Shown: positions 1-64,000, counted from the first letter of the stretch. The stretch: 64,000 bases of DNA from Pseudorhodoferax sp. (GCF_047601025.1 NZ_JASGJZ010000001.1:5290691-5354690); one strand, 5' to 3'. Notes: generated by a model not told the origin, from the sequence alone. Numbers and translations are program-made.

Positions 1-29
1 ACAGACTCCCTGCTCCAAGAGGAAACGCG

Positions 30-1262
30 ATGAAGAGCACCGCGCAGCACCCGCCCGGCACGGACACTGCAGTGTCCAGGCAGGCAAGAACGCTGCGTGG
101 CAAGGCTGCGGTGGTCGGCATCGGGGAGACGACCTACTACCGGCACGGCCAGGCCCCCGAGCCGGAATTCAAGCTCACGCTGCGGGCCATCCTGGCGGCA
201 TGCGCCGATGCGGGCATCGACCCGCGCGAGATCGACGGCTTTTCTTCGTTCCACGACGAGCGCGCCGCGCCGCCGCGGCTGGCGGCCGCCCTCGGCATCC
301 GGGAACTGCGCTTCTCGAACCTCCAGTGGGGCGGCGGCGGTGGCGGCGGCTCCGCGGCCGTGGCCAACGCGGCGGCGGCGGTGGCCACCGGCATGGCCGA
401 CTGCGTGGTGGTGTTCCGCGGCCTGGCGCAGGGACAGTTCCTGCGCTACGGCCGCATCGGCGCCACGGAGCGCACCGTATCCGGGGACATGGCCTACCAG
501 ATGCCCTACGGCGCCATGACGCCCGGGCAGCGCTACTCCATGAAAGCCATGCGCTTCATGCACGAGCACGGCGTACGCCAGGAGGCCCTGCGCGCCATCG
601 CGCTGGCGTCCTACCACCACGCCCAGTCCAATCCGCGCGCCGTGATGTACGGCAAGCCGCTGGACGCCGCCACCTACGACGCCTCGCGCTGGATCATGGA
701 GCCGCACCACCTGTACGACTGCTGCATGGAGAACGACGGCGCCGCCGCCATCGTCCTCGTCAGTGCCGAGCGCGCGCGGCAGCAGCGCCATCCGCCCGCC
801 TACGTGCTGGGTGCCGCGGCCGGGGGGCCCTACCGCGCGGCCGCCGCGGCCGCCAACGGACCCAGCTACGGCAGCGCGCATTTCGGCAGCGTCGCGCCGC
901 ACCTGTACGCCATGGCGGGAATTGGCCCGGCGGACGTGGACGTCGTGCAGTGCTACGAGAACTTCACCGGCGGCGTGCTCATGAGCCTGGCCGAGCATGG
1001 CTTCTTCGCCCCCGAAGAGGCCAATGAATTCCTCGTGCCCGACAACCTGATCGCGGGCCGCGGCAAGCTGCCGCTGAACACCAGCGGCGGCAACCTCGCG
1101 GAGTGCTACATGCACGGCATGGAACTGCACCTGGAAGCCGTGCGCCAGATCCGCGGCCAGTCGCCCAACCAGGTGGCGGACGCCGAAGTCGCGCTGGTGG
1201 CGGCCGGCCCGATGGTCACGCCGGTCAGCACCATCGTCTACGGAGCGCAGAGCACGCTGTGA
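30..1262 (+). CDS. Thiolase-like protein (SCP-x / DUF35-partnered type)
   Basis: 410-aa ORF with a thiolase-like C-terminal region (NTSGGNLAECYMHGMELHLEAVRQIRG). Its stop overlaps the start of a DUF35-type partner gene (GTGA). Confidence 0.8.
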   Translation: MKSTAQHPPGTDTAVSRQARTLRGKAAVVGIGETTYYRHGQAPEPEFKLTLRAILAACADAGIDPREIDGFSSFHDERAAPPRLAAALGIRELRFSNLQWGGGGGGGSAAVANAAAAVATGMADCVVVFRGLAQGQFLRYGRIGATERTVSGDMAYQMPYGAMTPGQRYSMKAMRFMHEHGVRQEALRAIALASYHHAQSNPRAVMYGKPLDAATYDASRWIMEPHHLYDCCMENDGAAAIVLVSAERARQQRHPPAYVLGAAAGGPYRAAAAAANGPSYGSAHFGSVAPHLYAMAGIGPADVDVVQCYENFTGGVLMSLAEHGFFAPEEANEFLVPDNLIAGRGKLPLNTSGGNLAECYMHGMELHLEAVRQIRGQSPNQVADAEVALVAAGPMVTPVSTIVYGAQSTL

Positions 1263-1708
1263 CACACGAAGCCAGCTACCTCCCGGAAGGCCTTCCCATT
1301 CCCGTGCCCGAGCCGGACGGACTCAGCGCGCCGTTCTGGGAAGGCCTGCGCGCCGGCCAGCTGCTGGTGCAGCGCTGCGAGGCCTGCGGCACCTTCCAAT
1401 GGGGTCCGGAATGGATCTGCCATGCCTGCCACGCCTTCTCGCCCGGCTGGCAGCAAGTCGAGCCCACGGGCGTGATCTACAGCTGGACGCGCGTCTGGCA
1501 CGCGACCCACCGCGCGGTGCAGGGCCACGTGCCCTATCTCGTCGTCGTCGTGGAGCTTCCGGGCGCCGGGAACGTGCGCATGGTCGGCAACCTGCTGGGA
1601 GATCCGCGCCAGCGCGTGGACATCGGCACCAGGGTCCGGGGGCGATTCGAGCAGCACCCCGACGCCGACCCGCCCTACGCGCTGCTGCAGTGGGTGGTGG
1701 ACGCATGA
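1259..1708 (+). CDS. DUF35-type OB-fold / zinc-ribbon protein (thiolase partner)
   Basis: Zn-ribbon CEACGTFQWGPEWICHAC is followed by an OB-like region (VVVVELPGAGNVRMVGNL). GTG at 1259 is in frame with track ORF 1103..1708 and overlaps the upstream stop. Confidence 0.75.
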   Translation: MTHEASYLPEGLPIPVPEPDGLSAPFWEGLRAGQLLVQRCEACGTFQWGPEWICHACHAFSPGWQQVEPTGVIYSWTRVWHATHRAVQGHVPYLVVVVELPGAGNVRMVGNLLGDPRQRVDIGTRVRGRFEQHPDADPPYALLQWVVDA

Positions 1709-1727
1709 GCCCACCACCGGCCGCCTC

Positions 1728-2687
1728 TCACTGGGGCACGATGCCGGCCTTGTTCACGACCTGCCGGGACAGCGCGATGTCGTCCTGCTGGTACTTGCCC
1801 AGCGCCTCGCCGCACAGATGGAAAGGATCCAGGCCGCGCCGCTCCAGAGCCCCCGTGATCTCCGGTTTCCTCAAGGCCTGTTCGGCCGCCTCGCGCACCT
1901 GCTGGAGCACGGCCGGCGGCGTCTTGGCCGACGCGAACACGCCGAACCACGGCAGCAGCCGGTAGTCCGGCAGGCCTGCCTCGGCCGCGGAAGGCACGTC
2001 GGGCAGCACCTTGTTGCGCTGCTCGCCGGCGATGAGCAGCGGCCGGATCTTGCCGCTCTGGAAGAACGGCAGGCCGCCGGCCATGTCGATGTGCATCGTG
2101 TCGACCTGGCCGCCAGCCAGGTCCGTGAGCGCCGTCACGGTCGACTTGTAGGGAACGCTCAGCATCTTGATGTCGGCGGTCTGGGTGAAAAGCTCGCCGG
2201 ACAGGCGCAACGCGGCGCTGCTGTGCGCGAAGCTGAACTTGCCGGGCTGCGCCTTGGCGGCGGCGACCACCTCACCCGCCGTCTTGAAGGAACTCGACGC
2301 CGGCACGGCCAGCACGACGGGGATCCGCGCCACGCCACACACCGGCGCGAAGTCCCGCGCGGGATCGTAGGGCAGGTTCTTCTTCATCAGGGGATCGAGC
2401 ACCGACAGCGAGCTGCTGGTGAAAATCAGCGTGTGCCCGTCGGCCGGGGCGTTCAGCAAGGCGTTCGCGGCGATCAGTCCCTCCGCGCCGAGGCGGTTCT
2501 CGACCACGACGGGCTGCTTCACCTGCCCTGCCAGGGCCTGTGCGAAATCGCGCGCGTTCACGTCCGTGCCGGAGCCGGCACTGAAGGGAACGATGATGGT
2601 GATGGGCTTGTCGGGAAAGGCATGGACCGCGCCCGCCGCCGCCAGCAGCGCGCCGCCGGCCAGACAGGTGATTGCTTTCTTGAACAT
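1728..2687 (-). CDS. Bug-family (TctC-like) periplasmic substrate-binding protein
   Basis: Signal peptide MFKKAITCLAGGALLAAAGAVHA is followed by FPDKPITIIVPFSAGSGTD, the typical Bug N-terminus. Internal Met at 2687 chosen (319 aa); the track ORF extends to 2831. Confidence 0.85.
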   Translation of the reverse strand: MFKKAITCLAGGALLAAAGAVHAFPDKPITIIVPFSAGSGTDVNARDFAQALAGQVKQPVVVENRLGAEGLIAANALLNAPADGHTLIFTSSSLSVLDPLMKKNLPYDPARDFAPVCGVARIPVVLAVPASSSFKTAGEVVAAAKAQPGKFSFAHSSAALRLSGELFTQTADIKMLSVPYKSTVTALTDLAGGQVDTMHIDMAGGLPFFQSGKIRPLLIAGEQRNKVLPDVPSAAEAGLPDYRLLPWFGVFASAKTPPAVLQQVREAAEQALRKPEITGALERRGLDPFHLCGEALGKYQQDDIALSRQVVNKAGIVPQ

Positions 2688-3013
2688 TGTGTCTCCATGG
2701 AATTGAGGAACGGGTCCGGGCCAGCCTCCGTGGGCGAACCGTCGGCCAAGCGTAGGAGCGTGCAGCGCCCGATTCAACTGGGGTTTTTCGAAGCAGCGTT
2801 TCGGACACTGCGAAGAAATGCCTTCGCGCAAGCATCAGGCCCGATGCGGGACGGCAGCTTCGCCGCCGGCAACCCCGGCGCGCGCCGGACCCGCCACACC
2901 GCCAGGAATGCTCTTCGGGAATCCAGCGCCGAACTGCGCGCCACGAAGCGTGGATGCGCGACTTCGCGGGCCTTTCCCAACAGGGCGATGCGCCGCCCGC
3001 CCGTCCGATCGAT

Positions 3014-3292
3014 CTATGCAGCGAGCTTCAAGATCTGCTCGATCTCGGACGGGCCCGAGATCCGGCGCGGATTGCAGGGCACCCACGCCGTGCCCATGGC
3101 TTGCTCGGCAATGGCTGGAAACTGATCCTGCCTGATGCCGATCGCCGAAAGCGAACGTGGCATGCCGAGAAACTCGATCAACTGGCGCAGCGCCTCGCTG
3201 GCGTCCATCCCGGGTTCGCCGACGGCCGCCGAGACTTCGGCCTGCTGCACGGCATTGACGGGAGCGTTCCACCGCAGCACGGCGGACAGCAT
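3014..3292 (-). pseudogene. C-terminal remnant of an iron-containing alcohol dehydrogenase / maleylacetate reductase-like gene
   Basis: The 92-aa ORF matches only the last helical part of Fe-ADH family proteins (...LIEFLGMPRSLSAIGI...NPRRISGPSEIEQILKLAA). No N-terminal Rossmann or metal-binding part lies upstream. Confidence 0.6.
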
Positions 3293-3294
3293 GA

Positions 3295-3714
3295 CGCACG
3301 ACGCGCTTTCCCTCCAGCGGCACGATCGACCGCTGGTCGTTCACCTCGCCGGACGCCGAAGGTCGCACGGTGGTGTTCGAGCCACGGGGCAACGCCGTGT
3401 TCAACGACGGCGCGAGCAGGCCGCGCGGCGCGCAGCAGGGCACGGGACTGGTGCAGCCCATCGACCTGTGCGTGCGCCATCAGCTGGCGGATAGCTCGCT
3501 GGTGCGGGTGCTGGCGCCCCGATGCGGGCCGTTCCCGGGATTCTTCCTCTACGTACCGTCGCGGGCGCAGATGCCGGCCAGGATCCGGGCGTTGACGAGC
3601 TTCCCGATCGAGCAGCGGGAACGGCTCGCAAGGGAATCCCGCGAGGCCATCCACGCAGGGGGCCGGGGCAGGAAGGCACCTCCCGCCGAAGCCGCCGCTG
3701 CGCAGCCGCGTTGA
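3295..3714 (+). pseudogene. C-terminal remnant of a LysR-family regulator (effector domain tail only)
   Basis: The frame opens right after a stop at 3292-3294. It reads WSF..DAEGRTVVFEPRGNAVFNDG...GTGLVQPIDLCVRHQLADSSLVRVL...PGFFLYVPSR...IRALTSF, typical of the last ~125 aa of LysR proteins. There is no HTH domain. Confidence 0.55.
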
Positions 3715-3813
3715 CGGTGCATGCTGCCCAAGCGGACCGAAGAAGCACCTTCTCTAGAATCCGCGCGGGGGCCGAGCCCCCTTTTCTTCACAACGACACC
3801 TGGAAAGTGATCC

Positions 3814-4221
3814 ATGGCAACTGCAAAGAAGCCCGCCAAGCCCGCACCCGCCGCCAAGAAGGCCGCGAAGCCCGCACCTGCCGCCAAGCCGGCGGCAGCG
3901 ACCGTCAAGCCGGTCAAGGAAACGTTCACGAAGTCGGCGCTGGCGGCCCACCTCGCCGAGCAATCCGGCGTCGAGCCCAAGTCGGTGAAGGCGGTGCTGG
4001 CCGCGCTCGAAGCCGCCGTCCTCGGCTCCGTCCACAAGAAGGGCGCTGGCGCGTTCGTGCTGCCCGGCCTGCTCAAGATCGACGTGCAGAAGGTGCCGGC
4101 CAAGCCCAAGCGCAAGGGCATCAACCCGTTCACCAAGGAAGAACAGGTATTCGCCGCCAAGCCGGCGACGGTGCGCATCAAGGCCCGCGCACTGAAGAAG
4201 CTCAAGGACGCCGCGCTGTAA
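3814..4221 (+). CDS. HU-family DNA-binding protein with Lys/Ala/Pro-rich histone H1-like N-terminal tail
   Basis: N-terminus MATAKKPAKPAPAAKKAAKPAPAAKPAAATVKP is followed by an HU-like core (FTKSALAAHLAEQSGVEPKSVKAVLAALEAAV...PKRKGINPFTKEE...RIKA). Confidence 0.85.
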   Translation: MATAKKPAKPAPAAKKAAKPAPAAKPAAATVKPVKETFTKSALAAHLAEQSGVEPKSVKAVLAALEAAVLGSVHKKGAGAFVLPGLLKIDVQKVPAKPKRKGINPFTKEEQVFAAKPATVRIKARALKKLKDAAL

Positions 4222-4259
4222 GGCGCACGACCCGAGGCGCGGGGCTCCAGGCCGAAGAC

Positions 4260-5201
4260 ATGCCCGTCTCGCCCCGCGCCATGCCATGGTCCTTCGCCCG
4301 GGCCATGCGCTGGCTCGCCCTTGCCCTGGCTGTCGCATCACTCGTGGCGATCGGCTATCTGGACCTGGCGCGCATTGCTTTCTACTGGATCACCAGCGCT
4401 GACACCCAGCGAGCGCCCGCGGGTCCGGAGCTCGATCTGCACGCCTATCGCGTCGCGATCGAAGCGCGGCCGATCCGGGGATTGAGCGCCAATGCATCGG
4501 GCCTGACGTACAGCCAGAAGACTGGCAGCCTGTTCGCCGTCATCAATCGCCCGCCTGCACTGGCAGAGCTGTCGCTCGACGGGCAGCTGCTGCGCCTGGT
4601 TCCCTTGCCCACCATCAAGGACCCCGAAGGAATTGCCCACGTCGAGGACGACATGTTCGTCATTGCGGACGAGTCCGACAACCGCCTGCACTGGGTCAGC
4701 ATTCGACCGGGCGAGGGCACGGTGACGCCCGTGGACACCACCCGCCTTCCCCTGGATTTCAGCCATCTGCACAACTTCGGATTCGAAGGCGTCTCCTGGG
4801 ACGAATCGCGGGCCGAACTGCTGGTGGTGAACGAGAAGTGGCCGCGGCGCGTGCTGATGGTCAACGGCCTGGCGCAGCGAGGAGGCACCCAGATGCCCAC
4901 GCTGCAGGTGCATGACTGGAGCCCCTCCGCATGGCTCGGCACGCTGGGAAGCGACCTGGCCTCCATCACCGCGCATTCCCGCACCGGCAATCTGCTGGTC
5001 CTGAGCGAAGAATCCGCGGCCGTGACCGAGTATTCACGCCAGGGCACGCTCCTCGGCGTATTGCCGCTCTGGCCCGGCATTGGCGGGCTCAAGCAGAAGG
5101 TGCCCCAGCCCGAAGGAATTTCCATCGGGCCCGACGACTCGATCTACATCATTTCGGAACCCAACCTGTTCTATCGGTTCACGAGAACGGGCCGCCAGTA
5201 G
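4260..5201 (+). CDS. SdiA-regulated / YjiK-family domain protein, N-terminally membrane anchored
   Basis: TM anchor WLALALAVASLVAIGYL is followed by motifs typical of the family (ASGLTYSQKTGSLFAVIN, PEGIAHVEDDMFVIADE, FEGVSWD, PEGISIGPDDSIYIISEPN). ATG at 4260 is in frame with track ORF 3522..5201. Confidence 0.65.
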   Translation: MPVSPRAMPWSFARAMRWLALALAVASLVAIGYLDLARIAFYWITSADTQRAPAGPELDLHAYRVAIEARPIRGLSANASGLTYSQKTGSLFAVINRPPALAELSLDGQLLRLVPLPTIKDPEGIAHVEDDMFVIADESDNRLHWVSIRPGEGTVTPVDTTRLPLDFSHLHNFGFEGVSWDESRAELLVVNEKWPRRVLMVNGLAQRGGTQMPTLQVHDWSPSAWLGTLGSDLASITAHSRTGNLLVLSEESAAVTEYSRQGTLLGVLPLWPGIGGLKQKVPQPEGISIGPDDSIYIISEPNLFYRFTRTGRQ

Positions 5202-5287
5202 CGGTCGGCATCCTGCACGCGCCTGCCGTCCAGCCTTGTTCCCCGTGCGCCGCGCCATGCGCGTTCTGTCGTTCCGAGGTGTGCCGG

Positions 5288-6490
5288 CTAGCGCGGAATC
5301 CAGTACGCCAGAACCGCCGCCGCGGTGAACGCGATCAGCCCGGTGACGGCGATGCCCGCGCCCAGCGACAGGCTGGCCGCGAGAAAGGACAGCAGTGCCG
5401 GGCCGCTGGAAGAGCCGATGTCCGACATCAGCCGCCACACGCCGAGGAAATGCGCGCGGCCGTGGCGCGGCGAATGGTCGGCGCCGATGGTCATGATCAT
5501 CCCCGAGCCGATGCCGTTGCCGAAGCCGATGGCCAGCGCGGCAAGCAGCAGCGTGGTGACGCCGGAGGTCAGCGGCATCATCAGCATCGCCAGCCCCATG
5601 ATCAGCATCGATGGCACCGCGACCCAGCGCCGGCCCTTGTGGTCCATCACCTTCCCGGCCGGGTAGAACACCAGCATGTCCACGCCGCCGGCCAGGCCGT
5701 AGACCAGCGATGCCGTGGACGGCGCGAGGGCGAGGTGGTCGGCCCACAGCGGGATCACGGCCTGGCGCGATGCGCGCACCGCGCTGACCAGCAGCACGCC
5801 CAGGCCCAGGGTAAGGAACACGCGGCGGTGGTCGCGCAGCGTCGAGAGGATGGTGGTCGAGGCCGGTGCCGCCTGGCCGGTCGCTGGCGGCGGCGCCTCC
5901 AGATCGGGGATGCGCGCGCCGACGAGCGCCGCGCCCAGCACGGCGGCGATGCCCACCCAGTAGGCGGCCGCCAGCCCGAATGCGTGCACGGCGGCCGCCG
6001 CGAGAAAGGGGCCGCCGAACATGCCGATGCGCATCACCCCGCCCAGCGTCGAGAGGGCCCGCGCCCGGTAGGCCAGGGGCACCGCCTCGGTCATGTAGCT
6101 CTGGCGGGCCAGGTTGTAGACGGCCTGCGACATGCCCACCATGAAGCAGCCCGCGGCGAACAGCCCCAGGTGCGAGGTGCCCACGCACAGGAGCATGCCC
6201 AGGCCGCTCCACACGCCCGCGGCGACGATCGCCCAGCGCTCGCCCCAGCGCATGGTGATCAGCGACGCCGGGATGTTGCTGAGCAGCGAGCCGATGCCGA
6301 TCAGCGCCACCATCAGCGCCGCGATGGGGACCGAGGCACCGAGGTCGCGCGCCGTGAGCGGAACGATGGGCAGGATGGCGCCCTCGCCCAGCCCGAACAG
6401 CAGCGACGGGCCGAAGGCCGGAACGGCGATGCGCCACAGTGAAAACGACGCGTGGTCGGACGGAGTCGAAGGGGTGGAAGGCGTGGGCAT
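5288..6490 (-). CDS. MFS transporter (12-TMS type)
   Basis: The protein is hydrophobic throughout. Internal Met at 6490 gives 400 aa (MPTPSTPS...FSLWRIAVPAFGPSLLFGLGEGAILPIVPL). The upstream part of the track ORF is Arg/Pro-rich and non-membrane. Confidence 0.85.
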   Translation of the reverse strand: MPTPSTPSTPSDHASFSLWRIAVPAFGPSLLFGLGEGAILPIVPLTARDLGASVPIAALMVALIGIGSLLSNIPASLITMRWGERWAIVAAGVWSGLGMLLCVGTSHLGLFAAGCFMVGMSQAVYNLARQSYMTEAVPLAYRARALSTLGGVMRIGMFGGPFLAAAAVHAFGLAAAYWVGIAAVLGAALVGARIPDLEAPPPATGQAAPASTTILSTLRDHRRVFLTLGLGVLLVSAVRASRQAVIPLWADHLALAPSTASLVYGLAGGVDMLVFYPAGKVMDHKGRRWVAVPSMLIMGLAMLMMPLTSGVTTLLLAALAIGFGNGIGSGMIMTIGADHSPRHGRAHFLGVWRLMSDIGSSSGPALLSFLAASLSLGAGIAVTGLIAFTAAAVLAYWIPR

Positions 6491-6871
6491 GCGGCGCAAC
6501 GGTGGGACTTGGCCCGCCTGACCCGCGTCAGGAACGGACGGGGCGATTGTCTTGCCGATGGCCGATCCTTGCGGGCGGCGTGCGTCGCGGGCGCGGCGCC
6601 CGCCCCGCATCCCCGGATGCAGCGTCGATCCGCCCCCTGCCCGGCCTGGCCCCGGAAGCGGTGGATGCATCGATCGCGCCCACGGTGGGGTGCGCCGGAC
6701 CACAGGCGTGGCGCAGGCCACCGCCCGGGTGGGTTGCCAGGGCAAGGACTGCAACGCCCGCATGCGGCCTGGCGTGCCCCGGCCCGAAGGGCGAGGCCCC
6801 GGGCACGGCGATGGCGATGGTGATGCGGGTGGACGCTCATCGGGAGCCGCGCGTGGGCGTGCGCGATGCGT

Positions 6872-7771
6872 TCACGGCTTCTCGCTGAAGCGCAGCGCAT
6901 CGACCACCCGCGCGAACGCCGGCGAAGGCTGCCGGCGGCTCGGGTAGTAGAGGTGGTAGCCCGCGAAGGCGGGGCACCAGTCCTCCAGCAGCCGCACCAG
7001 GCGGCCCGCCTCGACATGCGCCATCACCTCGTCTTCCGGCAGCAGCGTGACGCCCAGCCCCGCCAGCGCCGCATCCACCTGGGGCTGGGCGGTGTTGAAG
7101 ATCAGCTGTCCGTCCACCCGCACGTTCAGCTTGCGCCCTTTGCGCTCGAAGTCCCACACGTAGAGCCCGCCCGACGTGGGCATGCGCTGGTTGATGCAGC
7201 TGTGCGCCGTGAGGTCATGGGGCGTCCTCGGCGCCGGATGCTGCGCCAGGTACGCCGGCGACGCCACGACCGCCATGCGCAGCGGCGGACCGATGGGAAT
7301 CGCGATCATGTCCTTGTCGATCGTGCTGCCCAGGCGCACGCCGGCATCGAAGCGGTCGGCCACGATGTCGCGCAAGCCGTAGTTCACGTCGAACTCCAGC
7401 GTGACGTCCGGGCACTCGCGCAGCACCGGCGCCAGCCTGGGCAACAGGATCGTGTGCAGCACGTTGTCGCCGCAGGTGATGCGCACGGTGCCCGAGGGCT
7501 TGTCGCGCAGTTCGGTCAGCGCATCCAGCTCGGACGCGATCTCGTCGAACCGATGGCCGATGGCATTCAACAGGCGCTCGCCCGCCGCCGTCGGCGAGAC
7601 GCTGCGCGTGGTGCGGGTCAGCAGCCGGATCTGCAGCCGCGCCTCCAGGCCGCGGATGGCCTGGCTCAATGCCGATTGCGTCACCCCCAGCTGGGCCGCG
7701 GCGCGCGTGAAGCTGCCTTCGCGCGCGATGGTGACGAAGTACAGGAGGTCGTTGAGGTTGCCTCTGGCCAT
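6872..7771 (-). CDS. LysR-family transcriptional regulator
   Basis: N-terminal wHTH LNDLLYFVTIAREGSFTRAAAQLGVTQSALSQAIRGLEARLQIRLLTRTTRSVSPT; C-terminus ...LEDWCPAFAGYHLYYPSRRQ. It is divergent from the cyclophilin-like/hydrolase pair. Confidence 0.9.
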   Translation of the reverse strand: MARGNLNDLLYFVTIAREGSFTRAAAQLGVTQSALSQAIRGLEARLQIRLLTRTTRSVSPTAAGERLLNAIGHRFDEIASELDALTELRDKPSGTVRITCGDNVLHTILLPRLAPVLRECPDVTLEFDVNYGLRDIVADRFDAGVRLGSTIDKDMIAIPIGPPLRMAVVASPAYLAQHPAPRTPHDLTAHSCINQRMPTSGGLYVWDFERKGRKLNVRVDGQLIFNTAQPQVDAALAGLGVTLLPEDEVMAHVEAGRLVRLLEDWCPAFAGYHLYYPSRRQPSPAFARVVDALRFSEKP

Positions 7772-7800
7772 GGTCCGGTCGCTCCTGGATTCCTCAAATT

Positions 7801-7850
7801 CTGATTAGCTGATCTTATAAGGCCTTTAAGCATCCATTAGCTAGTCAGGG
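7801..7850. promoter_or_regulatory. AT-rich divergent promoter region with candidate LysR (T-N11-A-like) sites
   Basis: This is the only AT-rich stretch between the divergent genes. ATTAGCT occurs twice, and there is a near-palindrome TTATAAGGCCTTTAA. Confidence 0.3.
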
Positions 7851-7859
7851 TGGCCTCCT

Positions 7860-8387
7860 GTGCGGAAGATACGAGGCATGCCGCAGTCCATTCCCCTCTC
7901 CAGGCGCCAGGCACGGCGCGGAACGCTGGCGCTGCTGGCCGGCGCGCTCCTCGGACGGGCGGCGTGCGCCCCCGCCGGTTCGGCCGCGCAGGCGCCGGCT
8001 GGCGCGGCCCCCGCGCCCTCGAAGGAACCCACCATGCAGATTCGCCTGACCGTCGGAGCGCAGGTCGCCACCGCCACGCTGTACGACAACGCCACCGCCA
8101 GGGACTTCGCGTCGCTGCTGCCGCTGTCCCTGACGATGACCGACTACGACCGCATCGAGCGCGTGTCCGACCTGCCGCGCCAGCTGTCCACCCAGGGCGC
8201 GCCCGAAGGCATGGCGCCCGTGGCCGGCGAACTGACCCACTACGCCCCCTGGGGCAACCTGGCGATCTTCATCGAGCCGCGCGCCTGGTCGCGCGGCCTG
8301 CTGCCGCTGGGCAAGGTCGACGGCGGCCTGTCCATCCTGTCCCGGCCCGGGCCCTACCGGGTGCGGATCGAACGCGCGGCGCCCTGA
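7860..8387 (+). CDS. Cyclophilin-like-fold protein with Tat-type signal peptide
   Basis: SRRQARRGTLALLAGALLG twin-Arg leader. The mature part MQIRLTVGAQVATATLYDNATARDFASLLPL...YAPWGNLAIF resembles the cyclophilin-like small-protein family. Confidence 0.6.
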   Translation: MRKIRGMPQSIPLSRRQARRGTLALLAGALLGRAACAPAGSAAQAPAGAAPAPSKEPTMQIRLTVGAQVATATLYDNATARDFASLLPLSLTMTDYDRIERVSDLPRQLSTQGAPEGMAPVAGELTHYAPWGNLAIFIEPRAWSRGLLPLGKVDGGLSILSRPGPYRVRIERAAP

Positions 8388-8428
8388 GCCGCCTCCCGCA
8401 GCGCCCCCTTCTGAAAGGAATATCCACC

Positions 8429-9544
8429 ATGACCAGGAACATCGAGACGAGCAGCGGCATCGCCGCGCCAGATGCTGCCGATGCCGGCCGCCGCACCATG
8501 CTGAAAGCGGCCGGCACCGGGATCGCCGCCCTGGGCGTCGGCGCCGCTGCCGCGGGCCGGACCGTGGCGCAGCCGCAGCCGACGCTAGATACCCAGTGGG
8601 ACAAGACCTTCCCCCGGAGCGGCAAGGTCGACCACAGGAAAGTCATCTTCAAGAACCGCTACGGCATCACGCTGGCGGGAGACCTGTACCAGCCGAGGAA
8701 CGCCGGCGGCAAGCTCGCGGCACTCGCGGTCGGCGGCCCGTTCGGTGCGGTGAAGGAGCAATCCTCCGGCCTGCACGCGCAGACCATGGCCGAACGCGGC
8801 TTCGTCACGCTGGCCTTCGACCCCTCCTACACCGGCGAGAGCAGCGGCGAGCCGCGCAACGTCGCCTCGCCCGACATCAGCGTCGAGGACTTCAGCGCCG
8901 CGGTCGATTGCCTGGGCCTGCTGCCGAACGTGGACCGCGAGCGGATCGGCATCATCGGCATCTGCGGCTGGGGTGGCATGGCGCTGAGCGCCGCGGCAGT
9001 GGACAAGCGCATCAAGGCCGTGGTTGCCAGCACCATGTACGACATGACGCGCGTCATGTCCAAGGGCTACGACGACAGCATGACCCAGGAACAGCGCACG
9101 CGGACGCTGGAGCAACTGAGCCGGCAGCGCTGGAAGGATGCGGAGAACGGCACCCCGGCCTACCAGCCACCCTATAACGCACTGAAGGGCGGCGAGGCCC
9201 AGTTCCTGGTCGAGTACGCCGACTACTACCGCACGCCGCGCGGCTACCACCCGCGCGCGGTCAACTCCGGCAACGCCTGGACGGTCACCACGCCGCTGCC
9301 GTTCATGAACCTGCCGATCCTCACCCACATCCGGGAGATCTCGCCGCGGCCGATCCTGCTGGTCCACGGCGAGAAGGCGCACTCGCGCTACTTCAGCGAA
9401 ACCGCCCATGCGGCGGCGGCCGAGCCGAAGGAACTCGTGATCGTTCCGGGCGCCGTCCACGTAGACCTGTACGACCGGCTGGACAAGATCCCGTTCGACA
9501 CGCTGGCGGCGTTCTTCCGGAAGAACCTGGCCGCGCCGGCGTAG
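8429..9544 (+). CDS. Alpha/beta hydrolase (dienelactone-hydrolase-like) with Tat-type leader
   Basis: GRRTMLKAAGTGIAALGVGAAAA leader. Nucleophile-elbow-like GICGWGG and the C-terminal LVIVPGAVHVDLYD are typical of the fold. ATG at 8429 follows GAAAGGAA. Confidence 0.8.
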   Translation: MTRNIETSSGIAAPDAADAGRRTMLKAAGTGIAALGVGAAAAGRTVAQPQPTLDTQWDKTFPRSGKVDHRKVIFKNRYGITLAGDLYQPRNAGGKLAALAVGGPFGAVKEQSSGLHAQTMAERGFVTLAFDPSYTGESSGEPRNVASPDISVEDFSAAVDCLGLLPNVDRERIGIIGICGWGGMALSAAAVDKRIKAVVASTMYDMTRVMSKGYDDSMTQEQRTRTLEQLSRQRWKDAENGTPAYQPPYNALKGGEAQFLVEYADYYRTPRGYHPRAVNSGNAWTVTTPLPFMNLPILTHIREISPRPILLVHGEKAHSRYFSETAHAAAAEPKELVIVPGAVHVDLYDRLDKIPFDTLAAFFRKNLAAPA

Positions 9545-9656
9545 AGCCGCCGGCCACCGGGGTGCGCCGAGCGCGCCCCTCGTGCTCGCATTCCTGACCG
9601 CGCCTGCCCCAGCGGATGGCGCGGCGTTTCCTATTGCGCCGCAAGACAAGCATCCC

Positions 9657-10856
9657 ATGACCACCGCCGCCATCGACGCCCCCCAGGAAAAGCCGACCTC
9701 CTGGAGCGGCGTGTTCGCCCTGGCCGCCTGCGCCTTCGCGCTGATCGCCTCCGAGTTCCTGCCCGTCAGCCTGCTGACGCCCATGGCAAGCAACCTGCGC
9801 GTCACCGAAGGCCGGGCCGGCCAGGGCATCGCGGTCTCGGGCGCCTTCGCCGTGCTCACCAGCCTGTTCATCTCGGCGCTGGCCGGCGGCCTCAACCGCA
9901 AGACACTGCTGCTGGGGCTGACGGCGGCGATGGGCGTGTCCGGCGCGATCGTCGCGCTGGCGCCCAACTACGCCACCTACATGCTGGGCCGGGCGCTGAT
10001 CGGCGTGGTCGTCGGCGGCTTCTGGTCCATGTCGGCGGCCACGGCGATCCGGCTGGTGCCGGCACGCGACGTGCCGCGTGCCCTGGCCATCGTCAACGGC
10101 GGCAACGCGCTCGCCACGGTGGTGGCCGCGCCGCTGGGCGCGTACCTCGGCACCGTCATCGGCTGGCGCGGCGCGTTCCTGTGCCTGGTGCCGGTGTCGC
10201 TGATCGCACTGGCCTGGCTGTGGAGGACGCTGCCCTCGATGCCCGCTGCGGCACGCGCCCCTGGCATCGGCCATGTGTTCAAGGTGTTCACCCTGTTCGG
10301 GCATCCGGGCGTCGCCGTGGGCATGCTGGCCGGCAGCCTGCTGTTCATGGGGCAGTTCTCGTTGTTCACCTACGTGCGGCCCTTCCTGGAAACGGTCACG
10401 GGCGTGCATGGGGCCTCGATCTCGCTGATCCTGCTGGTGATCGGCGCGGCAGGCTTTGCCGGCACCGCGCTCATCGGCAGTGTCCTGCAACGCCGCTTCT
10501 ACCGGACGCTGGTCGTCATCCCGCTGCTGATGGCCGCCACCGCGCTGGCTCTGGTCGCCTTCGGCGGCTGGACCACCGTCGTCGTCGCGCTGCTCGCGCT
10601 GTGGGGCCTGGCCGGCACCTCGGCGCCCGTGGGCTGGTGGGCCTGGATCGCCCAGGTGTTCCCCGAGGATGCCGAAGCCGGAGGCGGCCTGTTCGTCGCG
10701 GTGGTCCAGATGTCCATCGCGCTGGGCTCCACCGTGGGCGGGCTGCTGTTCGACCACAGCGGCTACCGCAGCACGTTCATCGCGAGCGCCATGCTGCTGG
10801 TGGGCTGCGCCGTGCTGACGATCGCCACCGCGCGCCAATCCGCAGCGCATGCGTGA
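9657..10856 (+). CDS. MFS transporter
   Basis: Twelve-TMS-like hydrophobic profile. An MFS loop motif is present (ALAGGLNRKTLLL). Internal Met at 9657 chosen. Confidence 0.85.
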   Translation: MTTAAIDAPQEKPTSWSGVFALAACAFALIASEFLPVSLLTPMASNLRVTEGRAGQGIAVSGAFAVLTSLFISALAGGLNRKTLLLGLTAAMGVSGAIVALAPNYATYMLGRALIGVVVGGFWSMSAATAIRLVPARDVPRALAIVNGGNALATVVAAPLGAYLGTVIGWRGAFLCLVPVSLIALAWLWRTLPSMPAAARAPGIGHVFKVFTLFGHPGVAVGMLAGSLLFMGQFSLFTYVRPFLETVTGVHGASISLILLVIGAAGFAGTALIGSVLQRRFYRTLVVIPLLMAATALALVAFGGWTTVVVALLALWGLAGTSAPVGWWAWIAQVFPEDAEAGGGLFVAVVQMSIALGSTVGGLLFDHSGYRSTFIASAMLLVGCAVLTIATARQSAAHA

Positions 10857-10937
10857 TCGCATGGACGCGCCGAACCACCGCATGGGGAGCCTGTCCATTT
10901 CCTGCCGCAGGAGGGACCACGCGGCGCGCGCGTCCCG

Positions 10938-12347
10938 TCAGGCCCGGCGCGGCAGAGAAGCGGACGGCTGAAGGCGCATGCCCATCGCCGCCGTGACCAG
11001 CGCAAGGCCAGCCGCCAGCAGCAGGCTGATGCGCATCCCCGCCATGAAACTGGGCGCCTGCGCCAGCAGCGCGCCGAATACCGCCACCGCCAGCGCGCCG
11101 CCCACCTGCCGGCTGGTATTGAACACGCCGCTGGCCGTGCCCGCCAGCGCGCCTGGCACGCTGGCCAGCAACACCGCCGTCACCGGCGGCGCGACGAAGG
11201 GCCCGGCCAGGCCCACCAGCACCATCCATGCGGCGATCCAGGTCACCGGCGCCGTGGCCGGCAGCGCCGCCACGGCCACCAGCCCGGCCGCCATGCTCAC
11301 CAGGCCGCACACGATCATGGCGCGCGCGCCGAAGCGGCGCACCAGGCGCGCACTGAACGGCGTGAGCACCAGGCCGACCAGCATCATCGGCAGGAAAGCC
11401 ACGCCGGTTTGCGGCGCCGACAGGCCGCGCTGCTGCTGCAGGTACAGGCTCATCACGAACGGCAGGCCGAAGTAACCGACCATGAAGGTGAAGCCCACCG
11501 CCATGGAAATGCGGGCGTTGCGGGGCGCCAGCAGGCCTGCGGGCACCATGGGGTGCGCCCCGCGCAGCTGCGACCCGGCGAAGGCGGCCAATGCCAGCAG
11601 CGCCAGCGCGAAGGCCGCCAGCACCGGCCTGGCGCCAAGCCCCTGCACGCCGGCCTCGATGGCTCCGTAGACCAGCGCACCCATGGCGAGCACGGCCGTC
11701 GCCTGCCCCACCGCATCGAAGGGCACGGAACGGCGCGGCGACGCCGGCGTGCGCGCCAGGAACACCAGGGTCGCCAGGCCGACCGGCAGGTTGGCGAAGA
11801 AGATCCAGCGCCAGTCCAGCGACACCAGCCAGCCGCCGATGACCGGGCCGGAGGTGGCCGCCACCGCACCGCCCATCGCCCACCAGGCCACCGCCTGCCC
11901 GCGCCGGATCGGGTCGGGATACGCCTGCCGGACCAGCGCCATGGACGCCGGCATCATCGCCGCCGCACCGATGCCCTGCGCCAGCCGCGCAGCAACCAGC
12001 ACCGGCAGCGAAGGCGCCCATCCGCACGCGATCGAAGCCAGCACGAAGACCGCCAGCCCCATGCCGAAGGCCCGGCGTGCGCCGATGCGGTCGGCCAGCG
12101 CCCCGGCCGACAGCAGCAGCGCCCCGAACATCAGCGTGTAGCCGTCCACCACCCATTGCAGGCCGTCCACGCCGGCGCCGAGGTCGTGGGCCAGCGTGGG
12201 CAGCGCCACGTTGACCACGACGGCGTCCAGCGTGATGACGAAGAACCCCAGGAGGGCCGCGATCAGTGTCGCCAGCGCGCGGCGCTGCTCCCCTGGCGCC
12301 AAGGCATCCGGTCCGTGCGTGGATGCAAGGCCTGGCTCCGGCGGCAT
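10938..12347 (-). CDS. MFS transporter, DHA2 (EmrB/QacA-like, 14-TMS) family
   Basis: FFVITLDAVVVNVALPTLAHDLGAGVDGLQWVVDGYTLMFGALLLSAGALADRIGARRAF is the canonical DHA2 N-terminus. About 470 aa from the Met at 12347. Confidence 0.8.
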   Translation of the reverse strand: MPPEPGLASTHGPDALAPGEQRRALATLIAALLGFFVITLDAVVVNVALPTLAHDLGAGVDGLQWVVDGYTLMFGALLLSAGALADRIGARRAFGMGLAVFVLASIACGWAPSLPVLVAARLAQGIGAAAMMPASMALVRQAYPDPIRRGQAVAWWAMGGAVAATSGPVIGGWLVSLDWRWIFFANLPVGLATLVFLARTPASPRRSVPFDAVGQATAVLAMGALVYGAIEAGVQGLGARPVLAAFALALLALAAFAGSQLRGAHPMVPAGLLAPRNARISMAVGFTFMVGYFGLPFVMSLYLQQQRGLSAPQTGVAFLPMMLVGLVLTPFSARLVRRFGARAMIVCGLVSMAAGLVAVAALPATAPVTWIAAWMVLVGLAGPFVAPPVTAVLLASVPGALAGTASGVFNTSRQVGGALAVAVFGALLAQAPSFMAGMRISLLLAAGLALVTAAMGMRLQPSASLPRRA

Positions 12348-12542
12348 CACGGCATCAGCAGCGCCGTGTTGGCGCGGCGCCCATCCATAGGCTCGATGCC
12401 GCGGGGCACGGCCACGGGCCGGAGCCGCAGACGCAGGTGGCGGCGATGCGCGCGATGGCATCGGCGGGTTGGGGAACGGCGTGGGCGGGACATTCCTCGA
12501 GACGGATCTCGCGCGGCCCGTACGGCATGGCGGCCTGCATGG

Positions 12543-13346
12543 CTATCGCTTCTCCGCAGGCAGGGTCGCCAGATGCCGCTCCAGCGCCTCGCGTGCCCGG
12601 CTGGCGGCCGCGGCATCCACGCGCTCGCCCAGCACCTGGGCGAGCTGGCGCAGTTGCCCCGCCGTCAGGCCCACGTTCATGCCGATCTTCATGTGCGCCT
12701 GCAATTGCGGCTCGGCGCCGGGCAGCGCCGACAGCATGCCCACGGTGGCCAGTTCGCGGCTTGGCCAGTCGAGGTTGTCGCGCTCGAAGATGTCGCCGAA
12801 CAGGTGCGTGCGCAGGTACTCGTTCGCCGTGGGCGCGAAGTCGAACAGCGGCCCGCCGACCGGCCCACCCGAAAGCCGGGTCTGGTTGGCCGTGCCGGCG
12901 GCCAGCAGCGCATCGCCCTTCGGGATGGCGCGGCTGGGTTCGCGGCCGGGCGCATCCTGGATGCCGCGCTGCCGGCGTGCCTCCAGCACCTTCACCAGCA
13001 CGCCCAGCGCATTGAGGCTGCGCGGAAAGCCGGCGTAGGCGTAGAGCTGCACCAGGATCTCGCGCGCGTCGCTGATCGTCATGCCGGCGTCCAGCCCCTG
13101 GTTCAGGGCGGCATCGAGTCCGGCCATGTCGCCTGCGGCGGCGAAGGCGGCAATGGGCACGATGGCTTGCTGGCGGGCTGTGAGGGTGTCGCAAGCGCTG
13201 GACGCGCTGGCTGGAACTGGGTTCATCGGTCGGGTTTCCTGTGCGTGGGCGGCCTGGCTCGGTCCGGCGGCCAGCCCCAGCGCCACGGCGAGCGCGGCGG
13301 TGCTGCGGCGCGCACCACGGCGCTCAACGGGCGTTGTACTGTGCAT
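12543..13346 (-). CDS. Carboxymuconolactone decarboxylase (CMD/AhpD-like) family protein, two CMD repeats, signal peptide
   Basis: Motifs [19 protein letters not shown] and [36 protein letters not shown]; N-terminal export signal. Confidence 0.8.
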
Positions 13347-13722
13347 CGGTGACCTGCTCCATCCACTCGACGTTCTTGCCGTCCAGCGCCTCCTGGACGG
13401 CGATGTGCGTCATGGCGGTGGTGGGCGAAGCGCCGTGCCAGTGCCGGTGGCCCGGCGGGCACCAGACGACGTCGCCGGCGCGGATCTCGACGATGGGCCC
13501 GCCCTCGCACTGCGTCCAGCCGCAGCCGGCGGTGACGATCAGCGTCTGGCCCAGCGGATGGGTGTGCCAGGCCGTGCGCGCGCCCGGCTCGAAGGTGACG
13601 GCGGCGCACGACACGCGCGCCGGCGGGGGCGGATTGTTCAGCGGGTCGATGCGCACCGTGCCGGTGAACCACTCGGCAGGCCCTTTCAGGGAGGATTGGG
13701 AGCCGGCGCGTTTGAGTTCCAT
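13324..13722 (-). CDS. Cupin-domain protein
   Basis: Cupin metal motif [20 protein letters not shown]...[16 protein letters not shown]. Internal Met at 13722 gives 132 aa. Confidence 0.8.
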
Positions 13723-13950
13723 GGTGTTTCCTTTCCGTGTTCGAGGCGGGCGTTGCCCGGCGTGGCCGCTTCCCCCGCGCGCTCCGTGCCGGCACGGAAC
13801 TCCTGGGTCGGCCGCGGCCTGCCGATCGCCGAAAAGCCTGCGAGAACGCGGCGCCTGCACAGGCCAGATGGTCTGCGAGGAACTGTAGGGCGCCTCCCAT
13901 TGACTGAGAAGATCGCAAGATCGACATACGATGGTGCAAGGCACTCACCA

Positions 13951-14889
13951 ATGACGAAGGAAAACCTCAACGACCTGCAAGCCTTCGTGGCCGTGGCCCG
14001 CGAGCGCAGCTTCACCCGCGCCGCAGCGCAGCTGGGGCTGTCGCGTTCGGCGCTGAGCCACGCGATGCTGGCCCTGGAAGCCCGCCTGGGCGTGCGGCTG
14101 CTGACGCGCACCACCCGCAGCGTGTCGACCACGCAAGCCGGGGCGAGGCTGCTGGACGCGGTGGCACCCCGGCTCGACGAGATCGAACTGGAACTGGGCT
14201 CGCTCAGCGCCCTGCGCGACAAGCCCGCCGGCACGGTGCGCATCACGGCGCACGACCACGCCATCTCCACCGTGCTCTGGCCGCGGCTGCTGCCGCTGCT
14301 CAAGGACTACCCCGACGTCCACGTCGAGTTCAGCGTGGACTATGCGTTCACGGACATCGCGGCCCATCGCTTCGATGCGGGCGTGCGCAGCGGCGACCGC
14401 GTGGACAAGGACATGGTCGCCGTGCGCATCGCGCCCGACCTGCGCATGGCCGTGGCGGCGTCACCCGGCTATCTGGCGGGCAGGACGCCGCCGCGGACGC
14501 CCCACGATCTCACGGAACACCATTGCATCAACCTGAGGCTGCCCACGCACGGCGGCCTGTACGCCTGGGAGTTCCAGAAGGCCGGGCGGGCCGTCAACGT
14601 GCGCGTGGGCGGCCAGGCCACATTCAACAACACCTTCCTGATGCTGCAGGCGGCGCTGGACGGGCTGGGCTTCGCCTTCGTGCCCCTGGACATCCTGCAG
14701 CCGCACATCGACGCCGGCCGGCTGGTGCCCGTGCTGGAGGACTGGTGGCCATCGTTCCCCGGCTACCACCTGTACTACGCGAACCGCAAGCAGATCGCGC
14801 CGGCGCTCGCCCTGGTGATCGAGGCACTGCGGTGGCATGCGGGGATGGAGCCTCGAAGCCACCCCGCCTCACCGCCGGGCCCTGCATAG
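13951..14889 (+). CDS. LysR-family transcriptional regulator (paralog of 6872..7771)
   Basis: LNDLQAFVAVARERSFTRAAAQLGLSRSALSHAMLALEARLGVRLLTRTTRSVSTT; C-terminus LEDWWPSFPGYHLYYANRKQ. Divergent from the cupin/CMD pair. Confidence 0.9.
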   Translation: MTKENLNDLQAFVAVARERSFTRAAAQLGLSRSALSHAMLALEARLGVRLLTRTTRSVSTTQAGARLLDAVAPRLDEIELELGSLSALRDKPAGTVRITAHDHAISTVLWPRLLPLLKDYPDVHVEFSVDYAFTDIAAHRFDAGVRSGDRVDKDMVAVRIAPDLRMAVAASPGYLAGRTPPRTPHDLTEHHCINLRLPTHGGLYAWEFQKAGRAVNVRVGGQATFNNTFLMLQAALDGLGFAFVPLDILQPHIDAGRLVPVLEDWWPSFPGYHLYYANRKQIAPALALVIEALRWHAGMEPRSHPASPPGPA

Positions 14890-14991
14890 CTTCCCGGATC
14901 AACGCTGACGCGGTTCTTCCGTGTCAGCGCCGGCCTGTCCGACAGGAGGCGAAACCGGCTCCACACCGGCACTCTCCCGCGCAGCGTCGAG

Positions 14992-17169
14992 TCAGAAGTC
15001 CACCTGGGCCGACAGCATCAGCGTGCGAGGAGCGCCCACGGTCGTATAACCCGAGGCTGTCACCCAGTAGGCCTTGTCGGCCACGTTCTCCAAGTTGGCC
15101 CGGAACACCACGGGCTTGTTGGCCAGCTTGGTAGCGTAGCGCGCACCGATATCCACGCGCGTCCAGCTCGGCATGCGCAGCGTATTGGCGGCGTCATAGT
15201 AGATGGCAGACGTGTTGATCACGCGGCCGTTCAGGCTCAGGCCCGGCACCCAGGGCAGGTCCCAGTCCAGGCCCAGGTTGAAAGTGCGGTCCGGCACGCC
15301 ATTGGCGTCCTTGCCCTGGTTCATGCCACCCTGCGTCCGGGTAAGCTTGGCATCGTTGAACGCGGCGCTGGCCATCACGCGCAGGCCACGCTGGACTTCA
15401 CCATAGGCCGTCAGCTCCAGGCCGCGGTTGCGCGTCTCGCCACCGAAACTGTAGATGTTGGTAACCGGATCGGTCATCGCGTTCGGACGCTTGATCTGGT
15501 ACAGCGCCGCCTGGGTGATCAGGCGACCCCAGTCGGCTTTCACGCCGACCTCGTACTGCTTGGACTTCTGCGGCGCGAACACTTCGCCAGCATTGGCCGT
15601 GCTGGCCCCGGCGACGCCACCGGCATTCAGACCCGCAGTGTAGTTACCGTACACCGAAACGTTCTGTACCGGCTTGAACACCAGGCCGACCAGCGGCGTG
15701 ACGGCATCGGCCTTGTAGCTAGTGGCACCGGTCTCGGCCTTCTGGTGGATGGTCTGGTCGCGCAGGCCCAAGGTGACGAGAAAGCGGTCGTTGACGAACG
15801 CCAGCGTGTCGGCCACCGCGAAGCTGGATTGCACCAGCTCGCCGGTTTTGGTGGGCGCAAGACGCGGGAATGTGATCGTCGGCAGGGGCGATGGGTTATA
15901 GATGTTGGAACTGGCAGGGGCCGTGGTCAGTTTGTAGAAGTAACCGCTTTCCCGCCCCATGCGGTTCGCGGAGACCACCACGGTATGGCCGACGCTGCCG
16001 GTCTTGAAGCGCGTGCGCACGCCGACTTCGCCGGACGTCGTCTTGTTGTATTCGTCGTAGTAGCCGTTGTTGACCGAGAAGTTTCCCTGCGAGTCGATGC
16101 GCAGATCCTGCGGCCTCGTCACGGCCGTCGGGAAGTTCTGGTCGCTGGAGACATCGCTGTAACCGATGCCGCCGTAGACCACGGTGCTGTCGTCGATGTC
16201 GTACTCGACGCGCGTGATCGCGGTCTTGGCCTCGTCTGTCAGCACCGTGCCAGGATTCCAGTTCGTGCGGGCATCCGGCACGGCCGGGACCTGCGTGATG
16301 CCCGCGCGGAAGGCGCTCTGCGGGCGAAACTCCGTGGTCTTGCCGCTGGAAGCCAGCAGGTCTGCGGACCAGCGCAGGCGGGCGCCGGTGTAGTCCACGC
16401 CCAGCGAACCCAGGTCCAGGCGCTGACGGCCACCATCGATATTGCCTTCTCCGTTGCGCCAGACCACGTTGGCACGCACGCCCCATTGGTTGTCCTCGCC
16501 GAAGCGACGGCCCACGTCCAGGTGGGCGCCGAACTGGGCCTTGCCCATGTAAGTGGCGGTCAGCCGGGTCAGCGGTGCGTCGCCCGCGCGTTTGGTCACG
16601 ACGTTGATGCTGCCGCCCACGCTGCCGTTCGGACCGACGCCATTGGTCAGCGCGCCGGGGCCCTTGAGCACCTCGACGCGTTCGATCACCTCCAGCGGCA
16701 TGCGGGTGGACGGGACCAGACCGTACAGGCCGTTCAAGCTGGTGTCGCGCGCAGAGACGCCGAAACCGCGGATTTGGAAGTCTTCGCCGTAGCCGCCGCG
16801 CGCCTGCAGCGTGCGCACGGAAGCGTCGTTCATGACCACGTCCGAGACGGTCAGGCCCTGCTGGTTCTCGATCAGCTCCAGGGTGTAGTTGGTCGTGCTG
16901 AACGGCACGTTCATGAGATCGGTGCGGCCCAGGATGCCCAGGTCGCCACCGCGAGCGAACTGGCCTCCCGAATAGGTTTTTTGCAGCCCGCCAATGGACT
17001 CGGCCTGGTCGGAGACGGTGACTTCGTTCAACTTGGCGTCCGTGGAAACCGCCTGGGCCGAGGCGCCTGCTGCCGCGATGGCGAGGCCGGCACTCAGGCC
17101 GTGGCGGATCAGGCGCGTCAGCGGCGCGTAGGGGAAATGCGGCTCATCGCGGTGAGTGTGCACGGACAT
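14992..17169 (-). CDS. TonB-dependent siderophore receptor (hydroxamate/FhuE-like type, no STN domain)
   Basis: Plug motifs (VMNDASVRTLQARGGYGEDFQIRGF, IERVEVLKGPGALTNGV). A beta-barrel ends in the terminal ...LMLSAQVDF. The start is ambiguous (17169 or 17229). Confidence 0.85.
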   Translation of the reverse strand: MSVHTHRDEPHFPYAPLTRLIRHGLSAGLAIAAAGASAQAVSTDAKLNEVTVSDQAESIGGLQKTYSGGQFARGGDLGILGRTDLMNVPFSTTNYTLELIENQQGLTVSDVVMNDASVRTLQARGGYGEDFQIRGFGVSARDTSLNGLYGLVPSTRMPLEVIERVEVLKGPGALTNGVGPNGSVGGSINVVTKRAGDAPLTRLTATYMGKAQFGAHLDVGRRFGEDNQWGVRANVVWRNGEGNIDGGRQRLDLGSLGVDYTGARLRWSADLLASSGKTTEFRPQSAFRAGITQVPAVPDARTNWNPGTVLTDEAKTAITRVEYDIDDSTVVYGGIGYSDVSSDQNFPTAVTRPQDLRIDSQGNFSVNNGYYDEYNKTTSGEVGVRTRFKTGSVGHTVVVSANRMGRESGYFYKLTTAPASSNIYNPSPLPTITFPRLAPTKTGELVQSSFAVADTLAFVNDRFLVTLGLRDQTIHQKAETGATSYKADAVTPLVGLVFKPVQNVSVYGNYTAGLNAGGVAGASTANAGEVFAPQKSKQYEVGVKADWGRLITQAALYQIKRPNAMTDPVTNIYSFGGETRNRGLELTAYGEVQRGLRVMASAAFNDAKLTRTQGGMNQGKDANGVPDRTFNLGLDWDLPWVPGLSLNGRVINTSAIYYDAANTLRMPSWTRVDIGARYATKLANKPVVFRANLENVADKAYWVTASGYTTVGAPRTLMLSAQVDF

Positions 17170-17227
17170 GGAGTTCTGGATAAAGGTAGAAGGACGCGTG
17201 GATACAAAGCGATGCTGGCGTCGAAAC

Positions 17228-17246
17228 ACAAATGAAAATACTTCCC
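17228..17246. promoter_or_regulatory. Weak Fur-box-like sequence upstream of the receptor gene
   Basis: ACAAATGAAAATACTTCCC matches about 11/19 positions of GATAATGATAATCATTATC. It lies in the only AT-rich patch upstream of the receptor. Confidence 0.25.
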
Positions 17247-17360
17247 AATCGCGAATGATTCTACGAGAGAGCCGGCGAGCCGGGTGACATCACCGGCCAA
17301 CGGTGCAACCTCTGCAATGCGCTCATAGAGCCGCGGCGACCAGGGTCCCGCGGCACTCCG

Positions 17361-18395
17361 CTACCGGGCGTGCCGGGCGAACGCTGCTTCGACCTGGCGC
17401 AAACTGCTCTCCAGCAGGCCCAGACTGCCAGCCATCAAGTACCAGCTGGCACCGTCCTGGTCGAGAAATACGACCTTCTTCTGCTTCCAGGCCCGGCTGT
17501 TGGCGACGACCGGCGTGGCAGCCATGGTCTCGGCCGCCTTGGGCTCGCCGAATGCAGCGTTGCGGTCCACCACGAACAGCCAGTCCGGCTCGCGCCCCAT
17601 CACGTCGGCGAGGTACTTGGCCTCGGCCGCCTGGCGCGTCTTCTGCTCGGCATCGGCGGCGGCCTTGGCGGCGGGGTCGTCCGTGGCGGCGGCGCGATTG
17701 GCCGGCGGCCTGCCGCTGCTCAGCCCCGCGCCGTCGGCCGGCGTCAGGACGGAGCGGATGCCGATCAGCTCGTACAGCATGCCGAAGCGCGCATCCGCCT
17801 GCTGGGGCATTACGCGGTTGCCGACGTTGAACATCACCAGTCCCGTGCCCTGCCCGGCCGCGCTCGCGTGCAGAGCACGTACCCAGGCGCGCAACGCATC
17901 GGCATGGTTGCGACCCAGCGCTTCCTGGCCGAGGGCAGTACCCAGCGCAACGAGGTTCCGGGCAACGCTCTCCACGAAGCGTGCGTTGTCGATCGACAGT
18001 TCGACGACCGGCGCGATGGCCTTGAACGCATCGGTCGAGCTGCCGCGCCCGCGCCCACCGGAGACGATGAGGTCGGGCTTGAGCGCCGCGAGTTGCTGCA
18101 CCTGCGGATTGGGCTGGCCCTCCTCGGCGCGGCCGGAGACCAGCTTCACGTACCGCTCGTGCGCATACTTGGCGAGCAGGTGCCTGGGCCAGCGGGCCGT
18201 GGACTCGCCGGCGGGCGGCGCCGGCACGATGGCGACCGCCGCGCCCAGGGCGTCCAGCGTGTCGAGCGCACCCAGGTTCAGCGCTGCGACCTTCCTGGCG
18301 GGCCCAATGGCCTGCGCGGACGAGGCGCCGGCCGTGAGCGCGTTCAGGGCCAGGGCTGCGGTGAAGGTGCGGCGGGACAATATCGGTGTTCTCAC
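17361..18395 (-). CDS. Siderophore-type periplasmic binding protein (FatB/CeuE-like ABC substrate-binding protein), orphan
   Basis: Signal peptide, then KVAALNLGALDTLDALG, LKPDLIVSGGR and DWLFVVDRNAAFG, typical of the class. No FecCD-type permease or ATPase gene is adjacent. Confidence 0.75.
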   Translation of the reverse strand: MRTPILSRRTFTAALALNALTAGASSAQAIGPARKVAALNLGALDTLDALGAAVAIVPAPPAGESTARWPRHLLAKYAHERYVKLVSGRAEEGQPNPQVQQLAALKPDLIVSGGRGRGSSTDAFKAIAPVVELSIDNARFVESVARNLVALGTALGQEALGRNHADALRAWVRALHASAAGQGTGLVMFNVGNRVMPQQADARFGMLYELIGIRSVLTPADGAGLSSGRPPANRAAATDDPAAKAAADAEQKTRQAAEAKYLADVMGREPDWLFVVDRNAAFGEPKAAETMAATPVVANSRAWKQKKVVFLDQDGASWYLMAGSLGLLESSLRQVEAAFARHAR

Positions 18396-18482
18396 GATGG
18401 TTCTCCTTGGGGATGAGCGCAGGCGCTCGGAAGACGGGCCCGCAGGCCCCGAGGCGCCGGGCCCGGCCCGGCTGCGAAAGCG

Positions 18483-20657
18483 CTAGAAGTCGCTGGTGAA
18501 GCTGACGTAGTAGCCGCGGCCCGGCTCGTTGTACGTCGCCGCACCGGCATTGCCCGTACTGTTGGACTTGCGCGTGATGATCTTGTCGAACAGGTTGGTG
18601 ACACCGAAGCTCAGCCGGTTGTTCTTGTCGAACCGGTAGCTGCCGCTCAAGCCGGCCATGGTGTACGAGGCCACTTCGGTCAGGCCGGCTTGCGTGGCCG
18701 GCTGGTTGCTGAAGGACGTGTTGTTCGTTCGCGGCTTCTGCCGGCCGTAGAAGGTCGCCGTGAGCTGGGCCGAAAGCTTGTCGTTCACGGTCCAGTCCAG
18801 CGTGCTGTTGACGGTGTACTTCGGGATGATGGAGACGGGCTGGCCGCTCTGCTTCCCGTTGTTGCTGAACATCCAGGTGAAGTTGTTGATCAGCTTCAGG
18901 TGCCGGCCGGACTCGCCCAGCAGCGGCACCGTCAGGCTGCCCTCCAGGCCGTGGATCAGCGCCGCACCGCCGTTCAGCCAGCGCGTGGTCATCAGGCCGT
19001 TGACCGGATTGCGCTCCAGGTTGACCAGATCGGTGGCGATCTTGTTCTTGTAGTCGTTGCGGAAGTAAGCCACGCTGGCCGCCCAGCCGTTCTGCGGACT
19101 CCAAGCCGCGCCGAGCTCGTGGTTCACGCTGATCTCGGGATCCAGGTTCGGATTGCCGACGATCTCGCACTGGCCCAGGCCGCCGCAGCCGTTGCCCATG
19201 CTGCTCCAGCGGTAGCCGGGGTTGAGCTGGTACAGGTTGGGGGCCTTGAAGACGCGTGCGATGCCGCCCTTGATGCTCCATTCCGGCGACAGGTGGTACG
19301 TGGCGTTCAGGCTCGGGCTCCAGTTGCTGCCGAACTGATCGTGGTGGTCCACGCGCACGCCGGGCGTCACGATCAGATCGTCGCCCACGCCGATGTTGTC
19401 TTCCAGATACAGCGCGAAGGTCTTGGCTTCGCCGGCACTCTGGTCCCATGCCGCCACGTTGGGGTCCTTGAGCTTTTCCTGGCGGAACTCGAAGCCGCTG
19501 GTCAGCACTTGACCCAGGCCGAACAGCTGGACAGGGGTATGGAGCTCACTGTTCAGGAAGGTGTTGTTCAACTCGGAGACGGGGAAAACCGTCAGGGAGT
19601 TGCAGTTGCCGTCGCCGCCGCCGGCCGTGCCCTTCTGGCAGTTGGCCGTGCGGGTGCTCTCGTACTGCAGCGTGGTGCGCGAATCGCCGAGCTCGCCCCA
19701 TTTGCCGCGGTGCGTGACCGCTCCCGTCTGGCGGTAGACACGGCGCACTTCGGAGCCGATCAACTGCGCGGAAACGGAGTCCGATCCGGGATCGGTCACG
19801 CCAGTGACCGATTCACCGGTGTAGATGTTGCCCTGGCGGCTGAAGCCAGCCTCGAACTCGACGACATGGTCCGGCGTGAGCTGCCAGCGCAGCAGGCCGT
19901 TGAGATCGCGGTTGCGCGTGCCCTCGCGGCCCGCGGCAAGAAAGTCGCCCTCCTCGTCCACGTTGGCGGTGACGGGATCGCCGTCCGTCTTGGCGACGTT
20001 GCCATAGATCCGGAAAGCCAGGTTCCCGCCCAGCGGCCCGGACGCATGGAAGCCCAGGCGCCGCGTGTCGCCGCCGCCGTCCACGGCGCTGTTGTACAGC
20101 GTGATGCCGCCCGCGAGCTTGTCCCCGGGCTTCTTCGTGATGATGTTGATGACGCCGCCGGCCGCGCCCGAGCCGTAGCGCGCTGCCGCCGGGCCGCGGA
20201 TGATCTCGATGCGCTCGATCTGGTCCGGCGGCACCCAGTTGGTATCGCCGTGCGTATCGCGTTCACCACTGCGCCGCATCATCGCCCCGCTGCGCGACAG
20301 CACGGGCTTGCCGTCGATCAGGATCATCGTGTTCTCGGGCCCCATGCCGCGCAGATCGATCTGCCGCTGGTTGCCGTAGCTGCCGGAAGCGCTGTTGCCG
20401 GTCAGGTTGACGCCGGGCTGGGTACGCAGGATCTCGGCGAGGTCGTTGGCGGGCGGCCGGCGCTCGAGGTCTTCCTCCGTGATGACGGACACGCCGAGCG
20501 ACTGGCGCAGTTCTTCCTCCGCCGTGCCCAGCACGCGGATCTCCTGCAGGCTTCCGCCTTCGCTGCTCTGCTGGGCCGCCAGCGGCAACGCCGACAAGGC
20601 AAGGCTGACCGCGGCGACGGAGCGCCTGACGGGGAAACGGGCAAATGCTGATGACAT
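18483..20657 (-). CDS. TonB-dependent receptor, FepA-like (catecholate-siderophore type)
   Basis: Plug region ITEEDLERRPPANDLAEILRTQPGVNLTGNSASGSYGNQRQIDLRGMGPENTMILIDGKPV...DTNWVPPDQIERIEIIRGPAAARYGSGAAGGVINIITKKP; terminal ...YYVSFTSDF. ATG at 20657 gives 724 aa. Confidence 0.9.
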   Translation of the reverse strand: MSSAFARFPVRRSVAAVSLALSALPLAAQQSSEGGSLQEIRVLGTAEEELRQSLGVSVITEEDLERRPPANDLAEILRTQPGVNLTGNSASGSYGNQRQIDLRGMGPENTMILIDGKPVLSRSGAMMRRSGERDTHGDTNWVPPDQIERIEIIRGPAAARYGSGAAGGVINIITKKPGDKLAGGITLYNSAVDGGGDTRRLGFHASGPLGGNLAFRIYGNVAKTDGDPVTANVDEEGDFLAAGREGTRNRDLNGLLRWQLTPDHVVEFEAGFSRQGNIYTGESVTGVTDPGSDSVSAQLIGSEVRRVYRQTGAVTHRGKWGELGDSRTTLQYESTRTANCQKGTAGGGDGNCNSLTVFPVSELNNTFLNSELHTPVQLFGLGQVLTSGFEFRQEKLKDPNVAAWDQSAGEAKTFALYLEDNIGVGDDLIVTPGVRVDHHDQFGSNWSPSLNATYHLSPEWSIKGGIARVFKAPNLYQLNPGYRWSSMGNGCGGLGQCEIVGNPNLDPEISVNHELGAAWSPQNGWAASVAYFRNDYKNKIATDLVNLERNPVNGLMTTRWLNGGAALIHGLEGSLTVPLLGESGRHLKLINNFTWMFSNNGKQSGQPVSIIPKYTVNSTLDWTVNDKLSAQLTATFYGRQKPRTNNTSFSNQPATQAGLTEVASYTMAGLSGSYRFDKNNRLSFGVTNLFDKIITRKSNSTGNAGAATYNEPGRGYYVSFTSDF

Positions 20658-20949
20658 GGATGTGCCTCTTTGACGAATGAATCGGATGAACCGGCACGGC
20701 TTCGGCCGCGCGGATGAAGGAGAAATCGGCGAGTCGACGCCGCCGGCGGCGCTCACGCGCCCATGGAAGTCCGCACCGGGCGCGCCGAAGCACGCCTCGG
20801 CCCGGGATGCGCCTGCGGCCGGTGCATGCAGGCCGCTGCGGCCACACGGGCCCGTCGGAGCGAACGGAATGGATAGATCTGTCGCATGGATGTCTTCGAA
20901 GAAGAAATGGAAGCGGGCACCTCCTTCGGTCGCAGGAGGCGGGCGGAAC

Positions 20950-22410
20950 TCAGGACATGCGCTGCAACGAATGTCCACTCGGCGGCTTGTCCGCGATGCG
21001 GAAGGCCGAGCCGATCGGGCCGTGGGCGCGAATCGCTCCGTTGTAGGGCTTGGGCAGCTTGTCCAGCGCCTCGTTGAAGCGGCCTGCCGCGCTGCCGGCG
21101 GCGACGCCGCGTGCGGTATCCGGCCGGACGAAATGCAGCCAGCCGGCCCAGGCGAGCATCTGCAGCAGGCTGTTGATCGCCCCGGGCTGGGCGGCATAGG
21201 CCGGCAATTGCGCCAGTTCGGCGTAGCTCCGCGAACCGCCTTGCAATGCGTTCAACAGCGGGGCGACGTGCTGCATCGGCAGCCCGACAGGGCCGATGCG
21301 TGATTGGAAGGTCAAGGTTCCCTGCGCCGGCACGGTTTCGCCAGGCGCGTCCGGCAGCAGGCAGACGCGCTGCGCCAGCAGTGCTCGGCGATGCTGCTGC
21401 TCGCCCAGCACGTTGCCGTCCGGATGGCGGCGCTGATAGAGGTCGGCGCGCGAGACCTGGTTGCGCGCCAGGTCCTTGAAGGTCTCGACTTCGGCGCTCG
21501 TGGCGCCTTGCGCCCGCAACTGCTGCAACAGGACCGAGCCGCGTTCGGGCAGGGAGGCATCGTCAATGTTCTCGTAGGGCGCCGCACTGCCGATGAACTC
21601 GCAGTCCACCGCTGCGAAATCCTCCATCACGTCGGAGACGTGCAAGGCATCCCAGTGCCGGTTGAGGAGGTCATGGGCCTGGTAGGCGGCCCCCTCCTCG
21701 TCCAGGCTGTCGGCGGCGGGAATGTTCGCCAAAGCACTCGGGACATCCTGGAAATAGCCCAAGCCGGCATGCGCCATGCGATGCAGCAGCGCGATGGCGT
21801 CACGCGCCTTCGCGGCGCTGGAACCCGGACGGTCCTGCGTGTGCAGCCGCACCATGCGCTGCGCCGCAGCGAACGACGCCGATCCCGGCTGGCTGAGATA
21901 GCCGAGGTACAGGATGCCGCCTGGCTTGAGGTGCTGCCGCACCAATGTGCGGATCGCCAGGCGCTGCCGGGGGCCGATCCAGGAATAGACGCCATGCACG
22001 ACGATGAAGTCGCACGCGGGCAGACCGAGCCCGTCCACGCCCGCGGCCCGCTCGAAGCCAAGGCCGAGGAACTGTGCGTTGGGCACGCCCGCAGATGCAG
22101 CGAGCGCGTGGGCGCGCTCGATGGCGCGCGGATTGGCGTCGATGCCGATGAATCGCCCCAGCGGATTGGTGGCGGCCGCGAGTACGGCGCCCAGCCCGCT
22201 GCCGCAGCCCAGTTCCAGCCAGGTGTAGGGCACCGCCAGGTCCGGCGCGCGCCGGCCGATGGCCGTCGCCACCGACGCCAGCCACAGCGGCATGGTTTCG
22301 CGGAAGAAATGCCGAGGGTATTCAGCGTCGGCGATATAGCCGGCCATATCGTGCGGCGGCGTGCCGGAGAAGCGCGCGCCCCGCTCCATGGATGGATGGG
22401 CCTGGACCAT
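20950..22410 (-). CDS. Two-domain class I SAM-dependent methyltransferase with C-terminal methyltransferase-regulatory-type domain
   Basis: SAM motif I WLELGCGSGLGAVLAA, preceded by YIADAEYPRHFFRETMPLWLASVA. GIDANPRAIERA and a long C-terminal domain follow. The first ATG overlaps the receptor stop (TGATG); a later start at 22347 is possible. Confidence 0.75.
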   Translation of the reverse strand: MVQAHPSMERGARFSGTPPHDMAGYIADAEYPRHFFRETMPLWLASVATAIGRRAPDLAVPYTWLELGCGSGLGAVLAAATNPLGRFIGIDANPRAIERAHALAASAGVPNAQFLGLGFERAAGVDGLGLPACDFIVVHGVYSWIGPRQRLAIRTLVRQHLKPGGILYLGYLSQPGSASFAAAQRMVRLHTQDRPGSSAAKARDAIALLHRMAHAGLGYFQDVPSALANIPAADSLDEEGAAYQAHDLLNRHWDALHVSDVMEDFAAVDCEFIGSAAPYENIDDASLPERGSVLLQQLRAQGATSAEVETFKDLARNQVSRADLYQRRHPDGNVLGEQQHRRALLAQRVCLLPDAPGETVPAQGTLTFQSRIGPVGLPMQHVAPLLNALQGGSRSYAELAQLPAYAAQPGAINSLLQMLAWAGWLHFVRPDTARGVAAGSAAGRFNEALDKLPKPYNGAIRAHGPIGSAFRIADKPPSGHSLQRMS

Positions 22411-24992
22411 CAGAACGACGCCGTGAGGGTCAGGTAATAGGCACGGCCCGGCTCGTTGTAGGTCAAGGCGCCTGCGCCGGTGGAAATGACCCGGGAGTCC
22501 GGATCACCGCTCGCCACGTTGCCCGCCGCCAGGCGGGCCGCGCGCTTGATCTGGCGATCGAACAGATTGCTGACCCCCAAGCCCAGCCGGAGGGTCTTGT
22601 TGATCTCGTAGGTGCCGCTGAGGCCGAGCAACACGTAGGACCCGCGCTGGCGCAGCGCATCACCCACCATCCGGTAGCCGTGGTAGCTCATCGTGCGCGG
22701 CTTGCGCCGGCCGTAGAGCGTGGACGTCAGCTGCATCGAGAACCGGTCGGTGGCGCGCCAGTCCAGCGTGCTGTTCAGCGTGTACTTCGGGATGACGGAC
22801 AGCGGCTGCCCGGTGTCCTTGTTGATGTTCTTGAACATCCAGGTCAGGTTGTTCAGCAGCCTGAGCTGGTTTCCGTTGGGGCCGAGCAAAGGCACGCTGA
22901 AGCTGCCTTCCAGGCCATGCACCAGGGCCTTGCCGGAATTGCGCCATTCGAAGTCGATCGGATGATCGACGTCGAATCCACTGAGGGCTTCGGCGATGAT
23001 GCGATTCTTGTAGTCGTTGCGGAAGTAGGCCAGGCTGGCATTCCAGCCCCGCCGGCCATCCCAGGCCACGCCGATTTCCTGGTTGACGCTGATCTCCGGC
23101 TTCAGCGCGGGATTGCCACGCACGGTGCAGTCATAGGAATCGGGATCGAGACCGAGGCCGTTGTACGGACATGCGCCGCCCAGGCCGGATGCGTAGAACG
23201 GCGAGGTCTGGTAGGGGGTCGGCGCCTTGAAGACACGCGCGATGCCGCCCTTGAGCGTGAAACCGTCACCCAGCGCGTAGGTCGCGTTCAGGCTTGGGCT
23301 CCAGTTGTTGCCGAACTGGCTGTGGTGGTCGAAGCGCAGGCCCGGCGTCAGGATCAGCGCGTCGCCGATGCCGATGTTGTCTTCGACATAGAAGGCCGTC
23401 GTGTTGCTCTTCATCTCGACGAACTCAGGGGGCGTCGCCGTGGACAGCAGCGCGTTGTCGTCGAGCAGTTTCATCCTCCGGAGCTCGATGCCGGTCGTCA
23501 GCACCTGGTCCAGGCCGCCGAGCTTCAGCGGCGTGTTCAGTTCGCCGTTGAGGAAGTAGTTGTCCATGTCCGAGTTCTGCAGCGCGCCGGCCGTGCCGCA
23601 GTTGCCCTCGCCCATGCCGCTGGCACCCTGGCGGCAATTGACGGTGCGGGAGTTCTCGTACTGGAAGATGACGCGCGACTTGCCCACGTCCCCCCAGTCC
23701 CCGCGGTGCGTGACCGAGGCGTTCTGCCGGTAGACACGGCGTGTCTCCGCGCCGCGCTCGGCCCACTCGCCGAGCAGTTCGGCCGCCGCGCCGGACGGCG
23801 TGGTGTTGGAGGTGTCGCCGGCGTAGCGGTTGCCGAGGCGGCTGAAGCCGGCCTCGAACTCGAGGACCTGGTGAGGCGTCAGATCCCAGCGCAGCAAGCC
23901 GTTGAGGTCGCGGTTGCGGCGCCCTTCCCGGCCAGCCACCCAGTTCGGGGAACCATCGTCGAGCACCCCGTTGATGGTCGGCTTGTCGCCGTCGGTCCTG
24001 GCCACGTTGCCGTACAGGCGGAACGACAGGTTCTCTGACATCGGCCCGGCGAGGTTGAAGCCGAGGCGGCGCGTGCCATGGCCTTCCAGGCTGCTCTCGG
24101 GCTTGCTGAGGTAGGTCGTCACCGAGCCCGTGAGCGTGCCGGTCGGCTTCTTGGTGATGATGTTCACCACGCCACCCGAGGCACCCGAGCCGTAGCGCGC
24201 TGCCGCCGGGCCGCGAATGATTTCGATGCGCTCGATCTGGTCGGGCGGCACCCAGTTGGTGTCGCCGCTGGTGTCGCGGTCGCCCGTGCGGCGCGTGATG
24301 GCGCCCTGGCGCGACTGCACCGGCTTGCCGTCGACCAGGATCATGGTGTTCTCCGCGCCCATGCCGCGCAGATCGATCTCGCGCTGGTTGCCGTAGGCAC
24401 CGACGGAACTGGCGCCCGAGAAACTGACCCCGGGCTGGGTCATCAGGATCTCGGCCAGGTCGTTGGCCGGCGGACGGCGCTCCAGGTCTTCCTGCGTGAT
24501 GATGGACACGCCCAGCGACTGGAGCAACTGGTCTTCCGCCGTCGCCGTCACGCGGATCTCGTGCAGAGCGGGCGTGCCGATGCCCGGCCCGGACGATGCC
24601 GCGACCGGCACGCGCCGCAGTGCATAGCCCCCATCCGCGGTACGCACGGCTTCGAGACCCGTGCCGGCAAGTAACCGGGCGAGCCCCTGCTCGACGGCGT
24701 AGCGCCCCTGCAAGCCCGGGCTGCGCAGCCCGGAAGTGAGCTGGGGGTCCGCGGCCAGCAGCAGCCCCGCCGCCCGGCCGAAGCGGCCGATCGCCTCGTC
24801 CAGCGGGCCCGCGGGAATCTCGTAGACGCGCAGATTCTCGGTCTGGGCATGAACCGGCCCGGCGGGCAACAACCAGGCCGTGCCGGCCGTGGCGCCGAGT
24901 ACGGCTGCATGCACCGCGGCCGCCAGCAACGCCGGCATGGGTGGCTGCGAAGCCTTGGGCCTGGAACACAAGGGGGCGAAACGGCGGGTCAT
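22410..24992 (-). CDS. TonB-dependent transducer: FepA-like receptor with N-terminal STN signalling domain
   Basis: The STN-like segment YEIPAGPLDEAIGRFGRAAGLLLAADPQLTSGLRSPGLQGRYAVEQGLARLLAGTGLEA precedes a plug nearly identical to 18483..20657. Terminal ...YYLTLTASF. ATG at 24992 gives 860 aa. Confidence 0.9.
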   Translation of the reverse strand: MTRRFAPLCSRPKASQPPMPALLAAAVHAAVLGATAGTAWLLPAGPVHAQTENLRVYEIPAGPLDEAIGRFGRAAGLLLAADPQLTSGLRSPGLQGRYAVEQGLARLLAGTGLEAVRTADGGYALRRVPVAASSGPGIGTPALHEIRVTATAEDQLLQSLGVSIITQEDLERRPPANDLAEILMTQPGVSFSGASSVGAYGNQREIDLRGMGAENTMILVDGKPVQSRQGAITRRTGDRDTSGDTNWVPPDQIERIEIIRGPAAARYGSGASGGVVNIITKKPTGTLTGSVTTYLSKPESSLEGHGTRRLGFNLAGPMSENLSFRLYGNVARTDGDKPTINGVLDDGSPNWVAGREGRRNRDLNGLLRWDLTPHQVLEFEAGFSRLGNRYAGDTSNTTPSGAAAELLGEWAERGAETRRVYRQNASVTHRGDWGDVGKSRVIFQYENSRTVNCRQGASGMGEGNCGTAGALQNSDMDNYFLNGELNTPLKLGGLDQVLTTGIELRRMKLLDDNALLSTATPPEFVEMKSNTTAFYVEDNIGIGDALILTPGLRFDHHSQFGNNWSPSLNATYALGDGFTLKGGIARVFKAPTPYQTSPFYASGLGGACPYNGLGLDPDSYDCTVRGNPALKPEISVNQEIGVAWDGRRGWNASLAYFRNDYKNRIIAEALSGFDVDHPIDFEWRNSGKALVHGLEGSFSVPLLGPNGNQLRLLNNLTWMFKNINKDTGQPLSVIPKYTLNSTLDWRATDRFSMQLTSTLYGRRKPRTMSYHGYRMVGDALRQRGSYVLLGLSGTYEINKTLRLGLGVSNLFDRQIKRAARLAAGNVASGDPDSRVISTGAGALTYNEPGRAYYLTLTASF

Positions 24993-25165
24993 GAACGAAC
25001 GGTCCTCCGGCAAATACAGACATGGAAGGACAGTGGCTGACCGCTGCAACGCTGCGCAGCGCCATGACGACGCGAGTGGGCTGTGTCCTGCTACCGTGTA
25101 TGACGCGCAGGACGCGCTGATCTCCCCCCCCTCTTTTTTGTTTTTTCTCTGGCCGGGTACGCGGA

Positions 25166-26215
25166 TCAGGCCGGCGCCACCGTCACCCACCAGCGCGAGC
25201 GGTACACGACGCGCACTGGCAGGATGTGCGCCAGCATGGACAGCACGCGATCGGTGTCGGCGAGCGGAAAGCTGCCGGTGACACGCAAGGGGCCGACCGC
25301 AGGATCGCAGCGCAGGACGCCCCGGCGCCAATGCGCCAGTTCCGCCAGGAAGGCATCCAGGCGCTGGCGCTCGGCCACCAGCATGCCCTCGGCCCAGGCA
25401 CCCGTACCGGGGAGAACCGGCGCCGGCGGCTGCACGACACGGTACCGGTCGAAACCGGCCTGCTGTCCGGGTTGCAGCATCAACGGCAACCCGGCTTCCC
25501 GCGGCTGCAGCCGCACATGCCCGGCCAGCACCGACACCTGCGTGACGGCGGCGCCATGGCGACTGACCGTGAACTGGGTACCCAATGGAGTGGCCGTGCC
25601 TTCGGTCGTGACGACTTGCAGCGGCCGCCCCGCCGGGTCGTGCCCGGAGTCGACGAGGATTTCTCCGGCATGCAGCAGGATCCGGCGCTCACGCGGCGTG
25701 AAGCGCAGATCCACCGCGGCCGCGCTGGACAAGTGCAGCCGGGTGCCGTCGTCCAGCACCACGGCCCGCGTCTCGCCGGTCGCGGTCTGCAGATCGGCGG
25801 CCAAACGCGGCCAGGGCGTATGTCCGCGCAGCATCCAGGCGGACACGGCCGCGCCGGTCAGGCCCAGCGTCCATCCATTGAACTTGCGGCGGGCTTGCCG
25901 CCGGACGAGTTCGCGCAGGGTCTCCCGCGCCACGGCGGCCGACACCGGACTCCACCCGTCGTGCGGCAGGCTGCGCTGCAGGTCGTGGTCGAGCGCCGCC
26001 AGGCGCTGCCAGGCCAGTTCGTGGCGGGGGTCGGCGGCACGCCAGGCCTGGCAGTCCCGGGCGTCGGCGGCAGTCGCGGCCTCAGACTGCAGGCGGGCCA
26101 TCCAGTCTGCGGCCTGGCCCACGACGGCCGGCGGCAGGGCCTCGCCCTCCTGCTGCCGTGCCGCCGAGGCCGCGTGCAAGGCGAATGGATGGCCCTCCGG
26201 TTCAGGCGTGCTCAT
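25166..26215 (-). CDS. FecR-family anti-sigma factor / sigma regulator
   Basis: N-terminal AADWMARLQSEAATAADARDCQAWRAADPRHELAWQRL. A central TM segment is followed by the periplasmic FecR domain. It overlaps the upstream ECF sigma gene by 14 nt. Confidence 0.85.
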   Translation of the reverse strand: MSTPEPEGHPFALHAASAARQQEGEALPPAVVGQAADWMARLQSEAATAADARDCQAWRAADPRHELAWQRLAALDHDLQRSLPHDGWSPVSAAVARETLRELVRRQARRKFNGWTLGLTGAAVSAWMLRGHTPWPRLAADLQTATGETRAVVLDDGTRLHLSSAAAVDLRFTPRERRILLHAGEILVDSGHDPAGRPLQVVTTEGTATPLGTQFTVSRHGAAVTQVSVLAGHVRLQPREAGLPLMLQPGQQAGFDRYRVVQPPAPVLPGTGAWAEGMLVAERQRLDAFLAELAHWRRGVLRCDPAVGPLRVTGSFPLADTDRVLSMLAHILPVRVVYRSRWWVTVAPA

Positions 26216-26702
26216 AGACCGCCACGTAGCAATGCTGCAGCGCCCGGGAGACGGCCTTCTGCACGGCCTTGGGCGAGATGCCCAGCGCCTGGGCGATCTC
26301 CGCGTGGCTCAGCCCGTCCAGGCGCGACAGCAGGAAGATTCGTCGTGTGCGGTCGTTGAGGCCGTCGAGGATCCGGCTGACGGCCTGCACCGCCTCGACG
26401 ATGGCCAACTGGGTCTCCGGCGACGGCACGCAATCCTCGGGCAGTGCGGCTACGGCCTGCAGGTAGGCCTGTTCCACGGCCTGCCGGCGATAGTGGCTGA
26501 CGGCCAAATGCTGCGCGACCGATCGCAGGTAGGCCCGGGGCTCGCGCAATGCCGGCAGCACCTGGCCCTGCTGGCGCAGCAGGCGTTCGAACGTGTCGTG
26601 CGCAAGATCGGCAGCACGATCGCAGCATCCCAGCTTGCGCCGCAGCAACTGCAGCAACCAGGCGTGGTGTTCGCGGTAGATCGCGTCCATGGTGTTCTGC
26701 AT
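26202..26702 (-). CDS. ECF sigma-70 factor, FecI-type (iron-starvation group)
   Basis: 166 aa from the ATG at 26702. Region 2 is DLAHDTFERLL and region 4 is RIFLLSRLDGLSHAEIAQALGISPKAVQKAVSRAL. Confidence 0.85.
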   Translation of the reverse strand: MQNTMDAIYREHHAWLLQLLRRKLGCCDRAADLAHDTFERLLRQQGQVLPALREPRAYLRSVAQHLAVSHYRRQAVEQAYLQAVAALPEDCVPSPETQLAIVEAVQAVSRILDGLNDRTRRIFLLSRLDGLSHAEIAQALGISPKAVQKAVSRALQHCYVAVYEHA

Positions 26703-26740
26703 TGCCGCCCGATCGCCAGAAAAAAGTAGCATGAAAAAAG

Positions 26741-26759
26741 AATAATAAGAATTATTATT
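26741..26759. promoter_or_regulatory. Fur box
   Basis: AATAATAAGAATTATTATT matches 14/19 positions of GATAATGATAATCATTATC. It sits in a sharply AT-rich island 39 nt upstream of the ECF sigma start, in the divergent intergenic region shared with the ABC genes. Confidence 0.6.
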
Positions 26760-27253
26760 ACTGCTTCTTCCGAACAGGGCCGGTCGCGGTGCGCTGCGCC
26801 TGGTAGGGAGGCCCTCGGGCCATGCGTCATGGAACGTGCGCGGCCAGCGCCGCGCAAGGCCCTGGGCCGCGCCGCTGGCCTGCGGGCGACGGGCCCATCG
26901 ACTCGCCCTCCCCCTCACCGGTCGAAGGATTTTCCAGCGCGCTGGCGCGGCGGCATGCCAGCGTCGCGCACGCCCGGCGGCACCACGATCCAGGTGCGGC
27001 TGTTGCCGCCGAGCACCGGCAAGTTGTCCGCGCTGCGGCGCCCGACAAGGCCGGATACCAGGCACCGCCGCACTCGAAGCCGCATTCAGCGGCCCTGGGG
27101 CGCGGGCGCGAACCCAGCCCTTCTGCGAACACGGGCGATGACGGGCCGTCGACCACGCCTGCCTCTGCCATGGCGCCGCGAACACCAGCGCCAGTACCGC
27201 TCGAGCCGGCCAAATTCAGTCGCCGCTTGAATATGACCGACGGTCAGTCGATA

Positions 27254-28998
27254 ATGAACACTTCACTCCGGGAGCACGTACCGATGAACCGTCCCCTGCT
27301 GCAACTGGCTGGCGTCGCACGCTGGCGGGTCGTGCTCGCCACCACCGTCGGGCTGCTCGCCACGGCCTGCCATGTGCTGCAGGGCGTGTTCGTGTCGCTG
27401 GCCCTGGCGGCCTTGCTGGCGGGCTCGCCGCTGCGCCGGGCGACCGGCTGGCTGGCGGCCTTTGCCGCTGTGGTCGCCGTGCGCGGCGTGCTCGTGTGGC
27501 TGGCCGAGGTCGTGGCCCAGGGTGTCGCCCAGCGCACGAAGGAAGATCTGCGCCAGCGGCTGCTGTCGTGCCTGGTCGAGCTCGGCCCCGGCCTGTCGTC
27601 GCACCGGCGGACCGGCGACCTGCAGGCGACGATCGTCGCGGGCGTGGAGGCGCTGGAGAGCTACTACAGCCGCTACCTGCCGGCCGTCTTCGTCGCGGTC
27701 TTCGGCTGCGCGGGCGTGCTGCTGTGCCTGGCCTGGGTGGACTGGAAGTCCGCCCTGCTGCTGGCGGCGTTCGTCGCCGCGTTCCCGGTCGCCGACCATT
27801 TGTGGCTGCGCTGGCGCATGCCCACGTCGTCCGGCGTCTTCGCTGCGATGGGCGCGTTCGGCGCCTACCTGCTCGACAGCCTGCAGGGCATCGTCACGCT
27901 GAAGGCCTTCGATGCCTCGGCGCGGCGCCGGTCCGTCCTGGCCCGGCGCGCCGCCGACCTGCGCCGCGCGTCGATGGCCACGCTCACGGTGTCGCTGGCG
28001 CGCACCGGCCTGACCGGCTTCATTTCGCTGGGTGGTATCGCGCTCGTGCTCGCGTTCAACGCCTGGCGCACCGCGGCTGGCGAGCTGGCGCCCTTCGCGC
28101 TCTTCCTGACGCTGTTCCTCGCCCGAGAAGCCTTCCGGCCGCTCGATCGGCTGGAGCGGGAGTTCCACACCGCCTGGTCGGCCAGCGGGGCGGTGGCGCC
28201 GATCGCGGCCCTGCTGGAGGCCACACCCGACGTGCGCGGGCCCGGCCGGCCGGCGGCGCTGCCCGCGCGCAGCGACATCGCCTTCGAGAACGTGGACTTC
28301 GCCTACGGCAAGGGGGAAGCGCCGGCGCTTTCCTCCGTCTCCTTCGCCGTGCGCGAGAAGGAGTTCGTCGCGCTGGTGGGCCCGTCGGGCGCCGGGAAAT
28401 CCACGGTGATCGCGCTGTTGCTGCGCTTCTTCGACCCTGCGGGCGGCTGCATACGCATCGGCGGCACCGACATCCGCACGCTGGACCTGGACGCGCTGCG
28501 CTCGCTCGTCAGCGTGGTGTCGCAGGACACCTTCCTGTTCCACGGCAGCATCGAGGACAACCTGCGCATCGCGAAGCCGGGCGCGACGCTGGACGAGATC
28601 CGCGCCGCCGCGGGGGCCGCGCATATCGACGATTTCATCCAGGGCCTGCCGCAGGGCTACGCCACGCCGGTCGGCGAGCGCGGCGCCCGGCTCTCGGGCG
28701 GCCAGCGCCAGCGCCTGGCGATCGCGCGGGCGCTGCTGAAGGACGCGCCGATCCTGCTGCTCGACGAGGCCACCTCCAGCGTCGACGCCGCCAGCGAGCA
28801 GGCGATCCAGCAGGCGCTGGCCGCCCTCGCCGGCCGGCGCACGACGCTGGTGATCGCCCACCGCCTGTCTACCATCCGCCGCGCCGACCGCATCCTCGTG
28901 CTCGATGCGGGCCGCATCGTCGAGCAAGGGGACCACGGCAGCCTGGCGGGCGCCGAAGGCCTCTATGCCCGCCTGATGCGCGTGCCGGGAGAAGCCGC

Positions 28999-29002
<4 letters not shown>
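27254..29002 (+). CDS. Fused permease-ATPase ABC transporter subunit (exporter fold; CydD/YbtP/IrtA-like)
   Basis: Six-TMS N-domain. Walker A GPSGAGKST, signature LSGGQRQR, Walker B ILLLDEATS. ATG at 27254 (or 27284). The stop overlaps the next start (ATGA). Confidence 0.85.
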
Positions 29003-30776
<1,774 letters not shown>

Positions 30777-30780
<4 letters not shown>

Positions 30781-31238
30781 TCCGCCATGACCTCTCCCAC
30801 TGGCCGCTGGTCCTCAGCGTCGCGCGCGGCCCGAGCACGCTGGCCGAGCACGACGCCTTCCTGGCCGAATGGAACCACTGGCTCGACCGCGGCGAGCGCT
30901 TCGCGACCCTGCGCGTGTTCGCCGACGCCGCGGCCCTCGCCCACCCGGACGGTGCCGCCCGCGGCGCCAAGGCCTGGCTGCAGGCCAACGCCGGGCGCCT
31001 GCAGGCGCAAGTGACCGCCATGGCGACCGTTGTGCCGCCCGAGCAGCTCGCGCCGGTGCGCCGCATGAACGCCGAGAAGCTGTTCGGCGTGCCGGCGCAG
31101 GCCTTCGGCGGCATCGACGACGCGCTGGACTGGCTGGAGCGGGTCGCCGCGCCCGCCTCCACCTGGCGCCGCGACGCGGCCGCCGAACGGCTGCGGCGCA
31201 TCCTCGGCGAAAATCGGCCCCACCCATCCCCGCCCTGA
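30777..31238 (+). CDS. Hypothetical 153-aa soluble protein translationally coupled to the ABC pair
   Basis: ATGA overlap with the ABC stop and host-like codon usage. I recognise no family (MIRHDLSHWPLVLSVARGPSTLAEHDAFLAEWNHWLDRGERFATLRVF...). Confidence 0.55.
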
Positions 31239-31281
31239 TCGGGCTCCACCGGTCAGCCAGCACTCCGCCAGCCAGCCCACG

Positions 31282-31905
31282 ATGCCCCCCGCCACAGCCG
31301 CTGCCCCAGCCACCACGCGCCCGCGCACCAAGCCGGCCGTCGTCCGCCGCGAGGAACTGATGGATGCCGCGCAGGCGTTGTTCCTCGACAAGGGCTTCGA
31401 CGCCACCAGCGTCGACGAGATCGTCGCCCAGGCCGGCGTCGCCAAGGGCACGTTCTACTTCCATTTCAAGACCAAGGACGATGTGCTGCGGGCGCTGCGG
31501 GAACGCTTCGTCGTGAAGTTCCATGAACGCCTGGAAAGTGCGGTGGCCGCCTGCGCGCCGGACGACTGGAGCGGCCGGCTCGAAGCCTGGATGGAGGCGG
31601 CCGTCGACGGCTACCTGGACCAGTTCGCGCTGCACGATCTGGTGTTCCACGAGTTCCGCCCGTCGAGCCGCCGCATGCAGCACGACAACCCGATCACCCG
31701 GCACCTGGCGACGTTGATCGCGGACGGGGCGCAAAACGGCGCATGGACGGCGCCCTATCCCCGCCTGATGGCTGCGATGCTGTTCGGAGGCTTCCATGGC
31801 GCCGTCGACGAGGAGATCGTCGCGCCGTCGAAGACGACCCGCCAACGGTTGACCGCCGAGGTCCTGCGCTTCTGCCGGATGGCGCTCGGGCTGGCGTGTT
31901 CGTGA
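31282..31905 (+). CDS. TetR-family transcriptional regulator
   Basis: HTH region LMDAAQALFLDKGFDATSVDEIVAQAGVAKGTFYFHFKTKDDVL. Confidence 0.85.
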   Translation: MPPATAAAPATTRPRTKPAVVRREELMDAAQALFLDKGFDATSVDEIVAQAGVAKGTFYFHFKTKDDVLRALRERFVVKFHERLESAVAACAPDDWSGRLEAWMEAAVDGYLDQFALHDLVFHEFRPSSRRMQHDNPITRHLATLIADGAQNGAWTAPYPRLMAAMLFGGFHGAVDEEIVAPSKTTRQRLTAEVLRFCRMALGLACS

Positions 31906-31923
31906 CGAAAGGCCTTCGAGCCC

Positions 31924-31943
31924 CCCCCTCCGGCAACAGGGGG
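31924..31943. terminator. GC hairpin between convergent genes (possible bidirectional terminator)
   Basis: CCCCCT-ccggcaac-AGGGGG is a 6-bp stem inside a C8 run. It lies between the TetR stop and the stop of the convergent deaminase gene. There is no clear T-tract. Confidence 0.25.
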
Positions 31944-31973
31944 CGCGGTCGCTGCCGGAGCGAGGCGGCACGC

Positions 31974-33350
31974 TCAGTCCACGCGCACCAGGTCGTCCAG
32001 TTCGCGATAGTCCGGCGGCGTGGTGTCGATGGCCCGGCCCGTGCGCAGCACGGTGCGGTCCCACTGGTGGCGCGCCAGCATCTCGGAATAGCTGCGCGCA
32101 CGCAGCACCATCAGGTCGGCCGGCATGCCGGCCTTGAGCACGCCGCGCCCCTCCAGTCCCATGATGGCCGCCGGCGTGGCGCTGGCGGCGCGGATCCAGT
32201 CGCCGAACGGGTGGTCCAGGTGCAGGATCTTCACCGCCTGGGTGTAGGTGTCGAGCATGTCGTGGTCGCCGTAGGCGTAGAAGGGGTCGCGGCAGTTGTC
32301 GCCGGCCACGGCCACCTCCAGGCCCGCGGCCTTCATCTCGTGCAGCACCGTCACGCCGCGCCAGCGCGGGGTGCGGGTGGCGTCCAGGCTGCGGTCCTGC
32401 AGGTACATGTTCACCGTCGGCAGGCTGACGATGGCGATGCCGGCCTCGCGGCAGGCGGCCAGGGTCTGGGCGATGACCTCGTCGGTCTGCAGCGCCAGCG
32501 CGGTGCAGTGGCCGCAGAGGATGCGGCCCTGGAAGCCCTGTTTGATCGCCGCCTGCGCCACGCGGATCAGCGAACGCGCGCGCGGGTCGGTGGATTCGTC
32601 CACGTGCAGGTCCACGTCGAGCCCGCGCTCGGCCGCGAGCCGGAACAGGCGCACCATGGCCTCGTCGATCTCGGGCGGCACGGGCTCCTGCGGGTGGGCC
32701 TGCGACTTGGTGACGCAGCCGAGGTTGCCGCCGCTCTCGGCAACGATGTCGGCCAGGCGCACGCCCTCCTCGCGCAGGAACACGTCCACCTGCGTGATCG
32801 ACGACACCTGCAGCGCGATGCGCCCGGCCCAGGCCTCGCGCATGGCGCGGAAGACGGGGTACGAGATCTCGGCCTGCGGCGACTGCGAATCGAGGTGCGT
32901 GCGGATCGCCACCACGCCCTTGGCATAGGCGGTGCGCAGTGCGAAGTCCATGCGCCGGCGCAGGTCCTCGGCGTTCCAGTTGGCGGTGCGGTCCTGCATG
33001 GTGGCCCGCGCGGCGCCCGCGCCGTCGCCGGTGGGGTTGGCCTGGCGCGGCCAGATGTGGCCCTTGTCCAGGTGCGTGTGCAGGTCCACGAAGCCGGGGA
33101 GCACGAGCGAGTCGTCCAGGTCCGGGCCGCGCGCGGCGTCGGTGGCGCCGGCCGGCGCGATCTGCGCGATGCGCCCGTCCGCGATGGCCAGGTCCAGCGC
33201 CACCAGGTCGCCGTCGCCGGCCGGCCGCAGGCTGGCGGCGACGGGGTCGTCGATCAGGCAGCGCGGCGCGCGCACGCGGCGCAGCACGTAGCGCCCGCCC
33301 GCCGCGCCGGGCGGGGTGAAGAAGGACGGTGTCATGCGGTCTGGCGTCAT
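31974..33350 (-). CDS. Cytosine deaminase-family amidohydrolase
   Basis: GFVDLHTHLDKGHIW (HxH metal site), IRTHLD, DLHVDES, GHCTAL and AGDNCRDPFYAYG align with the CodA-type layout. The start overlaps the upstream gene's stop. Confidence 0.8.
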   Translation of the reverse strand: MTPDRMTPSFFTPPGAAGGRYVLRRVRAPRCLIDDPVAASLRPAGDGDLVALDLAIADGRIAQIAPAGATDAARGPDLDDSLVLPGFVDLHTHLDKGHIWPRQANPTGDGAGAARATMQDRTANWNAEDLRRRMDFALRTAYAKGVVAIRTHLDSQSPQAEISYPVFRAMREAWAGRIALQVSSITQVDVFLREEGVRLADIVAESGGNLGCVTKSQAHPQEPVPPEIDEAMVRLFRLAAERGLDVDLHVDESTDPRARSLIRVAQAAIKQGFQGRILCGHCTALALQTDEVIAQTLAACREAGIAIVSLPTVNMYLQDRSLDATRTPRWRGVTVLHEMKAAGLEVAVAGDNCRDPFYAYGDHDMLDTYTQAVKILHLDHPFGDWIRAASATPAAIMGLEGRGVLKAGMPADLMVLRARSYSEMLARHQWDRTVLRTGRAIDTTPPDYRELDDLVRVD

Positions 33351-34390
33351 GGGGTCCTGCGGTTGGCGACGAACTGCATCGTGTAGAGCTGGCGCAGGTC
33401 CAGCCCGGGCTTCTGCGCGCCGACGGCGACCATCGCATCGTAGAAGCTCTTCCAGCGCTCCTCGCTCATGGTGCCGATGCCCTTGGCCTTGGTCTCGGGC
33501 GTCTCGACGATGCCGTACTTCTTCATCGCCGCGATGCCGTAGGCGATGGTGTCGCTGCCCATCTGCGGGTTGTGCTTCTGGATCATGGCGTTGGCGGCCG
33601 AGGGGTCGCCGTTGAGGTAGCCGGCCCAGCCCTTGGCGGTGGCGTCCACGAAGGCTTGCACCAGTTCGGGCCGCTCCTTGATCGTCCTGGGCGGCGCGAT
33701 GGTGACACCGACGTAGTTGTCGAAGCCCTGGTCGGCCAGCAGGTGGACCACCGGCTCCACGCCCGCCTTGCGCGCGGCGAAGGGCTCGCTGGTCACGTAG
33801 CCCTGCACGGTGGTCTGCTTGTCCACCAGCCAGGGCGCGAGGCTGAAGGCGTAGGGGCGCAGCTGGTCGTCGGTCATGCCGAACTTGGCCTTGAGCCACA
33901 GCCAGTAGGTCTGGCGCCCGGTGGTGGCGACCATCAGCGGCTTGCCCTTCAGCGCGGCCAGCGTGTCGTTGCCCATGCCGGGATGCGACATCAGCACGCG
34001 CGGGTCCTTCTGGAAGAAGGCGGCCACGGCGACGGCGGGGATCTTGTCCTGCGCGAAGCCGAAGGCGCGGAAGCCGTCCACGTCGGCGAAGTCGCAGGTG
34101 CCGGCCGCGAACAGCTGCACCACGTTGACCTGCGGGCCGCCGGGCCGGATCTCGACGTCCAGGCCATGCTCGCGGTAGATGCCGGTGGCCTGCGCGTGGT
34201 AGAAGCCCCCGTGCTCGGCCTGCGCGAGCCAGCCGGACTGCACGCTGACCCGGGTCAGCCCCTGCGCCGTGGCGCGCGGCAGGAAGGCAGGCATGTGGGA
34301 CGCGGCGGCCACGCCGCCGAAGGCGGCGATCACCTTGCGGCGCGTGAGCGATGGCTTGCCGGAAGCGGTGTTCATGGCGGTTCCTTTCAT
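33347..34390 (-). CDS. NMT1/THI5-like (NitT/TauT-type) periplasmic substrate-binding protein, orphan
   Basis: Tat-like leader LTRRKVIAAFGGVAAAS. The mature part VSVQSGWLAQAEHGGFYHAQATGIYREHGLDVEIRPGG is typical of the NMT1/ThiY-like family. No permease or ATPase gene is nearby. Confidence 0.75.
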   Translation of the reverse strand: MKGTAMNTASGKPSLTRRKVIAAFGGVAAASHMPAFLPRATAQGLTRVSVQSGWLAQAEHGGFYHAQATGIYREHGLDVEIRPGGPQVNVVQLFAAGTCDFADVDGFRAFGFAQDKIPAVAVAAFFQKDPRVLMSHPGMGNDTLAALKGKPLMVATTGRQTYWLWLKAKFGMTDDQLRPYAFSLAPWLVDKQTTVQGYVTSEPFAARKAGVEPVVHLLADQGFDNYVGVTIAPPRTIKERPELVQAFVDATAKGWAGYLNGDPSAANAMIQKHNPQMGSDTIAYGIAAMKKYGIVETPETKAKGIGTMSEERWKSFYDAMVAVGAQKPGLDLRQLYTMQFVANRRTP

Positions 34391-34412
34391 GGGAAGCAGT
34401 GCGCAGGGACGG

Positions 34413-35843
34413 TCAGGCGACGGCGGCCTCGTCGCGCTCGCGCGCGTCCTTGCCGCGGAAGCGCCAGCCACCGCTGGGCAGCGCGCCGCCGGTGCTTTCC
34501 TTGGCGGCGGCGGCATCGAAGCGCAGCTTGCCGGGGTTCATCAGGCCGTGCGGATCCATGGCCTGCTTGAAGGCGGCATCGGCGTCGTCCAGCGACTTCA
34601 TGCCGCCCTCCTTGACCAGGAAGGTGTGGTTGTTGGCGACCATCGCGCCGTCCTCGGCCATGCCGCGCATCACCTCGGCCAGCTGCGCCTCGCTCTCGTA
34701 GCGGAAGAAGGGCGAGCCCTGGAAGCTGAGCTTGCCGTCGAAGCGCTTGGCCTCGAAGTGCATGCCCAGCATGTGCGAGAAGCGCTGGTGGCTGCGGCCG
34801 ATGGCGCCCACCAGGTCCGGGTCCAGGTACAGGCCCACGTTGCTGATCACCTCCGGATGCTCGCGGTTGACATGCATGCGGGTGTGGCCCCAGCTCATCT
34901 CGTAGATCGGGATGCGGTAGGGGCCCTCGGCCTCGGGCGCGTCGCTGGTGATGCAGCCGCCGAACTCCCTGACCAGCGCCTGGAACGCTTCCATGAAGGG
35001 CGCGGCCACCATCGCCAGCACCAGGCCGTCGCAGTCGTCGCGGCCGTAGGGGCGCAGCACGCGCATCATGCGGTAGATGGGGCCGCCCATCACGCTGACG
35101 AGCTTCTTCGGGATGCCGTCGCTGGTGGCCAGCGCGTGCGAGAAGCGCACCGCGGTCATGAACTCGGGGAACACGACCACCGCCTCGCGCCAGGGCCAGG
35201 CCGGCGCCAGCGGCATCTCCAGCTCGGTGATGATGCCGTTGCTGCCATAGGCGTGGTGCACACGGTTCACGTCGTCGCCGCGCAGCTGCACCACGCGCGG
35301 CTCTTCTTCCACGCTCACCACCTCCAGGCCGAGGATGTTGCCGCGGTCGCGCAGGATGCCCCAGGCGCAGCTGCCCACGCCCGCGTGGCCGCCGCCGACG
35401 AAGCCGCCGATGGTGGCGACCTTCTTGGTCGACGAATGGATGCGCAGCTCCCAGCCCTGCGGCCGCGTGGCCTCGTCGATGGCCGCCAGGCGCGCGCCGG
35501 CCTCGGCACGCACGCTGCCGGGGCGCTGCCACAGCACGCGCGCGAGGCCCGTCATGTCCACCATCGCGCCGCCCGCGAGCGGGATGCCCTGGCCGAAGTT
35601 GCAGGTGCCGCCGCCGCGCATCACCAGCGGCATGCGGCTGCGCGCCGCGGCCGAGGCGATGCGCAGCACGTCGGCCTTGTCGCGCGGCCGCACGATCACG
35701 TCGGCCACGTGGGCCAGCGCGTCGTCCTTCATCACGGGGCTGAAGTTGGCCGTCATGTCGCGGCTCCTGCGGCGCACGATGTCGGGGTCGGAAATGGCGG
35801 GGACGTCGCCCAGCGCGGCGAGGAAGGCAGCGGTGTCGTTCAT
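34413..35843 (-). CDS. FAD-binding oxidoreductase (FAD_binding_4 / GlcD-like)
   Basis: VIVRPRDKADVLRIASAAARSRMPLVMRGGGTCNFGQ, followed by GGFVGGGHAGVGS. ATG at 35843 gives 476 aa. Confidence 0.8.
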   Translation of the reverse strand: MNDTAAFLAALGDVPAISDPDIVRRRSRDMTANFSPVMKDDALAHVADVIVRPRDKADVLRIASAAARSRMPLVMRGGGTCNFGQGIPLAGGAMVDMTGLARVLWQRPGSVRAEAGARLAAIDEATRPQGWELRIHSSTKKVATIGGFVGGGHAGVGSCAWGILRDRGNILGLEVVSVEEEPRVVQLRGDDVNRVHHAYGSNGIITELEMPLAPAWPWREAVVVFPEFMTAVRFSHALATSDGIPKKLVSVMGGPIYRMMRVLRPYGRDDCDGLVLAMVAAPFMEAFQALVREFGGCITSDAPEAEGPYRIPIYEMSWGHTRMHVNREHPEVISNVGLYLDPDLVGAIGRSHQRFSHMLGMHFEAKRFDGKLSFQGSPFFRYESEAQLAEVMRGMAEDGAMVANNHTFLVKEGGMKSLDDADAAFKQAMDPHGLMNPGKLRFDAAAAKESTGGALPSGGWRFRGKDARERDEAAVA

Positions 35844-35998
35844 GCCAGGGTTCTCCAGGAAAGTGGAAAGCAACAGAGGAATGGCGCCGCCGCTGCGGGG
35901 CAATCTCGCCGCCCCACGGCGGGTACGCATGCACCGCCGCGGAACGCGAACCCTGGGCTGGTCACGTCGTCGGCATCGGCCGTGCAAGGAATGTGCCC

Positions 35999-36018
35999 AT
36001 GCGTGAAATTGCACGCAT
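35999..36018. promoter_or_regulatory. 20-bp near-perfect palindrome, candidate MarR operator
   Basis: ATGCGTGAAATTGCACGCAT has 7-bp perfect arms ATGCGTG/CACGCAT. It lies 55 nt upstream of the marR start, in the divergent intergenic region. Confidence 0.45.
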
Positions 36019-36072
36019 CTGGCGGGAGCGCTACAGTGGCCGCACGGCGCCGGCAGGGAGGGCGCCCATGCG

Positions 36073-36504
36073 ATGGAGCTCGAGGACCACATCTTCTTTC
36101 TGTGCACCCAGGTGGTGTACCGGCGCGACCGGGCCATCAACGAGGTGCTGCGCCCGCTGGGGCTGCTCAACACCGAATGGCGCACGCTGGGCACGCTGGT
36201 GCACCAGGGGCCGCAGACGATGCAGGCGCTGGCGCAGTGGACCGCCTACGAGCGCACGCGGCTCACCCGCATCCTGCACGGCATGCAGGAGCGCCACTGG
36301 GTCGAGCGCACCGCCGCGGAGCACGACGGCCGCTCGGTGCTGGTGCGCATCGCGCCGCCCGGCCGCGCCGTGTACACCCGGGCCGCGAAGGCGGTCGAAG
36401 CCCTGACGGACGAGGTGCTGGCCGCCTGCACCCCGGCGGAGATCGCGCGGGTGCGCAAGTCGCTGCAGGCCCTGCGCGAGCGGCTGATCGCCTTCGGCTA
36501 CTAG
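36073..36504 (+). CDS. MarR-family transcriptional regulator
   Basis: 143 aa. The wHTH region reads WRTLGTLVHQGPQTMQALAQWTAYERTRLTRILHGMQERHWVERTAAEHDGRSVLVRIAPPG. Confidence 0.9.
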   Translation: MELEDHIFFLCTQVVYRRDRAINEVLRPLGLLNTEWRTLGTLVHQGPQTMQALAQWTAYERTRLTRILHGMQERHWVERTAAEHDGRSVLVRIAPPGRAVYTRAAKAVEALTDEVLAACTPAEIARVRKSLQALRERLIAFGY

Positions 36505-36533
36505 GGCGACCGCCGAGCGCACGGCGGGCAGTG

Positions 36534-36548
36534 CCCCCCCCCGGGGGG
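36534..36548. repeat. Homopolymeric C9-G6 tract (self-complementary)
   Basis: CCCCCCCCCGGGGGG was read directly from the sequence. It sits 30 nt after the marR stop and about 155 nt before the SWIM gene start. Confidence 0.9.
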
Positions 36549-36703
36549 CTTCGGCGCGGAAGGCGATGAATCAATCCGTTCCTCGTCGAATTTTTCAGGG
36601 CTGCCGGCACGGCGGGCCGCGCCAAGCTGGTAGTCTCCACGCCGCGCTGCAGGCGGGGCATCCGACGGGCCGGCGCAGAAGAAGAATCAACGAGGGAGCG
36701 TCG

Positions 36704-38110
36704 GTGTCGAGCGTGTTCGCAACTGAAGCCGAGGTGCTGGCGCTGGCGCCGGACGCGGCATCCGCCAAGGCGGCCAAGGGGCTGCAATCGATCGCCAAAT
36801 GGCCCACCGTGGGCAGCAACGGGGTGGCGGTCTGGGGCGAGTGCCAGGGCAGCGGCAGCAAGCCCTACCAAACCCAGGTCGAGCTGGGCGGGCCGGCTTT
36901 CAAGTGCTCGTGCCCCAGCCGCAAGTTTCCCTGCAAGCACGGGCTGGCGCTGATGCTGCTGCGCGCCAACGGGCAGGTGCCCGAGGCAGGCGAGCCGCCC
37001 GCCTGGGTGAGCCAATGGCTGCAAGGCCGCCAGCAGAAGGCCGAGCAGAAAGAGGCCAAGGCCGCGGCCATCGCCGCCGCGCCCCCGCCCGACCCTGAAA
37101 CGATCGCCCGGCAGCAGGCCCGGCGCGAGGACAAGCGCTGGGACAAGGCCGCCGCCGGCATGCAGGAGCTGTCGCTGTGGCTGCAGGACATGGTGCGCGG
37201 CGGCCTGGCCAACCTGGCCGGTGATGCCCAGGCCCGCGCCCAGTGGCACAACATGGCCGCGCGCATGGTGGATGCCCAGGCCGGCGGCATGTCGGCCCGC
37301 ATCAAGGACGCCTGGGCGCTGGTGGATGGCCATCCCGGCTGGCCGCGGGACCTGCTGGCACAGCTGGGCCATTGGCAGTTGGTGGTGGATGCCGTGCAGC
37401 GCCGCGATGCGCTGCCCGCGCCGGTCAAGGCCGACCTGATGGCGGCCCTGGGCTGGCCGCTGGACAAGGCCGAGGTGCAGGCGCAGGGCGAGCCGCTGAT
37501 GGACGTGTGGCTGGTGGCCGGGTTGCGCACGATGGAACGCGAAGGCCGCCTGCTGGAGCGCCGCGTCTGGCTGCAGGGCGTGCAATCGGGCCGCACGGCG
37601 CTGGTGCTCGACTATTCGCAGGGCGGGCGCGGTTTCGACACGGTGTGGCTGGCGGGCCGGGCCTATGGCTGCGCGCTGCATTTCTACCCGGGCCAGGCGC
37701 CGCTGCGGGCCATCGCGGCCCAGGGCAATGCCGAGGGCCTGCTGCCGGCCGGCGCCGTGCCGCTGGCCATTGAGCAGCCCCTGCAGCAGCTGGGCCGGCG
37801 CATCGCCGCCAACCCGCTGCAGGCCGTGCAGCCGCTGTGGGGCGCACAAGCCGGGCTGCGGTTTGCCGACGGGCAATGGTGGGCGATCTGGGCCGACCCG
37901 CCAGGCGCGGTGCCCGCCGTCATCGACGACGACGAGGCCTGGCACCTGCTGGCGCTGACCGGCGGCGCGCCCATGCTGCTGTTTGGCGAATGGGACATCG
38001 GCCGGGGGCACGGCGGCAGCTGGCGCCTGCTCAGCGCCTGGCAGGCCGATGCAGGCGATGCCGCCGGCACGCGGCAATGCATCTGGCATCACCGCAGCGA
38101 GGTCGCATGA
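36704..38110 (+). CDS. SWIM zinc-finger protein (gene 1 of five-gene operon)
   Basis: GTG at 36704 is preceded by GAGGGAG. SWIM motif CSCPSRKFPCKH (CxC-x7-CxH). A Lys/Glu/Ala-rich linker is followed by a long C-terminal domain. The stop overlaps the next start (ATGA). Confidence 0.8.
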   Translation: MSSVFATEAEVLALAPDAASAKAAKGLQSIAKWPTVGSNGVAVWGECQGSGSKPYQTQVELGGPAFKCSCPSRKFPCKHGLALMLLRANGQVPEAGEPPAWVSQWLQGRQQKAEQKEAKAAAIAAAPPPDPETIARQQARREDKRWDKAAAGMQELSLWLQDMVRGGLANLAGDAQARAQWHNMAARMVDAQAGGMSARIKDAWALVDGHPGWPRDLLAQLGHWQLVVDAVQRRDALPAPVKADLMAALGWPLDKAEVQAQGEPLMDVWLVAGLRTMEREGRLLERRVWLQGVQSGRTALVLDYSQGGRGFDTVWLAGRAYGCALHFYPGQAPLRAIAAQGNAEGLLPAGAVPLAIEQPLQQLGRRIAANPLQAVQPLWGAQAGLRFADGQWWAIWADPPGAVPAVIDDDEAWHLLALTGGAPMLLFGEWDIGRGHGGSWRLLSAWQADAGDAAGTRQCIWHHRSEVA

Positions 38111-39903
38111 GCACCGCCCGGCCGCCCGAAGGGGCTGATTCCCTCCCGGAGGGACCGGGCCGCAGGCCCGAAGGTGCACCGATGAACAGTGGACGAATCT
38201 GGGCTGCGTTGCAGCAATCGGCCATGGTGGGCGCGGATCGCCTGCCCGTGCCGCAGGTCTTCATGCAGGGCGTGGATGGTTCAGCGCCGGCCAGCGAGCG
38301 GGCGTTGCGGGCCGCGCTCACGGCACCCGCCAGTTCGCCCGCCGAGCAGTTGCTGCGCGCCAGCGCCGTCGCCGCCGTACTGGAGCGCGCGGGCTGGGCG
38401 CCGCAGCCCGTCCCGGCCGCGCAGGCGGCACCGCCCGCCCCGGCCGAGACGCGCCCCGAGCCCGAGGACGCACGCCTGCTGGCCCTGATGCGCGAGGTGC
38501 TGCAGGACGGCCCGCAGGACCTGCTGGCCCCGATGTGCGCGGCACTGGACCGGGCCGGGCTGCGCCTGCCCCACGGCATGCTGGTCGAGGCGCTGGAGCA
38601 GGGGCGCCAGTCCGTCGCGCTGCGCCCCTGGCTGACGCCGGTGCTGGGCGAGCGCGGGCGCTGGCTGGCCGCGCTCAACCCGCCATGGGGCTATGCCCAC
38701 GGCGTGCAGGAAACCGCCGACCCCGACCAGGTGTGGCAGGAAGGCTCGCTGGACCAGCGCGTGGCCCTGCTGCACGGCGAGCGCGAGGCCGACCCGGCCA
38801 AGGCCCGAGCACGCCTGGAGGCCAGCCTGAAGGAGCTGGGCGCCAAGGAGCGTTTGCCGATGGTGCAGGCGCTGGCGCAAGGCCTGTCGATGGACGACGA
38901 ACCGCTGCTGGACAAGCTGCTGTCCGACCGCAGCAAGGACGTGCGCGACGCCGCCGCGCGCCTGCTGTCCTGCCTGCCCGGCAGCGCCCATTGCCAGCGC
39001 ATCACCGGCTGGCTGCTGCCCATGCTCACCCGCCACGAGAAGACGGGCATCGGCAACTGGCTGAAATCCGTGCTGACCAAGAACGCCCAGGACGACTGGA
39101 CGATCGAGCCGCCCGAAGAAGGCTTGCAGGACTGGGAGCGCGACGGCATCACGCTGCAGCCGCCTTCATGGTTCAGGGGCGTCACGGCCGGCGTCAAGGC
39201 CTGGTGGCTGCAGCAGTTCGCCGAGTTGGCACCCCTCGGCTTCTGGACCCGGACCCTGGGCAAGACGCCGGCCGAGCTGTGGGCATGGAGCGGCCGCAGC
39301 GACTGGAAAACCTCGCTGCGCCAGGGTTGGCTGGCGGCGCTGGGCTACCAGAGCCGCTTCCAGCGCGACGAGGGCGAGGGCTGGCTGCAGCTGCTGCTGG
39401 GCATGCAGCGCAATGCGCAGGCCGAGGCCGCGTCGGCCACGCTGCTGGCCCAGCTCACCCCCGCGCAGCGCGAGGCCGTGTGGCTGGCCCAGGTCGAGCG
39501 CGACAAGGGCCGCCTGGTCGACACCATCCTGGGCATCGACAACGGCCTGCCGGCCGCGGCACGGCTCTCGCCCGCGCTGTCCGCTCGCCTGGTCGATGAA
39601 ATCGGCCGGGCCACGGCGGGCAGCGGCCAGGCCACCGGCAACTGGTACGGCTACCAGGCCGACCAGGCCCTGCTGGCCTGTGCGCGCCGGCTCGACACCG
39701 GCACGCTGCCGCGCTTTGCGCAGCTGTGGCGCCAGGCCAGGCCCGTGGCGCCCGAAGCCGACACGCCCGCCACGCTCACGCCCGAACAGCACGACAAGCT
39801 GGTGCGCGCCCGGCACCGGCCCTGGGACGACGAGCGCCTGCGCGTCCGGCTGGAGCGCAGCGTCGAGTTGCGCCTTGCCCTGCACCAGACACTGAACCCC
39901 TGA
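38107..39903 (+). CDS. Helical-repeat (HEAT-like) protein, DUF5691-type partner (gene 2)
   Basis: 598 aa, Ala/Leu-rich. HEAT-like segment LLSDRSKDVRDAAARLLSCLPGS. Its position between the SWIM and AAA genes matches the architecture I recall as SWIM/DUF5691/AAA/DUF5682/VWA. Confidence 0.6.
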   Translation: MSTARPPEGADSLPEGPGRRPEGAPMNSGRIWAALQQSAMVGADRLPVPQVFMQGVDGSAPASERALRAALTAPASSPAEQLLRASAVAAVLERAGWAPQPVPAAQAAPPAPAETRPEPEDARLLALMREVLQDGPQDLLAPMCAALDRAGLRLPHGMLVEALEQGRQSVALRPWLTPVLGERGRWLAALNPPWGYAHGVQETADPDQVWQEGSLDQRVALLHGEREADPAKARARLEASLKELGAKERLPMVQALAQGLSMDDEPLLDKLLSDRSKDVRDAAARLLSCLPGSAHCQRITGWLLPMLTRHEKTGIGNWLKSVLTKNAQDDWTIEPPEEGLQDWERDGITLQPPSWFRGVTAGVKAWWLQQFAELAPLGFWTRTLGKTPAELWAWSGRSDWKTSLRQGWLAALGYQSRFQRDEGEGWLQLLLGMQRNAQAEAASATLLAQLTPAQREAVWLAQVERDKGRLVDTILGIDNGLPAAARLSPALSARLVDEIGRATAGSGQATGNWYGYQADQALLACARRLDTGTLPRFAQLWRQARPVAPEADTPATLTPEQHDKLVRARHRPWDDERLRVRLERSVELRLALHQTLNP

Positions 39904-39929
39904 CTTCCTGAATCCGAGCCCGACACACC

Positions 39930-41012
39930 ATGAGCCAAGTCCTGCGCCAACACGCCGAACAGCAATTCGCCGAAGAACTCGACGCCCTGCAGAAGGTGGA
40001 CGACCGTCCGCGCCCGCCCAACTGGAAGCTCTCGCCCTGGGCCGTGCTGCAGTACCTGATGGGCGGCAAGCTCTCCAACGGCTTCGAGGTCAGCGCCAAG
40101 TACATCGGCAACCCGCGCCTGATGGAGATCGCCGTCTCCACCCTGGCCACCGACCGCGCGCTGCTGCTCTACGGCGTGCCGGGCACGGCCAAGTCCTGGG
40201 TGTCCGAGCACCTGTCGGCCGCGGTCAGCGGTGACTCGACGATGCTGATCCAGGGCACGGCCGGCACCAGCGAGGAGCAACTGCGCTACGGCTGGAACTA
40301 TGCGCAGCTGCTGGCCCACGGCCCGTCCGACAAGGCGCTGATCCCCAGCCCGCTGGTCAACGCGATGCGGCTGGGCAAGATCGCGCGCATCGAGGAGCTG
40401 ACGCGCATCCCGGCCGACGTGCAGGACACCTTGATCACCGTGCTGTCCGAAAAGACCTTGCCCGTGCCCGAGCTGGGCACCGAGTTCCAGGCGGTCTCGG
40501 GCTTCTCGGTCATCGCCACGGCCAACAACCGCGACAAGGGCGTCAACGAGCTGTCGAGCGCGCTCAAGCGCCGTTTCAACACCGTGGTGCTGCCGGTGCC
40601 GGCCTCGCAGGACGAGGAGGTGCAGATCGTCACCAAGCGCGTGACCGAGCAGGGCCGCGCGCTGCAGCTGCCGGCCGAGCCGCCCGCGCTACAGGAGGTG
40701 CGCCGCGTGGTGCAGATCTTCCGCGAGCTGCGCAGCGGCCAGACCGAGGACGGCAAGACCGTGCGCGTCAAGTCGCCCAGTTCCACGCTGTCCACCGCCG
40801 AGGCGATCTCGGTCATCAACAGCGGCATGGCGCTGGCCGGCCACTTTGGCGACGGCGTGCTGCGCGCGGCCGACGTGGCCTCGGGCCTGCTGGGCGCGGT
40901 CATCAAGGACCCGGTGCAGGACACCGTGGTGTGGAAGGAATACCTGGAGACCGTGGTCAAGGAACGCAGCGACTGGAGAGACCTGTACCGGGCCTGCCGC
41001 GAGCAGCTGTAA
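39930..41012 (+). CDS. MoxR-class AAA+ ATPase (AAA_5/dynein-related type) (gene 3)
   Basis: Walker A LLYGVPGTAKS, Walker B-like GKIARIEELTR. Sensor and Arg-finger region VIATANNRDKGVNELSSALKRRF. 360 aa. Confidence 0.85.
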   Translation: MSQVLRQHAEQQFAEELDALQKVDDRPRPPNWKLSPWAVLQYLMGGKLSNGFEVSAKYIGNPRLMEIAVSTLATDRALLLYGVPGTAKSWVSEHLSAAVSGDSTMLIQGTAGTSEEQLRYGWNYAQLLAHGPSDKALIPSPLVNAMRLGKIARIEELTRIPADVQDTLITVLSEKTLPVPELGTEFQAVSGFSVIATANNRDKGVNELSSALKRRFNTVVLPVPASQDEEVQIVTKRVTEQGRALQLPAEPPALQEVRRVVQIFRELRSGQTEDGKTVRVKSPSSTLSTAEAISVINSGMALAGHFGDGVLRAADVASGLLGAVIKDPVQDTVVWKEYLETVVKERSDWRDLYRACREQL

Positions 41013-41016
41013 GCCG

Positions 41017-43500
41017 ATGAGCGACGACGCACTGCGTTTCTTCGGCATCCGCCACCACGGCCCGGGCTGCGCGCGCAGCCTGCTGGCGGCGCTGGCGCAA
41101 TGGCAGCCCGACTGCCTGCTGGTCGAAGGCCCGGCCGAGGGCGAGGCGCTGCTGCCCATGCTGCAAAGCCCCGAGCTGCGCCCGCCGGTGGCCATGCTGG
41201 TCTACCGGCAGGACGAGCCCAGCCACGCGGCCTTCTACCCGTTTGCCGAGTTCTCGCCCGAATGGCAGGCGCTGCAATGGGCCAGCCGCCAGGGCGTGGC
41301 CACGCGCTTCATCGACCTGCCGCAGACCCACGCGATGGCGCTGGAAATGCAGCGGCGCGAACAGCTGGAACAAGCAAGGGCACAGGAAAAAAAGAACGCG
41401 CAGGAAGGCGAGGATCACCACGACGAGGCCGACCTCACCCCCGATGACACGCTGCGCGACCCGCTGGACTGGCTGGCCCATGCCGCCGGCTTCCAGGACG
41501 GCGAAAGCTGGTGGAACCGCATGGTGGAAGAGCGCGGCGACAGCGAGGCCCTGTTCGAAGGCATCACCGAGGCCATGACGGCCGTGCGCGCCGAAATCGA
41601 CCAGGACAGCGCGCAGGACAACGGGCATTGGCGCGGCGAGGCCTATGCCCGCCGCGAGGCGCTGCGCGAGGCCTGGATGCGCCAGTGCATCCGCGAAGCA
41701 CTGAAGGCCGGCCACCAGCGCATTGCCGTGGTCTGCGGCGCCTGGCACGTGCCGGCGCTCAAGGCCAGCGTCACGGCCAAGGCCGACGCCGCCTTGCTCA
41801 AGGGCCTGCCCAAGGCCAAGGTGCAGGCCACCTGGGCGCCGTGGACCTACCGCAACCTGGCCAGCAGCAGCGGCTACGGCGCGGGCGTCACCTCACCCGG
41901 CTGGTACGAGCACCTGTGGCAATGCCACCGGCCCCACCTGCCGGCGCCAGACGGAGAAGCCGGCACAAGCACGGCGAGCGCCGCCACCCTGCGCACCGCC
42001 GGCTGGCTGACGCGCGTGGCGCGCCTGCTGCGCAGCAAGGACCTGGACTGCTCCAGCGCCCACGTCATCGAGGCCACGCGCCTGGCCGAGAGCCTGGCCG
42101 CCCTGCGCGGCCAGCCCACGCCAGGGCTGCAGGAGATCAACGAGGCCATCGGCACGGTGATCTGCATGGGCGAGAGCGCGCCGCTGCGCCTGATCGAGCA
42201 CGAGCTGACCGTGGGCGACGTGCTGGGCGCCGTGCCCGCCGACGTGCCCCAGGTGCCGCTGCAACGCGACATCGAGCAGCAGCAGAAAACCCTGCGCCTC
42301 AAGCCCGAGCCGGCCGCCAAGCTGCTGGCGCTGGACCTGCGCAAGGACACCGACCTGGCGCGCAGCCACTTCCTGCACCGGCTGCGGCTGCTGGGCATCG
42401 CCTGGGGCACGCAGGCGCGCGATGCCCAGCGCAGCCGCGGCACCTTCCGCGAGAGCTGGCAACTGCAATGGGCGCCCGAGCTGGCCGTGCGCATCATCGA
42501 GGCCAGCGTGCACGGCGCCACCGTGGCCCAGGCCGCCACGGCCCGGCTGCGCGCCAGCCTGACGCCCGAGACGCCGCTGCCCCAGATCGCCCAGGCCATC
42601 GACGATGCGCTGCTGGCCGACCTGCCCGCGCTGGTCGAAGCCCTGATCGCCACGCTGGCCGAGCGCGCCGCCACCACCGGCGACGTGGCCCAGCTGCTGC
42701 AGGCCCTGCCGCCGCTGGCCAGCGTCTACCGCTACGGCAGCGTGCGCCAGACCGACACCGCCTTGCTGGCCACGGTGATCGACTCGCTGGCGCTGCGTGC
42801 CGCCATCGCCCTGCCCGTGGCCTGCATGGCCATGGACGAGGACGCCGCCGCCGCCATGCAGGCCAAGGTGCTGGCCGCGCACGAGGCGCTGCGCCTGCGC
42901 GGCGACGGCGATGGCAACAGCCGTGACGACAGCGGCAACGGTGACGACGACGAGCCCGCACAGGACGCCGGCCAGGCCTGGCGCGCCGCGCTGCGCAGCC
43001 TGGCCGTGGGCGACGCAGCGGCGGCCCGGCTGCGCGGCATGGCCTGCCGCCTGCTGCTGGACGAGCACCTGCTGGGCAGCGGCGAGGCCGTGGCCCAGTT
43101 CAACCGCAACCTGTCGCTGGGCGTGGCGCCCATGGACGTGGCCGCCTGGCTGGACGGCTTCCTGAACCGCCAGGCGCTGGTGCTGCTGCACGACGACGCC
43201 ATCTCGGGCGCGGTGGACACCTGGCTCACGCAGCTGGGCGAGGCGCAGTTCGCGCAGATCCTGCCGCTGGTGCGGCGCAGCTTTTCCGACTTCAGCAAGC
43301 ACGACCGCCAGCGCCTGGGTGAGAAGGTCAAGCGCTCGCCCAGCCCGGGCGCCGCCACCGCCGTGGCCATGGCGCCCGCGCCGGCCGGCGACGAAACCCC
43401 GCCCTGGGACGAACCGCGCGCCGCACTCGCCCTGCCGGTGCTCGGCCAGTTGCTGGGCTTGGCCTTTTCTTCAGAAGCATCCACCATGGATAACCCATGA
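41017..43500 (+). CDS. Large DUF5682-type protein with N-terminal TraB/PrgY/GumN-like domain (gene 4)
   Basis: 827 aa, starting 4 nt after the AAA stop. N-terminal motifs FFGIRHHGPG...PDCLLVEGP, FAEFSPEWQAL...ATRFIDLP, REALREAWM and IAVVCGAWHVPAL. The C-terminal ~570 aa are Ala/Leu-rich and helical. The stop overlaps the vWA start. Confidence 0.65.
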   Translation: MSDDALRFFGIRHHGPGCARSLLAALAQWQPDCLLVEGPAEGEALLPMLQSPELRPPVAMLVYRQDEPSHAAFYPFAEFSPEWQALQWASRQGVATRFIDLPQTHAMALEMQRREQLEQARAQEKKNAQEGEDHHDEADLTPDDTLRDPLDWLAHAAGFQDGESWWNRMVEERGDSEALFEGITEAMTAVRAEIDQDSAQDNGHWRGEAYARREALREAWMRQCIREALKAGHQRIAVVCGAWHVPALKASVTAKADAALLKGLPKAKVQATWAPWTYRNLASSSGYGAGVTSPGWYEHLWQCHRPHLPAPDGEAGTSTASAATLRTAGWLTRVARLLRSKDLDCSSAHVIEATRLAESLAALRGQPTPGLQEINEAIGTVICMGESAPLRLIEHELTVGDVLGAVPADVPQVPLQRDIEQQQKTLRLKPEPAAKLLALDLRKDTDLARSHFLHRLRLLGIAWGTQARDAQRSRGTFRESWQLQWAPELAVRIIEASVHGATVAQAATARLRASLTPETPLPQIAQAIDDALLADLPALVEALIATLAERAATTGDVAQLLQALPPLASVYRYGSVRQTDTALLATVIDSLALRAAIALPVACMAMDEDAAAAMQAKVLAAHEALRLRGDGDGNSRDDSGNGDDDEPAQDAGQAWRAALRSLAVGDAAAARLRGMACRLLLDEHLLGSGEAVAQFNRNLSLGVAPMDVAAWLDGFLNRQALVLLHDDAISGAVDTWLTQLGEAQFAQILPLVRRSFSDFSKHDRQRLGEKVKRSPSPGAATAVAMAPAPAGDETPPWDEPRAALALPVLGQLLGLAFSSEASTMDNP

Positions 43501-44711
43501 GCGACGCGACCTCGACCGCCTCACCCGACCAGGACCCGGCCCAGGAGCTGCCACCCACCACGCGCCTGCAACGCTGGCGCATGGTGCTGGGCAGCCCGGC
43601 CGACATCAGCTGCGGCGGCGTGGCCGGCCGCCTGCAGGAGATGGACCAGGCACTGGCCGCGCTGTACGAGGAAGACAGCCAGCTCGGCGCGCGCAAATCC
43701 CGCACCGGCGGGCGCGGCAACTCGTCACCCACCGTATCGCGCTGGCTGGGCGACATCCGCAAGTACTTTCCCAGCCAGGTGGTGCAGGTGATGCAGCGCG
43801 ACGCCATGGAGCGCCTGAACCTGCGCGAGCTGCTGCTGCAGCCCGAGATGCTGGACAACGTGCAGCCCGACGTGCACCTGGTGGCCGACCTGATCTCGCT
43901 GGGCTCGGTGATCCCGCAGAACACCAAGGCCACCGCGCGCCTGGTGGTGCGCAAGGTGGTCGACGAGCTGATGAAACGGCTGGAAGAACCCATGCGCAGC
44001 GCCGTGGCCGGCGCGCTGGACCGCAGCCAGCGCAACCGCCGCCCACGCCACGCCGAGATCGACTGGAACCGCACCATCCGCGCCAACCTGCGCCACTGGC
44101 AGCCCGAGTACAAGACCATCGTGCCCGAGACGCTGATCGGCTACGGCCGCAAGGCGCGCCGCCCGCAGCGCGAGGTGATCCTGTGCATCGACCAGAGCGG
44201 CTCCATGGCCAACTCGGTCGTGTACGCCAGCATCTTCGGCGCGGTGATGGCCAGCCTGCCGGCCGTCTCCACCAAGCTGGTGGTGTTCGACACCGCGGTG
44301 GTCGACCTGACCGACCAGCTCGACGACCCGGTGGACGTGCTGTTCGGCGTGCAACTGGGCGGCGGCACCGACATCAACGGCGCCGTCGGCTACTGCCAGG
44401 GCCTGATCAGCGAGCCGCGCAACAGCATCCTGGTGCTGATCTCCGACCTGTACGAAGGCGGCGTCGAATCAGGCCTGCTGCGCCGCGCCAACGAGCTGGT
44501 CGAGTCCGGCGTGCAGTTCATCACCCTGCTGGCCCTGAGCGACGAAGGCGCCCCCGCCTACGACGCCGAGCTGGCCGCCAAGCTGGCCGCCCTGGGCGTG
44601 CCCTCGTTCGCCTGCACCCCCGACGCCTTCCCCCAACTCATGGCCGCCGCCATCCGCCGCGACGACGTGGCCGCCTGGGCTGCGACGCAGGGGTTCAAGA
44701 CGAGCCGGTAG
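43497..44711 (+). CDS. CoxE-like von Willebrand factor A (vWA) domain protein (gene 5)
   Basis: The MIDAS motif VILCIDQSGSM and downstream GGGTD/ISDLYEG elements lie in the C-terminal half. The N-terminal helical region is typical of CoxE-type vWA partners of MoxR ATPases. Confidence 0.85.
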   Translation: MSDATSTASPDQDPAQELPPTTRLQRWRMVLGSPADISCGGVAGRLQEMDQALAALYEEDSQLGARKSRTGGRGNSSPTVSRWLGDIRKYFPSQVVQVMQRDAMERLNLRELLLQPEMLDNVQPDVHLVADLISLGSVIPQNTKATARLVVRKVVDELMKRLEEPMRSAVAGALDRSQRNRRPRHAEIDWNRTIRANLRHWQPEYKTIVPETLIGYGRKARRPQREVILCIDQSGSMANSVVYASIFGAVMASLPAVSTKLVVFDTAVVDLTDQLDDPVDVLFGVQLGGGTDINGAVGYCQGLISEPRNSILVLISDLYEGGVESGLLRRANELVESGVQFITLLALSDEGAPAYDAELAAKLAALGVPSFACTPDAFPQLMAAAIRRDDVAAWAATQGFKTSR

Positions 44712-44763
44712 CCGGGCCGACCGATCACGGTCGAGTAGCTAGGCCATTCGGCTTCGCCCTCAC

Positions 44764-44797
44764 AGATCCGAGCATGCGGCTTTCCCGCACTCGGCTC
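44764..44797 (-). ncRNA. Group II intron domain V-like hairpin
   Basis: The minus strand reads GAGCCGAGUGCGG-GAAA-GCCGCAUGCUCGGAUC. The canonical form is GAGCCGUAUGCGGUGAAAGCCGCACGUACGGUUC. An AGC triad, a GAAA tetraloop and nearly complete pairing are all present. Confidence 0.65.
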
Positions 44798-44816
44798 TTC
44801 CCGAAGGTCTGACGCG

Positions 44817-45692
44817 TCATATACGTTGCTGTGCCCAAGAACGAGTGATCCGCACCGATGGCAGAGGGTAGCGCGCTGTCACTGCGTCAAACCAGTCCCA
44901 TCCTGCGCTGCGAGATCGCTGGCTGCGTCGTCGCAAACAGGTGAACCAGATCCGTCGCAGCGCCTGCCGGAACCCGGCTAGAGATCGCCAGTTGTGTGGC
45001 ATGCCGTAGTACGCGCAGTGGCCGCGCAGCACGCTGACGTACCAGCGATGCTGGTACGTCAGGGGGGCATGCATGCGGCGCCACGCGTCACGGCGAAGCT
45101 CGTTCAACTTGCGAGTCATGCGCTTGCTCTGCGTCTTGTGCTTCACGATGAATCGCCCGTCCCTTGTCCATCCACAGTAGTGTGTGAAACCCAGGAAGGC
45201 GAACGTACGGGGTCTTGGCAAACCGGCTCTAGCACAGGCAAGCGCCGTCAGGCGCCCGAAGGCAATCAGCCGAGTCTTCTCCTCATGCAACGTCAGGCCA
45301 AACTGGTTCAGCCTGACCTTCAGTTCGACCACCATCTTCTCCGCATCGGCCTTGCTCTCAAATCCCGTCACGAAATCGTCGGCGTAGCGCACGATGCTCA
45401 CACGGCCGCGCGCGTGACGCCGCCGCCATTGATGGACCCAGAGGTCGAGCACGTAGTGCAGGAAGATGTTGGCCAGCAACGGGCTGATGCCCTCGCCTTG
45501 AGGTGTTCCCCTTTGCGTTTCATGCAACTCATTGCTCTCGAAGACGCCAGCCTCCAGCCACATCCTGATCAGTCTCAGAATGCGCGGATCGGCAATCCTG
45601 TGTACCACCATCCGCATCAGCCACTCGTGGTCAACCGAGTCGAAGAGGCTACGGATGTCGGCGTCGAGCACCCAGTTCATTCGCTGGCTCAT
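44817..45692 (-). pseudogene. Group II intron reverse transcriptase/maturase, N-terminally truncated
   Basis: WVLDADIRSLFDSVDH, GTPQGEGISPLLANIFLH, VRYADDFV, and an X/maturase-like C-terminus (FLGFTHYCG...YYGMPHN). The in-frame homology continues upstream of the Met to about 45780, then stops at the IS256 fragment. Confidence 0.8.
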
Positions 45693-45786
45693 CAGGGCGG
45701 TGTGCAGTGCTGCTAGCGCCCGATGCGGTCGCGTCCCATCCCGTGGTGTAGGTCCACAGCCCGGACAAGGCTGAGATGCACGGTAC

Positions 45787-46480
45787 TCAGCGAGCCACAG
45801 CGGACAGCCGAGTGGGGGCAGTGTCGCTCAGGGCCTGCAGGCCTTCAAGTTGCATGTAGCGCCGGTTGAGCGACCACTCGTCGTTCTGCTCGAGCATCAT
45901 GGCGCCGACCAGGCGCACGATGGACGCGTCGTTGGGAAAGATGCCCACGACGTTGGTGCGCCGCTTGATCTCGGCATTGAGCCGCTCCAGCGGATTGGTG
46001 CTGTAGATCTGCGTCCAGTGCGCCCGCGGGAAGGTCATGAAGGCCAGCACGTCGTTCTCGGCCTCGTCCATCACGGCACTGAGCTTGGGGAACTTGTCCC
46101 GTAGTTGACCGGCCACCGATCTCCACTGCGCCCGGGCCGCCTCGGCAGACTCCTGCACGAACACCGTGCCGATGGCCGCCGAGACCATGCGCCGCTGGGT
46201 CTTGCCGGCGTGCGCCAGGGCGTTGCGCATGAAGTGCACGCGGCAGCGCTGCCAGGTGGCCTTCAGGACCTTGGAGGCGGCCGCCTTGATGCCTTCGTGG
46301 CTGTCGCTGATGAGCAGCTTGACCCCGCGCAGGCCGCGCCGGTTCAGGCTGCGCTAGGCGCTCGGTCCAGAACGGCTCGGCTTCCGAGGCGCCGACCTTC
46401 AGACCCGACACCTCGCGCTGCCCGTCGGTGTTCACGCCGCCAGCGCTCCGCAGCGGCATCCGCCGCCAGGGCCTCAACCC
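45787..46480 (-). pseudogene. IS256-family transposase, N-terminally truncated and frameshifted
   Basis: The C-terminal 150 aa are intact (CRVHFMRNALAHAGK...YSTNPLERLNAEIKRRTNVVGIFPN). Upstream homology continues (RRGLRGVKLLISDSHEGIKAA) up to a stop near 46345. Still further upstream, a third frame carries GVNTDGQREVSGLKVGASEAEPFWTE. The first ~200 aa are missing. Confidence 0.8.
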
Positions 46481-46640
46481 GGCCGGCCCCACCGGCCGCT
46501 TCCACCTGCCGAACGCCTAGGGCATGGAAGGCTGTGAAGTCGGTGCCGGTGCCCGCCGCGTTGCCGACGACGGCGCAGGCCGTGAAGCAGAGGCGCCGGC
46601 CTTGACCCCGGCCGAAAACGGGGCTGCACCAGGGCCCATG

Positions 46641-46671
46641 CGGCAGCTCGGCAGCTCGGCAGCTCGGCAGC
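46641..46671. repeat. 8-bp tandem repeat (CGGCAGCT) x 3.9
   Basis: Read directly: cggcagct cggcagct cggcagct cggcagc. It lies in DNA I could not assign. Confidence 0.9.
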
Positions 46672-47229
46672 GACGGATTCGAGCACCGCTGCAACGCCCT
46701 CGCAGGGCCATGAACGGCTGGCTGCCGCACGCCAGGCACGGCGCTGCCCGCAGAGCGCAGGAACGCGGCGACCTTCCATGGTCAGCATCTGCGCATGGGC
46801 GAGCCCGCGCACCTACTTCCTTCGAGCCGGCCATGCCTGGCGACGCCACCACGTGCTCGAACGCGCATGGAATCTGGTTCCACAGGAAATGACGAAGAAC
46901 CTTTTCTGGCCTGTCGGTCGGACGGCATAACCACAGCTTATTTTCCGCATAAGCAACGCCATCTTTTTCCCCGCCAGGGTTGCGCATGTAATAGACGCCA
47001 ACGATTCGCATGGTCGATATACACGAGGCCATCCACCCGGAGACAAGCATGGAGCATATCCAGGAATCAGTCCATCGCCTTCCTTCCGAACACCAGTGGG
47101 ACCCTATGGCTCGGCGGAGATTGAGCGCCTGTGCCACGGCGCAGACCACGCCCGCATTTCCGCTCTGCGTTCGGACGATGCTTGCAAGTGGATGGAAAGC
47201 AATTCAACCACCCCCATTTCACATGCGGC

Positions 47230-47502
47230 CCATCCAATGCGAAACCATTCCTTGATGGCGAGAACATCGTGATGACCGCAGGCGCTGCCGGCCAACCGTC
47301 CATTGGCAGTATGGGGCAGATGGCGCATCACCTCGAAGTCCTCAAGGCAGCCTCGATCGCGGACCGCCAACTGGCCATGCGTGGCGAGCCGGCGCTGCAT
47401 CCCTCCCATATCGAAATCATCGGCCGGACCTACCGCCCCACCGACGAGGAAGTCGCCTTCTACCGAGGAATGACCGAGCTCGCCGAATCGTTCAAGAACT
47501 GA
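47230..47502 (+). pseudogene. C-terminal remnant of an HpcH/CitE-family (citramalyl-/malyl-CoA lyase-like) gene
   Basis: IVMTAGAAGQPSIG...RGEPALHPSHIEIIGRTYRPTDEEVAFYRGMTELAE aligns with the CitE C-terminus (..[37 protein letters not shown]). No intact N-terminal half is found upstream in any single frame. Confidence 0.5.
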
Positions 47503-47546
47503 TCAGCACCCTGACACACAGACCAACACCCAAGGAGATATCCTAA

Positions 47547-48008
47547 ATGGCAGGCCTTTACTTCGAAGAATTCAAGCCCGGCATGGTGATCGAGCACGCC
47601 ATCCGCCGCACCGTCACCGAGACCGACAACGTGCTGTTCTCGGCCATGACCTACAACTGCGCGCCGCTGCACATCGACGCCGAGTACAGCGCCAAGACCT
47701 TCTACGGCCAGCGCCTGGTCAACAGCATGTTCCTGCTGGCGCTGGTGGCCGGCATCACGGTGTACGAGACCACGCTGGGTACCACGCTGGGCAACCTGGG
47801 CTTCGGCGAGATCGCCTTCCCCAAGCCCACCTTCCACGGCGACACCATCCGCGTGGAAACCGAGATCCTGGAGACCCGCATCTCCAAGAGCCGCAAGGAC
47901 TCGGGCATCGTCACCTTCAAGCACGTGGCCAAGAACCAGCGCGACGAGATCGTCTGCACCGCCGTGCGCACCGGCCTGATGCTGGTTCGCCCCACGAACC
48001 AAGCCTGA
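47547..48008 (+). CDS. MaoC-family (hotdog) enoyl-CoA hydratase/dehydratase
   Basis: 153 aa. FEEFKPGMVIEHAIRRTVTETDNVLFSAMTYNCAPLHID... is a typical MaoC dehydratase N-terminus. Strong RBS AAGGAGA. Confidence 0.85.
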   Translation: MAGLYFEEFKPGMVIEHAIRRTVTETDNVLFSAMTYNCAPLHIDAEYSAKTFYGQRLVNSMFLLALVAGITVYETTLGTTLGNLGFGEIAFPKPTFHGDTIRVETEILETRISKSRKDSGIVTFKHVAKNQRDEIVCTAVRTGLMLVRPTNQA

Positions 48009-48031
48009 TTCACCTTCCAGGAGACTACGAA

Positions 48032-49198
48032 ATGGACTACCAACTCAGCCCCGACCAGCAAGCCATCGTGGACGCCGCGCAAAAGATCTGCGCCGATTTC
48101 CCCCTTGAATACTGGCGCAACAAGGACAAGAACCACGAGTTCCCGCACGAGTTCTTCCAGGCGGTGGCCAGCGGCGGCTGGCTGGGCATCTGCATGCCCG
48201 AGGAGGCTGGCGGCTCCAACCTGGGCGTGACCGAGGCGGCGCTGTTCCTGCGCACGGTGGCCGAGTGCGGTGGCCAGGCAGCCGCCTCCACCATCCACAT
48301 GAACATCTTCGGCCTGCAGCCGGTCGTGCACTTCGGCACCGACGAGCAGAAAGAGCGCTGGCTGCCGCCCTTCGCGCGCGGCGATCACAAGGCCTGCTTC
48401 GCGGTCACCGAGCCGGATACGGGCCTGGACACCACCAAGCTGAAAGTGGTGGCCAAGAAGCAGCCCGACGGCAACTACCTGATCTCGGGCAAGAAGGTCT
48501 TCATCTCGACCGCGCAGGTGGCCGACCACATGCTGATCCTGGCACGCACCACGCCGATCGAGCAGGTCAAGAAGCATGGCGACGGGCTGAGCCTGTTCTA
48601 CACCAAGCTCGACCGCAAGTACGTGGACATCCGCGAGATCGACAAGCTCGGCCGCGCTGCCGTGGACACCAACGAGCTGTTCATCGACAACCTGCCGGTC
48701 TCCAAGGACGAACTGATCGGCGAGGAAGGCAAGGGCCTCAAGTACATCTTCCACGGCATGAACGCGGAACGCGTCTTCGTGGCCGCCGAGCAGGTGGGCA
48801 TGGGCCGCGCCGTGCTCAAGCTGGCGACCCAGTACGCCAAGGAGCGCATCGTGTTCGGCCGCCCCATCGGCCAGAACCAGGGCGTGCAGCACCCGCTGGC
48901 GCGCAACTGGGCCGAACTCGAAGCGGCCAACCACATGATGCTGGCCGCGGCCAGCCTGTACGACCAGGGCCTGTCGTGTGGATCAGAGGCCAACGCGGCC
49001 AAGCTGCTCGCGTCCGAGGCCTGCATGCAGGCCTGCCAGACCGCGATCCTGACGCACGGCGGCTTCGGCTACGCCAAGGAGTACCACGTGGAGCGCTTCA
49101 TGCGCGAGGCCTGGATCGGCTACATCGCCCCTGTCACGCCGCAGCTCATCCTGTCCAACATCGCCGAGCGCAAGCTCGGCCTGCCCAAGTCGTACTGA
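48032..49198 (+). CDS. Acyl-CoA dehydrogenase
   Basis: 388 aa. CFAVTEPDTGLDTT, GKKVFISTAQVAD, ERIVFGRPIGQNQGVQHPLA and the C-terminal YAKEYHVERFMREA. Confidence 0.9.
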   Translation: MDYQLSPDQQAIVDAAQKICADFPLEYWRNKDKNHEFPHEFFQAVASGGWLGICMPEEAGGSNLGVTEAALFLRTVAECGGQAAASTIHMNIFGLQPVVHFGTDEQKERWLPPFARGDHKACFAVTEPDTGLDTTKLKVVAKKQPDGNYLISGKKVFISTAQVADHMLILARTTPIEQVKKHGDGLSLFYTKLDRKYVDIREIDKLGRAAVDTNELFIDNLPVSKDELIGEEGKGLKYIFHGMNAERVFVAAEQVGMGRAVLKLATQYAKERIVFGRPIGQNQGVQHPLARNWAELEAANHMMLAAASLYDQGLSCGSEANAAKLLASEACMQACQTAILTHGGFGYAKEYHVERFMREAWIGYIAPVTPQLILSNIAERKLGLPKSY

Positions 49199-49336
49199 CA
49201 ACGGAATGCCCAGCTTCCCCGCCGGGGCAGGGGAGCCGGGCATCTGACGGGTCTGCAGTGCCCATGAATAAAGTGTCAGCAGCCATCAATACGGTATTGG
49301 CAGGCTGATCGCACAACACGGTTTCGGGAGACAAGC

Positions 49337-50581
49337 ATGTCAGCAAGCAAGCCCCTGGAGGGCATACGCGTTCTCGACTTGACGGTGGCGCTGGCGGGCC
49401 CGTACGGCTCGCTACTGCTGGGCGGGCTGGGCGCGGAGGTGATCCGCGTGGAGTCGCCCAGCGGCGGGGACATCGCCCGCAACAACCCGCCCTACGTGGA
49501 CGACGGGGGCATTCACTTCGGCATCCGCCAGCCCGAGGACGTCTCGCTGTCCATCCTCAACCGCGCGCGCAACAAGAAGAGCATCACGCTGGACCTGAAG
49601 TCGCCGCGGGGCAAGGCGCTGTTCATGCAGCTGGCCTGCGGATGCGACGTGCTGATCGAGAACGCCAGCGAGGGCGCGATGGCCCGGCTCGGGGTGGACT
49701 ACGAGAGCGTGCGCCAGGCCAACCCGAAGATCATCTACGCCTCGGTCAAGGCCTTCGGCGAGCCCAGCCCCTATCCCAAGCTCAAGGGCATGGACATCAT
49801 CGTGCAGGCGCTGTCGGGCATCATGGACGTGACCGGCTTCGCCGACGGCCCGCCCACGCGGCTGGGGCTGCCGCTGGCGGACCTGATCGCGCCGCTGTTC
49901 GCGGTCAACGGCATCCTGTCGGCGCTGATCCACCGCGGGCGCACCGGGGTGGGCCAGCGCGTGCAGGTCTCCATGCTCGACTGCCTGGCCTCGCTGGTGG
50001 CCGAGGAGCATTTCGACGTCTACCTGAAGGAGGGCTACCCGCGGCGCTCGGGCAACTTCCTGGAGCGGCTCACGCCGTTCGGCGTCTACAAGACGCGCGA
50101 CGGCTACGTGGCCCTGGTGGCCTTCCAGCCCGACTGGTTCAAGAACCTCACGCAGGCCATGGGCCAGCCCGATCTGGCGCAGGACCCGCGCTTTGCCGCG
50201 CTGGGGCCGCGCACCAAGAACTCGGTGGAGATCAATGCCGCCATCCAGGCCTGGATGCACCGGCATACGAGCGCCGAAGTCATCCATGAGCTGCAGGAGC
50301 TGCGCGGCGTGCCCTGCGCCCAAGTGCGCACGCCCGAGCAGGTGCTGGCCGATGCGTACCTGCACCAGCGCGGCGCCGTGGTGCCGCTGGAGCACCCGGG
50401 GTTGGCGGCCAGCGGCACCGTGGCCATGGGCATGGGGCTGCCGATCCAGTTCTCCGAATCGCCCGTGCACTTCGACCAGCCGGCCCAGGCGCTGGGCGCG
50501 GCCAACGAGGAGGTCTACCGCGGCCTGCTCAAGCTGTCCGAGGCCGAGCTGGCGCAACTGCGCGAGCAGGGAGTGATCTGA
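49337..50581 (+). CDS. CaiB/BaiF family (class III) CoA-transferase
   Basis: [36 protein letters not shown] is the canonical family III N-terminus. 414 aa. Confidence 0.9.
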
Positions 50582-50583
50582 GC

Positions 50584-50796
50584 ATGGCCGCCGCGCACGA
50601 ACCCGCATCCGCATCCGCACACGGGCCTGCGCCCGCTCGCCAGGGCCCGCTGGCCGGCGTCAAGGTGGTGGAGATCGCCGGCATCGGCCCAGGCCCGCTG
50701 GCCGCCATGTTCCTGGCCGACCTGGGCGCCACCGTCATCCGCGTGGATCGCAAGGAACCGACGGCAACGCGGCGTTCGACCAGGCCAGGCGCCTGA
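50584..50796 (+). pseudogene. N-terminal stub (~58 aa) of a second class III CoA-transferase (racemase-like)
   Basis: [39 protein letters not shown] matches the family N-terminus. Homology ends near 50758 and a stop follows at 50796. Confidence 0.7.
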
Positions 50797-50942
50797 TCGA
50801 GCAGGCCGGAATGAACCCGCAATGGTCTGGCTCGCCAGCATGCGGAGCATTCCCGCTGCCCCAGCGGCTTTTCCATTCGACTGGATGACACCCGTCATCG
50901 AACGGCCCACCCTGCATCAGGCACCGTGTGCAGATCGATGGC

Positions 50943-51911
50943 TCATGACTTCGGCGATTGGACGATCTCTGGCGCCTTGGCCCATGCGTGGTACGCGGCT
51001 TCCACCAGTTTGCGCAGCCAGATATTGCTGGCATCGCGCTGCGAACGCTCGTGCCAGATCATGCGCGCCGTGAACACTCCTGCATCGAAAGGAAGCGGCT
51101 GCAGCCTGACGGGGAACAGGGCCGCCAATTTCCGGCCCGCCGCCCTGGTCACGGTGCAGATCGCATCGGTCTCCGCCACGGCCTGGGCCGCGACGAAGTC
51201 ACTGGAAACGGTGATGGCCGCATTGCGCTGAATGCCTGCGTGCCGCAAGCGCTCCGAGATGGGATCCATGCTGTCAGAGGCCCGCTGGACGATGATGTGG
51301 CGACCGTCGACATAGTCTTGCAGTCCCGGCGCGGTCGTAGCCCAGCGGCCCTGTGCGGACACCATGCAGACCACCTGGTGGTCTGCCAGCCTCTGCTGGC
51401 GCAGCGATGGGACGGCGCCCACGAGGCTGCCCACGGCCAGATCGGCCTCCCCCTGCTCCAGCATCACCAGCAATCGCGAGTGATGTGCGCGCACGCCGCG
51501 AATGCGGCACTGCGGCGCATGCCGCGCGAACTCGGCGGCCACTGGGGGCAGCACCGCGAACTCGGCGAACTCCGACATGCAGACGACGAACTCCATGCTC
51601 GCGCGCTTCGGATCGAAGTCCTCGGGTGGACGCGACAGCATTTCCCAGTCGCGCAGCAATCGCTGGACCACGGGCTGCAGTTCCAGCATGCGCGGTGTCG
51701 GCTGCAGCCCACTGCCGCCGCGCACGAACAGTTCGTCACCGAAGTGCTCGCGCAGCTTGCGCAGGTTCTGGCTGATGGCCGGCTGGCTGACGCCCAGTGC
51801 CAACGCGGCCTTGGATACGCTGCCGGTATCCAGAATCGCCTGGAGCGTGGCGATCAAGCTGCCATCGATACGGCCCAGCCGACTTGAATTTCCCGGCCTA
51901 AAGATGGACAT
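50943..51911 (-). CDS. LysR-family transcriptional regulator (tandem copy 1)
   Basis: LIATLQAILDTGSVSKAALALGVSQPAISQNLRKLREHFGDELFVRGGSGLQPTP; 322 aa. Confidence 0.9.
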   Translation of the reverse strand: MSIFRPGNSSRLGRIDGSLIATLQAILDTGSVSKAALALGVSQPAISQNLRKLREHFGDELFVRGGSGLQPTPRMLELQPVVQRLLRDWEMLSRPPEDFDPKRASMEFVVCMSEFAEFAVLPPVAAEFARHAPQCRIRGVRAHHSRLLVMLEQGEADLAVGSLVGAVPSLRQQRLADHQVVCMVSAQGRWATTAPGLQDYVDGRHIIVQRASDSMDPISERLRHAGIQRNAAITVSSDFVAAQAVAETDAICTVTRAAGRKLAALFPVRLQPLPFDAGVFTARMIWHERSQRDASNIWLRKLVEAAYHAWAKAPEIVQSPKS

Positions 51912-52154
51912 GATCGCAAATCGTATCGCCTACAAGCATGGACTCTTTATCTCCCAATTCGGCAGTGCAACGGCCGCAGCATTCACCGGCCGTTTTCCGG
52001 CCAGGGCGCCGGCACGGCGATCGCCGCTGCCGCCCAAGTACCGGGATCAGGATGGCGATGGCGAATTCGCAGCCCCTGAGCCCGGATGCGTCCGGCGTCG
52101 ATACCTGCGACGGCTGGGCCCGGCGCTTCGGGCGGCCGATGGCCAGCCAGCACG

Positions 52155-53090
52155 TCATGGTGCCGCAGGCCGGGATGCCGGCCTGCCCTGCACCCAGTCG
52201 CGGTAGGCCGCTTCCACCATGCTGCGCAGCCAGATGTGGCTGGCGTCGTGCTGCAGGCGTTCATGCCAGATCATGCGGACTGGGAACAGGCCGGCGTCGA
52301 ACGGCAGCGGCTGCAGCCGGACCGGGAACAGCGCGGCCATCCGCTGGCCCACGGCCTGGGCGACGGTGCACAGCGCGTCGGTCTCTACCACGGTTCTCGC
52401 CGCGACGAAATCGCTGGAAACGATGATCACCGCGTTGCGCCGGATACCGTGCAGGCGCAGCCGCTCCGACACAGGATCGAAGCTGTCGGCGACGCGCTGC
52501 ACGGCGACGTGCCGGCCATCCACGTAGTCCTGCAGCGATGGCGGCGCGCCGGCCCAGCGGCCCCGGGCCGACACCATGCAGACCATCCGGTGGCCGGCCA
52601 GCCGCTGCTGGCGCAGCGAAGGGGCCGCCCCTGCCAGGCTGCCGGCGGCCAGGTCGACCTCGCCCCGTTCCAGCATGGAGAGCAGCTGGGCATGGTGTAC
52701 GCGCACGCCGTGGATGCGGCATCGGGGCGCGTGCCGCGCGAGTTCGGCGGCGACGCGGGGCAGCACCACGAACTCCGCGACTTCGGACATGCAGATGACG
52801 AACTCCTGCTCAGCGCCTTCGGGATCGAAGGCCCCTGGCGGTCGGGACAGCATCTTCAGGTCGCGCACCAGCTGTTCCACCATGGGCTGCAGCGCCAGCA
52901 TCCGCGAGGTCGGCTGCAGTCCCTGGCCACTGCGCACGAAGAGATCGTCGCCGAAGTGCGCGCGCAGCTTGCGCAGGTTCTGGCTGATGGCCGGCTGGCT
53001 GACACCCAGCGCCAGCGCGGCCCTGGAGACGCTGCCGGTCTTCAGCACGGCCTGCAGCGTCGCCACCAGGTGCAGGTCGATGCGGCTCAT
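52155..53090 (-). CDS. LysR-family transcriptional regulator (tandem copy 2, close paralog of copy 1)
   Basis: LVATLQAVLKTGSVSRAALALGVSQPAISQNLRKLRAHFGDDLFVRSGQGLQPTS. It is collinear with copy 1 along its whole length. ATG at 53090 gives 311 aa. Confidence 0.9.
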   Translation of the reverse strand: MSRIDLHLVATLQAVLKTGSVSRAALALGVSQPAISQNLRKLRAHFGDDLFVRSGQGLQPTSRMLALQPMVEQLVRDLKMLSRPPGAFDPEGAEQEFVICMSEVAEFVVLPRVAAELARHAPRCRIHGVRVHHAQLLSMLERGEVDLAAGSLAGAAPSLRQQRLAGHRMVCMVSARGRWAGAPPSLQDYVDGRHVAVQRVADSFDPVSERLRLHGIRRNAVIIVSSDFVAARTVVETDALCTVAQAVGQRMAALFPVRLQPLPFDAGLFPVRMIWHERLQHDASHIWLRSMVEAAYRDWVQGRPASRPAAP

Positions 53091-53244
53091 CGGGTGGCGC
53101 TCTCGGAGGCGTACCTGGACATAAGTGGCACTTATTCCATTCATAAGCGTGGCCATGTTTCTTCGCACCGGCCTCGCGCATGTAATCACAGCAAATGAGC
53201 AACCCGGTGGCTGCGGATCACAGCCATCCAGCACGGAGACAAGG

Positions 53245-54666
53245 ATGAGCACGATTATTGAGCAGCTGGCCGCGTTCAGCACCGGCACGCGCTTCGAGGA
53301 TCTTCCCGCCGCGGTGGTGGACGAGGTCAAGCGTCTGGTGCTCGATTCCATCGGCTGCGCCTTCGCGGCGGTGGAGCACCCCAAGGGCCGCATCGGCATC
53401 GAGTACGGCCGCCTGGTCGCCGGCCAGGGCAACGCCGCCATCATGGGCACGCCGCACCGCGCTTCCGTGCTGGGCGCGGCCATCGCCAACGGCGAACTGA
53501 TCAATGCCCTGGACATGGACGCCGTCGTGCCGCCAGGCCACGTGACGCCCTACGTGCTCCCCGGGGCGCTCGCCGTCGGAGAAACCTCGGACGCATCCGG
53601 CCGTGACCTCATCTGTGCGGTGGCCGTGGCGCACGAGATGTCGTGGCGCTTCGGCAAGGCCATGGACTACCTGCGCGACATGAAGAACGGCCAGCTCGAC
53701 ACCCCGAAGGTGTTCGGCTTCAGCAGCACCATCTTCGGCGCCACGGCGGCGATCGGCATGCTGCAGCGGCAATCCGCCGACGTGCTGGCGGACTCCCTGA
53801 GCATCGCGGGCTACATCTCCCCCGTGCAGTCGATGATGGCCTTCTTCCACCATTCGCCCAGCACGACCATCAAATACACCATGGCCAGCGCCCTGGTGCA
53901 GTCCGCCATGATGGCCGCGCACATGGGACTGCTGCGGCATCGCGGCGACGTGCAACTGCTGGACGACGCGGAGCATGGCTATGCGCGCTTCATCGGCACC
54001 CAGCGCTGGGCGCCGGAACGGATCACCACGGACCTCGGCAAGACCTGGGGCTTCGTCTCCGAACAGCTCTACAAGCTCTATCCCCACTGCCGCATCCTCC
54101 ATGGTCCGCTGGACTGCCTGACCGAGATCGTGGAGAAGAACGACATCCGTCCGGAGGAGATCGAGAGCATCGACTTGCTGGTGGAAGGATTCGTGGAGAA
54201 GCCCACCTGGCTGACGCAGGACATCCAGCACGTGCACGATGGCCAGTTCAGCATCGCGCACGGCATGGCCATCGGCGCCCATCGCCTGCCGCTGGGCCGC
54301 GACTGGCAGGACCCCAGGCACGTGTTCAGTCCGTCGGTGCTCGGCCTGATGAAGAAGGTCCGGCACCGGGTGCACCCGGACTACGTCAAGGCGCTCTCGT
54401 CCCACGCATCGGCCCGCCCTTCGCGCGTCGAGGTGCGGGCGCGCGGCCAGACCTTCGTGGCCGAGCGGCTCTATCCCAGGGGCAGCCCGTCGCCGGACCC
54501 CGGCAACCTGCTCTCCACCGAGGAACTGATTGCCAAGTTCCACCGCAACGCCGAAGGCGTGGTGTCCCATTCCACGGCAGAGGCGATCGTCCATGCGGTC
54601 ATGGACCTGGACCGGGAGTGCGATGTGGCGATGCTGATGGCCTTGACGACCCACATCCCCGCGTAG
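53245..54666 (+). CDS. MmgE/PrpD-family protein
   Basis: MSTIIEQLAAFSTGTRFEDLPAAVVDEVKRLVLDSIGCAFAA is the canonical PrpD-family N-terminus. 473 aa. Divergent from LysR copy 2. Confidence 0.85.
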   Translation: MSTIIEQLAAFSTGTRFEDLPAAVVDEVKRLVLDSIGCAFAAVEHPKGRIGIEYGRLVAGQGNAAIMGTPHRASVLGAAIANGELINALDMDAVVPPGHVTPYVLPGALAVGETSDASGRDLICAVAVAHEMSWRFGKAMDYLRDMKNGQLDTPKVFGFSSTIFGATAAIGMLQRQSADVLADSLSIAGYISPVQSMMAFFHHSPSTTIKYTMASALVQSAMMAAHMGLLRHRGDVQLLDDAEHGYARFIGTQRWAPERITTDLGKTWGFVSEQLYKLYPHCRILHGPLDCLTEIVEKNDIRPEEIESIDLLVEGFVEKPTWLTQDIQHVHDGQFSIAHGMAIGAHRLPLGRDWQDPRHVFSPSVLGLMKKVRHRVHPDYVKALSSHASARPSRVEVRARGQTFVAERLYPRGSPSPDPGNLLSTEELIAKFHRNAEGVVSHSTAEAIVHAVMDLDRECDVAMLMALTTHIPA

Positions 54667-54744
54667 CGCGCCGCCTCGCTCCGGCATGCGGCACGGGGAT
54701 CGCCGCAGCCGGGCATTTTTCGGACAAGAACAGGAGACACGCCG

Positions 54745-55887
54745 ATGCAACGCCTTCAACAGGCCTGCCGAAGGCCAGCCCGCGTCATCGCATCCGCTGT
54801 GCTGGCCGCCGTCATGGCCACAGCCGCCCAGGCGCAGGACCTCCCCGTGGTATCGATCCAGTCCTCGACCGGCCCGGTGGCCTTCGCGGGCGTGGGCTAC
54901 CAGAGGGGCATCCGCCTGGCGGTCGAGGAGGCCAACGCCAGGGGCGGCATCCATGGCCGCAAGATCAACCTGGTCGAGCGCGACAGCGGCAGCGACAAGG
55001 GCCAGGCGATCCACCTCGTCAGCCAGGCCATCGACCGCGACCGCGCGCTGCTGGTGCTGGGCCCTTCCACCACCACCGACGGCGTGGCCGTGGCCCCGGT
55101 GTTCAACGACAAGAAGACGCCCAGCCTGAGCTTCGCCACCTCCGATGCCGTCCTCAAGCCCGGCCCGTGGATGATGAAGTTCCAGCAGGCGCCCTCGGCC
55201 ATCGCCCCGCTGTCGGCCCGGTACGCGCTGGAGAAGACCTCCATCCGCAAGGTGGCCTTCGTGTACGACCGCACGAACGAGGGGCTGATCGAGTACAAGA
55301 ACTTCTTCCGCGATCCCTTCAAGGCCGGCGGCGGCACCGTCGTGGCCGAAGAGGCCGTCGTCGGCAGCGACGCCAACTTCCTGCCCCTGGCGACCAAGCT
55401 CAAGGCCCTGGACGTGGATGCGGTGTACATCTCCACCTACGGCGAGCAGGCGGCCAACATCATCGTGCAGCTGCGCCAGGCGGGCATGCCCGAGAAGGTG
55501 CGCTACATCGGCACCATCGCCATGGTGACGCAGAAGTTCCTGAGCATGGCGGGCGCGGGTGCCGAAGGCGCCATCGCCGTGTCGGACTACGTCGCCGGCA
55601 TGGACCGCCCGATGAACAAGGCGTTCGAGGCCGGCTTCAAGGCGCGCTGGGGCGTGGAGCCGGACAACTGGGCCGCATCGGCCTACTCGCTCGCCCAGGT
55701 CGGGCTGGCCGCCCTCCAGGCCGCCGGCCCCGACCCCACGCGCGAGGCCGTGCGCGAGGGCTTCCACAAGTTGCGCGACGTGCCCATCGTCGTCGGCTCC
55801 GGGCTGTGGAACCACAAGGATCGCATCCCGGCCTACGGCGCCATCGTCCTCACCGTCAAGGACGGCAGGTTCGTCGCCGCGCCCTGA
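54745..55887 (+). CDS. LivJ-like (type 1 PBP) ABC substrate-binding protein, orphan
   Basis: Signal peptide, then GPVAFAGVGYQRGIRLAVEEANARGGIHGRKINLVERDSGSDKGQA, typical of the Leu/Ile/Val-binding family. No permease genes are adjacent. Confidence 0.8.
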   Translation: MQRLQQACRRPARVIASAVLAAVMATAAQAQDLPVVSIQSSTGPVAFAGVGYQRGIRLAVEEANARGGIHGRKINLVERDSGSDKGQAIHLVSQAIDRDRALLVLGPSTTTDGVAVAPVFNDKKTPSLSFATSDAVLKPGPWMMKFQQAPSAIAPLSARYALEKTSIRKVAFVYDRTNEGLIEYKNFFRDPFKAGGGTVVAEEAVVGSDANFLPLATKLKALDVDAVYISTYGEQAANIIVQLRQAGMPEKVRYIGTIAMVTQKFLSMAGAGAEGAIAVSDYVAGMDRPMNKAFEAGFKARWGVEPDNWAASAYSLAQVGLAALQAAGPDPTREAVREGFHKLRDVPIVVGSGLWNHKDRIPAYGAIVLTVKDGRFVAAP

Positions 55888-55973
55888 GTCCCGGCTGTGC
55901 TCTGCTGACATCTGCGCGCCCACCCTCCCGCGGGAACGCGCGCCGTCCGACGCTTTCGACAAGAGGGTCCGCC

Positions 55974-57584
55974 ATGGCGAACATCGAAACCCATGACTAC
56001 ATCGTGGTCGGCGCCGGCTCGTCGGGGTGCGCCGTGGCCGGCCGCCTGTCCGAGGATCCGTCGATCCGCGTCCTGCTCGTCGAGGCGGGCCCGCCGGCGG
56101 ACGACTTCTGGATCCGCACCCCCGCCGGGATGGCGCGGCTGTTCCTGCACCAGCGCTTCAACTGGAACTACTTCACCGAGCCGGTGCCCACGCTCAACGG
56201 TCGCAAGGTCTACTGGCCGCGCGGCAAGGTGCTGGGCGGCTCCAGCGCCATCAACGGCATGGTCTACATGCGCGGACACCCCAGGGACTACGACCATTGG
56301 GAAAGCCTGGGCAACACGGGCTGGGGCTGGAACAGCGTGCTCGACTACTTCAAGCGCTCGGAATCGAACGCACGAGGCGCCAGTGCCAACCACGGCGGCA
56401 GCGGCCCCTGGCGCGTCAGCGATCCCGTGCTGCGCCACCCCTCCAGCGAGGCCTTCATCGCGGCGGCGGTGCGCACCGGCATTCCGCCCAACGGCGACCT
56501 GAACGGCCCGCCGTACGAAGGCGTGGGCTACCAGCAGTTCAACATCCACGAAGGCCGCCGCCAGACCGCCTACGACGCCTTCATCCGCCCCGTGCGCGGC
56601 CGCCCCAACCTGACCGTGCTCACCGACACCCAGACGCTGAAGGTGTGCATCGAAGGACGCCAGGCCACCGGTATCGAGGTGCAGCACCGCGGCCAGCGCC
56701 GCACCATCGCCGCCGCGCGCGAGGTGGTTCTTTCCGGTGGCGTCATCAACTCCCCGCAACTGCTGATGCTGTCGGGCATCGGCCCGGCGGCGCACCTGCA
56801 CGAGCACGGCATCGCGGTACGCGTGGATGCGCCCGAGGTGGGCCGCAACCTGCACGACCACTGGTTCGGCACCTTCACCCTGCGCACCACGCGCGGCGGC
56901 TCGTACAACCAGGACCTGAACGGACTGCGCAAGTACTGGCATGGACTGCGCTACCTGCTGACCGGCAGAGGCTACCTGGCGCTGGGGGCCTCGCCGCTGT
57001 CGGCCTACGTCAGGAGCAGCCCGGAGCTCGAACAACCCGACCTGCAGCTGGTCTCGCGCGCCATGACCTTCAACTTCAACCCCAAGGGCATCGTCACGGT
57101 CGATGCCTTCCCCGGCATCAGTGCCGCCGTGGTCCTGCTGCAACCGCGCTCGCGCGGTCACCTGCACCTGCGATCCGCCGATCCGCTGCAGCCCGTCGCC
57201 ATCCATCCCCGTTATCTGGACGATCCCGAAGACGGGCGGCGCTTCCTCGTCGGCATGCGGCGCATGCGCCAGATCCTGGCCACCGAGCCGATGGCCGCCC
57301 GGGTGGCCGGCGAGCAGTCGCCGGGCGCGCACGTGACCAGCGACGAAGACTTGCTGGAACACATCAGGAACCAGGGCGCCACCGCCTGGCACCCCGTGGG
57401 CACCTGCCGGATGGGCGTGGACGCGGGCGCCGTGGTGGATCCGAGCCTGCGCGTGCGCGGCATCGATCGGCTGCGCGTGGCCGATGCCTCGGTCATGCCG
57501 CGCATCACCTCCGGCAACACCAGCGCACCGGCCGTGATGATCGGCGAGAAGGCCGCCGACATGATCCGCGCGACTCCTCGCTGA
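55974..57584 (+). CDS. GMC-family FAD oxidoreductase (choline/alcohol dehydrogenase-like)
   Basis: YDYIVVGAGSSGCAVAGRLSED, WPRGKVLGGSSAINGMVYMRG and the C-terminal HPVGTCRMG...LRVADASVMP. Confidence 0.9.
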   Translation: MANIETHDYIVVGAGSSGCAVAGRLSEDPSIRVLLVEAGPPADDFWIRTPAGMARLFLHQRFNWNYFTEPVPTLNGRKVYWPRGKVLGGSSAINGMVYMRGHPRDYDHWESLGNTGWGWNSVLDYFKRSESNARGASANHGGSGPWRVSDPVLRHPSSEAFIAAAVRTGIPPNGDLNGPPYEGVGYQQFNIHEGRRQTAYDAFIRPVRGRPNLTVLTDTQTLKVCIEGRQATGIEVQHRGQRRTIAAAREVVLSGGVINSPQLLMLSGIGPAAHLHEHGIAVRVDAPEVGRNLHDHWFGTFTLRTTRGGSYNQDLNGLRKYWHGLRYLLTGRGYLALGASPLSAYVRSSPELEQPDLQLVSRAMTFNFNPKGIVTVDAFPGISAAVVLLQPRSRGHLHLRSADPLQPVAIHPRYLDDPEDGRRFLVGMRRMRQILATEPMAARVAGEQSPGAHVTSDEDLLEHIRNQGATAWHPVGTCRMGVDAGAVVDPSLRVRGIDRLRVADASVMPRITSGNTSAPAVMIGEKAADMIRATPR

Positions 57585-57640
57585 ACCGCGCCCCGCCCTC
57601 CCCCGACGCCTTCTTTCCCCCATTCAACGGGACCCTTCCC

Positions 57641-58174
57641 ATGACCGAAACCTTGATGGATGTCCACGCCAGGCTGCGCCCTCGCCCCGGCCGACTGCTG
57701 GTCGACGGCCGTTGGCTGGATGGAGGCGGCGCGCGCTTCGAGCAGATCCACCCGGTCAACAACCGGGCAATGACCACGGTCGAGGAAGCGGGCGAGCATG
57801 GCGTCAACCTCGCCGTCGCCGCAGCCCGCAAGGCCTTCGACGAAGGCCCCTGGCCACGCATGCCCGCGCAGGACCGCAAGCGCATCCTGCAGCCCATCGT
57901 CGAGCGCATCTACGCCGCCGAGGAGGAAGCCGTCCGCATCGCCAACGACAGCGAGTACGGGCTGACCGGCACCGTCTACACCACCGACATCACGCGCGCA
58001 TTCCGCGCCGCGCACGCCATCCGCAGCGGCTCGGTGGGCATCAACGGCTACTCGGGCACGCCCAATGCGCCCATGGGCGGCGTCAAGCGCTCGGGCATCG
58101 GCCGCGAGGGCGGCTGGCCCGCCATCGAGGCCTTCACCGAGCTCAAGACCATCAGCATCAACCTGGATGCATGA
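57641..58174 (+). pseudogene. Aldehyde dehydrogenase with large in-frame internal deletion (177 aa mini-ORF)
   Basis: The ALDH N-terminal ~95 aa (LVDGRWLDGGG...AARKAFDEGPWPRMPAQDRKRILQPIVERIYA) is joined directly to the ALDH C-terminal ~80 aa (AVRIANDSEYGLTGTVYTTDI...GGVKRSGIGREGG). The catalytic Glu/Cys core is absent. Confidence 0.75.
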
Positions 58175-58221
58175 CGCCGAACCGTGACGAAGCACACCAC
58201 CCCGAAGAGGAGACGGACGAA

Positions 58222-59229
58222 ATGAAGCAGATGCACCGTGCACGAAGGACCCTGCTGGGTGCGCTCGGAGCGCTGGCGATGGCCGTGCCGGGCGGTCCGG
58301 CGCAGGCGCAGGCGCAGGCGCAGGCGCAGGCGGCGTACCCCGACCGCGCCCGCCCCATCCGCATCATCACGCCGTCGGGCGCAGGCAGCATCGTCGATCT
58401 GCTGGCGCGTGCTCAGGCCAAGGCCATGGCCGACGTGGCGGGGCTGAACGTGGTGGTCGACAACAGGCCCGGCGCGGAACTGGTGCTGGGCATCCAGACA
58501 TTCATGAACTCGCCGGCCGACGGCTACACCATGCTGGTGACCAGCAGCTCCAGCCACGCGATCAACCCCGTGCTGATGCCCAAGCTGCCCTACGACCCGC
58601 TGACGGACTTCGCTGCGCTGACAGGCATTGCCAAGGGCAGCCTGATCATGAACCTGGGGCCCAGTACCCCCTTCAGATCCGCCGGGGAACTCGTTGCCGC
58701 AGCCAAAGCCAGTCCCGGCAAGTACACGTGCGGCAGCGCCTCCACGACGACCCGGCTGGCCTGCGAGCTGTTCGAGACCACCGCGCGTGTCAAGACCCTG
58801 AACGTGCCGTACAAGACGGTCGCAGCCGCCATGACGGCCCTGGCCGCCGGCGAGACCGACCTGTTTTTCATCGACCTCGGCTCGTCGCGCGCGCAATGGC
58901 AGTCTGGCCGCGTGCGCGGCGTGGCCACCACCAGCCCGACGCGCCCGAGCATGCTGCCCGAGATACCCACGATGCAGGAGCAAGGTGTCGGGGACTACGA
59001 GGTGACAGCCTGGTTCGCTGCCTACTTCCCCCGGAACACTCCGCCCAAGATCGTGCACGCGATGCAGAAGATCCTCGCCGAGGCGCACAGAACCGCGGCC
59101 TTCTCCGAGATGCTGGACGCCAACGCGCTGGAGCCCCTGCCACTGGCCGGCGACGCGCTCATCGAGATGAACCGCAAGGAGATCGACAAATGGAAGCGGG
59201 TGGTGCAACAGCAGAGCCCCGCCCGATAG
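58222..59229 (+). CDS. Bug-family (TctC-like) periplasmic substrate-binding protein
   Basis: A signal peptide with an AQAQAQAQAQ repeat is followed by YPDRARPIRIITPSGAGSIVD, the Bug-type N-terminus. 335 aa. Confidence 0.85.
   Translation: MKQMHRARRTLLGALGALAMAVPGGPAQAQAQAQAQAAYPDRARPIRIITPSGAGSIVDLLARAQAKAMADVAGLNVVVDNRPGAELVLGIQTFMNSPADGYTMLVTSSSSHAINPVLMPKLPYDPLTDFAALTGIAKGSLIMNLGPSTPFRSAGELVAAAKASPGKYTCGSASTTTRLACELFETTARVKTLNVPYKTVAAAMTALAAGETDLFFIDLGSSRAQWQSGRVRGVATTSPTRPSMLPEIPTMQEQGVGDYEVTAWFAAYFPRNTPPKIVHAMQKILAEAHRTAAFSEMLDANALEPLPLAGDALIEMNRKEIDKWKRVVQQQSPAR
58300..58332. repeat. Hexanucleotide repeat (GCGCAG) x 5.5 inside the Bug signal-peptide coding region
   Basis: Read directly. 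It encodes the (AQ)n stretch just before the predicted signal-peptide cleavage region. Confidence 0.9.
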
Positions 59230-59303
59230 CCGCCGTCGGCATGACGGCGCCTGGTCGCGGCATGACCGCCGCAATGGAATTTGAATCACAAGGAGACTGA
59301 ACC

Positions 59304-60782
59304 ATGGCGAACACGAAACCGGCTTTGAACATCCCCCACGCCGAATCCCTCTTCATCGGCGGCCAGTGGGTGGCGCCCTCCACCGGCGAGAGCTTCGCCG
59401 TGCTCAACTGCGCCACCGAGGAAGTCGTCGCGCACGTGGCCAAGGCCGGCGAGGCCGACGTGGCCGCCGCCGTGCAGGCCGCCCGCCAGGCCTTCGACCA
59501 CGGCCCCTGGCCGCGCATGACGCCGGCCGAGCGCGCCGTCTACATGGACCGGATCGCCGAGCGCGTGGAGGCGCTCAACGATGATTTCGCCCGCATCTGG
59601 AGCGTGGAGTCCGGCGTGCTCTACAAGATCGCCCAGCCGCGCGTGGGCCAGTACCTGAGCGGGGCGTTCCGCCGCTACTCGGCGATGGCGCAGACCTATC
59701 CGTTCGTCGAGCCGGTCACCTCCGTCACCGGCCACCGCGGCTACCGGGTGCAGGAGCCGGTGGGCGTGGCGGTGGCCATCGTGCCGTGGAACGGGCCGGC
59801 CGGCCTGATCGCCTACAAGGTGGCGCCGGCGCTGCTGGCCGGCTGCACGGTGATCATCAAGAACTCGCCCGAGGCGCCCTGCTCGGGCTATCTGTTCGCG
59901 CAGATCTGCCAGGAGGTGGGGCTGCCGCCGGGCGTGGTCAACATGCTGACGGCCGACCGCGACGTGTCCGAGGCGCTGGTGCGCAATCCGGGCGTGGACA
60001 AGATCACCTTCACCGGCTCGACCGCCGCGGGCCGGCGCATCGGCGCGGTGGCGGCCGAGCGCGTGGCGCGCTGCACGCTGGAGCTGGGCGGCAAGTCGCC
60101 GGCCGTGGTGCTGGACGACTACGACGTCGAGACGGCCGCCAAGGCGCTGGGCGCGCCGTACTTCAGCTACCTGACCGGGCAGGTGTGCGCCAGCCTGACG
60201 CGCATCATCGTGCCGCGCGCCAAGCACGATGCGATGGTGGAGGCGCTGGTGGCGGCCGCGCGCGGCATGGTGCTGGGCGATCCGCTGGACGGCGCCACCA
60301 CCATGGGGCCGCTGGCCACGGCGCGCCAGCGCGAGACCGTGGAGCAACTGCTGGCCAAGAGCCTGGCCGACGGCGCGCAGCTGGCCACCGGCGGGGCCAG
60401 GCCCCAACAGCCGGGGCGCGGCTTTTTCTTCGAGCCCACGGTGCTGGCGCATGTCGACAACCGCTCCTTCGCGGCCCGCAACGAGTTCTTCGGCCCGGTG
60501 CTCTCGGTCATCGCCGCCGACAGCGAGCAGCACGCCATCGACATGGCCAACGACACCATCTACGGCCTGAACGCGGCCGTGTTCACGCACGATGCCGAGC
60601 GCGCCATGCAGGTGGCGCGCCAGCTGCGCTCGGGCACCGTGGGCCACAACGCCTCGCGCTACGACTTCTCCATCGGCTTCGGCGGATTCAAGCAGTCCGG
60701 CATAGGCCGCGAGGGTGGCGAGGGCGGGCTGGAGGCCTTCCTGGAGTCCAAGGCCGTCGTGCTCGACCAATTGGCTGCCTGA
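59304..60782 (+). CDS. Aldehyde dehydrogenase (full length)
   Basis: 492 aa. VAIVPWNGP, FTGSTAAGRRI, LELGGKSP (Glu), the catalytic Cys region GQVCASLTR, and PFGGFKQSGIGREGG. Confidence 0.9.
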   Translation: MANTKPALNIPHAESLFIGGQWVAPSTGESFAVLNCATEEVVAHVAKAGEADVAAAVQAARQAFDHGPWPRMTPAERAVYMDRIAERVEALNDDFARIWSVESGVLYKIAQPRVGQYLSGAFRRYSAMAQTYPFVEPVTSVTGHRGYRVQEPVGVAVAIVPWNGPAGLIAYKVAPALLAGCTVIIKNSPEAPCSGYLFAQICQEVGLPPGVVNMLTADRDVSEALVRNPGVDKITFTGSTAAGRRIGAVAAERVARCTLELGGKSPAVVLDDYDVETAAKALGAPYFSYLTGQVCASLTRIIVPRAKHDAMVEALVAAARGMVLGDPLDGATTMGPLATARQRETVEQLLAKSLADGAQLATGGARPQQPGRGFFFEPTVLAHVDNRSFAARNEFFGPVLSVIAADSEQHAIDMANDTIYGLNAAVFTHDAERAMQVARQLRSGTVGHNASRYDFSIGFGGFKQSGIGREGGEGGLEAFLESKAVVLDQLAA

Positions 60783-60899
60783 CCAGCCGCGCGCCGGCAA
60801 CCTGTGAATTCCGATGCCTGAATCCTGCCCCCCGCTGTCGCGGGAATGACGGAGAGAAATGCGGCTGAAGCCGCGAATACCTTGAAAGGATGGTTCTGA

Positions 60900-61670
60900 A
60901 TGGTTAATCCTATGCTCGACGGCAAGATCATCATGATCACAGGCGCCGGTGGAGGAATCGGCGCGGCCACCGCCTCGTTGGCTGCCGCGGAAGGCGCCAG
61001 CGTGGTGCTCACCGATGTCAACAAGGAGGCGGTCGAGGCAACAGCAGCGGCCGTGCGGGCTGCCGGCGGCTCGGTGCTGGCGGTGGCCGCGGATCTGACC
61101 AAGGGTGACGAGGTCAACGCCGTCGTCAAAGCCGCGGTCGCCGCATATGGCCGCCTCGACGGCGCCTTCAACAACGCAGGCGTGTCCGGGGGACAGATCG
61201 GACAACAAGGTCGCCGCGTCGGAGAGTGGGATGAAGCCGCTTTCGACCTGGCGGTCGCGGTCAACCTCAAGGGCGTATGGCTGTGCATGCGAGCTCAGCT
61301 GGCGCAGATGGAACAGCAGGGCGGCGGGTCCATCGTGAACACGGCTTCGCTCGCGGGGCTCACCGGGTTCAAGTCCACAGCGGGCTACGCGGCGTCCAAG
61401 CATGGCGTAGTCGGCTTGACCAAGACCGCAGCGATCGAATACGCGTCATCGGGCATACGGGCGAACGTGCTTTGCCCGGGGTACACCGACACCAACCTCA
61501 TGAAGGAAGCTCAGCGCCAGCTCGGCGACGCATTGCTGGCCCGGATTCCGGCACGTCGACTCGCCTCGCCCGACGACATCGCGCAGATGGCCTGCTGGCT
61601 GCTGTCCGACCGCTCGTCGTATGCCACTGGCAGCGAGTTCGTGGTCGACGGCGGCTACATGGCGGGCTGA
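60900..61670 (+). CDS. Classical SDR-family oxidoreductase
   Basis: ITGAGGGIGAA, NNAG, and the catalytic YAASKHGVVGLTK; 256 aa. Confidence 0.9.
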   Translation: MVNPMLDGKIIMITGAGGGIGAATASLAAAEGASVVLTDVNKEAVEATAAAVRAAGGSVLAVAADLTKGDEVNAVVKAAVAAYGRLDGAFNNAGVSGGQIGQQGRRVGEWDEAAFDLAVAVNLKGVWLCMRAQLAQMEQQGGGSIVNTASLAGLTGFKSTAGYAASKHGVVGLTKTAAIEYASSGIRANVLCPGYTDTNLMKEAQRQLGDALLARIPARRLASPDDIAQMACWLLSDRSSYATGSEFVVDGGYMAG

Positions 61671-61846
61671 GATGGATCCCATCCGCACCCCATCGACATA
61701 TTCGAGCACTTCACTCAAACATACTTTCGGGTGCTTTCTTGGACGCTTCCCACCTCGCAGCATCATGCATGGCGTGATGCGATGCCTTCCCCATCGATGC
61801 GGCGTCATCGAAATGGGCCTCCCGCACCTGAGTTGCCATTTCTTCC

Positions 61847-63208
61847 ATGAGAAGGGATAACCCGTCCATGAAATCTCAAATCAAAAAGAAGGGGACACCC
61901 GGGTTCATCCTGGGTCTTTGCTTCCTCACGATGCTCGGCGACGGTTTCGACCTGACGATCTACGGTGCCACGCTACCGTCACTCATGCACCAGTTCGGCA
62001 CGAACAGGCAGGCACTCGCCAACATCCATAGTGCGACGCTTGCCGCCATGATGGTGGGCTTCATCATCTCCGGGCCGGTCGCGGACAGGATCGGCCGCCG
62101 GATTCCCATCATCAGCGGTCTTCTCATGTTTTCGCTGCTCAACGGTGCCTGTGCCTTGGCCACCTCCCTGAGCATGTTCGGGGCGCTGCGGATCGCTTCG
62201 GGAATCTTTCTCGGATCGGTGATGCCGTCCGTGATCTCGCTCGTGGCAGAGTTCGCGCCACGGGAGCGCCGTCAGTCATACAACGGAATCGCCCTGCTCG
62301 GCTACCCCTTCGGCAGCATTGTCGTGACCATCATCGCGCTGAGTGTTCTCCCCAAGGCCAGTGAGCTGGCGGTCGCGGCCGCGGCTGGCGTGCCGCTGGG
62401 AAACTGGCGCGTGGTCTATGGCTTTGCGGCGCTGTTCCTCCTCATTGTCCCCATCATGATCTTCAGGCTGCCGGAATCACCCGGATTCCTGATGGCCAAA
62501 GGGCGTGAAGAAGAGGCGCTCAGAATCGTTCACGAGTGGGGAGTGAACCCCGATGACGTGTACGCGGAGAAGAAGCTCTCGGACGACGCTGGAGCCGGCG
62601 GCTACAAGATGGTCCTCTCGCGCAAGTACATCGTCGCGACCATCATCTTCACACTCGTCGTTTTCTGCCAGCAGGTGCTGACCTACGGGCCGAACACCTG
62701 GCTGCCTGCGATGACCGCGGAAATGGGATTCGTCGGCATGCAGGGTACCTGGGCCCTCCTATGCATGTCATTCGGCGCCGTCGTCGGCACCTACCTGGGG
62801 TCGCGCATCGCGGATCAAGGTAGCGGGACTCGCACCATCATTCCGTACTTCCTCCTCGCATCGATGTCGTTGATCGTGTTGGCGTTCGGGCGGGAACTCG
62901 GGGCTGCCGCGATCTTCATCGCCGCTTTCTTCGCCGGATTCAGCATCACCGGCTCGACCGCTTTGATGTATGGAATCATCGCCTCGCACTACCCGGTATC
63001 GAGCCGTGGGTCCGCAATCGGATTCTGCGTGGGTGTGGCCCGCTTTGGCGGCCTTCTCGGCCCGCAGATTGGCGCGCTGTTCCTCGCTGCCAAGGCAGGA
63101 CTGCTGGCATTCATGACGCTCGCTCTTGCCGGCGCGATCCTGGTCACGATCCTGCGGATCCACGAAGGTCACCGCCCACCGGCGCTCGGGCCGCGGCAGG
63201 GAGCCTGA
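61847..63208 (+). CDS. MFS transporter (aromatic/organic acid:H+ symporter-like)
   Basis: Twelve-TMS profile. MFS motif GPVADRIGRRIPII. The start is 61847 or the Met at 61868. GC is visibly lower than in the neighbouring genes. Confidence 0.85.
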   Translation: MRRDNPSMKSQIKKKGTPGFILGLCFLTMLGDGFDLTIYGATLPSLMHQFGTNRQALANIHSATLAAMMVGFIISGPVADRIGRRIPIISGLLMFSLLNGACALATSLSMFGALRIASGIFLGSVMPSVISLVAEFAPRERRQSYNGIALLGYPFGSIVVTIIALSVLPKASELAVAAAAGVPLGNWRVVYGFAALFLLIVPIMIFRLPESPGFLMAKGREEEALRIVHEWGVNPDDVYAEKKLSDDAGAGGYKMVLSRKYIVATIIFTLVVFCQQVLTYGPNTWLPAMTAEMGFVGMQGTWALLCMSFGAVVGTYLGSRIADQGSGTRTIIPYFLLASMSLIVLAFGRELGAAAIFIAAFFAGFSITGSTALMYGIIASHYPVSSRGSAIGFCVGVARFGGLLGPQIGALFLAAKAGLLAFMTLALAGAILVTILRIHEGHRPPALGPRQGA

Positions 63209-63559
63209 CCATGCGGCGAGTTGACGATCAGCTCGTTCATTGCCTGCCGCCGCGCTCAACCAGGGCCGACGGATCCGGCAGATGGCCGTGCCGCCGCCCC
63301 CGCGTCCCTGCGTACGCCGGTCCGGATCGCCCCGACCGGTGCACGGGCACCAGCAATCGTCATTTTTCCATCGACATGACTTTCTCTCTCGGACACGGTG
63401 TAGCGGTTGCCATGGCCGTCGATGGAGCGCAGGACGCCAATTGGCCGAACCGCGCCTTTCAGCACGTGGCACGGGCGACTGCCCCGGTCCCGTGTCAGGA
63501 GCAGCGCGGGTGCCCTCCTTCCGTGCCCTGCGCATCGACAAGGAGACCACGACGGACAC

Positions 63560-63890
63560 GCCGGCCCGCAGGCCGGCGCGTACCGATCACCGCTGCATCG
63601 CAAGGCATCGGCGAGGGGCTGGCGCAAGCCTGTGCCCGCGCAGGCCGCCACCTGGCACTGGTGGCGCGCTCGGGCGACAAGCTGGAGGCCCCGGCCGCCG
63701 GCCTGCGCGCCGCGGAAGTCACGCCCGCAGGCACCGTGGTGCCGGTCGGCTACCGGCGCCACGGAGCGAGATCTGCGAGGCCTGGCGCGGGTACGTACCG
63801 CGACCGCACCTCGTCGGCGACGCGCCGTCCGCGCGCGACATCCAGCCCGCGATCCGCGAGGACCACCTCGCGGCGCGATCCATTGCCTGA
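63560..63890 (+). pseudogene. Degraded SDR gene fragment (frameshifted)
   Basis: One frame reads VPITAASQGIGEGLAQACARAGRHLALVARSGDKLE, an SDR N-terminus. SDR-like signal (..LVGDAPSARDIQPAIREDHL) then continues in another frame and ends at a stop at 63890. Confidence 0.4.
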
Positions 63891-63908
63891 CCACTGAAAG
63901 GAGACACC

Positions 63909-64000
63909 ATGCCCCAGCTATCCAACGGAAAGTACGTCGTCGTCGGCGGCGCGAGCCTGCTGGGCTCGCACATCGGCGAGCAACTGCTGGCAGCCGGCGC
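63909..64000 (+). CDS. NAD-dependent epimerase/dehydratase-type (extended SDR) protein, 5' part only (runs off window)
   Basis: RBS AAAGGAGA is followed by MPQLSNGKYVVVGGASLLGSHIGEQLLAAG, a GxxGxxG Rossmann N-terminus. Confidence 0.6.
   Translation, partial: MPQLSNGKYVVVGGASLLGSHIGEQLLAAG

Follow-up and report, generated by a model that had tools for sequence, protein, structure and literature searches.

The operon at positions 36704-44711 on the + strand of the analyzed 64,000-nt stretch of Pseudorhodoferax sp. DNA (hereinafter the window) is best explained as an intact "type A" copy of a YehL-class MoxR system, of which the yehI-yehLMPQ genes of Escherichia coli are the "type B" form. It consists of five full-length genes with intact motifs, and a Pfam profile search of all five proteins returned exactly the annotation string, SWIM / DUF5691 / MoxR AAA_5 / DUF5682 / VWA_CoxE, that an earlier note on this DNA had given in shorter form. 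The system is real and has already been catalogued by family, YehL being one of the seven MoxR subfamilies (PMC3893208, 2014). The description of the operon in the earlier note as having no assigned function holds inasmuch as the literature searched contained no functional study of the five-gene system or of the yeh cluster, in agreement with that note, which describes this gene order as lacking experimental characterization; however, the genes are not anonymous, given that genes 3-5 are homologs of YehL, YehM and YehP and that the YehL subfamily has been named. Neither PADLOC nor NCBIfam includes a model for the five-gene system, and profile searches placed none of the proteins in a characterized pathway with a known client.

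The features of the operon and its immediate surroundings are as follows.

36505..36703, + strand: upstream intergenic region, presumed operon promoter region, with a Shine-Dalgarno-like GAGGGAG ahead of GTG 36704
36704..38110, + strand: g1, SWIM zinc-finger protein, 468 aa (Pfam SWIM, E 1.9e-5), proposed targeting/sensor subunit
38107..39903, + strand: g2, DUF5691 helical protein, 598 aa from ATG 38107 (PF18944, E 2e-110), proposed scaffold paired with g1
39930..41012, + strand: g3, MoxR-class AAA+ ATPase of the YehL subfamily, 360 aa (AAA_5 PF07728, E 1.1e-36, whole profile), motor subunit
41017..43500, + strand: g4, DUF5682/YehM-type protein, 827 aa (PF18934, E 1.9e-257, profile positions 2-727 of 727), largest subunit
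41017..41931, + strand: N-domain of g4, aa 1-305, putative TIKI/TraB/erythromycin-esterase-like hydrolase fold
43497..44711, + strand: g5, CoxE-type VWA protein, 404 aa (VWA_CoxE PF05762, E 8e-53), adaptor subunit
44730-44799, - strand: group II intron domain V/VI (RF00029), beginning 19 nt past the g5 stop
44817-45692, - strand: truncated intron reverse transcriptase, downstream of the operon
45787-46239, - strand: Mutator/IS256-type transposase fragment, downstream of the operon

All five co-directional ORFs described in the earlier note are present, as are the junctions between them: stop and start codons overlap in ATGA at 38107-38110 (g1/g2) and at 43497-43500 (g4/g5), 26 nt (39904-39929) separate g2 from g3, and 4 nt (41013-41016) separate g3 from g4. 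These frames are real genes because the third-position GC is 0.86-0.95 in all five, in a window with 70% GC. No + strand terminator-like sites were found within 36704-44711; the search of 36505..36703 detected no sigma-70 consensus and identified no promoter elements. Translation of g1 probably starts at GTG 36704, given the GAGGGAG ahead of it (the corresponding NCBI protein, at 465 aa, is 3 residues shorter than the reading from this codon), and g2 may start at either ATG 38107 or ATG 38182. Membrane-span-type hydrophobic segments were not found in the proteins of the system, and on the best reading the five proteins form a self-contained, cytoplasmic system.

Among the 61 loci from related species with enough flanking sequence, 54 carry the five genes in this order and 58 combine the AAA+, DUF5682 and VWA genes. 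The order spans at least 12 phyla, with representatives in Proteobacteria, Cyanobacteria, Chloroflexota, Bacteroidota, Acidobacteriota, Planctomycetota, Verrucomicrobiota, Deinococcota, Actinomycetota, Clostridia and Myxococcota, far beyond close relatives, in agreement with its occurrence in many unrelated bacteria as given in the earlier note. At the level of sequence and gene order, these comparisons show that the compact five-gene unit has been kept as a block in different bacterial phyla, that the AAA+ ATPase YehL, the DUF5682 protein YehM and the VWA protein YehP are its invariant core, and that a SWIM protein always comes with this core, as does a helical, HEAT-like protein that is DUF5691 here and DUF4132 in type B. 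The DUF5691 gene was found in 71 related loci, public data contain 4252 DUF5682 clusters at 50% identity, and no other neighbor gene is conserved across ~60 neighborhoods. Several lineages depart from the typical composition. The type B order, DUF4132-AAA-DUF5682-VWA-SWIM, is found in E. coli and on a Bacillus mycoides plasmid, and DUF4132 is operon-linked also in Bacillus and Chitinophaga; g1 and g2 are fused in a single 1009-aa ORF in Hymenobacter sp. HDW8; the Trueperaceae operon includes a giant WD40 protein and a NADAR domain gene; cyanobacterial copies contain an inserted Uma2 endonuclease; and Variovorax and one Chitinophaga have HSP90-family chaperone genes within or next to the operon.

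In E. coli K-12, the cluster is yehI-(yehK)-yehL-yehM-yehP-yehQ, and g3, g4 and g5 are homologous, in the same order, to YehL (39% identity in a full-length match over 350 aa, E 8e-78), YehM (28% identity, E 2e-39; both DUF5682) and YehP (36% identity, E 1e-85; both VWA_CoxE). Both clusters also encode a protein with an N-terminal SWIM domain (YehQ in E. coli) and a large HEAT-like helical protein, but in E. coli the SWIM gene comes last and the DUF4132 gene first, whereas here the genes for the SWIM and helical proteins are located upstream of the AAA gene. The similarity between g1 and YehQ is confined to the SWIM region, and homology between the DUF5691 protein and its DUF4132 counterpart is undetectable (hhalign E 0.03). 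Ahead of the E. coli cluster lie yehF (WGR), the molR-like pseudogene yehH and yehI (DUF4132); unlike in E. coli, there is no WGR gene here. The E. coli system is core and single-copy, being present in 5353 of 5426 complete genomes (98.7%).

Few AAA+ machines are as poorly understood as MoxR-VWA pairs. The earlier assignment of g3 to the MoxR class is borne out by the AAA_5 match and by the presence of Walker A (GVPGTAKS, nt 40173-40196), sensor-1 (ATANN, nt 40515-40529) and the Arg finger in ALKRRF (RRF, nt 40560-40577), all of which are kept in related loci. In place of the Asp-Glu expected in a Walker B motif (canonical hhhhDE), g3 has Glu-Glu in the Walker-B-like IARIEE (nt 40380-40397); E. 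coli YehL shares this pair (VRFEE), whose conservation across 75 sequences is at least 90%, and judging from these alignments it is probably a trait of the YehL subfamily. The VWA gene belongs to the same operon as the AAA+ gene, with g5 two genes downstream of g3. As the earlier note had it, g5 is CoxE-like with an intact MIDAS: it scores 179.6 bits against the PF05762 cut-off of 26.4, and its MIDAS is complete (DQSGS, nt 44190-44204; GGGTD, nt 44358-44372; SDLYEGG, nt 44439-44462), its residues reaching at least 90% conservation across 71 sequences. The protein has an N-terminal region of ~165 aa and ends with the VWA domain, without a C-terminal effector domain. The sequence relatives of g3 in PDB are midasin and NorQ, and g5 has none there. 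Across phyla, the AAA and VWA proteins show extreme conservation.

In the AlphaFold2 model (pLDDT 83.1, pTM 0.76), the largest subunit, g4, has an alpha/beta domain at its N-terminus, a mixed domain in the middle (~aa 320-500) and an alpha-solenoid toward the C-terminus (~aa 500-815). For the N-domain (domain model, pLDDT 83.6), an alpha/beta core with parallel strands is predicted; both models are confident. This domain contains the invariant motifs GIRHH (nt 41044-41058), LLVEGP (41116-41133), FSPEW (41251-41265), FIDLP (41308-41322), REAWM (41665-41679) and CGAWH (41734-41748), and alignments of 37 and of 29 diverse sequences, E. coli YehM included, define the invariant columns G10 R12 H13 H14, E37, E82, D100, E171, R191, R217 E218 M221 and G241 H244. 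The motif order GxxH ... E ... RExxM ... GxxH is a signature of the TIKI/TraB/PrgY/erythromycin-esterase/ChaN superfamily, and g4 appears to resemble this superfamily in the motif order and in the predicted parallel alpha/beta core. The invariant H13/H14, E37, E82/E218 and H244 also follow, in sequence order only, the arrangement expected for the 2His/2Glu site that the TIKI superfamily uses (PMC6254334).

In Foldseek, the N-domain had long matches to TIKI-superfamily structures: EreC (6xcs), Bcr135 (2rad/3b55), HopBA1 (5t09) and a subunit of Tetrahymena complex IV (7w5z_E) that is probably the TraB-family protein of PMC10060162, all of them weak (E 0.018-2.4, probability 0.09-0.8, TM ~0.3). 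A Pfam scan of 29 N-domains at E<=10 matched DUF5682 alone, with no TraB, Erythro_esteras or Cofac_haem_bdg, and profile searches of PDB with DUF5682 yielded nothing tying it to the TraB/Ere families and no sequence relative of g4. The TraB/GumN-like N-terminus proposed in the earlier note is, then, weakly favored by the fold search (best E 0.018) but has no sequence-profile match. Also unlike the TIKI/TraB superfamily, the N-domain is fused to a ~500-aa helical extension; we know of no description of a TIKI-superfamily domain with such an extension within an AAA+ operon. The N-domain is split by a disordered acidic insert (aa 104-147), which is 15-77 aa long across orthologs, with a median net charge of -5. 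Taken with the weak fold match, the invariant His/Glu/Arg residues make it look as though g4 hides a putative hydrolase site, a new observation. The characterization of three partners as non-enzymatic-looking does not apply to all three, given that DUF5682 has an invariant His/Glu/Arg set typical of a hydrolase.

The occurrence of an AAA_5 MoxR motor and a MIDAS VWA partner in a single operon is shared with NorQ-NorD, CoxD-CoxE and CbbQ-CbbO; g5 is of the CoxE-type VWA family in Pfam, and NorQ is among the PDB relatives of g3. By analogy, the insertion of a VWA element in the hexamer pore is likely to be common to this system and those of the NorQ-NorD type (PMC13036017). The system could be a classical maturation chaperone that assembles a client enzyme encoded elsewhere or loads it with a metal or cofactor, with DUF5682 as a ChaN-like metal/tetrapyrrole donor or an insertase and the SWIM and HEAT proteins as scaffolds. 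The characterized CoxD/E, NorQ/D, CobS/T, BchI/D and RavA/ViaA act in this manner (PMC3893208, PMC7159879, PMC13036017), and the CoxE-type g5, the extreme conservation of the AAA and VWA proteins, the single-copy core status in E. coli and the HSP90-family genes of Variovorax and Chitinophaga are compatible with such a role, as is the membership in the TIKI superfamily of ChaN, a non-catalytic, heme-binding protein. Other TIKI-fold proteins, such as PMT, are non-catalytic binders as well (PMC6254334). In chelatases, a hexameric AAA+ motor works through a VWA adaptor with the largest subunit, which does the chemistry and is bound to the face of the adaptor that points away from the ring (10.64898/2026.07.21.739949); CobS-CobT-CobN and BchI-BchD-BchH share this three-part logic with the present system, and the order of motor, large subunit and adaptor genes mirrors that of chelatases. 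However, g4 has no CobN/BchH-like domain (in Pfam it matches DUF5682 alone), two further obligatory partners are present, and there is no tetrapyrrole context. Furthermore, unlike the cox, nor, cbb, cob and bch systems, in which the client genes are adjacent, and in agreement with the earlier note, no client enzyme is linked to the operon in the window or in ~60 neighborhoods, including the clients of CoxD/CoxE, NorQ/NorD, CbbQ/CbbO and RavA/ViaA (cox, nor, cbb/rubisco, ldcI/nuo/frd). NorQ-NorD, CoxD-CoxE and CbbQ-CbbO lack DUF5682, SWIM and DUF5691 partners, known maturation systems contain no counterparts of the SWIM and HEAT proteins, and the invariant His/Glu/Arg pattern of g4 appears catalytic more than metal-binding. 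On balance, a maturation chaperone seems rather unlikely.

The SWIM zinc finger noted in g1 is confirmed by the Pfam match; its Cys/His motif, CSCPSRKFPCKH, occupies aa 68-79 (nt 36905-36940), with C68, C70, C77 and H79 invariant among orthologs. SWIM is the sole recurrent Pfam match in g1 and all 29 orthologs scanned, the C-terminal ~300 aa of g1 lack a family assignment, and a profile search detected no relatives in PDB. The second protein, g2, is HEAT-like and helical as claimed: in addition to the DUF5691 match, it has HEAT-type repeats at ~aa 229-293 (nt 38791-38985), and a profile of 28 orthologs matches designed HEAT/alphaRep proteins (4xl5_C, E 4.7e-4). SWIM domains are found in DNA-associated proteins, and the NADAR domain encoded in the Trueperaceae operon is linked to ADP-ribose processing. 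These associations fit a remodeler linked to DNA damage or nucleic acids, in which SWIM, assisted in type B by WGR/DUF4132, would bring the machine to damaged or modified DNA or to a DNA-bound protein, for the AAA+/hydrolase core to remove or process; they are joined by the yehF, yehH and yehI genes ahead of the E. coli cluster and by the operon-linked DUF4132 of Bacillus and Chitinophaga. In Deinococcus radiodurans, dr2173 (WGR) and drA0166 (DUF4132) are reported to be strongly upregulated upon depletion of the repressor DdrO, and E. coli molR has been described as a LexA regulon member (10.1101/2021.07.07.451423). Yet this is guilt by association from a few lineages; WGR and DUF4132 genes are absent from the entire window, a perfect LexA box is absent from both the window and the E. 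coli region, and SWIM can also mediate protein-protein contacts. We accordingly regard this possibility as improbable.

The mobile-element debris mentioned in the earlier note is real, in that intron and transposase remnants lie downstream of the operon, but the hint of a mobile or defense island is not borne out in general because the neighbors elsewhere are metabolic and the E. coli version is core. The genes that flank the operon in the window are for MarR, an FAD oxidase, an NMT1-like protein and acyl-CoA enzymes. The remnants adjoining the operon would be compatible with an NTP-gated conflict or surveillance system, in which the SWIM/HEAT (or WD40) proteins sense an invader or damage, the MoxR-VWA pair is a threshold switch and DUF5682 is a TIKI-like effector protease. 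Such a role is also suggested by the patchy spread of a self-contained module with variable neighborhoods over at least 12 phyla, by the lineage-specific swapping of sensor-like partners (DUF5691 vs DUF4132; the WD40 giant with NADAR), by the Uma2 insertions, by the toxins RRSP and HopBA1 among TIKI-fold proteins, and by the silencing of yehL and yehM by H-NS/StpA in E. coli (PMC3686432). In addition, the plasmid copies of Methylosinus and Hymenobacter adjoin toxin-antitoxin genes, recombinases, IS elements or a PDDEXK nuclease. The MoxR-vWA ternary conflict systems (VMAP, iSTAND, beta-propeller; PMC7159879) similarly combine MoxR and a CoxE-derived vWA with a HEAT-like/WD40 sensor or scaffold, whereas here VMAP, iSTAND and the vWA effector tail are lacking and the context is not one of defense; the bpMoxR Pfam model matches only the P-loop region of g3, at 21.1 bits against a cut-off of 27, and the survey of these systems (Kaur et al. 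2020, PMC7159879) does not include the present one and mentions neither SWIM nor YehL.

Other evidence speaks against a conflict system too. In PADLOC-DB v2, g3 matches IetA no more than marginally, in the P-loop (E 0.003-0.008), and the other four proteins match nothing; the nearest neighbors at 27 loci are mostly transport and metabolic genes (Pfam), with few PADLOC matches at E<=1e-10 among 108 such neighbors; and of 72,556 plasmid records only 34, for the most part very large replicons, carry the system, which turned up in a single, doubtful phage record. In these database comparisons, the five-gene system is not a resident of defense islands and is essentially absent from phages. Together with the core status in E. 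coli, this makes a conflict function quite unlikely.

The explanation to which we lean, tentatively and at slightly less than even confidence, is that the YehL-class system is a five-protein ATP-driven remodeling machine in which a MoxR motor and a MIDAS adaptor act on a latent g4 hydrolase, with SWIM-HEAT targeting. By analogy with NorQ-NorD and CobS-CobT-CobN, a g3 hexamer would be the motor, the VWA/MIDAS protein g5 would be the adaptor that plugs into the g3 ring, and g4, the largest protein, would sit on this adaptor as the object of remodeling, following the motor/adaptor/large-subunit paradigm (PMC13036017, 10.64898/2026.07.21.739949). An ATP-gated latent hydrolase is proposed because g4 combines a TIKI/TraB/erythromycin-esterase-like domain with invariant His/Glu/Arg residues; ATP hydrolysis would open or close this putative protease or esterase, the conserved acidic disordered insert could serve as a handle, and the g1-g2 pair would recruit a substrate or sense a trigger. 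The weak fold match, the lack of a profile link from DUF5682 to the TraB/Ere families, the existence of non-catalytic binders with a TIKI fold and the Glu-Glu of the Walker-B-like motif speak against this explanation. A bolder proposal, which we consider unlikely, is that the five genes encode a hitherto unrecognized class of machine, an ATP-gated TIKI/TraB-type hydrolase that is unlocked by the MoxR ring and the MIDAS adaptor. A swappable sensor made up of SWIM and a HEAT-like partner (DUF5691, or DUF4132/WGR) would aim it at a target that is bound to DNA or associated with damage, and the machine, shared by E. coli K-12 (yehI-Q) and a dozen phyla, would represent a new stress or surveillance pathway.

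For the YehL subfamily, the comparison assigns its members to a fixed core of motor, DUF5682 protein and VWA adaptor, plus a SWIM and HEAT-like input pair, and replaces bare DUF labels with a model that can be tested in E. coli, a tractable organism. If the hydrolase idea is true, the system would be, to our knowledge, the first AAA+/MIDAS-controlled TIKI-family enzyme and would provide a function for four uncharacterized genes of E. coli K-12.

The five-gene operon of the window (36704-44711, + strand) is real, intact and far from a chance arrangement. Within DNA of about 70% GC, five consecutive + strand frames pass a third-position GC filter with GC3 values of 0.86-0.95, the translations of g1-g5 run from start to stop without internal stop codons, and no terminator-like site was found on the + strand within the five-gene block. 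The tight packing that the earlier note had described was exact at every junction when the sequence was read, and its domain assignments for all five genes were confirmed by Pfam:

g1, + strand, from GTG 36704: SWIM protein (E = 1.9e-5)
38107, + strand: ATGA stop/start overlap of g1 and g2
g2, + strand: DUF5691 protein (E = 2e-110)
26-nt spacer of g2 and g3, + strand, before ATG 39930
g3, + strand: MoxR-type ATPase, AAA_5 (E = 1.1e-36)
41010-41019, + strand: TAA-GCCG-ATG junction of g3 and g4
g4, + strand: DUF5682 protein, complete profile (E = 1.9e-257)
43497, + strand: ATGA stop/start overlap of g4 and g5
g5, + strand: VWA_CoxE protein (E = 8e-53)

The start codon of g1 is preceded by GAGGGAG; the NCBI protein has 465 aa, three fewer than a reading from 36704 gives (468 aa), and g2 may start at either 38107 or 38182. 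The g4 product is named "DUF5682 family protein" in a 100% identical Pseudorhodoferax sp. record. No hydrophobic segment of the membrane-span type is present in any of the five proteins, for which NCBIfam and PADLOC scans returned nothing specific.

The ATPase g3 contains the Walker A motif GVPGTAKS, the sensor-1 ATANN, an RRF arginine pair and a Walker B motif, IARIEE, whose Glu-Glu is common to E. coli YehL and kept across phyla; its sequence relatives in the PDB are midasin and NorQ. The MIDAS of g5 is complete and conserved, and both g3 and g5 include long runs that are at least 90% identical across phyla. The g2 protein contains HEAT/alphaRep-type repeats (profile match E = 4.7e-4). In g1, a SWIM finger of the invariant form C-x-C-x6-C-x-H lies close to the N-terminus; about 300 residues of g1 match nothing, and when 29 orthologues were searched with Pfam for a domain in the C-terminal part, SWIM alone was recovered. 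A PDB sequence search with g4 or g5 as the single query gave no match, and PDB profile searches with g4, its N-domain (aa 1-305) and g1 gave either none or matches at chance level (E > 1). On a Hymenobacter sp. HDW8 plasmid (locus L088, 3204-6233), g1 and g2 form a single 1009-aa ORF, a fusion which indicates that the two function as a pair; the RefSeq label of this ORF is just "DUF5691 domain-containing protein".

In its full-length model (pLDDT 83, pTM 0.76), g4 starts with an alpha/beta domain (aa 1-305) and ends in an alpha-solenoid, with a region of mixed structure between the two. When 37 divergent family members, E. coli YehM among them, are compared, the invariant residues (G10 R12 H13 H14, E37, E82, D100, E171, R191, R217 E218 M221, G241 H244) are concentrated in the N-domain, in the order GxxH ... 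E ... RExxM ... GxxH, which we take to be the signature of the TIKI/TraB/erythromycin-esterase superfamily. The active site of this superfamily is built of two histidines and two glutamates (PMC6254334). Foldseek searches with the full-length model were swamped by generic helical-repeat matches, the only ones returned, and the N-domain was therefore modelled separately (pLDDT 83.6). The matches that then spanned most of the domain, namely a Tetrahymena complex IV subunit, EreC, Bcr135 and HopBA1, are weak (E 0.018-2.4, TM about 0.3). Tetrahymena complex IV includes a TraB-family protein (PMC10060162), Bcr135 and HopBA1 are listed in the TIKI superfamily, and the Ere-family enzymes are said to have the same active-site architecture (PMC6254334). 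Sequence profiles (Pfam, PDB) did not link the DUF5682 N-domain to this superfamily, and TraB, Ere and ChaN were not detected by Pfam in 29 N-domains at E <= 10. We regard a TIKI/TraB/erythromycin-esterase-like fold of the N-domain as likely but not proven, the structural scores being weak. An acidic, disordered stretch of between 15 and 77 residues is inserted into the domain in every homologue compared. None of ten DUF5682 proteins of unusual length contained an informative domain fusion, their extra length being the acidic insert.

The window copy is one among thousands: at 50% identity, DUF5682 proteins form 4252 clusters with E <= 1e-3 and 1222 with E <= 1e-30. A scan for loci with two DUF5682 peptide patterns, one genome per species, gave at least 600 matches; among the matches listed, 593 were confirmed and the best 80 loci were used. 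These 80 come from Beta- and Gammaproteobacteria, Desulfovibrionaceae, Cyanobacteria, Chloroflexota, Bacteroidota, Acidobacteriota, Planctomycetota, Verrucomicrobiota, Deinococcota, Actinomycetota, Clostridia and Myxococcota. Iterated HMMs seeded with the five window proteins identified homologues of g1, g2, g3 and g5 in 66, 71, 77 and 74 sources, respectively. Gene order was counted in the 61 loci whose sequence reaches at least 5 kb upstream and 1.4 kb downstream of DUF5682: all five genes lie on one strand in the window order (hereafter type A) in 54, and AAA, DUF5682 and VWA are kept together in 58 of the 61. In the two Streptomyces loci g1-g2 form a divergent unit. When all flanking ORFs were clustered, no further family recurred; generic ABC transporters made up the largest cluster (12 loci). 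The 108 proteins encoded by the two nearest ORFs on each side of 27 loci serve ordinary transport and metabolism, and few of them match PADLOC; the five genes therefore form a self-contained module whose surroundings vary. One type A locus, on a contig labelled as a Citrobacter freundii MAG, has a DUF5682 N-domain closest to Chitinophaga sequences in our alignment of these domains, which suggests that the contig was mis-binned or that the sequence was recently transferred from Bacteroidota.

In E. coli K-12, the homologues of g3, g4 and g5 are YehL (39% identity, E = 8e-78), YehM (28%, E = 2e-39; the DUF5682 protein) and YehP (36%, E = 1e-85), respectively, and YehQ is a SWIM protein. Upstream are encoded YehI, a 1210-aa DUF4132 protein, and YehF, a WGR protein; at this locus (2196474-2204289) yehL is preceded by yehF, the molR-like pseudogene yehH and yehI. 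The same order, DUF4132-AAA-DUF5682-VWA-SWIM (type B), recurs on a Bacillus mycoides plasmid, and type B is therefore likewise a conserved five-part system, with DUF4132 replacing DUF5691. In Chitinophaga, a complete type A operon is followed by a DUF4132/HEAT protein; hhalign comparisons of DUF5691 with DUF4132, and of g1 and g2 with YehQ, were not significant. Of 5426 complete E. coli genomes, 5353 carry the yehLMPQ genes, each as a single chromosomal copy. A study of predicted +1 frameshifts names yehP 39 times (PMC2790909). YehL gives its name to a MoxR subfamily, one of seven (PMC3893208); yehL and yehM expression rises in hns/stpA mutants (PMC3686432), and the type I toxin locus zorO adjoins yehL/yehM (PMC12795559). 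The WGR and DUF4132 neighbours raise the prospect of a DNA-damage-linked role, such genes having been reported as responsive to DdrO depletion or as part of the LexA regulon (10.1101/2021.07.07.451423); however, the window contains neither WGR nor DUF4132 genes, and no LexA box was found in the window or in the E. coli region, so that we regard this role as decidedly improbable.

The flanks of the window operon contain:

36073-36504, + strand: MarR-family regulator gene, directly upstream of the operon
44730-44799, - strand: group II intron domain V/VI RNA (RF00029, 53.7 bits)
44817-45692, - strand: intron reverse transcriptase ORF, 291 aa, matching RVT_1 positions 67-204 only
45787-46239, - strand: C-terminal fragment of a Mutator/IS256-family transposase (profile positions 255-377 of 379)

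A C9/G6 palindrome follows the MarR gene at 36533-36550; no upstream regulator is conserved at the other loci. The intron domain V/VI starts 19 nt past the g5 stop on the opposite strand. Given its partial RVT_1 match, the reverse transcriptase is 5'-truncated, and 44730-45692 is a group II intron remnant. From roughly 44 kb on, the GC content is lower (about 0.65, against about 0.72 before), which suggests that foreign or rearranged DNA is joined here. The idea that the operon itself is a remnant or cargo of the adjoining intron or IS was rejected because most loci have the same five genes without such elements.

In a Trueperaceae MAG (L062, 8482-17475) the genes run in the order AAA-DUF5682-NADAR-VWA, with a gene for a 1127-aa WD40 protein behind them, and SWIM and DUF5691 genes were not found in the 22-kb locus; this variant is possibly an exchange of the input module. 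In two cyanobacterial loci, a 194-aa ORF lies between AAA and DUF5682 (L015, 9143-9724; L020, 9322-9903); the one in L020 encodes a putative endonuclease of the Uma2 family. Downstream of DUF5682, L020 yielded no VWA gene, and the contig of L015 stops just past DUF5682; the operon is thus loosened in at least some cyanobacteria. In Variovorax (L002, 1-9959; L004) an HSP90-family paralogue (HATPase_c_3 + HSP90) and a 780-aa protein without a Pfam match lie between AAA and DUF5682, with another paralogue upstream, and in a Chitinophaga MAG such a paralogue (L053, 4019-5905; the same two domains) is directly upstream of the SWIM gene. The patchy distribution, the swapping of sensor-like partners (the Trueperaceae WD40 giant with NADAR, the cyanobacterial Uma2 inserts) and the presence of mobile elements or toxin-antitoxin genes nearby, in the window as on some plasmids, would fit a conflict or surveillance system, an interpretation which we nevertheless consider improbable in view of the missing PADLOC match, the ordinary neighbourhoods, the core status in E. 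coli and the near absence from plasmids and phages; a scan of viral contigs and a phage collection yielded nothing credible.

Our preferred scheme starts from what is observed: the g3-g4-g5 trio, the g1-g2 pair and the conserved motifs. In the structures of NorQD (PMC13036017) and CobSTN (10.64898/2026.07.21.739949), an element of the VWA protein sits in the hexamer pore, and the working subunit is bound to the adaptor's far side. The invariant trio fits the same arrangement of motor, largest subunit and adaptor, and on this match we propose that ATP hydrolysis by g3, relayed via g5, would remodel g4 and thereby gate its predicted TIKI-like site, with the SWIM-HEAT pair g1-g2 supplying targeting or sensing. 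Such an ATP-driven g3/g5 machine acting on g4 as a latent hydrolase is, in our estimate, tentative, at somewhat less than an even chance; the subunit contacts, the catalytic activity and the substrate we infer. A classical MoxR-VWA chaperone that inserts a cofactor into an unlinked client would match the mode of action of the well-studied pairs reviewed, the core status in E. coli and the HSP90-paralogue genes, which lie within the operon in Variovorax and next to it in a Chitinophaga, but the complete lack of a linked client makes it rather unlikely.

As an object, the operon is already catalogued: its genes have Pfam DUF entries, RefSeq names and yeh counterparts in E. coli. The literature searched yielded no functional study of yehLMPQ or of the system as a whole, and no mention of DUF5682, DUF5691 or their Pfam numbers. 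The window system differs from every characterised MoxR-VWA machine by its three dedicated partners, one of which likely carries a hydrolase fold. The existence of such a system is unsurprising; it is widespread and, since E. coli K-12 also has it, tractable, and the analysis yields concrete, falsifiable predictions for it.
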